From positions 1 through 41,253 of the forward strand of contig JBEGQU010000023.1 in NCBI GenBank assembly GCA_041180765.1: a stretch of DNA of 41,253 nucleotides, written 5' to 3'. Positions 1-41,253 of the stretch are shown one piece after another. Each line of letters opens with the position of its first letter. Positions within the stretch are counted from its first letter, which is position 1. The position numbers and the translations under genes are program-made. The notes beneath the pieces are model-generated. The model ran no database searches and had not been told where the DNA came from. It saw only the letters and a list, made by a program, of their open reading frames with translations. The DNA is from Chloroflexota bacterium. Lineage in GTDB: Bacteria > Chloroflexota > Limnocylindria > Limnocylindrales > Limnocylindraceae.

Positions 1-507
1 GACCGAACCGTCGTCGGCTGCCACCTCGACGGCGTCGCCACCGATCGAGAGCCGCGGATCCTCGGGGGCACCCGGGAGCAGGCTCGCGGAGACGGCGATA
101 CCGAGCAGCAGGGCGATGCCGAAGGGCATGGCGCGCTCGGGCTGTCGTGCCAGGCGGCTGAGGGCCGTGGCCGCACGGCTGCGACGGCGGTTGAAGGCGC
201 GGGTCAGGCCGCGCGACTCGAGGAAGGGGGCGATGCGATGGAAGAGGGCGGCGAGGGCCATGCCGGTCGTCCGGGCGGCGAGCGCCGGATGGACACGCAC
301 CCGGCGCGGCAGGGGGCGCTTGAGGAACGCCCCGGCACGGAAGAGGCTCAGGTCGAGCGCCCGCTCGCCGGCCCGTTCCAAGAGGGAGCCGAGGGCAAGG
401 GTGCGGCGCCAGCCCCAGGCCGAGAGGCGGAACGCGAGGCTGCTCGAGGGGACCGCGCCAGCGGTGCGGCGGGCGGTGCTCCTGCTCAGGTGCGTCACTT
501 TCGGCAT
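1..507 (-). CDS. Hypothetical membrane-anchored protein, N-terminal part only (gene continues past the left window edge)
   Basis: Absent from the ORF track because it has no stop in the window. My translation from ATG 507 (complement) is MPKVTHLSRSTARR...ERAMPFGIALLLGIAVSASLLPGAPEDPRLSIGGDAVEVAADDGSV, open to base 1 (169 codons). GGAGG lies 5 nt upstream of the ATG. Third codon positions are mostly G/C. An Arg-rich N-terminus precedes one hydrophobic helix. Confidence 0.45.
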   Translation of the reverse strand, partial: MPKVTHLSRSTARRTAGAVPSSSLAFRLSAWGWRRTLALGSLLERAGERALDLSLFRAGAFLKRPLPRRVRVHPALAARTTGMALAALFHRIAPFLESRGLTRAFNRRRSRAATALSRLARQPERAMPFGIALLLGIAVSASLLPGAPEDPRLSIGGDAVEVAADDGSV

Positions 508-592
508 GGCGGCCTCCGTTCGGCCCCTAGTCTACCCCCGCCCCCCGGCCTCGCCCCCCAGGGGCACCCCGACCCTGCGGCGGGCGTGCGGG

Positions 593-2023
593 CTACGAGG
601 CGCTCGAGCCCTTCCCGCCCTCGGCCCCCTCGGCGCCCCTCGTGAGGGCCGCCAGGAACTGGGCGTTCGACTCGGTCTTGGCGATGCGGTTGAGCAGGAG
701 CTCGATCCCCTCGTTCGCCCCGACGGCCGAGAGCATGCGGCGCATGGTCCAGACCATCTTGAGGGTCCCCTCGTCGAGCAGCAGCTCCTCGCGGCGGGTG
801 CCGGAGCGTTGCACGTCGATCGCCGGGAAGATGCGCTTCTCGGCGAGCTTGCGGTCGAGCACCAGCTCGGAGTTGCCCGTCCCCTTGAACTCCTCGTAGA
901 TCACGTCGTCCATCTTCGACCCGGTGTCGACGAGGCAGGTGCCGATGATCGTCAGCGAACCGCCCTCCTCGAGTTTGCGCGCGGCGCCGAAGAAGCGCTT
1001 CGGCGGATAGAGGGCGATCGGGTCGATGCCGCCGGAGAGGGTGCGCCCGGACGGCGGGAGCGCGAGGTTGTAGGCGCGCGCGAGGCGCGTGATCGAGTCG
1101 AGCAGCACGACCACGTCGGCGCCCGACTCGGTGCGGCGCTTCGCGATCTCGAGCGCCATCTCGGCGACGTGGGTGTGGTTCTCGGTCGGTTCGTCGAAGG
1201 TCGACGAGATGACCTCGCCCTTCACCGAGCGGCGCATGTCGGTCACCTCCTCCGGACGCTCGCCGATGAGGCAGACCATGAGCGAGATCTCGGGGTAGTT
1301 CGCGGTAACGCCCTGGGCGATCTGCTTGAGCAGGCTCGTCTTCCCCGCCTTCGGCGGCGAGACGATCAGCGCGCGCTGCCCCTTGCCGAGCGGATTGACG
1401 AGGTTGATCAGGCGCTGCGAGAGGTTCGAGGGGACCGTCTCGAGGTTGATCAGCTCGATCGGGTGGATCGGCGTGAGGTCGCCGAAGTGCGGCCGTCGGC
1501 GCGCCGACTCGGGGTCCGTGCCGGAGACGATCTCGACGCGGAGCATGCCCCAGAACTTCTCGCCCTCGCGCGGCGCGCGGATGACGCCGCCGACGGTGTC
1601 GCCTTGGCGCAGGCCGAGGCGGCGGATGAGCGGCGCCGGCATGTAGACGTCATCGGCACTCGGAAGCAGCCCGTTGCGGCGGATGAAGCCGTAGCCGTCG
1701 TCGACGATCTCGAGGATCCCCGACGCCCAGACTTGGCCGTGCTCGTCGGCCTGCGCGCGGAGGACGCGCTGCACCACCTCGGGGAGGTCGTCCTGCTGCG
1801 ATGCGCCGATGCCGAACTTCTTCGTCACGGCGACGAGCTCGCTCGCGGTCATGTTCGCCAGGGCGGCGAAGGTGTAGATCCCCTCGGCGGCGAGGTCGGC
1901 CTCGGAGAGGATCTCCATCTCGACGGGCGGGGCGCCGACGGGGCGCATGGCGTTGGGGTTGTGGTTGGGACCGCGCCGGATCGGGCGTCGGGGGCCGCGG
2001 TTGCGTCCGTCGTTCATCGACAT
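593..2023 (-). CDS. rho: Transcription termination factor Rho
   Basis: Contains the Rho RNA-binding and ATPase core (..DDGYGFIRR.., ..[24 protein letters not shown].., ..ARAYN.., ..[38 protein letters not shown]..). Start set at ATG 2023 (MSMNDGRN..), preceded by AGAGGA; the track start at 2140 is an upstream extension. A short Arg/Asn/Pro-rich N-terminal extension is present. Confidence 0.9.
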
Positions 2024-2111
2024 GTGGGAAGGGTCCTCTCTTGTGGGTTGCCGGTGTGGCTCCCGCCATGTGCTGCGCGCGAACGGCGCTGGCTGTTGGG
2101 GGGATGCGAAG

Positions 2112-2140
2112 ATCCTAGGCGATCCCCGCTCCGTCGTCAA
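2112..2140 (-). promoter_or_regulatory. Putative sigma-70-type promoter for rho (TTGACG-17 nt-TAGGAT)
   Basis: The complement strand reads TTGACG ACGGAGCGGGGATCGCC TAGGAT, a near-consensus -35, an exact 17-nt spacer and a TAnnnT -10, about 90 nt upstream of the rho ATG. Confidence 0.35.
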
Positions 2141-2142
2141 CG

Positions 2143-2160
2143 GGCCGCCCCCGGGCGGCC
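2143..2160 (-). terminator. GC hairpin just downstream of the tal stop codon (possible terminator, no U-tract)
   Basis: GGCCGCCC-GG-GGGCGGCC, an 8-bp perfect inverted repeat a few nt after the tal TAG. It is not followed by a T-run, so function is uncertain. Confidence 0.25.
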
Positions 2161-2167
2161 GGGGAGG

Positions 2168-2824
2168 CTACTTGCCGCCCGTCGCCTTCGCCCAGTCGGC
2201 CTTGAAGATCGCGATCCCCTTGTCGGTGAGCGGGTGCTTCGTCATCTGCTCGAGGACCTTGAGCGGCATCGTGGCGACGTGCGCGCCGGCGAGCGCCGAC
2301 TCCGTGACGTGGCGCGGATGGCGGATCGACGCGGCGAGGATCTCGCAGTGGTCGAGCCCCTCGTAGTTGGCGAAGATCTCCGCGAGCTCGCGGATCACGA
2401 CCATGCCGTCCTCGTTGATGTCGTCGAGCCGCCCGATGAACGGGCTGATGAGCGAGGCGCCGGCCTTGGCCGCCATCAGTCCCTGGTTCGCCGTGAAGAT
2501 CAGGGTGCAGTTCGTCTTGATCCCCTCGGCGCGCAGGCGGCTGATCGCCTCGAGGCCGGCGGTGGTGAGGGCGACCTTGACGACGATGTTCGGCGCGATC
2601 TTCGCGAAGGCCTTCCCCTCGCGGACCATCCCGTCGGCATCGTCGCTGATGACCTCGGCCGAGACGGGGCCCGGGGTGAGCTTGCAGATCTCGGCGAGGA
2701 TCTCCTCGTACGAGCCACCGACCTTGGCGTAGAGCGAGGGGTTGGTGGTGACGCCGTCGACGACGCCCCAGCGCACGCCGGTCTTGATCTCCTCGAGGTC
2801 GGCGGTGTCCAGGAAGAACTTCAT
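2168..2824 (-). CDS. tal: Transaldolase, short (about 218 aa) Tal/Fsa type
   Basis: MKFFLDTADLEEIK..GVTTNPSL..VSAEVIS..NIVVKV..TNCTLIF..ISPFIGRLDD..AASIRHPRHV..THPLTDKG is collinear with short Bacillus-type transaldolases. GAGGAGG lies upstream of ATG 2824. Confidence 0.9.
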   Translation of the reverse strand: MKFFLDTADLEEIKTGVRWGVVDGVTTNPSLYAKVGGSYEEILAEICKLTPGPVSAEVISDDADGMVREGKAFAKIAPNIVVKVALTTAGLEAISRLRAEGIKTNCTLIFTANQGLMAAKAGASLISPFIGRLDDINEDGMVVIRELAEIFANYEGLDHCEILAASIRHPRHVTESALAGAHVATMPLKVLEQMTKHPLTDKGIAIFKADWAKATGGK

Positions 2825-2857
2825 CGGGCCTCCTCGCGCCAGGGCGCGCTCTTCTGG

Positions 2858-6486
<3,629 letters not shown>

Positions 6487-6497
<11 letters not shown>

Positions 6498-7368
6498 GGG
6501 TGAGCAGCCTTCCGCCCGAGCGCCCGATCCGCTCGATGTAGCCGAGTGCGTGGCGCGAGAGGATGCCGAAGACGACGACCATCGCGGCGAGGATCGCCAG
6601 CTCGACGGGGACGGGGAGCAGGCCGCTCGCCGCGAGCTGCGGGACCGCGATCTGGCGCAGGGCGTCGGCCGCGGGGGCGAGCGGCAGGATCCCGATCGCC
6701 ACGAGCCCGATCGGGCCGAGGTTGCGGATCGGGGCGAAGAGGCCGCCGAGCAGCTGCATCGGCTCGTTCAGGAGATCGCCGAGGTGGTCGGCCTGACGGC
6801 CCGAGACGAGGAAGAAGGCGGCGAGGCAGGCGCCGAGCGCGTACATCGCGGCGACGCCGAGGAGCAGGGTGACGAGGAGCAGGAGCGGTTCCCCGACGCT
6901 GTACTGCGCCCCGAAGAGGAGGAGGCCCGCGGTGATGACGATCGCGGCGCGGATCGCCATGCCGACCGCTCCGCCGATCGCCATGCCGAGGGTGATCGCG
7001 CCGAGTCCGACCGGAGCGGTGATGTAGAGGGTGAGGTTGCCGCTGTCGCGCTCCCAGCGGAACTGCCCCGCCATCATCCAGATGACCGAGGTCCAGAAAG
7101 TGAGCAGGGCGCTGGCGAGGATCGTCGCGCTGATCCACGCCTCGTCGGCACCGCGCGAGCGCAGCAGGAAGACGAAGGCGGCCATGCCGAGGATGGGGAA
7201 TACCAGGTCGAAGAAGAGCCACGACGGCTCGCGGAGCATGCCGAAGATGCGCGGGTAGGCCCGCCCGGCGACGGACTGCGCGGCGTGCCGGAGCCGGTGC
7301 CCGGCGCTCCACTCGGTCGCGGCGCGGATGCGCACCGCCAGGTCGTCCGGCGCCGCGGCGCGGCTCAC
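6487..7368 (-). CDS. ABC-2-type transporter permease (first of two)
   Basis: Polytopic membrane protein. Start set at GTG 7368, overlapping the ATPase stop (GTGA); the track start at 7908 lies inside the ATPase gene. Confidence 0.7.
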
Positions 7369-8408
7369 CCCGCCGGCTCCGCTTCGGATTCGCCGATGCC
7401 GCGCCCGACGAGCTGCACGAACACCTCTTCGAGGGTCGGCTCGCTCTTCGCGATCTCGCGCAGGTGCGCTCCCGCACCGGCGAGCGAGCTGATCACTCCG
7501 CCGAGCGCGCCGTCCTCGCGCAGGCCGATCGCGAGGCGGGTGATCGGCGAGCCGATGCCGCTGGCGCCGTCGTCGTCGACGCCGCGCACCGCGACCGAGA
7601 GGACGCCGGGGAGGGCGCGGAGCGTGGCCGGGGTCACCCCCGCGGGCAGGTCGTCGACGCCGACGATGAACAGCGCCTCGCGCTGGACCATGCGCTTCAG
7701 CTCGGCGGGGGTCCCCTGGGCGAGGATCCGGCCGTGATCCACGATCGCAATGCGGTCGCACATCTCGTCGGCCTCGGCCATGTAGTGCGTGGTGAGGAGC
7801 ACGGTCCTGCCGGGTTCCGCCTCCTGGAAGGCGCGCACGCGCTCGCGCACGTCGCGCGCCGCGGCGACATCGAGGCCGATCGTCGGCTCGTCGAGGAAGA
7901 GGATCCACGGGTCGTTGAGGAACGAGCGCGCGAAGTTCAGCTTCTGGCGCTGCCCGGTCGACAGGGCGCTGATCTTGCGGTCGGCGATCTCGCGGATGCC
8001 GAAGGCGTCGATCTGCTCGTCGACGCGGCGCATCCCCTCGCGATAGGGCATGCCGTAGAACTGCGCGAACATGGCGAGCTGCTCGCGCACGGTGAGGAGC
8101 CCGTAGCCCGAGAAGTCGCCGCCGGCCACGAGGTTCATGATGCGGCGCACGCGCTCCGTCTCGGCGACGACGTCGAGTCCGAAGATCGAGGCGCCCCCCG
8201 TCGTGGGGAGCAGGAGCGTGCTCAGGATCTTGATCAGCGTGCTCTTCCCCGCGCCGTTCGGGCCGAGGAGTCCGAAGAGCTCGCCCGGCTCGATGCGCAG
8301 GTCGATGCCGTGCAACGCGGTGACCGGGCCGCCCTTCGCCTGGAAGACCCGTCCGACGCCGCGCGCCTCGACGGCGGCGACGCTCGTGCGGGAGGGATTC
8401 GTCGTCAT
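7365..8408 (-). CDS. ABC transporter ATP-binding protein (DrrA/ABC-2 exporter type, with C-terminal extension)
   Basis: Walker [10 protein letters not shown], signature LSTGQRQKL, Walker [14 protein letters not shown]-loop TTHYM. ATG 8408 is preceded by GGAGG. Confidence 0.85.
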
Positions 8409-8470
8409 GGGGCCTCCGGTTCGCCGGTCGCGGCGCGCGGGCCGCGAATCGCGGCAGGTCATCGCCCCGA

Positions 8471-8480
8471 AGTCTACAAT
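8471..8480. promoter_or_regulatory. Overlapping divergent -10-like hexamers (TACAAT toward tkt, TAGACT toward the ABC operon)
   Basis: AGTCTACAAT sits in the 107-nt divergent intergenic region. TACAAT (8475-8480, +) lies about 35 nt upstream of the tkt ATG. The complement reads TAGACT (8476-8471). No convincing -35 on either side. Confidence 0.3.
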
Positions 8481-8515
8481 CAGCGCACAGCCCGGTTCAG
8501 CACGAGGGGGAGCCA

Positions 8516-10564
8516 ATGGACCAGCGACTCGAACAGTCGGCCGTCACCACCATCCGCACGCTGGCGATCGACACCGTGCAGGCGGCCAACTCCGGGCACC
8601 CGGGAGCGCCGATGGGCTGCGCGCCGATGGCCCACGCCATCTGGGCGCACCACCTGCGCCACGCACCAAGCACCCCCGACTGGTTCGACCGCGACCGCTT
8701 CATCCTGTCGAACGGCCACGCGAGCGCCCTCCTCTATGCGCTGCTCCACCTCTTCGGCTACGGCCTGACCCTCGACGACCTGCGCGCCTTCCGCACCTGG
8801 GGCTCCCTTACCCCGGGGCACCCGGAGTTCGGCCTGACCGCGGGGGTCGAGGCGACCACCGGCCCGCTCGGCCAGGGGTTCGCCAACGGCGTCGGCATGG
8901 CGATCGCCGAGCGCCGGCTCGCGGCGGAGTTCAACCGCCCGGGCCACCAGGTCGTCGACCATCGCGTCTTCGCGATCGTCTCCGACGGCGACCTGCAGGA
9001 GGGGATCGCCTCCGAGGCCGCCTCGCTCGCCGGCCACCTGAAGCTCGGCAAGCTCGTCTACCTCTGGGACGACAACCTGATCCAGCTCGACGGGCCCACC
9101 TCGACCGCTTGGTCGGAAGACGTGCTCAAGCGCTTCGACGCCTATGGCTGGCACACCAGCCGCGTCACCGATGGCAACGACCTCGCCGCCATCGACGCGG
9201 CGATCGGCGCCGCGATCGCCGACGAGCGACCGAGCCTGATCGCCGTGCGCACGGTGATCGGCTTCGGCTCGCCGAACAAGGCGGGGAGCCAGAAGTCCCA
9301 CGGCGCGCCGCTCGGGCCCGACGAGGTGCGCCTCACGAAGCAGGCCTACGGGGTGGATCCCGACGCGACCTTCTCCGTCCCGGATGATGTCGCGGCGTTC
9401 TACCGCCAGCGAGCCGCCGCGGGCGAGGCGCTCGTCGCCGATCACGCCAAGCGGCTCCTCGCCTATGCCGCCGCCTTCCCCGCCGAGGCGGCGGAGCTGC
9501 AGCGCCGCGTGGCGGGCCGCCTCCCCGACGGCTGGGGCGATGCCCTCCCGCGCTACGAACTCGGCGGCGATGCGCCGACGCGAAACGTGAGCCAGGCATC
9601 GATCAAGGCGCTCGGCGCCGTGCTCCCGGAGCTGATCGGCGGCAGCGCCGACCTCTCGGAGTCGAACCTCACCGAGATCCACGATGGCGGACGCTTCACG
9701 GCGACCGAGACGGGTCGCAACATCAGTTTCGGCGTCCGCGAACATGCGATGGCTGCGATCACCAACGGCGTGGCGTACCACGGTGGGTTGATCCCGTTCT
9801 GCGCGACGTTCCTCACCTTCAGCGACTACCTGCGCGGCTCGCTGCGCCTCGCCGCCCTGGCGAACCTCGGCAGCATCTTCGTCTTCACCCACGACTCGAT
9901 CGGACTCGGCGAAGACGGCCCCACGCACCAGCCAGTCGAACACTATGCGGCGATCCGCGCGATGCCGACCGTGCGCTTCATCCGCCCGGGAGACCCGAAC
10001 GAGGCCGCGGCGGCCTGGGGGGTCGCGATCGAACGCCGCCACGCGCCGACGGTGCTCGCCTTCACCCGCCAGAAGCTCCCCGTGCTCGCCGGAGCCGTCG
10101 CCGGTGCGCGCGAGGGGGTGCGCCGCGGCGCCTACGTGGTGCGCGAGGCGACCGGGTCGGCGCAGGCGATCCTCATCGCCACCGGCTCCGAGCTGCACCT
10201 CGCCGTCGCGGCGGCAGAGCTACTCGAGGCGGGCGGCACGCCGACGCGCGTCGTCTCCATGCCCTCGCCCGAGCTCTTCGGCGATCAGGACGCGACCTAC
10301 CGCGACGAGATCCTCCCCCCGTCGATCGCCGCGCGCGTCGCGATCGAGGCCGGGGTGAGCTTCGGATGGGACCGCTGGGCGGGCAGCGGCGGCGCGATCG
10401 TCGCGATGGACCGTTTCGGCGCCTCGGCCCCCGCGCCGCGGCTGTTCGCCGAGTTCGGGTTCACCGCCGAGCGCATCGCCGAGATCGCCCGTGGCGTCGT
10501 CGCCGGAACGGTGCGCGGCGTCGTGCCCACGCCGCACCTGCACGACGGCCACGCGGTCCGCTGA
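8516..10564 (+). CDS. tkt: Transketolase
   Basis: ..[22 protein letters not shown].., ..[12 protein letters not shown].., ..[10 protein letters not shown].., ..[17 protein letters not shown]... GAGGGGGAG lies upstream of the ATG. Confidence 0.95.
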
Positions 10565-10565
10565 G

Positions 10566-11033
10566 GTGTCGCCGCGCCGCCTCGCCGTCGCCGCCGACCA
10601 CGCCGGCGCGGCGCTGAAGGCCGAGCTGATCGCGGCGCTGCCGACGGTCGCGCCCGACTGGGAGGCGATCGACCTCGGCGGAGACGGCAGCGACCAGGGG
10701 GATGACTATCCCGACGCCGCCCGCGCCGTCGCCGAACTGATGCGCTCCGGCGGCGCCGAGCGCGGCCTCGTCATCTGCGGCTCGGGGATCGGCGTGACGA
10801 TCGCCGCGAACAAGTTCCGCGGCATCCGCGCATCGATCGCCCACGATCCCGCCTCGGCGGAACAGGGGGTGGTGCACGACGCGATGAACGTGCTGGCGTT
10901 CGGTGCGAAGCTCATCGACGCCGGGCGCGGCGCGGCGACCCTCGCGTCGTTCCTCGCCGCCGAGCCGAGCGGAGCCGAGCGCTTCGTCCGCCGCAACAGG
11001 AAGGTGGACCAGATCGAGGAGGAGCAGCGATGA
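10566..11033 (+). CDS. rpiB: Ribose-5-phosphate isomerase B
   Basis: ..LAVAADHAG.., ..GLVICGSGIGVTIAANKFRGIRA... Start set at in-frame GTG 10566, 1 nt after the tkt stop. Confidence 0.85.
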   Translation: MSPRRLAVAADHAGAALKAELIAALPTVAPDWEAIDLGGDGSDQGDDYPDAARAVAELMRSGGAERGLVICGSGIGVTIAANKFRGIRASIAHDPASAEQGVVHDAMNVLAFGAKLIDAGRGAATLASFLAAEPSGAERFVRRNRKVDQIEEEQR

Positions 11034-12796
11034 GCGACGGCCTTGGACGGATCCCCGGCATCCGCGCGGCGCGACCGTCGGATCGGGCGGCGATCGACAC
11101 GATGATGGAGCGGGCGAGGGCGGGAGCCTGGGCGAACCGCCTCGCCGACCGGGACGCCACGCTCTGGAGCGACGACCCCGCGGTCCAGGCGAAGATCGCC
11201 AACCGGCTCGGCTGGCTCGATGCGCCGGCGGCCTTCACCGCCGAGATTCCCGCCCTCGAGGGATACGGCGAGGACCCGCTCGGACTCGGCGACGGCGAGC
11301 GCCTCGAGGTGATCGTCGCCGGGATGGGTGGCTCGTCGCTCGCGCCGGAGGTGCTCGCCCGCGCCTTCGCCGGCCTCGAGGGTTGGCACCGCGTGCGGGT
11401 CTGCGATACCACCGACCCGGCCGCGGTGGCGTCCGTCTTCGAGGGCCTCGACCTGCGCCGGGCCCTCTTCATCGTCGCAAGCAAGTCGGGCACGACCACC
11501 GAGACGCTCGCGTTCGCCGCCTACGCCCGCGAGCGGGTCGCCGCCGCACTCGGCGAGGAGGCGGTCGACGAGCACTTCGTCGCGATCAGCGACCCGAGCC
11601 CGTGCGTCGACGGCATCACCGCGATCGTCGACGCCGCGCGCCTCTTCCTCAATCCCGCCGACATCGGCGGACGCTACTCGGCGCTCAGCTACGTCGGACT
11701 CGTGCCGGCGAGCCTGCTCGGGATCGACCTCGACTCGCTGCTCGCCTCGGCGAGCGTCGCCATCGCGGCGTCGCGGGAGCCGGAGCCGACGGCGAACTTC
11801 GCGCTGGCGCTCGGCTGCGCGCTCGCGGCCCTGGCCAAGGAGGGGCGCGACAAGGCGACGCTCGTCGTCGATGCGCCGATCGACGGCCTCGGCGCCTGGG
11901 TCGAGCAGCTCGTGGCGGAGAGCACGGGCAAGGAGGGCCTCGGCATCGTGCCGATCGACGGCGAGGCGCTCGGCAGCGTCGCCTCGTACGGAGACGATCG
12001 TCTCTTCGTCCGCATCCGCCTCGACGGCGGGATCGCGCCGAAGGCCGCCGATGGCACCGACGTGGACGCACGCCTCGACGAGCTCGCACGGGCCGGTCAC
12101 CCGGTGCTCGAGTGGCGGCTCGCCGATCCGATCGACCTCGGTGCGGAGTTCGTCCGCTGGGAGGTTGCCACGGCGATCGCGGGGGCGGCCCTGCGCATCA
12201 ATCCGTTCGACGAGCCGAATGTCACCGAATCGAAGATGAACACGGCGGCGGTCCTGACCGAACTCGCCGCCAGCGGCAGCCTGCCGGTCCTCCCGGAGAA
12301 GACCCGCGACGGCAGCCTCTCGCTCTGGGTCGACGATGTGCTGCCCGCCGCCTTCGCCGACGACGCCGTGAAGCTGATCGGCGGGCAGCTCGGACGGCTC
12401 GATGCCCGCGGCTACATCGGGATCCAGGCATATGTCGAGGCGACCCCCGCCCGAAGCGAGATGCTCGGCCGGATCCGGACGCTCCTGCGCGATGCGACGA
12501 GGCGGGCCACGACCGTCGGCTACGGACCGCGCTTCCTCCACTCGACGGGTCAGCTCCACAAGGGCGGGGCGCCGATCGGCTGGTTCCTGCAGATCGTCGC
12601 CGAGCACCCGACCGACGCCGGCGTCCCGGGCCGCGACTTCTCGTTCGGCCAGCTCATCGACGCCCAGGCGCTCGGCGATGCACGCTCGCTCGTCGACCAT
12701 GGTCTCCCCGTGCTGCGCGTCCGCCTCGGCGCCGACGCGGACGCCGGCCTCGCCGCCCTCGCCGAGCTGATCGGCCGGGCGGTGGCAGTTCGGTAG
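11030..12796 (+). CDS. pgi: Glucose-6-phosphate isomerase (SIS-domain PGI of the type also found fused to transaldolase)
   Basis: ..LWSDDPAVQAKIANRLGWLD.., ..VAGMGGSSLAPEV.., ..FIVASKSGTTTET... The ATG overlaps the rpiB stop (ATGA). Confidence 0.85.
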   Translation: MSDGLGRIPGIRAARPSDRAAIDTMMERARAGAWANRLADRDATLWSDDPAVQAKIANRLGWLDAPAAFTAEIPALEGYGEDPLGLGDGERLEVIVAGMGGSSLAPEVLARAFAGLEGWHRVRVCDTTDPAAVASVFEGLDLRRALFIVASKSGTTTETLAFAAYARERVAAALGEEAVDEHFVAISDPSPCVDGITAIVDAARLFLNPADIGGRYSALSYVGLVPASLLGIDLDSLLASASVAIAASREPEPTANFALALGCALAALAKEGRDKATLVVDAPIDGLGAWVEQLVAESTGKEGLGIVPIDGEALGSVASYGDDRLFVRIRLDGGIAPKAADGTDVDARLDELARAGHPVLEWRLADPIDLGAEFVRWEVATAIAGAALRINPFDEPNVTESKMNTAAVLTELAASGSLPVLPEKTRDGSLSLWVDDVLPAAFADDAVKLIGGQLGRLDARGYIGIQAYVEATPARSEMLGRIRTLLRDATRRATTVGYGPRFLHSTGQLHKGGAPIGWFLQIVAEHPTDAGVPGRDFSFGQLIDAQALGDARSLVDHGLPVLRVRLGADADAGLAALAELIGRAVAVR

Positions 12797-12843
12797 GATT
12801 GGCACGACGACCGCAGACGGCGGCAGAGAACCAGGAGGACAAC

Positions 12844-13743
12844 GTGAAGATCGGTTTCATCGGCCTCGGCAAGATGGGTGGCAACATGGTGAAGCGCCTC
12901 GTGCGCGGCGGCCACGAGGTGGTCATCTGGAACCGCTCGCGCGAGAAGACCGACGAGATCGCCAAGGAGGGCGCGAAGCCGACCTACGAGGTGAAGGATC
13001 TCGTCGCCAGCCTCGAGGCGCCGCGCCGCGTCTGGGTGATGGTCCCGAGCGGCGACGCCACCGAGGCGATGATCGACGAGCTGATCCCCCTGCTCGCGAA
13101 GGGCGACACGATCATCGACGGCGGGAACTCCAACTTCCACGACACGATCCGCCGCCACGAGAAGCTCGCGGCGCACGGCATCTCGTTCATCGACGCCGGC
13201 ACCTCGGGTGGCGTGTGGGGGCTCGAGAACGGCTACTGCATGATGGTCGGCGGCGATGCCGCCCCGGTGAAGGCGCTGGAGCCGATCTTCTCGACGCTCG
13301 CGCCGAAGGACGGCTACCTGCACTGCGGCGGCCCGGGAGCCGGGCACTACGTGAAGATGGTGCACAACGGGATCGAGTACGGGATGATGCAGGCCTACGC
13401 CGAGGGCTTCGAGATCCTCGCCAAGTCGCGCTACGACCTCGACCTCGCCAAGGTGAGCGACCTCTGGATGCAGGGCTCCGTCGTCCGCAGCTGGCTCCTG
13501 GAGCTCGCCGGACGCGCCTTCCGCGCCGAGGGGAGCGACCTGAAGGGGATCAAGGGCTGGGTCGCCGACTCCGGCGAGGGGCGCTGGACCGTGCAGGAGG
13601 CGATCGACCTCGACGTCCCGGCGCCGGTCATCACCCTCTCGCTGCTGACGCGCTTCCGCTCGCGGCAGGAGGACTCGTACTCGGCCAAGGTCCTCGCCGC
13701 ACTGCGGAACCAGTTCGGCGGCCACGCGGTGAAGTCCGAGTGA
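12844..13743 (+). CDS. gnd: 6-phosphogluconate dehydrogenase, short decarboxylating form
   Basis: VKIGFIGLGKMGGNM.., ..IDGGNS.., ..GAGHYVKMVHNGIEYGMMQAYAEGF... GTG 12844 has AGGAGG 5 nt upstream. The track ORF from 10903 is an artefact. Confidence 0.88.
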   Translation: MKIGFIGLGKMGGNMVKRLVRGGHEVVIWNRSREKTDEIAKEGAKPTYEVKDLVASLEAPRRVWVMVPSGDATEAMIDELIPLLAKGDTIIDGGNSNFHDTIRRHEKLAAHGISFIDAGTSGGVWGLENGYCMMVGGDAAPVKALEPIFSTLAPKDGYLHCGGPGAGHYVKMVHNGIEYGMMQAYAEGFEILAKSRYDLDLAKVSDLWMQGSVVRSWLLELAGRAFRAEGSDLKGIKGWVADSGEGRWTVQEAIDLDVPAPVITLSLLTRFRSRQEDSYSAKVLAALRNQFGGHAVKSE

Positions 13744-15356
13744 CCAGCCCCAAGGGGGGCGACGCCAGCGCGACGATCCGCGAGCTCCGCCTCGGCAAGC
13801 GACAGCGCCGATCCCCGCAGCGACGGGCGACCAAGAACCCGCTCCGCGCCGGCCTACGCCTCGAGCGCATCCCCGATGCGAACATCGTCGTGCTCTTCGG
13901 CGCGACCGGCGACCTCGCGCACCGCAAGGTCGTCCCGGCGCTCTATCACCTCTGGGCTGCTGGACTGCTCCCCGAGCGGTTCGCCCTCGTCTGCTTCGGG
14001 CGACGCGATGCGGACGACGCCTCGATGCGCGCCGACCTGCGCACATCGCTCGACAAGCACGCCCGCGTCCGCCCCGTCGACGAGGAGACCTGGGCCGCCT
14101 TCGCCGCGCGCATCAGCTACTTCAAGGGGGGCTTCGGCGACCCCGCCTCCTACGCCGCGCTGGCCAGGCGCCTCGACGAGATCGATGCCGCCGCCGGAAC
14201 CGAGGGGAACCGCCTCTTCTACCTCGCGACCCCGGCATCCTCGTTCCCGGAGATCGTCCGCGGGCTCGGCGGCGCCGGCCTCGACCACGAGACCGCCGAG
14301 GGCGGCTGGCGCCGGATCGTCATCGAGAAGCCGTTCGGGCGCGACCTCGACACGGCGGTGCGCCTCAACCGCGAGGTCGGCAAGGTCTTCCGCGAGAGCC
14401 AGGTCTACCGCATCGACCACTACCTGGGGAAGGAGACGGTGCGCAACATCCTCATCTTCCGCTTCGGCAACCTGATCTTCGAACCGATCTGGCACCGGCG
14501 CTACATCGACCACGTGCAGATCACCGTCGCCGAGTCGATCGGGGTCGAGGGACGCGGCGCCTTCTACGAGGAGACCGGGGCGCTGCGCGACATCCTCCAG
14601 AACCACCTGCTCCAGTTGCTCACGCTCGTCGCCATGGAGCCGCCGGCGACGCTCGAGGCCGACTCGCTCCGCGACGAGAAGGTGAAGGTGCTCCGCGCCG
14701 TGCGCCCGATCCCGGCCGACGCGGTCGACGCCTCGGTCGTCCGTGGCCAGTACGGTCCCGGCTGGGTCGGCGCCACCGAGGTCGCCGGCTACCGCGGCGA
14801 ACCGTCGGTGGACCCGGCGTCCGAGACGGAGACCTTCGTCGCCGCGAGGCTCGAGATCGACGACTGGCGCTGGGCCGGCGTGCCGTTCTACCTGCGCGCG
14901 GGGAAGCGCCTGCCGAAGCGGGCCACCGAGATCGCGATCCAGTTCAAGGACGTGCCGCAGCGACTCTTCGCGCCGCTCGGCGGCGACCCCGAGGCGAACC
15001 TCCTGGTGATCCGCATCCAGCCGGACGAGGGGATCCTGCTCCGCTTCGCGGCCAAGGTGCCGGGCCTCGGGGTCGACGTCCGCCCGGTGAACATGGACTT
15101 CGCCTACGGCTCGGCGTTCACCGTCGACAGCCCCGATGCATACGAGACCCTGATCCTCGACGCCCTGCTCGGCGACGCCTCCCTCTTCACCCGCGCCGAC
15201 GAGGTCGAGGCGGCGTGGAAGATCGTCGACCCGATCATCGAGAGCTGGATCGCCGGTGCCGAGCCGAACCTGCCGAACTACGCCGCCGGAACCTGGGGAC
15301 CAGAGGCGGCCGACGAGCTCCTCACCCGCGAGGGGCGGCGCTGGCGGCGCCTCTAG
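13740..15356 (+). CDS. zwf: Glucose-6-phosphate 1-dehydrogenase
   Basis: ..NPLR..LERIP..VLFGATGDLAHRKVVPALY.., ..RIDHYLGKE.., ..LRDILQNHLLQLL... GTG 13740 overlaps the gnd stop (GTGA). No later in-frame start precedes the GATGDL motif. Confidence 0.92.
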   Translation: MTSPKGGDASATIRELRLGKRQRRSPQRRATKNPLRAGLRLERIPDANIVVLFGATGDLAHRKVVPALYHLWAAGLLPERFALVCFGRRDADDASMRADLRTSLDKHARVRPVDEETWAAFAARISYFKGGFGDPASYAALARRLDEIDAAAGTEGNRLFYLATPASSFPEIVRGLGGAGLDHETAEGGWRRIVIEKPFGRDLDTAVRLNREVGKVFRESQVYRIDHYLGKETVRNILIFRFGNLIFEPIWHRRYIDHVQITVAESIGVEGRGAFYEETGALRDILQNHLLQLLTLVAMEPPATLEADSLRDEKVKVLRAVRPIPADAVDASVVRGQYGPGWVGATEVAGYRGEPSVDPASETETFVAARLEIDDWRWAGVPFYLRAGKRLPKRATEIAIQFKDVPQRLFAPLGGDPEANLLVIRIQPDEGILLRFAAKVPGLGVDVRPVNMDFAYGSAFTVDSPDAYETLILDALLGDASLFTRADEVEAAWKIVDPIIESWIAGAEPNLPNYAAGTWGPEAADELLTREGRRWRRL

Positions 15357-15359
15357 CCG

Positions 15360-16517
15360 ATGGGCCTCACCGGCACGCTCCTCAGCACGCTCCGCTGGAG
15401 TTCGGACGCAACCACCGTCGCAGAGGCCGATGCGCTCCTCTCGCGCCTCTGGGCGAGCGCCGACGCCCGGAGCGCGCTGACCCCGGGCAGCGAGGCGGCG
15501 GTGCGCACCGGCGTGATGAACCTCGTCGTCGTCGCGACGGGAGAGGAGCGCGCCGCCCACGCAGCCGCCACGCTCCAGACCCTCCAGCGCAACCCGTCGC
15601 GCACGCTCTTCATCGTGCCCCGCGACCCAGAGGGGCCGGCCGCCTTCAAGGCCCACCTCGAGGTCTTCTGCGCCGTCACGCCCCGCGGCGACGGCACGGC
15701 CGCCTGCACGGAGCTGCTCTGGATCGACGCCGGCGGGCCCGTGGCACGTCACCTCACCAGCGTCATCGCGCCACTGGCGCTCCATGACCTGCCGACGCTC
15801 CTCTGGTGGGATGCGCCGCTCGACCCAACGAATGCCGACCTGCGACAGATGCTGCGCGGCATCGACCGGGTAATGTTCGACGGCTCGACGCAGCCCGGGA
15901 GCGGCCTCGAGACGCTGCGCCACCTGCTCGATGCCGCCGGCCAGTCGGGCAGCGCCGTCTCGGACTTCTCCCTGATCCGCCAGGGCCGCTGGCGCGACGC
16001 AGTCGCCTCGATGTTCGACGAGCCGGCGGCAGCACCGTTCCTCGGCGCGATCGCCGAGATCGAGATCGAGTACGCCGGCGCGCCGGGGAACCACGGCCCG
16101 GTGAACATCGTCAAGCCGCTCTACCACGTCGCCTGGCTGGCCTCGCGCCTGCAGGCGCGCGTCGACGCACCGCTCGAACCCGGATCTCGTGGCTGGTCGG
16201 CGAGGCTCGTCGACGCCCTGGGGCACCCGATCGACGTTCGCCTGGTGCCCACCGATCGACCGACGCGCCCGGGCACGACCCAGCGCGTGACGATCGGGGC
16301 GCGGCGTCGTGGCGCCGAGGCGCGGCTCGACGTGGTCGCCGACGGGAAGACGACGACGGGACGGCTGCACGTCGACGGCGCGCCGGTGCGCGAACGGGTC
16401 TTCTCCGCCCCTCGCGCCACCGAGGCGTCGCTCCTCGGCGAATCGCTCGAACTCGGCGAGATCGACCCGCTCTCGCCGGCGATCCTGCGCGCTGCGGCGG
16501 CGCTCATCGGCACATGA
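15360..16517 (+). CDS. opcA: Glucose-6-phosphate dehydrogenase assembly protein OpcA
   Basis: Sits immediately after zwf, with OpcA-like size and N-terminal pattern (..RTGVMNLVVV..). Called from synteny and overall similarity as I remember the family. Confidence 0.8.
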   Translation: MGLTGTLLSTLRWSSDATTVAEADALLSRLWASADARSALTPGSEAAVRTGVMNLVVVATGEERAAHAAATLQTLQRNPSRTLFIVPRDPEGPAAFKAHLEVFCAVTPRGDGTAACTELLWIDAGGPVARHLTSVIAPLALHDLPTLLWWDAPLDPTNADLRQMLRGIDRVMFDGSTQPGSGLETLRHLLDAAGQSGSAVSDFSLIRQGRWRDAVASMFDEPAAAPFLGAIAEIEIEYAGAPGNHGPVNIVKPLYHVAWLASRLQARVDAPLEPGSRGWSARLVDALGHPIDVRLVPTDRPTRPGTTQRVTIGARRRGAEARLDVVADGKTTTGRLHVDGAPVRERVFSAPRATEASLLGESLELGEIDPLSPAILRAAAALIGT

Positions 16518-17299
16518 GCGGCGAGCGCGTTTGCATCCTGGCCGACGCGCCGGCCCTCGCCGAGGCGGCGGCGGAGCTGGTGGTGGCGAGCGCCTGCGCC
16601 GCGGTGGAGGCGCGCGGCCGCTTCGACCTCTGCACCACCGGGGGTTCTACCCCCGCAGCGCTCTACGCCGCCCTTCGCATGCCGGAACGCTCGTCGCGCA
16701 TGCCGTGGCAGGCGACGCATGTCTGGTTCGGCGACGATCGCCTGGTGCCGCGGCACGACACGCGGTCGAACCTCGCCCCGGTCGATGCCGTGCTCCTGGC
16801 CCCCGGTCCCGACGGCAGTCCGTCGCCGATGCCGGCGGACGCGGTGCACCCCTGGCCGACCGGTGCCGACTCGGGTGACCGCGCCGTTGCCGGCTACCTC
16901 GCCGAGCTCTCCGGCTCCGGCCTGATCGGCGCCGCAGGCAGCCAGCCGGTCTTCGATCTCGTGCTCCTCGGCGTCGGCGGCGACGGGCACTGCCTGAGCG
17001 TCTTCCCCGGTTCGCCGCTCGCGCAGGCGGACGCCCCGGTCGCCGCCGCCGTCCCGGCCCCGACGCACATCGAGCCCCACGTGGCGCGACTCTCCTTCTC
17101 GCTCGGGGTGCTCCGCAGCGCCAGGTCGGTCTGCGTCCTCGCACCCGGCGCAGCGAAAGCCGAGATCCTGGCGAGGGTGCTCGACGGCGGCGTCGACCTG
17201 GCAGGCGGCATCGGTGAGCTCCCGGCGCGCGCGGCCCGCATCGCCACGGCGACCTGGCTCCTCGACCGGGAGTCGGCCGCCCGCATCACGGCACGCTGA
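16514..17299 (+). CDS. pgl: 6-phosphogluconolactonase
   Basis: ..LCTTGGSTPAALY.., ..HVWFGDDR.., ..FDLVLLGVGGDGHCLSVFPGSP... The ATG overlaps the opcA stop (ATGA). Confidence 0.85.
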   Translation: MSGERVCILADAPALAEAAAELVVASACAAVEARGRFDLCTTGGSTPAALYAALRMPERSSRMPWQATHVWFGDDRLVPRHDTRSNLAPVDAVLLAPGPDGSPSPMPADAVHPWPTGADSGDRAVAGYLAELSGSGLIGAAGSQPVFDLVLLGVGGDGHCLSVFPGSPLAQADAPVAAAVPAPTHIEPHVARLSFSLGVLRSARSVCVLAPGAAKAEILARVLDGGVDLAGGIGELPARAARIATATWLLDRESAARITAR

Positions 17300-18038
17300 T
17301 CCCCCACTTCGCGCCGAGGGCGCGCGTCGCCGCCTGGCGCTCGGTTGCGGTCAAGATCCTGTTCCAGGCGAGCGCCTCCATGATGCCGCCGGTGAAGCGC
17401 CGCTGGCCGCCCGCCAGCGCGATCCCGCCGAGCAGGTCGACGGTCGACGTCGGCGTCGCCGTGAACAGCGCATCGAAGCCGTTGTTGATCGTCGCGGAGT
17501 CATAGCCCGTCGTGTAGAAGCGAACGGTGAGGATCCTGTCGCCGGCGAGCGTGCCGAGCAGCGGCGACACGGCGCTCGTGCCGCTGTACCAACAGCGGAT
17601 CCGCCCCTCCTCGACGGCGAACCCCTCGGCCGCGGCGGAAGAGCCCAGGAGCGGGTAGGTCCCGGTCGCCGCCGGGAAGCGCAGCACCGCGATGAAGGTG
17701 AGCGGCTCGATGCGGATCGGCGCGGGGAGCGCGAGCAGGGCATCGCTCATGGCCACCTGCGCCCGTCCCGCCAGCGCGGTGGCATACGGCGGACTCCCGG
17801 CGGCGCTCGGGCGCGCACCGCGGCCGGCGACCGCCTTGTCGAACCAGAAGCGCAGGTGCGGCGCAAGCCCCATGGTCGCCGGCTCGGCCGCGTCGTACCA
17901 GAAGAGCAGCCCGCTCGCGACGTTGCCCGGGGCGGACCAGGCGCCGCTCGCGATCGGCAACTCGACGGGTGCGGTCCACCGGGCCCCCGCCGTGGCGAGC
18001 GCGACCACGGCGGCGAGGAGCAGGGCGCGCCGCCTCAC
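17286..18038 (-). CDS. Secreted LamG/concanavalin-A-like lectin-fold protein (accessory gene of the TasA-like module)
   Basis: GTG 18038 overlaps the peptidase stop (GTGA). Sec-type signal VRRRALLLAAVVALATAGA. The C-terminus ..RFTGGIMEALAWNRILTATERQA.. resembles the end of a Laminin_G_3 domain. The track ORF up to 18656 is an out-of-gene extension. Confidence 0.6.
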   Translation of the reverse strand: MRRRALLLAAVVALATAGARWTAPVELPIASGAWSAPGNVASGLLFWYDAAEPATMGLAPHLRFWFDKAVAGRGARPSAAGSPPYATALAGRAQVAMSDALLALPAPIRIEPLTFIAVLRFPAATGTYPLLGSSAAAEGFAVEEGRIRCWYSGTSAVSPLLGTLAGDRILTVRFYTTGYDSATINNGFDALFTATPTSTVDLLGGIALAGGQRRFTGGIMEALAWNRILTATERQAATRALGAKWGISVP

Positions 18039-18898
18039 GGGCCCCAGAGGAGCGGCAGGGTGAGCGACGCCGCCTGGGCATCGAGCGCCCCGAGGAGGGT
18101 GGCGCGAAGCTCGCAGCGGGTCGCTGTGGCCAGGCCCGGCACGAGCAGCCCCGTCGACGGGAGCGCGGCGCTCCACTCTGCGGTGAAGAGATCTCCCGCC
18201 TCGCGCCATGCGGCCCCGTCCGGATCCTGGCAGCGCGCCGCAAGGCGCAGTGCACGGGCAAGGCCGGGGGCCCCGGCGAGCGGCGAGAACCTGTCCGGGT
18301 CGATCCGGAGCGACTGGGATGGGCCGCACAACGACCCCGAGGTGGCTGAGCAGGGGCGGAGGAGCAGGCTCCAGGTGGCCGTCGCGCCGGGGAGCAGCTC
18401 CCCGGCAGCGCTGCCGCCGGAGATCGACACCCCTTCGAGCGCGACCGACGCGCCGGCGGCCGCCGCGACCGAGAGGGAGAGGCTGCGCTGTGCGGCGAAT
18501 GTCGCCGTGGTCCACGCCGTGAACCGGCGCAGCACGGCTGCCAGCGGCGGGATCGCCGAGAGGGGGATCACCGCGACGAGTCGCCCGCGAACATCCGCGT
18601 CGGTGAAACGCTCGGCGTCGACCGACCGGCTGGCGTCTCCGCGCAGCAGGCGCCACCCCGCACCGTGCTCGACCACGCGGTGCAGCAGCAGCGTCTGGTC
18701 GGGATCATGGCGGGCGACGAGCAGGATGCTCCCCCGCTGCGCATCGATCGCCGTCGCGGCGACCGTGACGGCAACGTCCCCCGAGCGGAGGCTCGGTGCC
18801 ATCGACTCGCCGACGACGAGCACGATGCGCAGGCCCAGCCCCGCCGCCGCGAGCGCGGCCACGATCACGATGCCGATCGAGAGACTCCGTCTGCGCAC
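18035..18898 (-). CDS. SipW/ER-type signal peptidase I (S26B) fused to a C-terminal TasA-like domain
   Basis: N-terminal TM helix, then GESMAPSL (Ser box), LLLHRVVE (His box) and RGDASRSVD (GDxx..D box), which is the Ser/His ER-type pattern. Residues from about 130 to 287 begin TTATFAAQRSLS..AGASVALEG.. and resemble the neighbouring TasA-like protein. The GTG start shares 1 nt with the upstream stop (TAGTG). Confidence 0.7.
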   Translation of the reverse strand: MRRRSLSIGIVIVAALAAAGLGLRIVLVVGESMAPSLRSGDVAVTVAATAIDAQRGSILLVARHDPDQTLLLHRVVEHGAGWRLLRGDASRSVDAERFTDADVRGRLVAVIPLSAIPPLAAVLRRFTAWTTATFAAQRSLSLSVAAAAGASVALEGVSISGGSAAGELLPGATATWSLLLRPCSATSGSLCGPSQSLRIDPDRFSPLAGAPGLARALRLAARCQDPDGAAWREAGDLFTAEWSAALPSTGLLVPGLATATRCELRATLLGALDAQAASLTLPLLWGP

Positions 18899-19518
18899 TA
18901 CGCGGTGATGTTGCGCGCCTCGAAGAGGAGCGTCAGGGACACCGACGATCCCGCCCCGCTGGTCGCAGACGCAGGGAGCGAGAGCTCGAACACGTAGCGT
19001 GCGGAGGCCGCCGTGGCCCCCGAAGAGCCCGAGCCGTTGATGGAGCGCCAGGTCGTGCCGATCGGCGCCGTGAAGCGGTCGAGGCCAGCGAGCGCGGCGA
19101 CGGTGCCGTCGTACAGGACGGTGCTGGTCCCACCGCCGACCGAGCGCGTGATGCGCAGGCGGAGCACCGCCGCGAGGCTATCGCTTGCGAGCGGGGTGCT
19201 GCCGAGGCTCGCGTAGAGGGCGATCTCCGTCTGGTTCGTCGGCACGGTCACCGTCGACTGGTTCAGGACGGTCAGGGTCTGGCTGAAGCTGGCCCCGGGC
19301 CCGATCGCCGCAAGGTCCGCGCCACTGAACTCGAGGCGCTGCAGGCCACCGGTATCGAGCGCCACCGTCCCCGCGCTCGCCGCGGCAGAGAGTGGCCGGA
19401 TGTCGGAGAAGGCGGCGGTGGTCCGACCGACCGTGGCGCCGCCGGCGAAGATGACCCCCGCCGCCGCCAGCAGGCGGACCGCCCGGCGAGTGCCCGATCG
19501 TGAAACGCTCTTGCCCAT
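18898..19518 (-). CDS. TasA/camelysin-like secreted protein with a SipW-cognate-type signal peptide
   Basis: MGKSVSRSGTRRAVRLLAAAGVIFAGGATVGRTTAAFSD.. (basic n-region, hydrophobic core, TxAxFSD motif), then ..AGTVALD.., ..IGPGASFSQTLTVLNQS.., ..LTLLFEARN... AGGAGA lies upstream of ATG 19518. Confidence 0.65.
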   Translation of the reverse strand: MGKSVSRSGTRRAVRLLAAAGVIFAGGATVGRTTAAFSDIRPLSAAASAGTVALDTGGLQRLEFSGADLAAIGPGASFSQTLTVLNQSTVTVPTNQTEIALYASLGSTPLASDSLAAVLRLRITRSVGGGTSTVLYDGTVAALAGLDRFTAPIGTTWRSINGSGSSGATAASARYVFELSLPASATSGAGSSVSLTLLFEARNITA

Positions 19519-19591
19519 GTCGCTCTCCTGGCGGGGGCGGCAAGCGATCCTCTCGTGCGCGGCGTACTCCCGACGTACCGGGCGCGGGAGG

Positions 19592-20725
19592 CTAGTACTG
19601 CGGGAGCGGGACCTCCTCCGGCACCCAGTCGCTGCCGACCAGGTCGATATCGGGCGGCCAGTGTGCGCTGGCCAGCGCGTAGATCGCTTGATCGACATAG
19701 GCGCTCACGGGGTCGAGGCTGATGACGATCCCCACCGCCTGGGCATCGGAACCCGTCACCTCGACGGCCGCTTCGTCGATCGCGAAGAGGCCAGGGCCGG
19801 CACTTGGCCAGAGGGAACCATTCCACTGGTTGAGGGCCCAGGCGATCGTCCCCTCATCGAACTCCGAGAGCCCCGCCTCCAGATAGCGGGCGCTGCACCC
19901 CTGGAGATCGTCGCGACATCCGACCGTGGTTGCGGCGAGCGCGACGAGCGCTGCGGCTGCGGCGATCTGCCCGTCCTCGGATGCGATCGAGGCGGCGCTG
20001 GCCCAGAGGCCGAGTCCTCCGGCGCGGCCGCCGGTCATCGGCAGCCAGGTGAAGCTGTCCGCCCCGTAGGCAACGCCGTTCTCGTCGGCCGACTGGAGAA
20101 TGCGCGGCAGGCCGTCGGACGAGCGCGTGTACACCGCGTCAAACGTCCCGTCAGCGAGCATCGCCGGATCGAACGGCACCGCGGTGTCGGTCGAGTAGGT
20201 CAGCACGATGTCTCCGGTGTCGATCCCGGCCCCCTGCAGCGTGGCACGGAGGGCGTGCTCGTCGCCGGGGAAGCCGTCGACATAGATGTTCGAGCCCGCG
20301 AGGCTATTGAGCGATGTCCGGGTGCGCGAAACGACCCCCCAAGAGGTCAAGTGCTCAAGCGACGCGACGTAGACAAGGTCGGCGCCCTGCTCCCTGGCGC
20401 GGAGGGCGGTTGCTGTGTCGAGGGCGTAAAGGTCGACGACATCGGTACGACCTGAGGGGGTGAAGGCGCCGTCGGGACTGCCGAGCGGGATCGCGCTCAC
20501 GGTGACCTTGTTGGCCGCGAGGAGGCCGAGCTGCGAGATCGCCGCGAACGGGGCGAACATCGCCCCGGCTGAGCCCGGAAGCCGGATGGCTACGGTCATC
20601 GCCGACTTCGGTACAAGGTCGGCCACGATCGACGAGGGGGTCGGGGTCGGCGAGGGACCGAGCGCCGGACGGCAGGCCGATGCGACCACGAGCAACGAGA
20701 TCGCGACGGCGAGGCGTCGAATCAT
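19592..20725 (-). CDS. Lipoprotein, NMT1/THI5-like (NitT/TauT-type) periplasmic substrate-binding protein, with no cognate permease nearby
   Basis: Lipobox LLVVASAC. Type-2 binding-protein pattern (..[11 protein letters not shown].., ..C.DDLQGC.., ..[22 protein letters not shown]..). ATG 20725 overlaps the pstB stop (ATGA). Confidence 0.6.
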
Positions 20726-21534
20726 CCGAAGCGGCCCGCAACGTAGTCTTCGGTGAGGCGCTGCTCCGGAGCAGTAAACATCTTCGGCGTCGGACCGCTC
20801 TCCACGAGGTATCCCGCACGATCTTCGCCCATGGTCATGAAGGCCGTCGTATCGGAGACGCGAGATGCCTGCTGCATGTTGTGGGTCACGATGACGATCG
20901 TGTACTCCTCGCGGAGAGTGCGGATGAGCTCTTCGATCTTCAGCGTGGCGATCGGGTCCAGTGCCGAGCATGGCTCATCCATGAGGATGATCTCGGGCTT
21001 CACGGCGATCGCCCGCGCGATGCACAACCGCTGCTGCTGGCCGCCGGAGAGCGAGGTACCTGGCTGATTGAGCTTGTCCTTGACCTCGTCCCAGAGGGCG
21101 GCCTTGCGCAGCGAGTCCTCGACGATCGCGGCGAGCGCTGCCTTGTTCGTCTGCCCCGCGAGCCGCAACCCGCTCACGACATTCTGGGCAATCGACATCG
21201 TCGGGAACGGATTCGGCTTCTGGAACACCATGCCGATCGACCGGCGCACGCGCACCGGATCGATCTGGGGGTCGTAGATATCCACCCCCTCGATCTCGAT
21301 CGTCCCCTCGACGCGAGCACCCGTCGTCGTCTCGTGCATCCGGTTGATCGTGCGGATCAGCGTGGACTTGCCGCAGCCCGAGGGGCCGATGAGCGCGGTG
21401 ACCGACTGCGCCGCCACCTCGAGGGAAACGTCCTTCACCGCGCGGAAGCTGCCGTAGTAGGCGCTGAGGCTCTTGAGGCTCAGTGCGGTCGCGGAGCCCT
21501 TCGCGGGCTTCTCGGTACGGCTCTTGGCAGACAT
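20722..21534 (-). CDS. pstB: Phosphate ABC transporter ATP-binding protein
   Basis: ..[16 protein letters not shown].., [51 protein letters not shown] lies upstream. Confidence 0.95.
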
Positions 21535-21559
21535 GCTCCCTCCTATCCTCTTCGCGATG

Positions 21560-22426
21560 CTAGGCGATGCGCGAGTTGACCGTCTTGAAGCGAACCGCCA
21601 CGTTCAGCACGAGGGCGATCGCGAAGAGCACCAGCGCCGTCGTCCAGGCCTCGGCAACCATCTGCGGGTCGGACGAACCGGCGTTGTTGTAGATCACGAT
21701 CGGCATCGCGCTCATCGGCGCACCGAGGTTGATCGCCTCGTCGTTCGAGCCGAGGGCGGTCATGAGCAGCGGTGCCGTCTCGCCGAGGCCGCGGCTGATC
21801 GCGAGCACGACGCCAGTGAGGATCCCCGAGAAGGCAGTGCGCCCAACGATGAAGACCGACGTCTTCCACGAGGAGACGCCGAGGGCGAGTGATGCCTCGC
21901 GCAGCCCCGCCGGGACGAGGCGCATCACCTCCTGGGTGGTGCGCATCACCACGGGGATCATCAAGACAGAGAGCGCGATCGTCGCGGACCACCCGGAGAA
22001 GCCGAGCAGGGGGACGATCGCGAGGTAGGCGAAGAGCCCGGCGAGGATGCTCGGAACGCCGAGCATGACGTCGATGAGATATTCGCCGAGCGCCGTGACC
22101 CGGGGCGAGGCGTATTCGTTGAGGTAGACGCCGCCGGCGATCCCGATGGGTGCGGAGATGAGCGTGGCGACGAAGGTCATTGCCAGCGACCCCTGGATGG
22201 CGTTGACGATCCCGGGCGGACTGCCGAGCGGCCCGTTGAAGAGGAACTCGGGCGTCAGCCGGCCCACCCCGTTGCTGACGATGAGCACGGTGATCCCGAC
22301 GAGCGGGAGGATCGCCAGCGCGGTGGTGGCAGCGATCACCAGGCGCATCATCCGATTGAGCCTGCGGCGTCGCAGGTCGCGCGCGGAGAGCGCGAAGGGA
22401 TGGCTCGCGCCGACGCGCCCGCTCAC
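21560..22426 (-). CDS. pstA: Phosphate ABC transporter permease PstA
   Basis: ..REASLALG.., ..[10 protein letters not shown]... GTG 22426 overlaps the pstC stop (GTGA). The track start at 22954 is inside pstC. Confidence 0.9.
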
Positions 22427-23412
22427 CTGCCCCTCCCCGCCCCGCCGTTCGCTCGGCGAATGAGCACCCGGACACAGAGGCTGAGCACGAAGGTCACAGC
22501 GAAGAGGGCGAGCCCCAGCCCGGCGAGGGCACCACGCTCGACGGCTAGGTCGGCTTCGCCAATGTTGCCCGCAATCTTCGCGGCGACGGAGCTCCCCGAC
22601 TGGAAGAGGCTCGAGGGGACCGCCGAATCGGCCATGCCGATCACGAGGCGGACGGCGATCGTCTCGCCGATCGCCCGCCCGAATGCCAGCAGCACGGCCC
22701 CGATCAGTCCGATCCGAGCGGTCGGCAGGACGACGGCGCGGATCGTCTCCCACTCTGTGGCCCCCATGCCGATATAGCCCTCGCGCAGGGACTGCGGCAC
22801 CGATCGGATCACCTCGCGACCCACCGCGACGACCATCGGCGTGATCATGATCGCGAGAACGATTCCGGCACGAAAGACCGTGGTTGACGACGGTGCCTCG
22901 GGATTCTCTGAGAGCCAGGGGATCACGTGGCCGAGGGTGCTTGCGATCCACCACTCGACTGAGTCGCGGAGGCGCGGGGAGAGGTCGCCGAGCGCCCAGA
23001 GACCGATGACGACCGACGGGATCGCCGCGACGATCTCGACGAGGAAGGTGAGGGGGGCCGCAAGCCGGCGGGGTGCGAACTCCACGAGGTAGACCGCGGC
23101 GAGGATCCCGACGGGAGCGGCGACGAGGATGCCGATGAGCGAGGTGACGAGCGTCCCCCAGATCATCGGCCAGGCGCCGTACTGAACCTTGGTCACACCG
23201 GCCTCGTCGACCGACACGCCGTTCCAGCCGCTGCCGAAGAGGAAATCAAGCGGCTTGACGGCGCCCCAGAGCGGGGTTGAGAAGTTCGCGATGGTGTAGA
23301 TAACGGCGACAAGGAGCAGAGCTGCGGCGGCGACCGCCGCGGCGAGCGCCCAGCGGAAGAATCCGTCGGCCGTGATTCGGCTGCGTACCCGGAGGCGGGT
23401 GCTCAGTGCCAC
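22423..23412 (-). CDS. pstC: Phosphate ABC transporter permease PstC
   Basis: ..REGYIGMGATEWETI.., ..GRAIGETIAV... The GTG start is preceded by GAGGGGAGAG. Confidence 0.9.
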   Translation of the reverse strand: MALSTRLRVRSRITADGFFRWALAAAVAAAALLLVAVIYTIANFSTPLWGAVKPLDFLFGSGWNGVSVDEAGVTKVQYGAWPMIWGTLVTSLIGILVAAPVGILAAVYLVEFAPRRLAAPLTFLVEIVAAIPSVVIGLWALGDLSPRLRDSVEWWIASTLGHVIPWLSENPEAPSSTTVFRAGIVLAIMITPMVVAVGREVIRSVPQSLREGYIGMGATEWETIRAVVLPTARIGLIGAVLLAFGRAIGETIAVRLVIGMADSAVPSSLFQSGSSVAAKIAGNIGEADLAVERGALAGLGLALFAVTFVLSLCVRVLIRRANGGAGRGR

Positions 23413-23463
23413 GTCTCTCCCCTCTCAGCGCCCTGTGCTGCGTGCAGTGTAGTCAACGAGCGA

Positions 23464-23500
23464 ATCGGCGGGGTGCCCTGACCCAGGGCACCCCGCCGAT
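23464..23500 (-). terminator. Strong intercistronic hairpin between pstS and pstC (partial terminator or mRNA stabiliser)
   Basis: ATCGGCGGGGTGCCCTG-ACC-CAGGGCACCCCGCCGAT, a perfect 17-bp stem with a 3-nt loop, 27 nt after the pstS stop. There is no clear U-tract. Confidence 0.5.
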
Positions 23501-23526
23501 CGGTCTGTGCGTGCGCGAAGCCGGAT

Positions 23527-24861
23527 CTACGGCCAGACCTTCGCGTTGTCGTACTTCACCAGCTTCAGCTCCGTGAGCACGCGAGCCTTGACGCTGCTCG
23601 GGAGCGGTGCGAAGCACGGCACGCCCGAAGCCGTGTACACCGCCCCGCTGGTCAGCGACCAGTGGAGGAAGTAGACGAGGCCCTTCACCTGCCCGAGCGT
23701 GGGCGCGTTCGTTACCGTCGACTCGTAGTTCTTGTACACGAGCAACCACGAGAACCCGACGATCGGGTACGTGTAGAGGCCCGACTGCAGGACCGGCTGG
23801 AAGAAGGTGAGTGCCGGGTTCACCGGGTCATTCTCTGCCTTCGCCGCAGCCGTCTTGGCCGCCGCAAGGGTTCGAGCCTGGCGCTCGACGGCGTTCGTCG
23901 CACCCGACTGCGTCGGGGCGAGGTAGGCCGGCTTCCCCTTGTTCGCACCGGAGGTGTACTTCGTTGCCGTCGCGATCTTCGCCGTCTTCACGTCTGCCGC
24001 AAAGCTATAGGCCATCTCGACGTAGCCGATCGTGCCATCGGTCGCGGAGACATAGTTCCTGATGCCGTCATTGCCGGTCTTCGACTGAATCGCCGCTGCA
24101 CCCTTTGCGGTTCGCATCGCGCTGAAACGCGTCGCCATGATCGCATCGGCCGGCTTGATCGTGCCGGAGTGCGCAGTGAACGTCGTGTCCGCGTTGTCCC
24201 AGCCGCTGTGGTAGCTGCAGTTGCGCTGTGCGCTCGAGGCGCCCTTCGCCAGGTAGCTGGCAAAGATGAACGTCGTGCCCGAGGTCGCGTCGCGTGCGAC
24301 CGGGACGATCGTCGTGCTGACGCTCGAGAGGCCTGGGTTGAGCGCGACGATCTTCGCGTCGTTCCAGGCCGTGATATCGCCGGCATAGATGCCGCAGATG
24401 ATCTCGGCGTTGAGGAGAATCTGCTTGCTGTAGCCCGAGACGTGCGTGATCACCGCGACCGGTGCAGCCGTCATCGGCACGACGATGTAGCCGCCCGGGA
24501 TCGCGGCGGCGGAGGTCCGCTGCGCCGCATCGAGGAGGCTGTCGCTGCCCGAGAACATCCAGGTGCCGCGGGCGTTGGCGCCGTAGAAGTTGGCCTTCCC
24601 CGTTCCGGAGCTCGACTTGGTGTAGGTGAGCACGAGCTTCGTGCTCGAATCGCTACCGAAGTTCGCCGACTTGGCGGCGGTGATGTCGGTGATCCACTTC
24701 TGATACTGGTCGTTCGGGAACGAGGCGCCGCCGCCGGCGATCGCGCCCTTCGATCCCGAGGGGATCGTCGGCGACGCCGCTGCGCTCGCACCGCCCGCGA
24801 GGCCGCCCGCGAGCACGAGACCCGCGAGGGCTCCTGTAAGGATCCTCATGAACTTGTTCAC
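23527..24861 (-). CDS. pstS: Phosphate-binding protein PstS (long form, about 444 aa)
   Basis: Signal peptide, then ..GGGASFPNDQYQKWI.., ..ATSGTT... Start set at GTG 24861, 5 nt after GGAGGAGG. Confidence 0.85.
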   Translation of the reverse strand: MNKFMRILTGALAGLVLAGGLAGGASAAASPTIPSGSKGAIAGGGASFPNDQYQKWITDITAAKSANFGSDSSTKLVLTYTKSSSGTGKANFYGANARGTWMFSGSDSLLDAAQRTSAAAIPGGYIVVPMTAAPVAVITHVSGYSKQILLNAEIICGIYAGDITAWNDAKIVALNPGLSSVSTTIVPVARDATSGTTFIFASYLAKGASSAQRNCSYHSGWDNADTTFTAHSGTIKPADAIMATRFSAMRTAKGAAAIQSKTGNDGIRNYVSATDGTIGYVEMAYSFAADVKTAKIATATKYTSGANKGKPAYLAPTQSGATNAVERQARTLAAAKTAAAKAENDPVNPALTFFQPVLQSGLYTYPIVGFSWLLVYKNYESTVTNAPTLGQVKGLVYFLHWSLTSGAVYTASGVPCFAPLPSSVKARVLTELKLVKYDNAKVWP

Positions 24862-24922
24862 GTGTTCCTCCTCCGTCGCGGTGCGCGGCCGCATCACTCT
24901 TGCGCACCCCTACCCTCTCGCC

Positions 24923-24966
24923 CGAAGGTTTCTGGGGGGTCAACCCCGTGTTATCGCCAGGTAAAC
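24923..24966 (-). promoter_or_regulatory. Four 11-nt-phased direct repeats resembling actinobacterial PHO boxes upstream of pstS
   Basis: The complement reads GTTTACCTGGC GATAACACGGG GTTGACCCCCC AGAAACCTTCG. Units 1 and 3 match 6 of 7 positions of the GTTCACC core; units 2 and 4 are weaker. The array ends 61 nt upstream of the pstS GTG. Confidence 0.4.
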
Positions 24967-24992
24967 GGCCTCGGCCAGGGGGGCAAATCGGC

Positions 24993-24998
24993 TACGAT
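24993..24998 (+). promoter_or_regulatory. -10-like TACGAT placed for a leaderless tdk transcript
   Basis: TACGAT is followed by 7 nt and then ATG 25006. There is no Shine-Dalgarno sequence upstream of tdk. Confidence 0.3.
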
Positions 24999-25005
24999 CG
25001 CGCGC

Positions 25006-25590
25006 ATGGCCGCCCAGCGTCGCCCCTGGCTCCACGTCATCGCCGGCTGCATGAGCAGCGGCAAGACCGCCGAGGTCGTGCGGCTGCTCACCCGCCGCCA
25101 GATCGCCGGGCAGAGCGTCCTCCTGATCACCCCCGCCCGCGACACCCGCATCGCGCCGGGCGAGGTGGTGAGCCGCACCGGGACCCGCTTCCCGAGCGTC
25201 GTGGCGGCCGACGTCGCCGCCGTGCTCGCCGAGGTGGCCCGCCACGACCCGGACGCGGTGGCGATCGAGGAGGCGCAGTTCTTCGGACCCGACCTCCCTG
25301 CGGCGATCGAGGCGATGGTCGCGGCACCGCGCACGGTGATCGTCAGCGGGCTCGACCAGGACTTCGCCGGGCGCCCCTTCGCCACGATCCCCGAGCTCCT
25401 CGCACGCGCCGACGAGGTGACGAAGCTGTCGGCGATCTGCGTCGTCTGCGGCAGCGAGGCGACGCGAACGCAGCGGCTGCGCAACGGCGTGCCGGCGCGC
25501 GCCGACGACGAGCTCATCGTGATCGGCGGCATGGCGGGAGACGAGACCTACGAGGCGCGCTGCCGCGCCTGCCACGTCGTCCCCGCCTGA
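25006..25590 (+). CDS. tdk: Thymidine kinase
   Basis: ..VIAGCMSSGKT.., ..AIEEAQFF.., ..SGLDQDFAGRPF.., and a zinc ribbon C..C....C..C (ICVVCGSEA...CRAC). Confidence 0.9.
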   Translation: MAAQRRPWLHVIAGCMSSGKTAEVVRLLTRRQIAGQSVLLITPARDTRIAPGEVVSRTGTRFPSVVAADVAAVLAEVARHDPDAVAIEEAQFFGPDLPAAIEAMVAAPRTVIVSGLDQDFAGRPFATIPELLARADEVTKLSAICVVCGSEATRTQRLRNGVPARADDELIVIGGMAGDETYEARCRACHVVPA

Positions 25591-25600
25591 CACGACGACC

Positions 25601-26896
25601 GTGGGCGGTACCCTTCCCGGGTCGCGCCTCGCCGCTGCGGCCGCCGCAGCCGCCGCGCAATACGGGACACCGCTCTACCTGCGCGACGAGGCGCTGCTCG
25701 ACGCCGCCGCGGCGGCGCTCGAAGTGGCCTTCCCCGATCCGTGGCTCCGTGCCTACTCGCTGAAGGCCGACCCGGCGCCCGGGCTCGTGGCCCGGCTCGC
25801 CGCCCGGGGCTGGGCGGCCAACGGCGTCTCGAACGGCGAGCTCGCTGCAGCACGGAAGGCGGGCCTCCCCAACGACCGCATCACGCTCGAGGGGATCGGC
25901 AAGGGGGCGGAGGAGCTGGACGGGGCGATCCGGGCCTCCCTCGACGGTGAGCCGCTGCGCTGGATCTCGCTCGAATCGCTCGACGAGGCGCGCGACCTTG
26001 CCGCGCGCGCCGCGGTGGCCGGCCTCGACGAACAGCGACCGCTTCGGCTGCTCGTGCGCGTCAATCCCGCGATCGAACCCGGTACCCACCGCGGCCTCGC
26101 CGTCGGCCGTGCCGGCTCGAAGTTCGGCGCGGGCCCCGACGAGCTCGTCGAGATCGCGCGCCTCGTCGCTGGTGCGCCCGGCCTCGAGCTGATCGGCGTC
26201 CACCTCCATGCCGGGTCGCAGCTGCGCGACCTCAGCGCCTGGGGGGCGGCGGTCGGTCGCGCGCTGGCCGCCTACGGCGACCTCGCCTCGTCGGGCCTGC
26301 TCCACGCCCGCGCGGCGAGCATCGGCACCCTCTGCGTCGGCGGCGGCATGCCCGTGGGGCTCGAGGGCGCCGACGACCCGGTCGCGCAGGCGGCGTCGTT
26401 CCGCAGCGCCGCCGATGCCGCGATCGACGCGGCGCGGCGCGGCGGCAGCGCCCTCCCGTCACGCCTGGCGATCGAACCCGGGCGCGCCCTTGTCGCCGCG
26501 CCGACGATCCTCGTCGCCCGCGTGCTGCACGTCCGGGATCGTGCCGAGCAGGCGGAAGACGGCACCATGTGCGCGCGACAGGTGGTGCTCGACGCGGGGA
26601 TGACCGACCTGATCCGCCCCGCACTCTACGGCGCGCGCCACCCTGTCGTCGCCCTCGAGCGGCAGGGCGCCGCGGTGCCGACGGCGGTCCATGGTCCGAT
26701 CTGCGAGTCGACCGACAGCTTCGGCGCACACGAGCTCCCGGAGATGATCGCGCGCGGCGACCTCGTCGCGATCCTCGGTGCGGGCGCCTATGGCGACGCG
26801 ATGTGGAGCCCGTACAACAGCCGCCCGCGCGCGGCGCGCGTCAGCCTCGACGGCGATGGGTCGCTGCGGCTCGAGCGGCCGCGCGGCGCGGCCTGA
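25601..26896 (+). CDS. lysA: PLP-dependent Orn/DAP/Arg decarboxylase family 2, probably diaminopimelate decarboxylase
   Basis: ..YGTPLYL.., ..YSLKAD.. (PLP lysine context), ..VGGGMPVG.., ..IEPGRALVA.., ..GPICESTDSF.., ..GAGAYG... GTG start. Confidence 0.7.
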   Translation: MGGTLPGSRLAAAAAAAAAQYGTPLYLRDEALLDAAAAALEVAFPDPWLRAYSLKADPAPGLVARLAARGWAANGVSNGELAAARKAGLPNDRITLEGIGKGAEELDGAIRASLDGEPLRWISLESLDEARDLAARAAVAGLDEQRPLRLLVRVNPAIEPGTHRGLAVGRAGSKFGAGPDELVEIARLVAGAPGLELIGVHLHAGSQLRDLSAWGAAVGRALAAYGDLASSGLLHARAASIGTLCVGGGMPVGLEGADDPVAQAASFRSAADAAIDAARRGGSALPSRLAIEPGRALVAAPTILVARVLHVRDRAEQAEDGTMCARQVVLDAGMTDLIRPALYGARHPVVALERQGAAVPTAVHGPICESTDSFGAHELPEMIARGDLVAILGAGAYGDAMWSPYNSRPRAARVSLDGDGSLRLERPRGAA

Positions 26897-27812
26897 TCGC
26901 CTCCCACTCCGCCACCACCACGGCGCCGAGGATCAGCACGCCACCGACCATCTGGATCGGCGTGAGGCGCTCGCCGAAGAGCAGGCTCGCCGCGACGAAC
27001 GTGTAGACGGGCTCGACGGTGCTCACGAGCGCGGCGCGCGCCGCGCCGAGCCGCTGCGCCCCGGCGTAGAAGGCGGCGATCGGCATGATCCCCGAGAAGG
27101 TCGCCACGCCGATCACCGGCAGCAGGGCTGCGTCCGGGATCGGCAGCGGCAGCGGCGCGCGTCCGAGGAGGAGCCGCAGGAGCAGGAAGCCGAGCGCGGT
27201 CCCCGCGAGCCCGAGCGAGACGGCGGCAAGGGGGGAGACGCCGCCGGCGCCGCCGACACCCTCCCTGGACTCCCCGCCGAGCCGGGCGGCGAGGATGATG
27301 TAGCAGCTGTAGATGATCGGCGAGGCGATCCCGAGGACGAGCCCGATCGCCGCCGGTTCCTCGCCGGCCGAGATGCCGCCGACGCCGAGCGCCACGCCGA
27401 GGCTCGCCGTGCCGAGCGCCACCCAGGGGCGCCATCCCGACGGCGCATGGGCGAAGAAGATCGAGAGCACGGCGACGATCGCGGGGAAGGCGTAGGTCAT
27501 CAGCCCGGCGAGCGAGGCGTCGATCCAGGTGAGGCTGCCGAAGTAGGTCGCCGCGTTGGCGGTGAAGAGCAGCCCCACGGCGAAGGAGCGCGCCGCCCGC
27601 TCGCGGCTCAACCCGCGCAGCGCCCGCCGCCCGGCGGGAAGCGCGGCGACGGCGGCGCCGAAGAGGAGCGCGGCGAGCAGGTGCCGCCAGACGAGCAGGT
27701 CGAGCCAGTCGAAACCGGTCGGGTAGATCGCCTTGGCGAAGAGCGGGCCGGATCCGTAGCCGATTGCCGACACGACGACGAGCAGGATCCCCGAGAGCCG
27801 CGCGCGCTGCAT
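26841..27812 (-). CDS. EamA/DMT-family transporter
   Basis: About 10 TM helices in EamA repeat architecture. Start set at ATG 27812 (MQRARLSGILLVV..). Its 3' end overlaps the lysA-like 3' end by 56 nt. Confidence 0.75.
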   Translation of the reverse strand: MQRARLSGILLVVVSAIGYGSGPLFAKAIYPTGFDWLDLLVWRHLLAALLFGAAVAALPAGRRALRGLSRERAARSFAVGLLFTANAATYFGSLTWIDASLAGLMTYAFPAIVAVLSIFFAHAPSGWRPWVALGTASLGVALGVGGISAGEEPAAIGLVLGIASPIIYSCYIILAARLGGESREGVGGAGGVSPLAAVSLGLAGTALGFLLLRLLLGRAPLPLPIPDAALLPVIGVATFSGIMPIAAFYAGAQRLGAARAALVSTVEPVYTFVAASLLFGERLTPIQMVGGVLILGAVVVAEWEAIRPRRAAARAAATHRRRG

Positions 27813-27818
27813 CCGACG

Positions 27819-27859
27819 AGGATACGCGAGCGGCACGCTCCGCCCGCAACCCCTAGGCT
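27819..27859. promoter_or_regulatory. Back-to-back -10-like boxes positioned for two divergent leaderless transcripts
   Basis: Complement TATCCT (27824-27819), then 6 nt, then ATG 27812. Plus-strand TAGGCT (27854-27859), then 6 nt, then ATG 27866. No Shine-Dalgarno sequence on either side. Confidence 0.3.
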
Positions 27860-27865
27860 TTGCCG

Positions 27866-28717
27866 ATGCCGATCGACGCACTGCTCCTCCTCGCCGCCTC
27901 CGCGGGCGTCCATGCCGCCTGGAATATCCGCCTCAAGGGGTCGCACGATCCGGAGACCGCGGCGATGATCGCCGTGATCACCCCGGGGATCTTCGCCGGG
28001 GTCGCGATCCTCGCCGCCGCGGCCGTCGGCGCCATCGAGCTCCCGGCCCCCTACCTGCTGCTGAGCGCCTTCGCCGGCGTCGCGGAGCTGCTCTACTTCG
28101 TCACCCTGGCGAAGGCCTATGCCCGCGCCCCGATCTCCGTCGTCTACCCGATCGTCCGCGGCCTCAACCCGCTCCTCGCCGTCCTCGTCGGCGTGGGGCT
28201 GCTCCGCGAGACGCTCCTGGGCGCGCAGCCCTACGGCATCGCCCTGATCGTGGCCGGGCTCATCGCCCTGCGACCCCCGTGGCGGGCGCTCGGCGGCGGC
28301 ATCGACCCGCGCGGCGTCGCCGTCGCCGTCGCCGCAGGCGCCCTCTCGGCGGTCGGCTCGGCGATCGAGAGCGTCGGGGTACGCGGGGGGGGGGCGGTCA
28401 CCATGCTCTGCCTCACCTGGGGGGTCACCGGGCTCCTCTACCTGGCACTCGCCCGGCGGCGGGCCACCTCGCCGCGACCGACGCCGGCGCGCGCGCTCAC
28501 GGGGGTACTGATCATCGGCGGCCACTTCCTGGTGATGGCCGCCTTCGCGGTCGCGCCGCTCTCGCTGGTCATCCCGTTCCGCGAATCGGCGATCCTGCTG
28601 GTGAGCGGCTGGGGCCTGCTGCGCGCCCGCGAGGCGGTGCGCCCGATCGACCTCGCCCTGCGCGCCGGCGGCGCCCTCGCCATCGTCGGCGGGGCGTTGC
28701 TCATCGCCCTCGGCTAG
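27866..28717 (+). CDS. DMT-superfamily (EamA-like) membrane transporter
   Basis: Polytopic hydrophobic protein (..VVYPIVRGLNPLLAVLVGVGLLRE..). I prefer ATG 27866 to the track's TTG at 27860. Confidence 0.65.
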   Translation: MPIDALLLLAASAGVHAAWNIRLKGSHDPETAAMIAVITPGIFAGVAILAAAAVGAIELPAPYLLLSAFAGVAELLYFVTLAKAYARAPISVVYPIVRGLNPLLAVLVGVGLLRETLLGAQPYGIALIVAGLIALRPPWRALGGGIDPRGVAVAVAAGALSAVGSAIESVGVRGGGAVTMLCLTWGVTGLLYLALARRRATSPRPTPARALTGVLIIGGHFLVMAAFAVAPLSLVIPFRESAILLVSGWGLLRAREAVRPIDLALRAGGALAIVGGALLIALG

Positions 28718-28726
28718 CATCTCGGC

Positions 28727-29689
28727 ATGGCGAACGCGAAGCCCCGACTCACCGCCGCTTCGCCGATCGCGATCGCCCTGGCGATGCTCGCGATCTACAT
28801 CGTGTGGGGCACGACCTACCTTGCGATCCGCGTCGTCGTCGAACCGGGGAGCGGCAGCGCCATCCCGCCGTTCGCGATGGTCGCCATCCGGTTCGCCGCC
28901 GCGGGCCTCGCGATGCTGGCGCTCGTCGCGGTGGTCGCCCGCCCGGCGCTCCGCTCGCTGACCCGCGCCCAGGTCCGCGACCAGGCGATCGTCGGCATCG
29001 CCCTCAACGTGGGTGGCCTCGGCGTCACCTCGTTCGGCGAGCAGACGATCCCCTCGGGGATCACGGCACTCCTCATCGCCCTGCTGCCGATCTGGGTGGC
29101 GGTGATCGGCCGCGTCGTCTACGGCGACCGGATCGCGCCGCTCACGCTCCTCGGCATCGGCGTCGGCATCCTGGGCGTCGTGATCCTGGTGCGACCCGAT
29201 GCGCAGGGGCAGGCGCTCGATCCGCTCGGGCTGCTCTGCATCCTCTTCAGCCCGCTGAGCTGGGGCGGTGGTTCCATCTGGAGCCAGCGCCGGGCGGCGA
29301 CGCCCGCCGACCCCCGCGTCGCCGTGGCGATCCAGATGCTCGCCGGGGCGATCGGCGGCGCACTGGTCGCCACGATCCTCGGCGAGTGGGGGAGCTTCCG
29401 CGTGGAGGCGCTCGACGGCGACGTCCTCCTCGCCCTCGCCTACCTCGTCACCATCGGCAGCCTCTTCGCCTACAACGTCTACACCTGGCTCCTGCGCGTC
29501 GCCCCCTTTGGCCTCGTCTCGACGTACGCCTACGTCAACCCCGTCGTCGCGGTGTTCGCCGGAAGCCTGATCCTCGCCGAGCCGCTCTCGCCGCAGCTGC
29601 TGCTCGGCGGCGGCGTGGTGGTCGCCGGCGTCGCGATCATGGTCACGGCGCGCAACCGCGCCGCCGCGCGCGGGGCCACCGCGCACTGA
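28727..29689 (+). CDS. EamA/DMT-family transporter (YedA-like)
   Basis: ..IVWGTTYLAIR.., about 10 TM helices, two EamA repeats. Confidence 0.8.
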   Translation: MANAKPRLTAASPIAIALAMLAIYIVWGTTYLAIRVVVEPGSGSAIPPFAMVAIRFAAAGLAMLALVAVVARPALRSLTRAQVRDQAIVGIALNVGGLGVTSFGEQTIPSGITALLIALLPIWVAVIGRVVYGDRIAPLTLLGIGVGILGVVILVRPDAQGQALDPLGLLCILFSPLSWGGGSIWSQRRAATPADPRVAVAIQMLAGAIGGALVATILGEWGSFRVEALDGDVLLALAYLVTIGSLFAYNVYTWLLRVAPFGLVSTYAYVNPVVAVFAGSLILAEPLSPQLLLGGGVVVAGVAIMVTARNRAAARGATAH

Positions 29690-29690
29690 G

Positions 29691-31001
29691 ATGACCGGGG
29701 CGGGGTCGCCGCTGCGCGTCTCCCGGGCGGCAGCCCGTCGCTTCCTCGCGGAGCGGCACCTGCTCCTGCCGCCGCGCCAGCTCCCTGCGAGCAGGGGCTC
29801 GGTGCTGGCCCTCGTGGAGCGACTCGGCTCGCTGCAGTTCGACCCGGTCGACCTCGCGGGGCGGAGCCACGAGATCGTCTGCCATGCGCGCATCGACGGG
29901 TTCGAGCCGCGCTGGGTCGATGAGCTGCTCTACGCCAGGGTCCCCGCGCATCGCGCGCTGGTCGAGCTCCACAGCGGCGTGCTGTCGATGGTGCCGACGA
30001 GCGAGCTGCCCTTCTACCGCCGCGCAGCAGATCGGCGGCGCGAGCGCTACTGGCGGGACGGCACCTACCGGCGCCTCAGGCCCTGGGCCGACACGATCAT
30101 GGAGCGCATCGCCGCCGAGGGGGCACTGAGCGCGGCGGACTTCGGCCCATCCAAGTCCGTCGCATGGCACTGGGGGGCGACCCCCGCCTACCGCGCGGCG
30201 CTCGAGATGCTCGCCGACGCGGGACTCCTCTTCCTCGCGCGGCGCGACGGCTCGCGTCGCTGGTTCGACCTGGCCGAGCGGCTGATCCCGCGCAACGTGC
30301 TGGAGCGTCGCGTCGCCGAGGAGGAGCAGGTGGAGCACCTCTTCCTCGCCGGGCACCGCGACCTCGGGCTGGTGTCGGCGGGCGGGGTGCCGGTCGCCGG
30401 CGACTGGCCACTCACCCGGCGCCAGCTCGTCGAGCGCCTCGTCGCCCGTGGTGCCCTCGCCGAGGTGGAGATCGACGGGCTCCCCGGGACATGGCGCCTC
30501 CCGGGCGGCGAGCGCTTCGCCCTCGAGGCCGCCGCCCGCGCCACCGCCGGCACCCGGCCGATCGCCGCCGACCCCGGGGCCGTCACCCTCCTCTCGCCGC
30601 TCGATCCGCTGATCCACGACCGCCGGCGCCTCGAGGCGCTCTACGGGTTCCACTACCGCTGGGAGATCTACACCCCCGAGCGCAGGCGCCGCTACGGTCC
30701 CTACGCCCTGCCGATCCACGCGGGAGATCGCCTCGTCGGCAGGATCCAGCTGCGCCGCGAACCGCACGGCGACGGCACGCGGCTCGCCATCGACGGGCTC
30801 TGGTGGGAGCCGCGCGTGCGGCCCGGCAACCACCTGCGGGGGCTCGCCGCGGCGATCCGCAGCCACCAGGGCCTCCTCGGCGCCGCGGCGGGGCGCATGC
30901 CGCGCGAGATCGCCGAACGATCAGACGGGCGGCGGCTCTTCGCCCACCTGCGTCGGCTCGACCGGGAGGCTCCCGCGCCGACGGCGCCCGACGCGGGCTA
31001 G
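29691..31001 (+). CDS. YcaQ/AlkZ-family winged-helix protein (DNA interstrand-crosslink glycosylase family)
   Basis: The N-terminus ..ARRFLAERHLL.. / ..LGSLQFDPV.. and an overall length of about 436 aa fit the DUF1006/YcaQ family as I remember it. Confidence 0.65.
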   Translation: MTGAGSPLRVSRAAARRFLAERHLLLPPRQLPASRGSVLALVERLGSLQFDPVDLAGRSHEIVCHARIDGFEPRWVDELLYARVPAHRALVELHSGVLSMVPTSELPFYRRAADRRRERYWRDGTYRRLRPWADTIMERIAAEGALSAADFGPSKSVAWHWGATPAYRAALEMLADAGLLFLARRDGSRRWFDLAERLIPRNVLERRVAEEEQVEHLFLAGHRDLGLVSAGGVPVAGDWPLTRRQLVERLVARGALAEVEIDGLPGTWRLPGGERFALEAAARATAGTRPIAADPGAVTLLSPLDPLIHDRRRLEALYGFHYRWEIYTPERRRRYGPYALPIHAGDRLVGRIQLRREPHGDGTRLAIDGLWWEPRVRPGNHLRGLAAAIRSHQGLLGAAAGRMPREIAERSDGRRLFAHLRRLDREAPAPTAPDAG

Positions 31002-31708
31002 ACGCCCAGGTAGGCCTCTTTCACCTTCGGGTTGCTGGCGAGCTTCTTCGCCTCGTCGCCGAGGGTGATCTCGCCGATCTGCAGGATGTAGCCGCGCGAC
31101 GCCAGGTCCAGCGCCATCATCGCGTTCTGCTCGACGAGCAGCACCGCCGTCCCCTGGCGGTTGATCTCGCGGACGATGTCGAAGATCTGCTCGACGAGGA
31201 TCGGCGCCAGGCCCATCGACGGCTCGTCGAGGAGCAGGACCTTGGGCCGGCTCATGAGCGCGCGCCCGATCGCGAGCATCTGCTGCTCGCCGCCCGACAT
31301 CGTGCCGGCGGCCTGGTTCTCGCGCTCCTTGAGGCGGGGGAAGAGGTCGAACACCTTCTTGAAGTCGGACGCCACCTCGGGCCCCTGCTTGCGCAGGTAG
31401 GCGCCCATCTCGAGGTTCTCGCGCACCGACATGCGCGCGAAGACGCGTCGCCCCTCGGGGGCATGCCCGACGCCCATGCGCACGATCTCGTGCGCCGGGG
31501 CGGCGTGGATCGGCTTGCCGGCGAGGGTGATGCTCCCCGAGCGCGCCCGCTCGAGGCCCGAGATGGTGCGCAGCGTCGTCGTCTTGCCGGCGCCATTCGA
31601 ACCGATGAGCGTGACGATCTCGCCCTCGTCGACGGCCAGCGAGATGCCGCGCAGGGCGTGCACCGCGCCGTAGTACGTGTGGACGTCCTTCAGCTCGAGC
31701 AGTGCCAT
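30998..31708 (-). CDS. livF: Branched-chain amino acid ABC transporter ATP-binding protein LivF
   Basis: ..LLELKDVHTYYG.., GSNGAGKTT, MSGGEQQMLAIGRAL, LLLDEPSMGLAP. Confidence 0.9.
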   Translation of the reverse strand: MALLELKDVHTYYGAVHALRGISLAVDEGEIVTLIGSNGAGKTTTLRTISGLERARSGSITLAGKPIHAAPAHEIVRMGVGHAPEGRRVFARMSVRENLEMGAYLRKQGPEVASDFKKVFDLFPRLKERENQAAGTMSGGEQQMLAIGRALMSRPKVLLLDEPSMGLAPILVEQIFDIVREINRQGTAVLLVEQNAMMALDLASRGYILQIGEITLGDEAKKLASNPKVKEAYLGV

Positions 31709-31721
31709 CTCCGCCCTCCTC

Positions 31722-32737
31722 TCAGTGCCCGGCCGCGGCGCCGCGGCCGAGGTAGGCCTCGATCACGCGCGGGTTGGCGCGGATCTCGGCGGGGAGCCCC
31801 TCGGCGATCTTCTCGCCGTGGTCGAGCACGGTGACGCGATCCGAGATGCCCATGACGACGCGCATGTCGTGCTCGATCAGCAGGATGGTGATCCCGAGCT
31901 CGTCGCGGATGCGGCGGATCAGCGCCGTCATCTCGGCGGTCTCCTTGGGGTTCATCCCCGCCGCCGGCTCGTCGAGCAGCAGCAGCTTCGGCTTGCCGGC
32001 GAGGGCGCGGGCGATCTCGAGCAGGCGCTGGTTGCCGTACGGCAGGCTGCGCGCGATCTCGTTCTCGTAGCCGGCGAGACCGACGAATGCGAGCAGGCGC
32101 CGCGCCTCGGCCTCGGCAGCGCGCTCCTCCTCGGCGGCGGCACGGGTGCTGAACATCGAGGCGAGGAAGCCGGCTCTCAGCCCCGCGTGCATGCCCACGA
32201 GGATGTTCTCGAGGGCCGTGAGCGAGCGGTAGAGCCGGATGTTCTGGAACGTGCGCGCCAGGCCGGCCTCGACCATGTCGTTCGGACGCGCCGGTCGCGA
32301 GACGCCGATGCGCGCGACGGCGCGCACGTACCAGGCGGGGCGGACGATGTTGAGCAGCAGCGCGCCGGTGAAGCCGAGGAGGGCGAGCACCACGGAGCCG
32401 ACGCCCGGCAGGAAGCCCGCCTCGCCGCCCACGCCGAAGAGGAACCAGGCGGCCGCCGCGGCGAACGGCAGGATCGCGGCGACGAGCACGAGCAACTCGC
32501 GCTGTTCGCCGCGCGAGGGGCGGACGAGGTTCACGCCGTCGAGCTCGATCTCGCCCTCGGTCGGCGCGTAGATGCCGGCGATGACGTTGAAGAAGGTCGT
32601 CTTCCCTGCGCCGTTCGGGCCGATGATCGCCGAGATCGAGCCGCGCGGGATCTCGTAGTCGACGCTGTTCACGGCCACCAGGCCGCCGAAGCGGCGGGTG
32701 ACCCCCTTGGCGCGCAGGATCGGCCCGGCGCCCTTGC

Positions 32738-32741
<4 letters not shown>
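31722..32741 (-). CDS. livG: Branched-chain amino acid ABC transporter ATP-binding protein LivG, with a hydrophobic insertion of about 75 aa
   Basis: ..RRFGGLVAVN.., GPNGAGKTT, ..RTFQN.., ..LPYGNQRLLEIARAL.., LLLDEPAAGMNP. The ATG overlaps the livM stop (ATGA). Confidence 0.85.
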
Positions 32742-33861
<1,120 letters not shown>

Positions 33862-33865
<4 letters not shown>

Positions 33866-34881
33866 GCGCGATCGCCCGTGTGCGAGCCGAGGAGCCCCGT
33901 GGGGCGGAAGACGAGGAAGACGACGAGGAGGCTGAAGACCACCGCACCGCCCCATCGCGAGAAGCCGAGCACGACCGCCGCCACCTCGATGAAGGCGATG
34001 AGGAACCCGCCGAGCGCCGCGCCGGCGGTGTTGCCGATCCCGCCGAGCACCGCCGCGGTGAACGACTTCAGGCCGGCCTGGTAGCCCACCTGGAAGTTCG
34101 TGTTGCCGTAGTAGAGGCCGTGGATCACGCCGGCCGCACCGGCCAGCCCGGAGCCGATCAGGAACGTGACCATGATCGTGCGGTCGATGTTGACCCCCAT
34201 GATCGCCGAGGCATCGCGGTCCATGGAGGTGGTGCGCATCGCCCGGCCGGTGCGCGTGCGCGAGATGAAGAGCTGGAGGGCGATCATCAGCGAGACCGAG
34301 ACGGCGATGATGAAGATGTTCAGCAACGGTACCCGCACCCCCTCGAGGTCGACCGCCCAGGTGTTCGGGAAGAGCTGCGGCACGTTGTAGCCATACGGCC
34401 CGACGAGGTATTGGATGATGTTCTGCAGGATGAAGCTCACGCCGATCGCGGTGATCAGCGGGGCGAGCTTGGGAGCCCGGCGCAGCGGACGATAGGCGAA
34501 GCGCTCGATCACGGCGCCGACCACGGCCATGAAGGCGATCGTCAGCGCAAAGGTGATCAGCAGCGAGGCGCCGAGGAGCGGGAGGTCCTGGATCGCGCTC
34601 TTCTGCCCGAGCAGGGTGGAGCTGACGAACATCGTCACGAAGGTCGAGACCATGAAGACGTCGCCGTGGGCGAAGTTGATCAGCTCGATGATGCCGTAGA
34701 CCATGGTGTAGCCGAGGGCGATGAGCGCGTAGATCGCGCCGAGGGTGAGGGCGTTGACGAACTGCTCGAGCCCCATCCAGGCGAGCGCTGCGGCGAGGAA
34801 GGCGGCGATCGCCAGCGGGAGCGTCAGCGCACCGCGGCGTGCGGCCGTGTTGACCTGGCCCGCTTCGCCCTGTGCCGCCAT
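33862..34881 (-). CDS. livH: Branched-chain amino acid ABC transporter permease LivH
   Basis: ..GAIYALIALGYTMVYG..INFAHGD... ATG 34881 is preceded by GGGAGGA. Confidence 0.85.
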
Positions 34882-35000
34882 CGATCCTCCCTGCTCCCCA
34901 ATCGGCGTCTGCCGCAGGGGTCGCCTGTGCGTGGCGCCCATTGTCGCGGGCGGCAGGGCGGGGCGCAAGGGGGAGGCGCCTTCGGCACGGGGCACGTCGC

Positions 35001-35041
35001 CGAAAAGCATCGGGCCCCGGAGCCTTGCGGCTCCGGGGCCC
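35001..35041 (-). terminator. Intrinsic terminator/attenuator after the liv binding-protein gene
   Basis: GGGCCCCGGAGCC-GCAA-GGCTCCGGGGCCC (13-bp stem), followed on the coding strand by GATGCTTTTCG. A second small hairpin, CGGCGCG-TT-CGCGCCG, lies just upstream (about 35050-35065). Confidence 0.55.
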
Positions 35042-35084
35042 GACATCGCGCGGCGCGAACGCGCCGAACGATCAGGTTCCTAGA

Positions 35085-36278
35085 TTACGGCTCGACCTGC
35101 GAGTCGAACACCCAGTCGCCATTCTCCACCTTGTACAGGGAGATGATCTTCTGGGTGGTGTCGCCCACGTCGTCGAAGCCGACGCTGCCGAGCACCGTGT
35201 TGTACTTGACGCCCGGGTGCACGACCGCGTCGCGGACCGTCTCGCGGGTCACCGTGCCGCCGGCGATGGCGGCCTTGATGCCCTCGATGATGATCTGCGC
35301 GCAGGCGTAGCCCGACGCCGAGTAGGCGCCCGGCTGCTCGCCGTACTTCGCGGAGTACTTCGCGGCGAACGCCTCGGCATCGGGGATGTCGTGGATCGCA
35401 GCGACCGAGCTGAAGCTGTTGGCAGCGTCAGCGCCGGCGATGGCGATGTACGAGCCCTCGCCCGTGCCGTCCTGGATGCCGTCCCCGCCGTAGAACGGGA
35501 CGTTCAGCCCGCCCTGGATCATCGCCTTGCGGACGAGACCAGCGCCGGACGACGTCACGCCGCCGTAGAAGAACGAATCCGGGTTGAGCGCCTTCGCCTT
35601 CGTCACGATGGCCGTGAAGTCGGTGACGGTCTTGTCGGCAGCCTCGCGGCCGACGACGGTCCCACCGAGCTCCTCGAACTTCGCGGCGAACGCATCGGCG
35701 ATGCCCTTGCCGTACACCTCGGTGTCGTCGACGATGTACACCTTGGTCTTGCCGGAGGCGAAGGCGTACGCCGCCACCGCCGGGCCCTGGATGTCATCGG
35801 TCGTCGCAACGCGGATGTAGTTCACCGGGCGACCCTCGCGGAGCGCCGCGCCGGCCTCACCCTTGGTGAGATCCGGGTTGGTGTTCGACGGGGAGCACTG
35901 GAGCAGGCCCGCGGCCGAAGAGACCGGGATCTGCGCCTTTGCCGAACCCGAGTTGAACGGGCCGACGACGGCGACGACCGTGTTGTCGCCGACGAGCGTC
36001 GTCATGTCCGCGGCGGCCTGCGCCGGGTCATGCGCGCCGTTGACGGCGTGGTCGAGCACCTTCACGGTCAGCGTGTAGCCACCGTCGAGGGTGGCCTCCG
36101 AGATCGCGAGCTCCGCGCCCTTCTGGGCCGGGCCGGCCGAGGCCAGCGCCGAGCCGCTGAGCGGGAGGCTGATGCCGATCGTCAGGTTCTTCCCGACGCT
36201 CGACGAGCCGCCGCACGCAGCAGCGAGCAGGGCGACCGCCGCAACCGCGACGAAGCCCTTCTTGTTAAAGACCTTCAT
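35085..36278 (-). CDS. Branched-chain amino acid ABC transporter substrate-binding lipoprotein (LivJ/K-like)
   Basis: Lipobox LLAAACGG. Type-1 binding-protein pattern (..VAVVGPFNSGS.., ..YGGV..). AAGGAGGA lies upstream of ATG 36278. Confidence 0.85.
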   Translation of the reverse strand: MKVFNKKGFVAVAAVALLAAACGGSSSVGKNLTIGISLPLSGSALASAGPAQKGAELAISEATLDGGYTLTVKVLDHAVNGAHDPAQAAADMTTLVGDNTVVAVVGPFNSGSAKAQIPVSSAAGLLQCSPSNTNPDLTKGEAGAALREGRPVNYIRVATTDDIQGPAVAAYAFASGKTKVYIVDDTEVYGKGIADAFAAKFEELGGTVVGREAADKTVTDFTAIVTKAKALNPDSFFYGGVTSSGAGLVRKAMIQGGLNVPFYGGDGIQDGTGEGSYIAIAGADAANSFSSVAAIHDIPDAEAFAAKYSAKYGEQPGAYSASGYACAQIIIEGIKAAIAGGTVTRETVRDAVVHPGVKYNTVLGSVGFDDVGDTTQKIISLYKVENGDWVFDSQVEP

Positions 36279-36299
36279 GAGGTCCTCCTTGCTGTACTT

Positions 36300-36317
36300 C
36301 CCGATCGATCGATCGGG
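36300..36317. repeat. Perfect 18-nt palindrome CCCGATCGATCGATCGGG in the liv leader
   Basis: Read directly from the sequence. It contains three tandem GATC and ends about 10 nt upstream of the AAGGAGGA ribosome-binding site of the binding-protein gene. Confidence 0.6.
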
Positions 36318-36477
36318 CTCTGTCCCGCTCCGGGTGCGCTGCAGACCTGGTGCACGTGGCACCCCGTCGGCTCCGCGCCCGGGTCGGGCTGAGGAACTCC
36401 ATCATGAACGAGGCGTGCGCCGCGGCGCAAGGGTCCCGGGGCGCCGGGGCGCCGGAAGCGCCCGATTGTTCAGGAAC

Positions 36478-37356
36478 CTAAACCTTCGCGGGCGACACGC
36501 CGATCGCGACGAGCAGGGCGCTGCCGGGCGGCAGCTCCACGGCCGTTGGGTCAGCCAGCCTGGCGCTCTCCAGCGGGCGCAACGGCAGGCCGCCGATCGA
36601 GGCCGCGGCGGGCGTGCCCCCCGCCCCCGGGGGCGCGGCGATGAGCGTCGCCACGCCGCCGCGGGCCGAGATCGTCGCGCGGTGCGGCCCGATGTACGCG
36701 GCGACGGAGAAGTGCTGCGTCGACAGGAGCGGCTGCGCGCCGGGACGCGCCCAGTCGATGCGCGCCGGCGGCGCGGCGACCGCCGTGGCATCGAGCGCGC
36801 GGAGGGCCTCGGTGCGTTGCAGCGGGCGCGACGGATCGTCGCGCCCCCAGTCGGCGACGCGGTAGGTGCGCTCCGACGGCTGCTGCACCTCCCAGACGAG
36901 GAGGCCGGGGAGCAGCGCGTGGAGCATCCCGGCCGGCACGTCGAAGACATCGCCCGCGCGGACCGGCAGGCGCGCGAGCAGCCGCTCGACCCCGTCTCCC
37001 GTGGCGACCGCCGCCGCGAGCGCTTCGGGCGCAGCCGCCGCGTCGCGACCGAGGAGCAGCTCGGCGCCGGGCGCGGCATCGAGGATCACCCAAGCCTCGT
37101 GCTTGCCGAGGGCCCCTGCGCCGTGCAGCTCGACGGCGAGCGCATCGCCGGGGTGCACCTGCACGCTCAGCCGCTCGCGGACGTCGAGCAGCTTCACCAG
37201 CACGTCGCCGGCGCGCTCGTTCGCCTCGCCGAACCACGCCTCGCCGATCGGTGCACCGGGGCTGGCGCCCGCAAGCTCTCGGAGGGCCACGCCGCCCCAG
37301 ACGCGCGGCACGAGGCGGGGGGAGATGCGCTCCGGCGTCGGGTTCGGCGTTTCCAC
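36478..37356 (-). CDS. manA: Type I mannose-6-phosphate isomerase-like cupin
   Basis: ..PRVWGG.., ..LSVQVHPGD.., ..KHEAWVILDA.., ..AGDVFDVPAGMLHAL.. (metal-ligand context of class I PMI). The GTG start lies 21 nt after the giant gene's stop. Confidence 0.7.
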   Translation of the reverse strand: METPNPTPERISPRLVPRVWGGVALRELAGASPGAPIGEAWFGEANERAGDVLVKLLDVRERLSVQVHPGDALAVELHGAGALGKHEAWVILDAAPGAELLLGRDAAAAPEALAAAVATGDGVERLLARLPVRAGDVFDVPAGMLHALLPGLLVWEVQQPSERTYRVADWGRDDPSRPLQRTEALRALDATAVAAPPARIDWARPGAQPLLSTQHFSVAAYIGPHRATISARGGVATLIAAPPGAGGTPAAASIGGLPLRPLESARLADPTAVELPPGSALLVAIGVSPAKV

Positions 37357-37377
37357 GCCGCCCAGTCTAGGGGCGAA

Positions 37378-40300
37378 TCAGGGAGAGGCGAAGGTGACGG
37401 TGTACGTGCTGGTGTACGCCGGCCAGTTCGCGCTGGCGGCGACCGTCGCCTTGACCTTGCAGGTCTTGGCGGCATCGCCCGCAACCGGCTTCAACGTCAG
37501 CTTTCCGGAGGCCACGACGCATGCGGCGGCAGCGGCGGTCCCGCCGGTCGCCTCGCTCCAGGTGATCTTCGGAGAACCGGTTGCCGCCTGGTAGCCATCG
37601 GCGCTTGCATCGTCGAAATAGGTGAACAGGGTCAGGGTGCTTGTGCCGATCGCCGGGGCTGCGGGGGGCACCCCCGCGACGTCGCCCGGCGCCGGCGCGC
37701 CGAGCGAGCCCTTGGCGAGCACGTAGGTGGCGACATTCGTCCCGGCGAGATACGGGGCGGCGGCAGCGGCGGTCACGGCGACCTTGCAGGTCCCCGGCTT
37801 CTTGATGTGCAGGTAGGCCCGGCCGCCACTCGATTTGATCTCGCAGTAGGCCGACGAAGCCGATGCGACCGCGTAGCTCTGCACTGCGCCCGAATCTTCG
37901 GCGCTGGCCGGGAGGAGCTGCCAGCCCGTGATCGTCGTCGCAGCGTGCCCGCGCGTGTAGTTGATGGTGCTGCTGCCGAAGCTGAAGACGGCCATGCGCG
38001 CGGTGACGTCGAGCGCACCGCCCCCGGCGCCGAAGATCGGCGTCGCGGGAGCTGCGTCGCCGACCGCCGCCACGCCGACGCCCGCGGCGCCGAAGGCGCT
38101 CTCGTCGACCCCGTCGACGACCATGGCCGGCGCCTCGTCGGCAGAGGCGGGGTAGTCGATGTCGCCCGGCTTCTCGCCGCCGAAGTAGAACCCGTCGGCG
38201 GCGGCCGGATCGTTGACGATGCCCACCTCTCCGGTGGCGGAGGGATCGACGGCGACGGGCTTCAGGGCGCTCGCGGACTCCGCCGCCTCGTCGTCGAGGT
38301 CGGCCAGCGTCGTGGAGGCGGGCATCAGCGACCGCAGGTCGAGCTCCGCCGACACGACGTTCCCGCCAGAGGCCACCACGACGACATCGACCGCTCCCGT
38401 CCCCGGGTCTGCCTCGACGGCGATCGTCTCGATTGAGGAGATCGCGTTCTTGAGGGCGAGCGACGAGCCGAAGCCCATCGGCGCGAAATTCTGCGCGCCG
38501 TCGAGGCTGTAGATGGCGGCAGCGGTAGAGGCAGTCGTGCCGCTCCCCGCACCCTTCTTCACGGCGAACACCAGGCCGGTGTCGCAGTCCATCTTCAGGT
38601 CGCGATAGTCGCCGCCGCGGTAGCCGCTTGTCGAGGTGGTCGGGCTCGAGACCGTGATGCTGTTGCCGAAGATCCCGGCGATCCTGATGATCTTCCCGTC
38701 GTCGTAGCCGCCGGTGCTGCTCTCGTCGGCGATGGCGATCAGGGCAAGGTCCTCGACCGCGTCGGCGATGCCGACGCCGAGCGAGTTGCCGCCGGTCCCC
38801 CCGGCGCCGTCGGTCGGGCAGTAGGCCACGGCACCCACGCGGCCGGGGCCCGTGCCGGACGTCCCCCCCAGGGCGGTGCCCGGATGCTGCACGAAGGTGC
38901 TGCCGCTCAGGTAGTAGATGTCGTCGATGCAGGGCTGCTCGCCTGCGATCCCGGCGTTGCCGTCGGCCTTCAACTTGACCAGCAGCACGGTGTAGGCGTC
39001 GGAAGCGCTCGCGGGGCTCGAGGGGCCCGAGCCGAGCACCACGAGCGCCACGTCGGTCCCCTGGATCCCGGTGATCGACACGGTGTCGGCCTGGCCGGAG
39101 AGCCCGAAGTAGGCGCCGTCGAACATCATGTCGCCCCGGATCCCGACATTGATGGCATCCGCGCATCCGGCGGTCTTCGCCCCGGGATCGCCGGGATTGG
39201 CCCGCTCCTCGCGGATCGCGCCGGCGACGAGGGTCGAGCCGCCCAACTCCTCGACCGGCTGGTCGAAGTCGGTCGTCCGCGCGGCGTCCTTCGCGGCGAG
39301 CCACTCCTCGTCGGTGAAGTGCGCGACCGAGAAGCCTCCGCCGGTGAGCGATCCCGTGAGGATCCAGTTCGTCCCCTGTTCGCCGGCGCCCGTTCCCTCG
39401 TTCGGCCCCTTCCACCAGGAGATCGCGTTCGAGCCGCCGCCGGCGAAGGTGAAGTAGTGCTGCCCGCCGTCGTAGCTGATCACCGAGCGTCCGCCGCCGG
39501 TGAACGAGAAGGTGGCGACCACGCCGTCGGGGTCGGCCGGGTTGAAGGCGGTGTCGCGCACCACTGGCGCGGCGAGGCCGTTGACGGCGAAGCCGCCCGA
39601 GCTGGCGGCCGTCCCCGCATCGGCACGGTTGGCGATGAAGTTCCACGCGCTGTGCGAGGCCTGGGGGAAGAGCGGCACGTAGTTGGCGGTCGCCGCGCCG
39701 GTGAACTTCACGTTGCGGTCGCCGGGGTTGGCCGCCGTCCAGGTGGCAGCCTTGACGAGGCCGCGGGCGCCGTCGCCCGACAGCACCACCGAGCTCCCCG
39801 AGGAGCCGGTCTCGAAGTTGAAGCCGCTGTCGAAGGCCGAGCCGGTGTTGTTGTTCGCGCCGGGCGTGTCCATCACCGCGACGACGCCGTACCCTGCCCC
39901 GGTGCCGTGCCGTTCCCCGGTGTCGTTGCCGATGTCGCTTGTGCCCTTCACGTTGATGCCGTGGACGACGAGGCAGCTGCGGATCATCGCCACCGTGCCG
40001 AAGTACTCGCCGATGGTCTGCCCGAATCCGCCCGAGTCCTGCACGCCGAGCATCGGCGCCACGGAGCCGACCGGACCCGTGGTGTTCTCGCCACAGGTCG
40101 CGGCGGTGCGGCGATTCGGGTTCGGGGCGCACTCGGCGTCACCGCCACCGCCGACCTGGCCGATACGGCCTGGCTGGAGGGATCCGATCGTGTCGCGCCC
40201 CTCGAGGCACCCGCTCTCGACTGCGGAGTTGCCGCCGCGGGAATAGAGGTCGTTCCGAACCGCGTGATCCGTGTCGCCGGTGCCTGCATCGGCATCAAGC

Positions 40301-41253
40301 CCGGTCGCCGCGGTCTCCCAGTGGTCGGCGTCGTCGTAGGTGCCGACGCTGGAGATGGCGCGATTGTTCGTCACCCAGGTCGCGATGCGGACGGTCGCCG
40401 TGGAGTTCGGACCCGACGCGGTCCGGTCCCAGATGACAATCGAGCGAGGGCCCTCGTAGTCCGTCGAAGTCGCGGCGGCGTTGTCGTCGGTGCCGTCGTG
40501 GTTGACATCTTCTGCGATCACCCCCGACGGCCCGCCGAAGACCATCAGGTCCTGTGCGACCTGGCCGCCGATCGCGGTCAGGTCACGGCTCATCGCACAG
40601 CCATTCGCGCAGCCGTCGACGTCGACATCCTGGAAGGGGCTGCGCACCTCGTAGAGCTCGGCGGTCGCGCCGTTGCTGCCGTTGTAGAGCGTGAAGTTGT
40701 CGGCCACGGCAAGGGCGGACTTGAGGTCTGAAGGGGTGAAGAGATGGCCGGCGGTCGGCTGCGGCAGCTTCGCGATGACGACCCCGCCGGTGGCCCCCTG
40801 CTGGGTGGCGACGTAGACGCTCGCGCGGCCCGGCTTCGCGTCGAAGAGCCAGCCGGTCCACGTGCCGCGCGTGGTGGCACCATCGCCTCCCGCGATCCGC
40901 GACTTGATCGCCGTCGTCAACTCGAAGAACTGCCCCGGCTTGATCTCTGTGGCGGGGCAGTCGGCGGCGAAACCGTCGCAGGGGCTGTCGGTCGCCGTGA
41001 TGTTGTCGTCGACGATGGAGTACTCGTCGCCCGTCGGCATCACCGTGGCGTAGACGCTCAGGGCCGACAGCGGGCCCGACGAGCCGCCGATCAGCCCACC
41101 GACGAGGAAGAGGTAACTCGAGTGGATGTTCGCCGTCTCGTCGTAGGCGTGTGCCCAGTACGGCTTCGGCGAACCGGAGATCGTGGTTCCGGTGCCGTTT
41201 CCCGCGGTGTACGACTTGAGGTCGAAGCTGTTCCACGAGGTGCCGAAGTCGCG
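37378..41253 (-). CDS. Very large secreted/cell-surface protein of unknown function, 5'-truncated by the window edge, with two C-terminal Cys-pair Ig-like modules
   Basis: The frame stays open upstream of the track start (41043) to the window end; my translation is RDFGTSWNSFDLKSYTAGNGTGTTISGSPKPYWAHAYDETANIHSSYLFLVGGLIGGSSGPLSALSVYATVMPTGDEY... That gives at least 1291 codons in the window. The protein is Gly/Ala/Thr/Asp-rich with many paired Cys. Confidence 0.7.
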   Translation of the reverse strand, partial: RDFGTSWNSFDLKSYTAGNGTGTTISGSPKPYWAHAYDETANIHSSYLFLVGGLIGGSSGPLSALSVYATVMPTGDEYSIVDDNITATDSPCDGFAADCPATEIKPGQFFELTTAIKSRIAGGDGATTRGTWTGWLFDAKPGRASVYVATQQGATGGVVIAKLPQPTAGHLFTPSDLKSALAVADNFTLYNGSNGATAELYEVRSPFQDVDVDGCANGCAMSRDLTAIGGQVAQDLMVFGGPSGVIAEDVNHDGTDDNAAATSTDYEGPRSIVIWDRTASGPNSTATVRIATWVTNNRAISSVGTYDDADHWETAATGLDADAGTGDTDHAVRNDLYSRGGNSAVESGCLEGRDTIGSLQPGRIGQVGGGGDAECAPNPNRRTAATCGENTTGPVGSVAPMLGVQDSGGFGQTIGEYFGTVAMIRSCLVVHGINVKGTSDIGNDTGERHGTGAGYGVVAVMDTPGANNNTGSAFDSGFNFETGSSGSSVVLSGDGARGLVKAATWTAANPGDRNVKFTGAATANYVPLFPQASHSAWNFIANRADAGTAASSGGFAVNGLAAPVVRDTAFNPADPDGVVATFSFTGGGRSVISYDGGQHYFTFAGGGSNAISWWKGPNEGTGAGEQGTNWILTGSLTGGGFSVAHFTDEEWLAAKDAARTTDFDQPVEELGGSTLVAGAIREERANPGDPGAKTAGCADAINVGIRGDMMFDGAYFGLSGQADTVSITGIQGTDVALVVLGSGPSSPASASDAYTVLLVKLKADGNAGIAGEQPCIDDIYYLSGSTFVQHPGTALGGTSGTGPGRVGAVAYCPTDGAGGTGGNSLGVGIADAVEDLALIAIADESSTGGYDDGKIIRIAGIFGNSITVSSPTTSTSGYRGGDYRDLKMDCDTGLVFAVKKGAGSGTTASTAAAIYSLDGAQNFAPMGFGSSLALKNAISSIETIAVEADPGTGAVDVVVVASGGNVVSAELDLRSLMPASTTLADLDDEAAESASALKPVAVDPSATGEVGIVNDPAAADGFYFGGEKPGDIDYPASADEAPAMVVDGVDESAFGAAGVGVAAVGDAAPATPIFGAGGGALDVTARMAVFSFGSSTINYTRGHAATTITGWQLLPASAEDSGAVQSYAVASASSAYCEIKSSGGRAYLHIKKPGTCKVAVTAAAAAPYLAGTNVATYVLAKGSLGAPAPGDVAGVPPAAPAIGTSTLTLFTYFDDASADGYQAATGSPKITWSEATGGTAAAAACVVASGKLTLKPVAGDAAKTCKVKATVAASANWPAYTSTYTVTFASP

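Follow-up and report, generated by a model that had tools for sequence, protein, structure and literature searches.

Three adjoining open reading frames on the minus strand of a Chloroflexota contig (termed the window, 41,253 nt) raise the question of whether they form an extracellular fibre system with a signal peptidase of its own. A preliminary description made from the sequence took the first frame (G1) as a TasA/camelysin-type subunit with a SipW-cognate signal peptide, the second (G2) as an ER-type Ser/His signal peptidase, and the third (G3) as a Sec-secreted LamG-like protein, and it considered the whole a candidate for an undescribed fibre or adhesion system, with an actinobacterial host in mind. 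The features of the locus are shown in Table 1.

Table 1. Features of the G1-G2-G3 locus (positions in the window)
Feature	Position	Strand	Description or basis
G1	18898-19518	minus	ATG 19518 to TAG 18898; 206 aa
G2	18035-18898	minus	GTG 18898 to TGA 18035; 287 aa
G3	17286-18038	minus	GTG 18038 to TGA 17286; 250 aa
G1 signal peptide, residues 1-35	19414..19518	minus	predicted; basic n-region, 15-residue hydrophobic core, c-region ...GRTTA
Predicted mature G1 N-terminus, residues 36-48, AFSDIRPLSAAAS	19375..19413	minus	candidate donor strand
G2 N-terminal part, residues 1-115	18554..18898	minus	membrane anchor and ER/archaeal (SipW/SEC11)-type signal peptidase I domain
G2 catalytic residues	Ser32 18803-18805; His73 18680-18682; Asp88 18635-18637	minus	alignment
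G2 C-terminal part, residues ~128-287	18038..18517	minus	~160-aa all-beta domain, four conserved cysteines
Conserved intergenic element 5′ of G1	19519..19591	minus	alignment of 11 loci
Direct repeat GTACG-N6-GTACG	19563-19578	minus	in element upstream of G1
GGAG ribosome-binding site	19525-19528	minus	in element upstream of G1

The G1/G2 junction is TAGTG, where one base is common to the G1 stop and the G2 GTG start, and G2 and G3 overlap by 4 nt (GTGA). The coupling of the three genes, as originally proposed, is confirmed by these boundaries and is conserved in relatives. A GGAG Shine-Dalgarno sequence is found 7–10 nt 5′ of the G1 ATG.

G1 displays the motifs TTAAFSD, AGTVALD, PGASF..LTVLNQS and LTLLFEARN that had been quoted for it. 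Searches of Pfam and NCBIfam with the window G1 gave no direct significant match, including PF12389 (Peptidase_M73) and TIGR04088. Nothing was found against PF12389 at E ≤ 1, so the family gathering threshold was not reached, and the TasA model NF046066 aligned at the N-terminus only (E = 0.47, 9.8 bits), with its curated threshold not reached. PF12389 matches two of the 19 G1 family members (best E = 0.22) and NF046066 matches three (best E = 0.0095).

The relationship to TasA is a transitive one, together with a moderate fold match. An exhaustive search of 1.8e9 proteins with the G1 profile yielded only 26 matches, and its distant matches of ~200 aa pass PF12389 (gathering score) and TIGR04088. 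An hhalign comparison of the G1 family with the PF12389-passing proteins gives 99.8% (E = 2.8e-28, 187 columns), where these intermediates were picked with the G1 profile itself. A profile built from them scores 77.6 bits on G1 and matches TasA structures 8AUR and 5OF1 in the PDB (E = 2e-5). The AF2 monomer model of G1 (pLDDT 67.7, pTM 0.68) has TasA 5OF1 as its best Foldseek match in the PDB (E = 9.3e-5, probability 1.00, TM 0.41, 191 columns), with 5OF2 in fourth place, and agreement of the model with the TasA jelly-roll is moderate, not strong. Judged by profile alignment and predicted fold, G1 is a divergent jelly-roll protein of the TasA/camelysin superfamily and a putative fibre subunit. 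The superfamily assignment thus stands, without the direct Peptidase_M73 match. A cysteine pair is absent from G1.

The hydropathy peak of G1 is at residues 13–30. The end of the signal peptide displays the pattern T-x-A|A-F-[ST]-D, and the signal-peptide segment aligns with the part of the distant homologues that matches TIGR04088. TIGR04088, the SipW-cognate signal model, leaves the window G1 unmatched and gives only one of the 19 family members, at E = 7.8; pattern and alignment favour the proposed SipW-cognate signal, and the model itself does not. Cleavage would be between A35 and A36 (GRTTA|AFSDI). Residues 31–40 (GRTTAAFSDI) are the best-conserved 10-residue block, with a conservation of 0.92 versus 0.75 for the whole protein, and A-x-[FW]-[ST] at residue 35 is present in 19 of 19 family members. 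A conservation peak at the predicted cleavage site and mature N-terminus is not a feature of ordinary signal peptides but agrees with the SipW-type pattern. TasA is cleaved at ...TWA|AFND, and its donor strand consists of mature residues 28–38, AFNDIKSKDAT (PMC9674648). By equivalence in position and sequence to this segment, residues 36–48 of G1 may represent a donor strand. In the AF2 monomer model, residues 1–48, candidate donor strand included, have a pLDDT of <50.

The window G2 matches TIGR02228 with E = 5.8e-8 and 32.8 bits, which is under the curated cut-off of 51.85. The same model matches all 17 G2 orthologues (best E = 6.6e-13), and the Bacillus SipW model NF046067 matches seven of the 17 (best E = 1.3e-6). 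A search of PDB sequences with the G2 family profile yielded human SEC11A/C (E = 2e-4). The motifs GESMAPS, LLHRV and GDAS are present in G2, and its segments GeSMaP, LLHRV and KGDA align with SGSMEP, IVHRV and KGDN(N..DD) of SEC11A/C. Residues S32 (GESMAP), H73 (LLHRV), and D88 and D94 (GDAS..D) are invariant in the 17 G2 sequences; this is a Ser/His(/Asp) catalytic set and not the bacterial Ser/Lys dyad. Foldseek places SEC11A and SEC11C (7p2p_A, 7p2q_A) at the top for the G2 model, with probability 1.00 and TMt 0.52–0.53, followed by SipA and SpsB. From alignment and model, the N-terminal part of G2 is an ER/archaeal-type Ser/His(/Asp) signal peptidase, as had been proposed.

G2 as a whole is more than a peptidase, and a conserved four-cysteine C-terminal domain had been overlooked. 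At 287 aa, G2 is ~100–130 aa longer than a SipW-type peptidase and is outside the typical architecture (~160–200 aa, catalytic domain only, with a C-terminal transmembrane segment in SipW). The AF2 model (whole-protein pLDDT 68) displays ~10 strands in the C-terminal part. Cysteines C223 and C262 are invariant, C183 and C191 nearly so, and several Trp residues are conserved as well. No second hydrophobic segment is conserved among the G2 orthologues and the C-terminal domain has no transmembrane segment; it is predicted to be outside the membrane. The domain gave no match in Pfam, NCBIfam or PDB sequences, and G2 did not match DUF5305 in Pfam. Foldseek shows a weak resemblance of the domain to FimA, CBM and SUN beta-sandwiches. 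Comparisons by hhalign with the G1 family, PF12389-type proteins and G3 were not significant, and its likeness to the G1 N-terminal motif is no better than that of shuffles.

The trio is probably, though by no means certainly, a translationally coupled unit that encodes a minimal extracellular filament or matrix of TasA-superfamily type in the Limnocylindria. What follows on cleavage sites, polymerisation and the parts played by G3 and the C-terminal domain of G2 is inferred. G1 would be exported via Sec, and the conserved end of its signal peptide (…GRTTA|AFSD…) would be cut by G2, a putatively dedicated, membrane-anchored Ser/His/Asp peptidase. The new N-terminus (AFSDIRPL…, compare TasA AFNDIKSK…) would then enter the jelly-roll of the G1 subunit that follows, giving a chaperone-free, donor-strand-complemented fibre by analogy with TasA and archaeal bundling pili. 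G3, whose signal peptide ends in a similar conserved A-x-W-[ST] site, may be a second substrate of G2 and may serve as a minor component, either at the tip as an adhesin or, like TapA, as an initiator or anchor. The cysteine-containing beta domain of G2 would lie outside the membrane beside the active site, as an assembly platform or anchor.

An alternative that we regard as unlikely, yet deserving of weight, is that G2 matures a monomeric envelope or secreted jelly-roll protein (G1) and a lectin-like G3, and that there is no fibre. G1 and G3 might bind, for example, glycans, particles or nutrients, and would need only a specialised ER-type peptidase. The polymerisation of G1 is itself inferred, the donor-strand region has low confidence in the model, and G1 is outside the PF12389 gathering threshold. 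The relatives are mostly planktonic freshwater bacteria, some from a family with ~1.3-Mb genomes (PMC13212565), where a biofilm matrix is unexpected, and the housekeeping neighbours include no matrix, EPS or regulator genes. Against this, the structurally characterised TasA-superfamily members in the literature consulted, namely TasA, AbpA, AbpX, Tafi, threads and cannulae, all form donor-strand filaments (PMC9674648, PMC9245690, 10.64898/2026.01.04.697558). In addition, the conservation peak of G1 falls in the first mature residues, a position that a donor strand readily accounts for but a monomer hardly does.

G3 has an N-terminal signal peptide with a hydropathy peak at residues 3–20, closed by an invariant A19-x-W21-[ST]. 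The A-x-[FW]-[ST] motif is fully conserved at a single site in each of G1 and G3, namely at the signal-peptide end. Laminin_G_3 (PF13385) matches 17 of 18 G3 orthologues (best E = 2e-6), but the four matches inspected are below the gathering score of 27.6, at 15.7–25.3 bits, and are confined to profile positions ~97–150 of 151. The window G3 itself gave no match to Laminin_G_3, nor did G3 match NCBIfam, and G3 profiles found nothing relevant among PDB sequences. On these sequence comparisons G3 is a secreted protein, probably a concanavalin/LamG-like beta-sandwich, and a candidate accessory, tip or adhesin component. Of the earlier claim for G3, the signal peptide holds and the LamG likeness is seen weakly in the orthologues, not in the window copy.

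No other segment of the trio is as well conserved as the C-terminal decapeptide of G3, LGAKWGISVP (0.96), and G3 is conserved as strictly as G1 and G2. This would favour a different emphasis, in which the LamG-like G3 is the effector (adhesin, lectin or glycan-binding protein), G1 is a stalk, scaffold or chaperone, and the G2 C-terminal domain docks G3 through its ultra-conserved C-terminus. Tip/adhesin proteins of varied fold are reported in TasA-superfamily loci (10.64898/2026.01.04.697558). However, the Laminin_G_3 matches are sub-threshold and partial, and contact of G3 with G2 or G1 is conjecture; we consider an effector role of this kind improbable. It is compatible with the filament explanation and not exclusive of it.

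Among 20 related loci examined, all three genes are complete in 18, and two further loci end at contig edges. The order, sizes and overlaps of G1-G2-G3 are kept in 16 species genomes and in metagenome contigs, with chain lengths of 204–206 aa for G1, 281–287 aa for G2 and 250–255 aa for G3 (independent gene calls for G1). In the 18 complete loci, the start of each downstream gene either overlaps the preceding stop, by 1 or 4 nt, or is within a few nt of it. The conservation survey that had been called for shows strict co-occurrence of G1, G2 and G3 in the relatives. GC3 of the G1, G2 and G3 frames is 0.90, 0.89 and 0.94 in a window of ~72% GC, and the frames thus look like real genes. Long spurious open reading frames are frequent in high-GC DNA, and several on the plus strand overlap G1–G3, but the notion that the trio consists of chance frames or pseudogenes can be dismissed, as these GC3 values (0.89–0.94) speak against it and orthologues at 38–56% aa identity in the 16 species genomes keep the lengths, catalytic residues and junctions, a conservation that rules out chance frames.

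All relatives of the trio are Chloroflexota MAGs of the class Ca. Limnocylindria, and the host is not the actinobacterium first assumed. Many of the related genomes are planktonic freshwater MAGs. A search of a class-level genomic study found no mention of TasA, pili or adhesion for them. The neighbours of the trio are housekeeping genes (the pst operon and pentose-phosphate genes), with no matrix, EPS or regulator genes among them. The locus also lacks a TapA homologue, a regulator and any SLH or LPXTG cell-wall anchor, which weighs against the filament explanation.

The region upstream of G1 is also conserved. An alignment of 11 loci shows invariant non-coding columns there, while the proteins are only 45–55% identical. 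GTACG-N6-GTACG is present in one copy in the window versus 0.07 expected, and the region also holds an A.GAT -10-like box and CCGCC repeats. A consensus sigma-70 scan gave no match. The element may be a promoter or operator.

The closest known parallel is the B. subtilis tapA-sipW-tasA operon (5OF1, 8AUR). Both have a secreted jelly-roll subunit with an A|AF-x-D type signal-peptide end, an adjoining Ser/His signal peptidase of ER/archaeal type (in the trio putatively dedicated, as in the operon), one more secreted protein as accessory, and start/stop overlap of adjacent genes, and TasA is the closest structural match of G1. In TasA fibres the subunits are joined through N-terminal donor strands, and TapA contributes a strand that resembles them (PMC9674648, PMC10151520). 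The trio differs, as had been pointed out, in its order (subunit-peptidase-accessory) and in the absence of TapA; TapA/YqxM models in NCBIfam and Pfam match neither G2 nor G3. We hypothesise that G3 or the G2 C-terminal domain is a functional analogue of TapA. Further differences are that the accessory G3 is probably LamG-like, that G2 (287 aa) has an extra ~160-aa beta domain and lacks the C-terminal transmembrane segment of SipW, that G1 is too divergent for the PF12389 or NF046066 thresholds, and that the host is a member of the Chloroflexota (Limnocylindria) with no SinR-type regulator nearby.

In B. cereus sipW-calY1-(bc_1280)-calY2 and the Bacillota camelysin clusters (e.g. L022), a SipW-like peptidase is also found beside PF12389 subunits of ~200 aa with an AAF[TS]D motif. 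In these clusters there are several paralogous TasA-like subunits and the peptidase is a plain one of ~190–200 aa, whereas in the trio there is one subunit, the peptidase has a fused domain and the accessory protein is not a TasA. The archaeal and bacterial filament loci for AbpA bundling pili, AbpX and Tafi (PMC9245690, PMC12337348, bioRxiv 10.64898/2026.01.04.697558) are likewise compact. They encode a jelly-roll subunit and accessory/tip proteins of variable fold, in many cases also a dedicated SPase I of the TIGR02228 type, and they include SPase-accessory fusions. The AbpX-associated SPase has ~10 TM helices and a reported fusion partner, DUF5305, in contrast to the one TM and unrelated soluble beta domain of G2; G1 also differs in lacking the cysteine pair.

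In the loci of distant G1 homologues, a SipW-like gene comes after the TasA-like gene, in some cases together with another substrate, and one peptidase is fused to a substrate-like module. Two metagenome loci, L023 and L026, have a SipW-like gene directly 3′ of a TasA-like gene. In L023 a third gene encodes a small secreted protein that also has a SipW-type signal, and the peptidase of L026, at 343 aa, is extended at its C-terminus. Neither the third gene nor the extensions of these loci show any sequence relationship to G3 or the G2 C-terminal domain. The L026 extension consists of a transmembrane hairpin, a SipW-type signal peptide and an fn3-like domain, while the G2 domain comes directly after the catalytic domain.

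PF12389 homologues in Chloroflexota have already been described (PMC9245690; bioRxiv 10.64898/2026.01.04.697558), and TasA-superfamily loci commonly pair subunits with SPase I and accessory/tip proteins of varied folds (bioRxiv 10.64898/2026.01.04.697558). The trio is therefore less unprecedented than the preliminary description claimed: it is probably a variation, as yet uncharacterised, on a known fibre system. It is kept in Ca. Limnocylindrus MAGs, whose family is reported to have genomes of ~1.3 Mb (PMC13212565), and its retention despite such genome streamlining argues for a selected function.

The locus consists of three minus-strand genes: a TasA/camelysin-superfamily gene for a putative fibre subunit (G1), an ER/archaeal (SipW/SEC11)-type signal peptidase gene with an extra C-terminal domain (G2), and a gene for a secreted, probably LamG-like protein (G3). 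The reading best supported for this trio is that of a minimal filament or matrix module of the TasA type. The G1 stop codon and the G2 start codon have a single base in common (TAGTG), G2 and G3 overlap by 4 bases (GTGA), and a GGAG ribosome-binding site is present 7–10 nt 5′ of the G1 start. Third-position GC in the called frames is 0.90 for G1, 0.89 for G2 and 0.94 for G3, the coding signature expected because the window has ~72% GC. The long open reading frames over the trio on the opposite strand are the usual high-GC artefacts. The frames, overlaps and third-position GC bear out the three genes seen in the preliminary description. HMMs of G1, of proteins of the PF12389 (Peptidase_M73) type, of G2 and of G3 match the trio genes alone within the window.

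Features of the trio locus and of two comparison loci (window positions unless a contig is named)
Feature	Position	Strand	Remarks
G1	ATG 19518 to TAG 18898	minus	206 aa; minus strand of 17200-19760 read
G2	GTG 18898 to TGA 18035	minus	287 aa
G3	GTG 18038 to TGA 17286	minus	250 aa
Conserved non-coding element 5′ of G1	19519-19591; repeat 19563-19578	minus	alignment of 11 loci
Lipoprotein-like open reading frame	19592-20725	minus	377 aa, lipobox-like N-terminus
L023, metagenome contig k141_5069752	6001-7667		tightly coupled trio beside pgk-tpi-secG
L026, metagenome contig SRR32481248_1800247	812-1843		343-aa SipW-like peptidase adjoining TasA-like gene

The model scans named in the preliminary description (Peptidase_M73, TasA, TIGR04088 and Laminin_G_3) give nothing significant when applied directly to the G1 and G3 of the window. 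PF12389 and the SipW-cognate signal model TIGR04088 have no match in G1, and the TasA model NF046066 gives a non-significant E-value of 0.47. Direct PF12389, TasA and TIGR04088 scans fail likewise on the G1 orthologues, and a PDB sequence search with the G1 profile yields no relevant match. The family links of G1 and G3 were obtained solely from orthologue-wide and transitive tests. For G1, distant proteins of ~200 aa that match its profile (P0032–P0040) score above the PF12389 gathering threshold and also match TIGR04088. When a profile of 19 G1-family sequences was compared with one of 8 of these distant matches, 187 columns aligned (probability 99.8%, E = 2.8e-28), a result that was reproduced locally. 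An HMM of these 8 proteins scores 77.6 bits on G1 and about E = 2e-5 on the TasA chains 8AUR and 5OF1.

The three sequence landmarks that had first pointed to TasA do map onto it in the alignments: SAGTVALD of G1 with FASGTLDLS of TasA, IGPGASFSQTLTVLNQS with NLKPGDKLTKDFQFENNGS, and LTLLFEARN with IKLQFSFEATQ. In the PDB, the AF2 model of G1 (pLDDT 67.7, pTM 0.68) comes closest to TasA 5OF1 (E = 9.3e-5, probability 1.00, TM 0.41); the next matches are generic viral jelly-rolls and PliG. The homology of G1 to TasA is solid at the superfamily level.

The G1 N-terminus displays a basic n-region and a 15-residue hydrophobic core, followed by GRTTAAFSDIRPL. Residues 31–40 are its best-conserved decapeptide (0.92 against a mean of 0.75). 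In TasA, SipW cuts …TWA/AFNDIKSK, and residues 28–38 then serve as the donor strand, completing the subunit that follows (PMC9674648). Cleavage of G1 between A35 and A36, with residues 36–48 as donor strand, is therefore predicted by analogy; these residues have low confidence in the monomer model. The signal peptide of the window G1 also contains a twin-arginine-like T-R-R-A-V-R-L (residues 10–12 at 19483–19491, minus strand). Tat dependence is seen in some haloarchaeal TasA-like pili. Tat export of G1 was rejected, as most orthologues have R-H at the twin-arginine position.

The N-terminal 115 residues of G2 are a membrane anchor and an ER/archaeal-type signal peptidase. The peptidase model TIGR02228 matches the window G2 under the equivalog cut-off (E = 5.8e-8, 32.8 bits) and matches all 17 of 17 orthologues (best E = 6.6e-13); the Bacillus SipW model NF046067 matches 7 of the 17. 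The G2 family profile finds human SEC11A and SEC11C at E about 2e-4, with GeSMaP, LLHRV and kGDAs..D of G2 corresponding to SGSMEP, IVHRV and KGDNN..DD of SEC11A/C. S32, H73, D88 and D94 are invariant. Among folds, the AF2 model comes closest to SEC11A/C (probability 1.00), followed by SipA and SpsB. Taken together, the identities proposed for G1 and for the N-terminal domain of G2 are very probably correct. A second transmembrane segment at ~106–124 was rejected, orthologues having charged residues there.

The preliminary description recognized the ER-type signal peptidase but overlooked the remainder of the protein. Residues ~128–287 form a further conserved all-beta domain. Among its conserved residues are several tryptophans and four cysteines, two of them invariant and the others almost so. 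As no transmembrane segment is conserved in it, the domain should lie on the extracytoplasmic side, like the active site. Pfam, NCBIfam and PDB sequence searches found no relative of this domain, and its fold matches are weak (FimA, CBMs, SUN domains). Two further ideas were considered, that it is a TasA-like paralogue and that it supplies a donor strand of its own. Comparison by hhalign with the G1 family, PF12389-type proteins and G3 is not significant (E = 0.12–0.44). The start of the domain, TTATFAAQRSLSLSV, was set against TTAAFSDIRPLSAAAS of G1, and an HMM of the G1 cleavage/donor region scores no better on G2 and G3 than on shuffled sequences (for the window G2, 524 of 1000 shuffles reach the observed score). 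The idea is retained as a weak lead because 7 of 10 sequences share a conserved A-x-F-[ST] at residue 132 and because a peptidase-substrate fusion occurs at the comparison locus L026, described below.

G3 has a signal peptide ending in an invariant A19-x-W21-[ST], which resembles the single invariant A35-A-F37-[ST] of G1. Each of the two proteins has exactly one fully conserved A-x-[FW]-[ST], in the same location at the end of the signal peptide. As to the LamG-like character first ascribed to G3, Laminin_G_3 is matched by 17 of 18 orthologues (best E = 2e-6), but the window copy has no match. The four matches inspected score too low for the gathering cut-off and extend over only the final third of the model, a part with the motif ...E-x-x-x-W-x-R-x-L-[ST]-x-x-E, and NCBIfam and PDB sequence searches of G3 gave nothing relevant. 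For these reasons “LamG-like” is a probable but unproven label. The C-terminal LGAKWGISVP (residues 241–250, 17289–17318) is nearly invariant, with a mean top-residue frequency of 0.96, and is the most conserved segment of all three proteins. Its conservation suggests an interaction or sorting motif.

Homologues of the trio are very rare. A word-indexed search of 5.8 billion proteins yields 6 matches for G1, 9 for G2 and 3 for G3, and 1.84 billion representatives, searched exhaustively with a HMMER profile, give just 26 G1 matches at E ≤ 1e-3. No record is identical to the window G1, and the closest copies (98%–99% identity) are on metagenome contigs. When one genome per GTDB species was scanned with motifs of the G2 C-terminal domain, 16 loci were found, all in Chloroflexota MAGs of the class Ca. 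Limnocylindria and most of them named Ca. Limnocylindrus or Ca. Aquidulcis; the actinobacterial host assumed earlier is thus wrong. Limnocylindria is an uncultivated yet abundant class of freshwater bacteria. The GC content reported for its families is 63%–68.6% (PMC13212565), which that of the window exceeds. Ca. Limnocylindrus MAGs carry the trio, and their family is reported to have reduced genomes of ~1.3 Mb (PMC13212565); retention of the trio there is taken as a sign of selection and implies an important surface function.

In the 18 loci uncut by contig ends (tblastn and ORF extraction), the order G1-G2-G3 is kept, chain lengths are 204–206, 281–287 and 250–255 aa, respectively, and the junctions are overlaps of 1 or 4 nt or distances of a few nt. 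In all of these loci pgl converges on the trio at its 3′ side. In the window, pgl belongs to a convergent pentose-phosphate cluster (tkt, pgi, zwf, opcA, pgl), and pgl, on the plus strand, shares its last 14 nt with the 3′ end of G3 on the minus strand (17286–17299). The same 14-nt overlap is seen in the related loci L001 and L027. No terminator was detected at the overlap, which leaves no space for one.

On the 5′ side, a 73-nt spacer separates the trio from an unannotatable lipoprotein-like open reading frame, followed by pstBACS. This open reading frame has no match in Pfam and may encode an uncharacterised substrate-binding lipoprotein. It adjoins pstB in many Limnocylindria loci, with 30%–40% identity. 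The 5′ neighbour varies between loci, even in L027, a strain where G2 is 98% identical and G1 has thymidine kinase and ornithine decarboxylase as its immediate neighbours in place of the pst block; thus the trio itself is the conserved unit. In comparison with L027 (window region 19592–25600), the window has a ~5.4-kb block (lipoprotein-like open reading frame, pstB, pstA, pstC, pstS) interposed between G1 and these two genes, which is a recent local rearrangement at the 5′ edge of the trio.

The spacer sequence is kept across 11 loci despite protein identities of only 45%–55%. It contains a direct repeat, rTACs-N6-rTAyG (GTACGTCGGGAGTACG in the window, seen once against 0.07 expected), an A.GAT −10-like box, CCGCC repeats and the GGAG. 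Rfam, tRNA, sigma-70 promoter and intrinsic-terminator scans were all empty. The element could be a promoter or operator of the trio.

Distant G1 homologues are found in loci of the same logic. L022 is a Bacillota cluster in which two genes are SipW-like and PF12389 paralogues are numerous. L023 comprises a TasA-like gene (210 aa, weak PF12389 match), a 191-aa SipW-like gene, and a third gene whose Pro/Glu-rich product of 152 aa has a signal ending in WGAFRDD (WGAFRDDTHNPGN); its pgk-tpi-secG neighbourhood is typical of actinobacteria. The L026 peptidase continues after the catalytic domain with a transmembrane hairpin, a basic loop, a SipW-type signal peptide ending in …SRAAFVGAEGNSGNTF (also given as …AVSRAAFVGAEGNSGNTFQAS), and an fn3-like domain. 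It is a natural fusion of a peptidase with a substrate-like module.

The accessory protein of the trio, G3, is unrelated to TapA of the Bacillus TasA system. Assignment of the trio to the AbpX type was rejected, as G2 has 1 transmembrane segment against about 10 and lacks DUF5305. Donor-strand complementation is used by both TasA and TapA (PMC9674648, PMC10151520), and PF12389 homologues are known from Chloroflexota (PMC9245690). TasA-superfamily loci often pair subunits with an SPase I, with fusions of SPase to accessory proteins and with tip proteins that differ in fold (bioRxiv 10.64898/2026.01.04.697558). A literature search found no paper mentioning this trio, and the text of a class-level genomic study of Limnocylindria contains no reference to TasA, pili, adhesion or signal peptidase.

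In the proposed module, G1 would be the major subunit, G2 its dedicated peptidase with a fused extracytoplasmic domain, and G3 the sole accessory secreted protein, probably a second G2 substrate. That the three proteins work together is likely. Polymerization of G1 through strand donation is somewhat favoured; the main rival explanation is that G1 and G3 are surface proteins that do not polymerise and are processed by a specialised peptidase. The particular roles proposed for G3 and for the G2 C-terminal domain are tentative. Less likely still is the filament reading in its full form: a Limnocylindria surface filament of a sort not seen before, built from a minimal three-gene kit, present also in genome-streamlined planktonic Limnocylindraceae, with an assembly or anchoring module carried on the peptidase and a LamG-like tip adhesin. 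Here the Cys-rich beta domain of G2 might be freed by self-cleavage at the conserved A-x-F-[ST], or might instead serve as a built-in TapA-like or usher-like platform.

The preliminary description was largely right as to the parts and the kind of system, but it mistook the host, was incomplete on G2 and overstated the novelty. The trio is a lineage-specific, uncharacterised and experimentally tractable form of a known kind of system. TasA-type donor-strand fibres are an emerging matrix/pilus system common to bacteria and archaea. Of these, only a few have been studied by experiment (TasA, AbpA, AbpX, Tafi and related filaments). The trio is a very small, cleanly bounded and strictly conserved version. 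Since its G2 domain, predicted to be extracytoplasmic, matches no family searched and its accessory protein is unrelated to TapA, it could separate the essential from the interchangeable parts of TasA assembly. If G1 does not polymerise, the trio would limit how generally a fibre can be assumed from a TasA fold. If the full filament reading is true, it would represent a novel architecture of donor-strand fibre assembly, with peptidase and assembly factor on one polypeptide, and would offer a molecular way into the question of how the abundant “free-living” Chloroflexota of fresh water adhere to particles or one another.

Follow-up and report, generated by a model that had tools for sequence, protein, structure and literature searches.

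The locus described here raises the question of why a signal peptidase encoded next to a TasA-like secreted subunit should carry, at its C terminus, a further domain that begins like the subunit itself. It lies in a window of 41,253 nucleotides, the whole stretch of DNA that was analyzed, from a member of the Limnocylindraceae (Chloroflexota; contig JBEGQU010000023.1 of assembly GCA_041180765.1). The conservation of this domain, together with its copy of the substrate cleavage site, suggests a further role for the enzyme in initiating or anchoring the fiber that it processes.

A signal peptidase with an additional domain

The fusion protein is encoded on the minus strand by a single open reading frame (ORF) of 287 amino acids (positions 18035..18898), as seen from the ORF call and its translation, and the peptides quoted in an earlier note on this DNA do translate from positions 18038-18511 (minus strand) as residues 130-287 of this ORF. 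The claim of that note that a peptidase is joined here to an extra C-terminal domain is borne out: the ORF is uninterrupted and conserved in relatives, and the fusion is real. Nine database homologs (38-98% identity, 282-307 amino acids) align with it over the whole length, and 16 GTDB species-representative genomes match the query to its last residue, 287. Among these genomes, all 13 loci that were checked by translation (13/13) contain a single uninterrupted ORF, with no frameshift that would split it into two genes. A search for other peptidases carrying the domain returned relatives exclusively from the Chloroflexota class Limnocylindria, every one of them a fusion; all of these sequence data come from metagenome assemblies. 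The architecture had been flagged as unusual for the S26 family, and indeed no S26B peptidase with such a C-terminal domain was found in Pfam, NCBIfam, or the literature searched.

The N-terminal half of the protein consists of a membrane anchor (residues 5-27, SLSIGIVIVAALAAAGLGLRIVL; positions 18818..18886, minus strand), recognized by hydropathy (KD19 maximum of 2.59) and by a helix at residues 2-20 of the AF2 model, and a catalytic domain of the endoplasmic reticulum/archaeal type (S26B, SipW/SEC11-like; residues 28-113; 18560..18817, minus strand), recognized by profile and Foldseek searches. Its catalytic residues, Ser32 in GESMAP (18803-18805), His73 in LLHRV (18680-18682), and Asp88 in GDAS (18635-18637, all on the minus strand), are invariant among the 10 sequences aligned. 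The profile of the peptidase family matches SEC11A/C in PDB with an E value of 1.7e-4, pairing GESMAP, LLHRV, and KGDAS with SGSMEP, IVHRV, and KGDNN of the human proteins, and the best Foldseek matches of the fusion model are SEC11A (E value of 5e-3, probability of 1.0), SEC11C, SipA, and SpsB. The protein displays the S26B signature, which is made up of the SM.P box Ser, the GD box Asp, and, in the HR box, a His in place of Lys, and Foldseek, hydropathy, and AF2 agree on a signal peptidase fold preceded by an N-terminal anchor. Its scores against TIGR02228 (32.8 bits; cut-off, 51.85) and the Pfam S26 family PF10502 (18.5; cut-off, 22.9) are both below the curated thresholds, and it is therefore best viewed as a divergent member of S26B. 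Judging from the alignment of its invariant Ser, His, and Asp residues with the SEC11 triad, the enzyme looks active.

The C-terminal domain (residues 130-287, 158 amino acids; 18038..18511, minus strand) was delineated by conservation and by the AF2 model of the full-length protein, which, at low confidence (pLDDT of 68), comprises about 11 strands and 2 short helices in this region. The domain contains four conserved Cys residues (C183, C191, C223, and C262) and the signature motifs LLPG, LRID..RF, LARALRI, DLFTAEWSA, CE..ATLLG, and LPL.WGP. Since invariant positions make up about 20% of its columns, as they do in the catalytic domain, and since the four cysteines are conserved, the domain appears to be under selection. 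It matches no Pfam or NCBIfam family, and a search of PDB sequences with its profile retrieved nothing relevant, with no match to TapA at E values of up to 10. Stand-alone copies of the domain were absent from 1.84 billion representative proteins, where the search retrieved only peptidase fusions and low-complexity noise.

The two domains are connected by a linker (residues 114-129, SAIPPLAAVLRRFTAW; 18512..18559, minus strand), defined by comparison and hydropathy among 28 homologs. The earlier note saw in it a transmembrane-like segment, a suggestion that did not survive this comparison: the linker is hydrophobic in the lineage of the window but is short and not conserved across the 28 homologs, with 11-13 residues in most of them and a His/Arg-rich sequence (VIPTSHIFHAMRAAARF, KD19 of about 1.0-1.3) in one clade. 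In the AF2 model, a 10-residue helix is followed by a stretch with pLDDT below 50. A second transmembrane segment ahead of the C-terminal domain was accordingly rejected, the linker being short and, in one clade, polar. Because such a segment is impossible in the clade with the His/Arg-rich linker, the C-terminal domain is on the extracytoplasmic side of the membrane, next to the catalytic domain.

The neighboring genes

Gene A (18898..19518, minus strand) encodes a 206-amino-acid precursor of a TasA-like secreted subunit, identified from its ORF, its sequence, and AF2/Foldseek analysis. Its predicted signal peptide (residues 1-35; 19414-19518, minus strand) precedes an N terminus that resembles a donor strand (AFSDIRPLSAAASAGTVA; 19360-19413, minus strand). 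The predicted SipW-type cleavage takes place at A35|A36, with F37 at P2', and all three residues are invariant across the gene A family. In TasA, the donor strand comprises residues 28-38, and F29 is buried in the next subunits (PMC9674648, PMC10151520); an aromatic residue at P2' marks the substrates of SipW-type peptidases and is absent in LepB substrates (PMC10269814). The description of this neighbor as TasA-like stands, as the best PDB match of its AF2 model is TasA itself (5OF1_A; Foldseek E value of 1e-4, probability of 1.0, TM score of 0.41) and the TasA-type A|AF site is present. The fold, the SipW-type signal peptide with its aromatic P2' residue, and the adjoining S26B peptidase place it in the TasA/camelysin superfamily. 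In hhalign comparison with a verified TasA sequence, 81 collinear columns are aligned from the Phe on with an E value of 0.061, and the Pfam family Peptidase_M73 (PF12389) is matched below threshold (E value of 0.22, in 1 of 7 members), so the product of gene A counts as a divergent member of the superfamily. Searches with the subunit-family profile retrieved close relatives only, with no bridge to annotated TasA families, and nothing relevant among PDB sequences. The subunit contains no Cys, and its N-terminal strand is modeled as flexible (AF2 pLDDT below 50). We infer that the product of gene A forms fibers.

Gene C (17286..18038, minus strand) encodes a 250-amino-acid secreted protein of the concanavalin/LamG fold, recognized from its translation and from matches to Laminin_G_3 in 2 of its 3 homologs (E value of 8.4e-5). 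Its signal peptide, MRRRALLLAAVVALATAGA, is predicted to be cleaved before RW, which puts an aromatic Trp at the would-be P2' position, and the pattern A-x-W-[ST] is kept in the gene C family, as seen in a logo of the three families. The product may serve as a tip or adhesin component, or it may be another substrate of the peptidase. The N terminus of gene C was also considered as an extra copy of the motif described below and was rejected, because it shares only A-x-W-[ST] and its score against the subunit matrix is not significant.

The GTG start codon of the fusion ORF overlaps the TAG stop codon of gene A by 1 nucleotide, and its TGA stop codon overlaps the GTG start codon of gene C (GTGA). 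At every locus found, the genes follow the order subunit-peptidase-LamG protein, each stop codon overlapping the next start codon, and these overlaps suggest coupled translation.

A copy of the substrate cleavage site

The C-terminal domain opens with a substrate-mimic motif (residues 130-147, TTATFAAQRSLSLSVAAA; 18458..18511, minus strand), delimited by position-specific matrices, a logo, and conservation. In this motif, T130 occupies the would-be P3 position, A132 (18503-18505) P1, and F134 (18497-18499, minus strand) P2'. F134 is invariant (100%), Ala is found at P1 in about 88-90% of the sequences, and the residue at P3 is small (A/V/T) across the fusion family. The combination of Ala at P1 with Phe at P2' is the hallmark of TasA/SipW, and the three-family logo defines the conserved core as small(-4)-Ala(-2)-x-Phe(0)-[ST](+1). 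Thus, of the motif TTA(A/T)F proposed in the earlier note to be shared by the enzyme and its substrate, the cleavage-site core is kept throughout, whereas the literal TTA is confined to the lineage of the window.

The similarity was evaluated with an ungapped matrix of the subunit family (18 columns, positions -4..+13 around the Phe). The best-scoring window in the whole peptidase is exactly the motif site in 25 of 28 distinct homologs, with an empirical P value of about 1e-5 to 5e-4 per window, and, reciprocally, the best window for the peptidase matrix is the mature N terminus of the subunit in 131 of 132 sequences. The match pairs the first 18 residues of the domain with the P4-P14' segment of the subunit and puts the first of three previously proposed alignments (TTATFAAQRSLSLSV with TTAAFSDIRPLSAAAS, and likewise TTATFAAQRSLSLSVAAA with TTAAFSDIRPLSAAASAG) above chance. 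The second alignment (LLPGATATWSLLL with IGPGASFSQTLTV, LLPG/IGPG) is suggestive, the matrix placing it first in 15 of 28 homologs with a P value of about 1e-3 per window; it marks a second collinear segment, GELLPGATATWSLLLRP (residues 166-182; 18353..18403, minus strand), whose counterpart in the subunit is AAIGPGASFSQTLTVLN (19261-19311, minus strand). The third, between the C-terminal strands ASLTLPLLWGP and VSLTLLFEARN, is at the level of chance (median rank of about 11 among 270 windows, P value of about 0.02). Like the N-terminal strand of the subunit, the motif residues of the fusion have AF2 pLDDT values below 50. Cognate covariation between the motif and the subunit N terminus is seen only in the lineage of the window (score of 43, versus a mean of 22), and the lack of long DNA identity between the two argues against recent gene conversion. 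Comparison at the sequence level thus supports the view that the C-terminal domain opens with a copy of the cleavage-site and N-terminal motif of the substrate.

Relationship of the whole domain to the subunit

The proposal that the entire extension is a second TasA-like domain fares less well: its cleavage-site and N-terminal motif is TasA-like, but paralogy of the whole domain to the subunit finds no significant support from BLASTP (E value of 0.19) or hhalign. The latter gave E values of 0.088-0.14 for alignments of 7 with 6 and of 25 with 122 sequences (empirical P value of 0.07 in a column-shuffle null), 0.13 when AF2 secondary structure was included, and 0.48, over 5 columns, against TasA. 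HMMER profiles of the N-terminal 45 columns, the full-length subunit, and the C-terminal domain gave no signal above decoys when compared with about 2,200 six-frame decoy ORFs. Foldseek found no TasA among the best 50 matches of the fusion model (pLDDT of 68) and, for the C-terminal domain, only weak generic matches to β-sandwiches (FimA at an E value of 0.03, SUN, and CBMs). Secondary-structure strings are not significantly correlated at the collinear offset (Q3 of 0.52, block-shuffle P value of 0.40). Tiles 43 and 78 share a diagonal with the N-terminal motif, and a banded collinear test that leaves the motif out gave P values of 0.003 against decoys and about 0.01-0.03 against composition-matched nulls. 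The homology of the whole domain to the subunit is thus in the twilight zone; the module probably, if not provably, arose from a paralog of the subunit that became fused to the peptidase.

These results leave some room for an accessory domain that has no relationship to the subunit, a lineage-specific β-sandwich that would serve for substrate docking, binding to the cell envelope, or stabilization of the enzyme, with its likeness to the substrate being that of a regulatory pseudo-substrate in the active-site groove or a product of convergence. Such a domain would account for the generic character of the Foldseek matches and for the failure of the domain as a whole to match the subunit, TasA, or any known family significantly, as well as for the four conserved cysteines, compared to none in the subunit, and there is a parallel in other TasA-superfamily loci, which encode separate "SPI-accessory" proteins and unusual dedicated signal peptidases (10.64898/2026.01.04.697558). 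We nevertheless consider it unlikely, as pure chance would hardly produce reciprocal best windows that are conserved among sequences of 38-50% identity, and the extra collinear matches (P values of 0.01-0.03) are not expected from an unrelated fold.

Proposed role of the fusion

The N terminus of TapA resembles the donor strand of TasA and nucleates its fibers (PMC9674648, PMC10151520). With a probability of roughly 45%, the locus is a three-gene, translationally coupled operon for a TasA-type fiber, consisting of the subunit, a dedicated peptidase, and the LamG-fold protein, in which the C-terminal module is a built-in, TapA-like nucleator or anchor, tethered via the enzyme, of the fiber being processed. 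The SipW-like peptidase has gained a β-rich extracytoplasmic module whose first residues reproduce the cleavage site of the subunit and its N-terminal strand (P1 Ala and P2' Phe, followed by about 12 similar residues). The module would be held at the membrane through the enzyme. At the very site where the new N terminus of the subunit arises, the module would lend the first subunit its mimic strand or, alternatively, swap that strand for the strand of the subunit; either form of strand complementation would nucleate the fiber and anchor its base. The tethering of the strand at its N-terminal end may bar it from acting as a donor, which counts against the nucleator or anchor reading. Both roles put forward in the earlier note, self-cleavage and membrane anchoring, are conceivable.

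A bolder version, which we regard as rather doubtful, would have the peptidase, by virtue of a diverged and covalently attached copy of its substrate, process the subunits, prime a TasA-type donor-strand fiber, and anchor it in the membrane all at once. It would either hand each fresh subunit N terminus straight to the attached acceptor/donor module or cut itself at A132|T133, launching the first subunit.

Clan SF enzymes, including LexA, UmuD, and, in vitro, LepB, are capable of self-cleavage. Processing of the fusion at A132|T133, in cis or in trans, would release a 155-amino-acid soluble minor subunit, primer, or cap, whose new N terminus TF... (QF or RF in relatives) would possibly mimic the donor strand of the subunit. 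LexA and UmuD (family S24, clan SF), which likewise combine catalytic activity and the site to be cleaved in a single polypeptide, are relevant to this explanation only, and the comparison extends no further than the shared clan fold, as their cleavage site is N-terminal to the catalytic domain, their active site is a Ser/Lys dyad, and they are cytoplasmic. In the fusion family, the linker and the motif are modeled as flexible, several clades have a hydrophobic stretch ahead of the site, which in P0002/P0003 resembles a degenerate c-region of a signal peptide, and the site obeys the signal peptidase rules family-wide, as it does in the subunit and TasA (PMC10269814). However, compliance at P1 and P3 is weak evidence, because a proteome of 72% G+C such as this one is rich in Ala and other small residues, and the site is preceded by no membrane-spanning h-region, with no h-region at all in the His/Arg clade. 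The absence of any stand-alone domain with its own signal peptide among 1.84e9 representative proteins also speaks against a released product, and we view self-processing as improbable, more so than an unrelated accessory domain. The possibility that a frameshift during sequencing or assembly has merged two genes is negligible: such errors do happen, as shown by P0023, a frameshifted database copy whose sequence diverges within the domain, but the same ORF recurs in 16 species-level genomes and in assemblies obtained independently from many samples, with no stop codon, internal start codon, or ribosome-binding region, and the artifact is rejected because the ORF is continuous in all homologs and loci.

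Comparison with known systems

[quoted passage not shown] Both loci combine a TasA-like subunit with a dedicated Ser/His-type signal peptidase (SipW, S26B, with TasA and TapA as substrates), a cleavage site with P1 Ala and an aromatic P2' residue (PMC9674648, PMC10269814), and an accessory secreted protein in the operon, and in both the genes overlap. They differ in gene order, in the third gene, whose product is not TapA but a LamG-fold protein, and in the host phylum, which here is Chloroflexota. In addition, SipW has a short C-terminal tail or transmembrane segment, whereas the peptidase described here has one N-terminal transmembrane segment and a folded 158-amino-acid C-terminal domain. 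The C-terminal tail of SipW reportedly has a second function (Terra et al. 2012).

With TapA, the module shares its layout, a mimic strand followed by a β-rich domain and encoded together with a SipW-like peptidase, and the likeness is an analogy of layout only. TapA contains a β-sandwich domain, is membrane- or wall-proximal and substoichiometric, and is coexpressed with SipW (PMC9674648, PMC10151520). It is a separate secreted protein with a signal peptide cleaved by SipW, whereas the module is fused to the peptidase; the profile search of PDB, which included TapA, revealed no sequence similarity between the two, and a TapA-like function is something that we infer here.

Dedication of an S26-fold protein to fiber assembly also has a precedent in SipA/LepA of Streptococcus pyogenes (PDB 4N31), which is among the best structural matches of the N-terminal half. 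SipA is a signal peptidase homolog essential for pilus polymerization; it serves pili built by sortase and lacks both the catalytic residues and a C-terminal domain, whereas the triad of the fusion is intact. Other TasA-superfamily loci (AbpA/AbpB, AbpX, and Tafi) resemble this one in that they encode, besides a major subunit, a peptidase of the TIGR02228 type and a component predicted to serve as tip, minor subunit, or anchor (PMC9245690; preprint 10.64898/2026.01.04.697558). In these archaeal and bacterial loci, accessory, anchor, and minor components are encoded by separate genes, and the unusual peptidase found there is one with ten transmembrane helices (10.64898/2026.01.04.697558). The TasA-superfamily literature examined describes no peptidase that is fused to a domain resembling the subunit or mimicking its strand.

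Implications

TasA-type fibers are a biofilm scaffold that is widespread in bacteria and archaea, and the role of TapA is debated even in Bacillus. A natural peptidase/strand-mimic fusion would provide genetic evidence for a single site of processing and of nucleation or anchoring, and it would offer a compact two-protein system for donor-strand initiation in vitro. If the bolder version is correct, a single protein would do the work of SipW and TapA together and would represent a new kind of coupling between secretion and polymerization in monoderm-type bacteria. The C-terminal domain defines a new conserved family that is currently without annotation, and the locus points to surface fibers in Limnocylindria, an abundant uncultured freshwater lineage.

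Operon Organization and the Flanking Proteins

Three tightly packed genes on the minus strand make up the operon in the window, whose G+C content is 72%. These are gene A (18898-19518; 206 aa), the peptidase fusion (18035-18898; 287 aa), whose GTG start shares 1 nt with the TAG stop of gene A, and gene C (17286-18038; 250 aa), whose GTG start overlaps the peptidase TGA stop (GTGA). This arrangement of three genes whose stop and start codons overlap recurs in every locality examined, including four contigs, and is flanked by pstB and pgl-opcA-zwf. In Limnocylindria-type genomes (homologous loci L001 to L004; in the window, 13215-17299, plus strand, and 19592-21534, minus strand), the operon has the pst genes for phosphate transport on one side and pgl-opcA-zwf on the other. 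The window has an extra 459-aa ORF between pstB and gene A (19592-20971, minus strand) whose interior includes a stretch reminiscent of a lipoprotein, …LLVVASAC…; the corresponding place in L001 is taken by genes for thymidine kinase and a decarboxylase. An operon near-identical to those of “Ca. Limnocylindrus” and “Ca. Aquidulcis” is present in a metagenome-assembled genome (MAG) titled “Thermoflexus hugenholtzii JAD2 isolate MH-08apr19-222” (L005; CAMAXG010000004.1), and the organism name on this record is probably wrong.

Judging by its structural model, the gene A product is a TasA-like subunit: the closest PDB entry is TasA (5OF1; E = 1e-4, probability 1.0). The end of its signal peptide, ...GRTTA|AFSD, parallels the TasA ...GTWA|AFND (TasA sequence checked against 8AUR), and A35, A36, and F37 are invariant in the family. 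The sequence itself is very divergent, with a subthreshold match to PF12389 and an hhalign E value of 0.061 against TasA over 81 collinear columns. The family also has two conserved N-x-S/T sequons, N86-x-S88 (LNQST) and the C-terminal FEARN-x-T (residues 203 to 205), which could be glycosylation sites or metal-binding or structural motifs.

Gene C encodes a secreted protein of the LamG/concanavalin fold (Laminin_G_3 in 2 of 3 homologues; E = 8e-5) with a conserved C-terminal ALGAKWGISVP. Right behind the h-region of its signal peptide there is a conserved A-x-W-[ST], which places Trp at the would-be P2' position; apart from this aromatic motif, the matrix test described below revealed no likeness between its N terminus and that of the subunit. 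It is plausibly a second substrate of the peptidase or a candidate tip protein or adhesin.

The Signal Peptidase Fusion

The N-terminal half of the fusion is a signal peptidase of the ER/archaeal type with a single N-terminal transmembrane anchor. Pfam S26/S24 and NCBIfam TIGR02228 models match it, but below their curated cutoffs; the family profile matches human SEC11A/C in the PDB (E = 1.7e-4), pairing GESMAP with SGSMEP, LLHRV with IVHRV, and KGDAS with KGDNN. S32, H73, and D88 are invariant across the aligned homologues, and the structures closest to the AlphaFold2 (AF2) model of the fusion are SEC11A, SEC11C, SipA, and SpsB.

The earlier note had proposed that this enzyme is fused, after a transmembrane-like segment, to a paralogue of its own substrate. 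All the peptides it quoted are present, and 18038-18511 corresponds exactly to peptidase residues 130 to 287 (here, the C-domain). The fusion is real and old. Its full length is covered by nine protein clusters (282 to 307 aa; 38 to 98% identity), and 16 species-representative genomes, mostly MAGs labeled “Ca. Limnocylindrus,” “Ca. Aquidulcis,” or Chloroflexi/Chloroflexota and two titled generically “bacterium,” match the query through residue 287. It forms one uninterrupted ORF in all 13 of these loci checked by translation and in four further contigs. The C-domain matches the catalytic domain in its degree of conservation and has four conserved Cys residues and the signatures LLPG, LRID..RF, LARALRI, DLFTAEWSA, CE..ATLLG, and LPL.WGP. 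It matches nothing in Pfam or NCBIfam and no PDB sequence, and when 1.84 billion representative proteins were searched exhaustively with its profile, the only relatives recovered were peptidase fusions, with no stand-alone form among them. Two database proteins, P0023 (256 aa), which departs within the C-domain as if frameshifted, and P0021 (82 aa), in which an unrelated N terminus is joined to the final 50 C-domain residues, are damaged copies that probably represent assembly or gene-calling artifacts.

The transmembrane-like segment (IPLSAIPPLAAVLRRF) turned out to be confined to the lineage of the window. In most homologues, the last catalytic strand (VIPTG/S) is separated from the start of the C-domain by 11 to 13 residues, and the linker of one clade, VIPTSHIFHAMRAAARF, is unable to span a membrane. 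Together with the conserved cysteines, these linkers place the C-domain outside the cell, beside the catalytic domain. In the P0002/P0003 clade, the linker is ~30 residues long (…GALFRGVATAVASAAGA|TF…) and resembles a degenerate signal-peptide c-region, a feature that would be consistent with the C-domain having come from a fused subunit precursor gene.

Relationship of the C-Domain to the Subunit

The first of the three proposed alignments matches residues 130 to 147 with the mature N terminus of the subunit, and it is well supported. An ungapped 18-column matrix built from the P4..P14' segment of the subunit had its top window over the whole peptidase at these residues in 25 of 28 distinct homologues (per-window P from 1e-5 to 5e-4), and the reciprocal matrix located the mature N terminus in 131 of 132 subunit sequences. 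Conservation centers on small(P3)-Ala(P1)-x-Phe(P2')-[ST], with V/I/L at +6 and Ser near +12. At the level of sequence, mimicry of the subunit N terminus by the C-domain can be regarded as established. In the AF2 models, the motif strand is flexible (pLDDT below 50), as is the N-terminal strand of the subunit itself.

Each TasA subunit is completed by a neighbor's donor strand, residues 28 to 38, of which F29 is buried, and the N terminus of TapA, which nucleates fibers, resembles this strand (PMC9674648, PMC10151520). An aromatic P2' residue is characteristic of proteins cleaved by SipW, the dedicated peptidase of the ER type, and is not found in those cleaved by LepB (PMC10269814). The start of the C-domain thus looks like a SipW-type cleavage site and a donor strand at once.

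Only in the lineage of the window is the motif (18458-18511) clearly more similar to its cognate subunit N terminus (19360-19424) than to noncognate ones. The window pair has a local score of 43 (noncognate pairs: mean, 22; maximum, 26), with R at +4, L-S, and AG..VAL(D/E).G in common. The two have no long identical DNA run, so recent gene conversion is not the cause; this likeness could reflect coevolution or a composition effect.

Standard tests did not demonstrate the proposed paralogy of the C-domain as a whole. BLASTP of the C-domain against the subunit gave an E value of 0.19, and hhalign gave 0.14, or 0.088 with larger alignments (83 collinear columns; column-shuffle empirical P = 0.07), with no gain from AF2 secondary structure. 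HMMER showed no signal over compositionally matched decoys, and secondary-structure collinearity was not significant. In Foldseek searches with the full-length model (pLDDT 68), TasA was absent among the best 50 hits, and the C-domain had only weak FimA, SUN, and CBM matches. The second alignment (LLPG/IGPG) ranked first among windows for 15 of the 28 homologues (P of about 1e-3), whereas the third, of the C-terminal strand, was at chance level. When the subunit was tiled, four tiles (1, 8, 43, and 78) fell on one diagonal, and a banded collinear test without the motif gave P = 0.003 against decoys and 0.01 to 0.03 against composition-matched nulls. As a calibration point, the pair of gene A product and TasA, which structure supports, does not outscore the pair in dispute in these comparisons. 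Homology of the rest of the C-domain is therefore plausible but unproven, with odds that we put at roughly even or a little better.

Possible Roles of the C-Domain

Our preferred reading, with a probability of roughly 0.45, is that the C-domain is a built-in TapA-like module that nucleates and/or anchors the fiber by strand mimicry. Tethered by the enzyme, it would be kept at the membrane, where subunit N termini arise, and its strand could there support fiber nucleation, anchoring, or both. An unrelated accessory domain, with a first strand that is a pseudosubstrate or convergent, appears unlikely. Self-cleavage at A132|T133, freeing a primer or minor subunit, we consider improbable: the P1, P3, and P2' rules are satisfied at this site, but no h-region precedes it, and Ala is plentiful in this proteome. 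That two genes were joined in assembly is refuted by the conservation data and merits practically no credence.

The operon follows the logic of tapA-sipW-tasA and of TasA superfamily loci in which a dedicated peptidase of the TIGR02228 type is encoded together with accessory, tip, and anchor components (PMC9245690; preprint 10.64898/2026.01.04.697558). In Pfam, NCBIfam, and the literature searched, we found no description of a peptidase fused to a subunit-like or strand-mimicking domain, and that literature contained no link between Limnocylindria and TasA.
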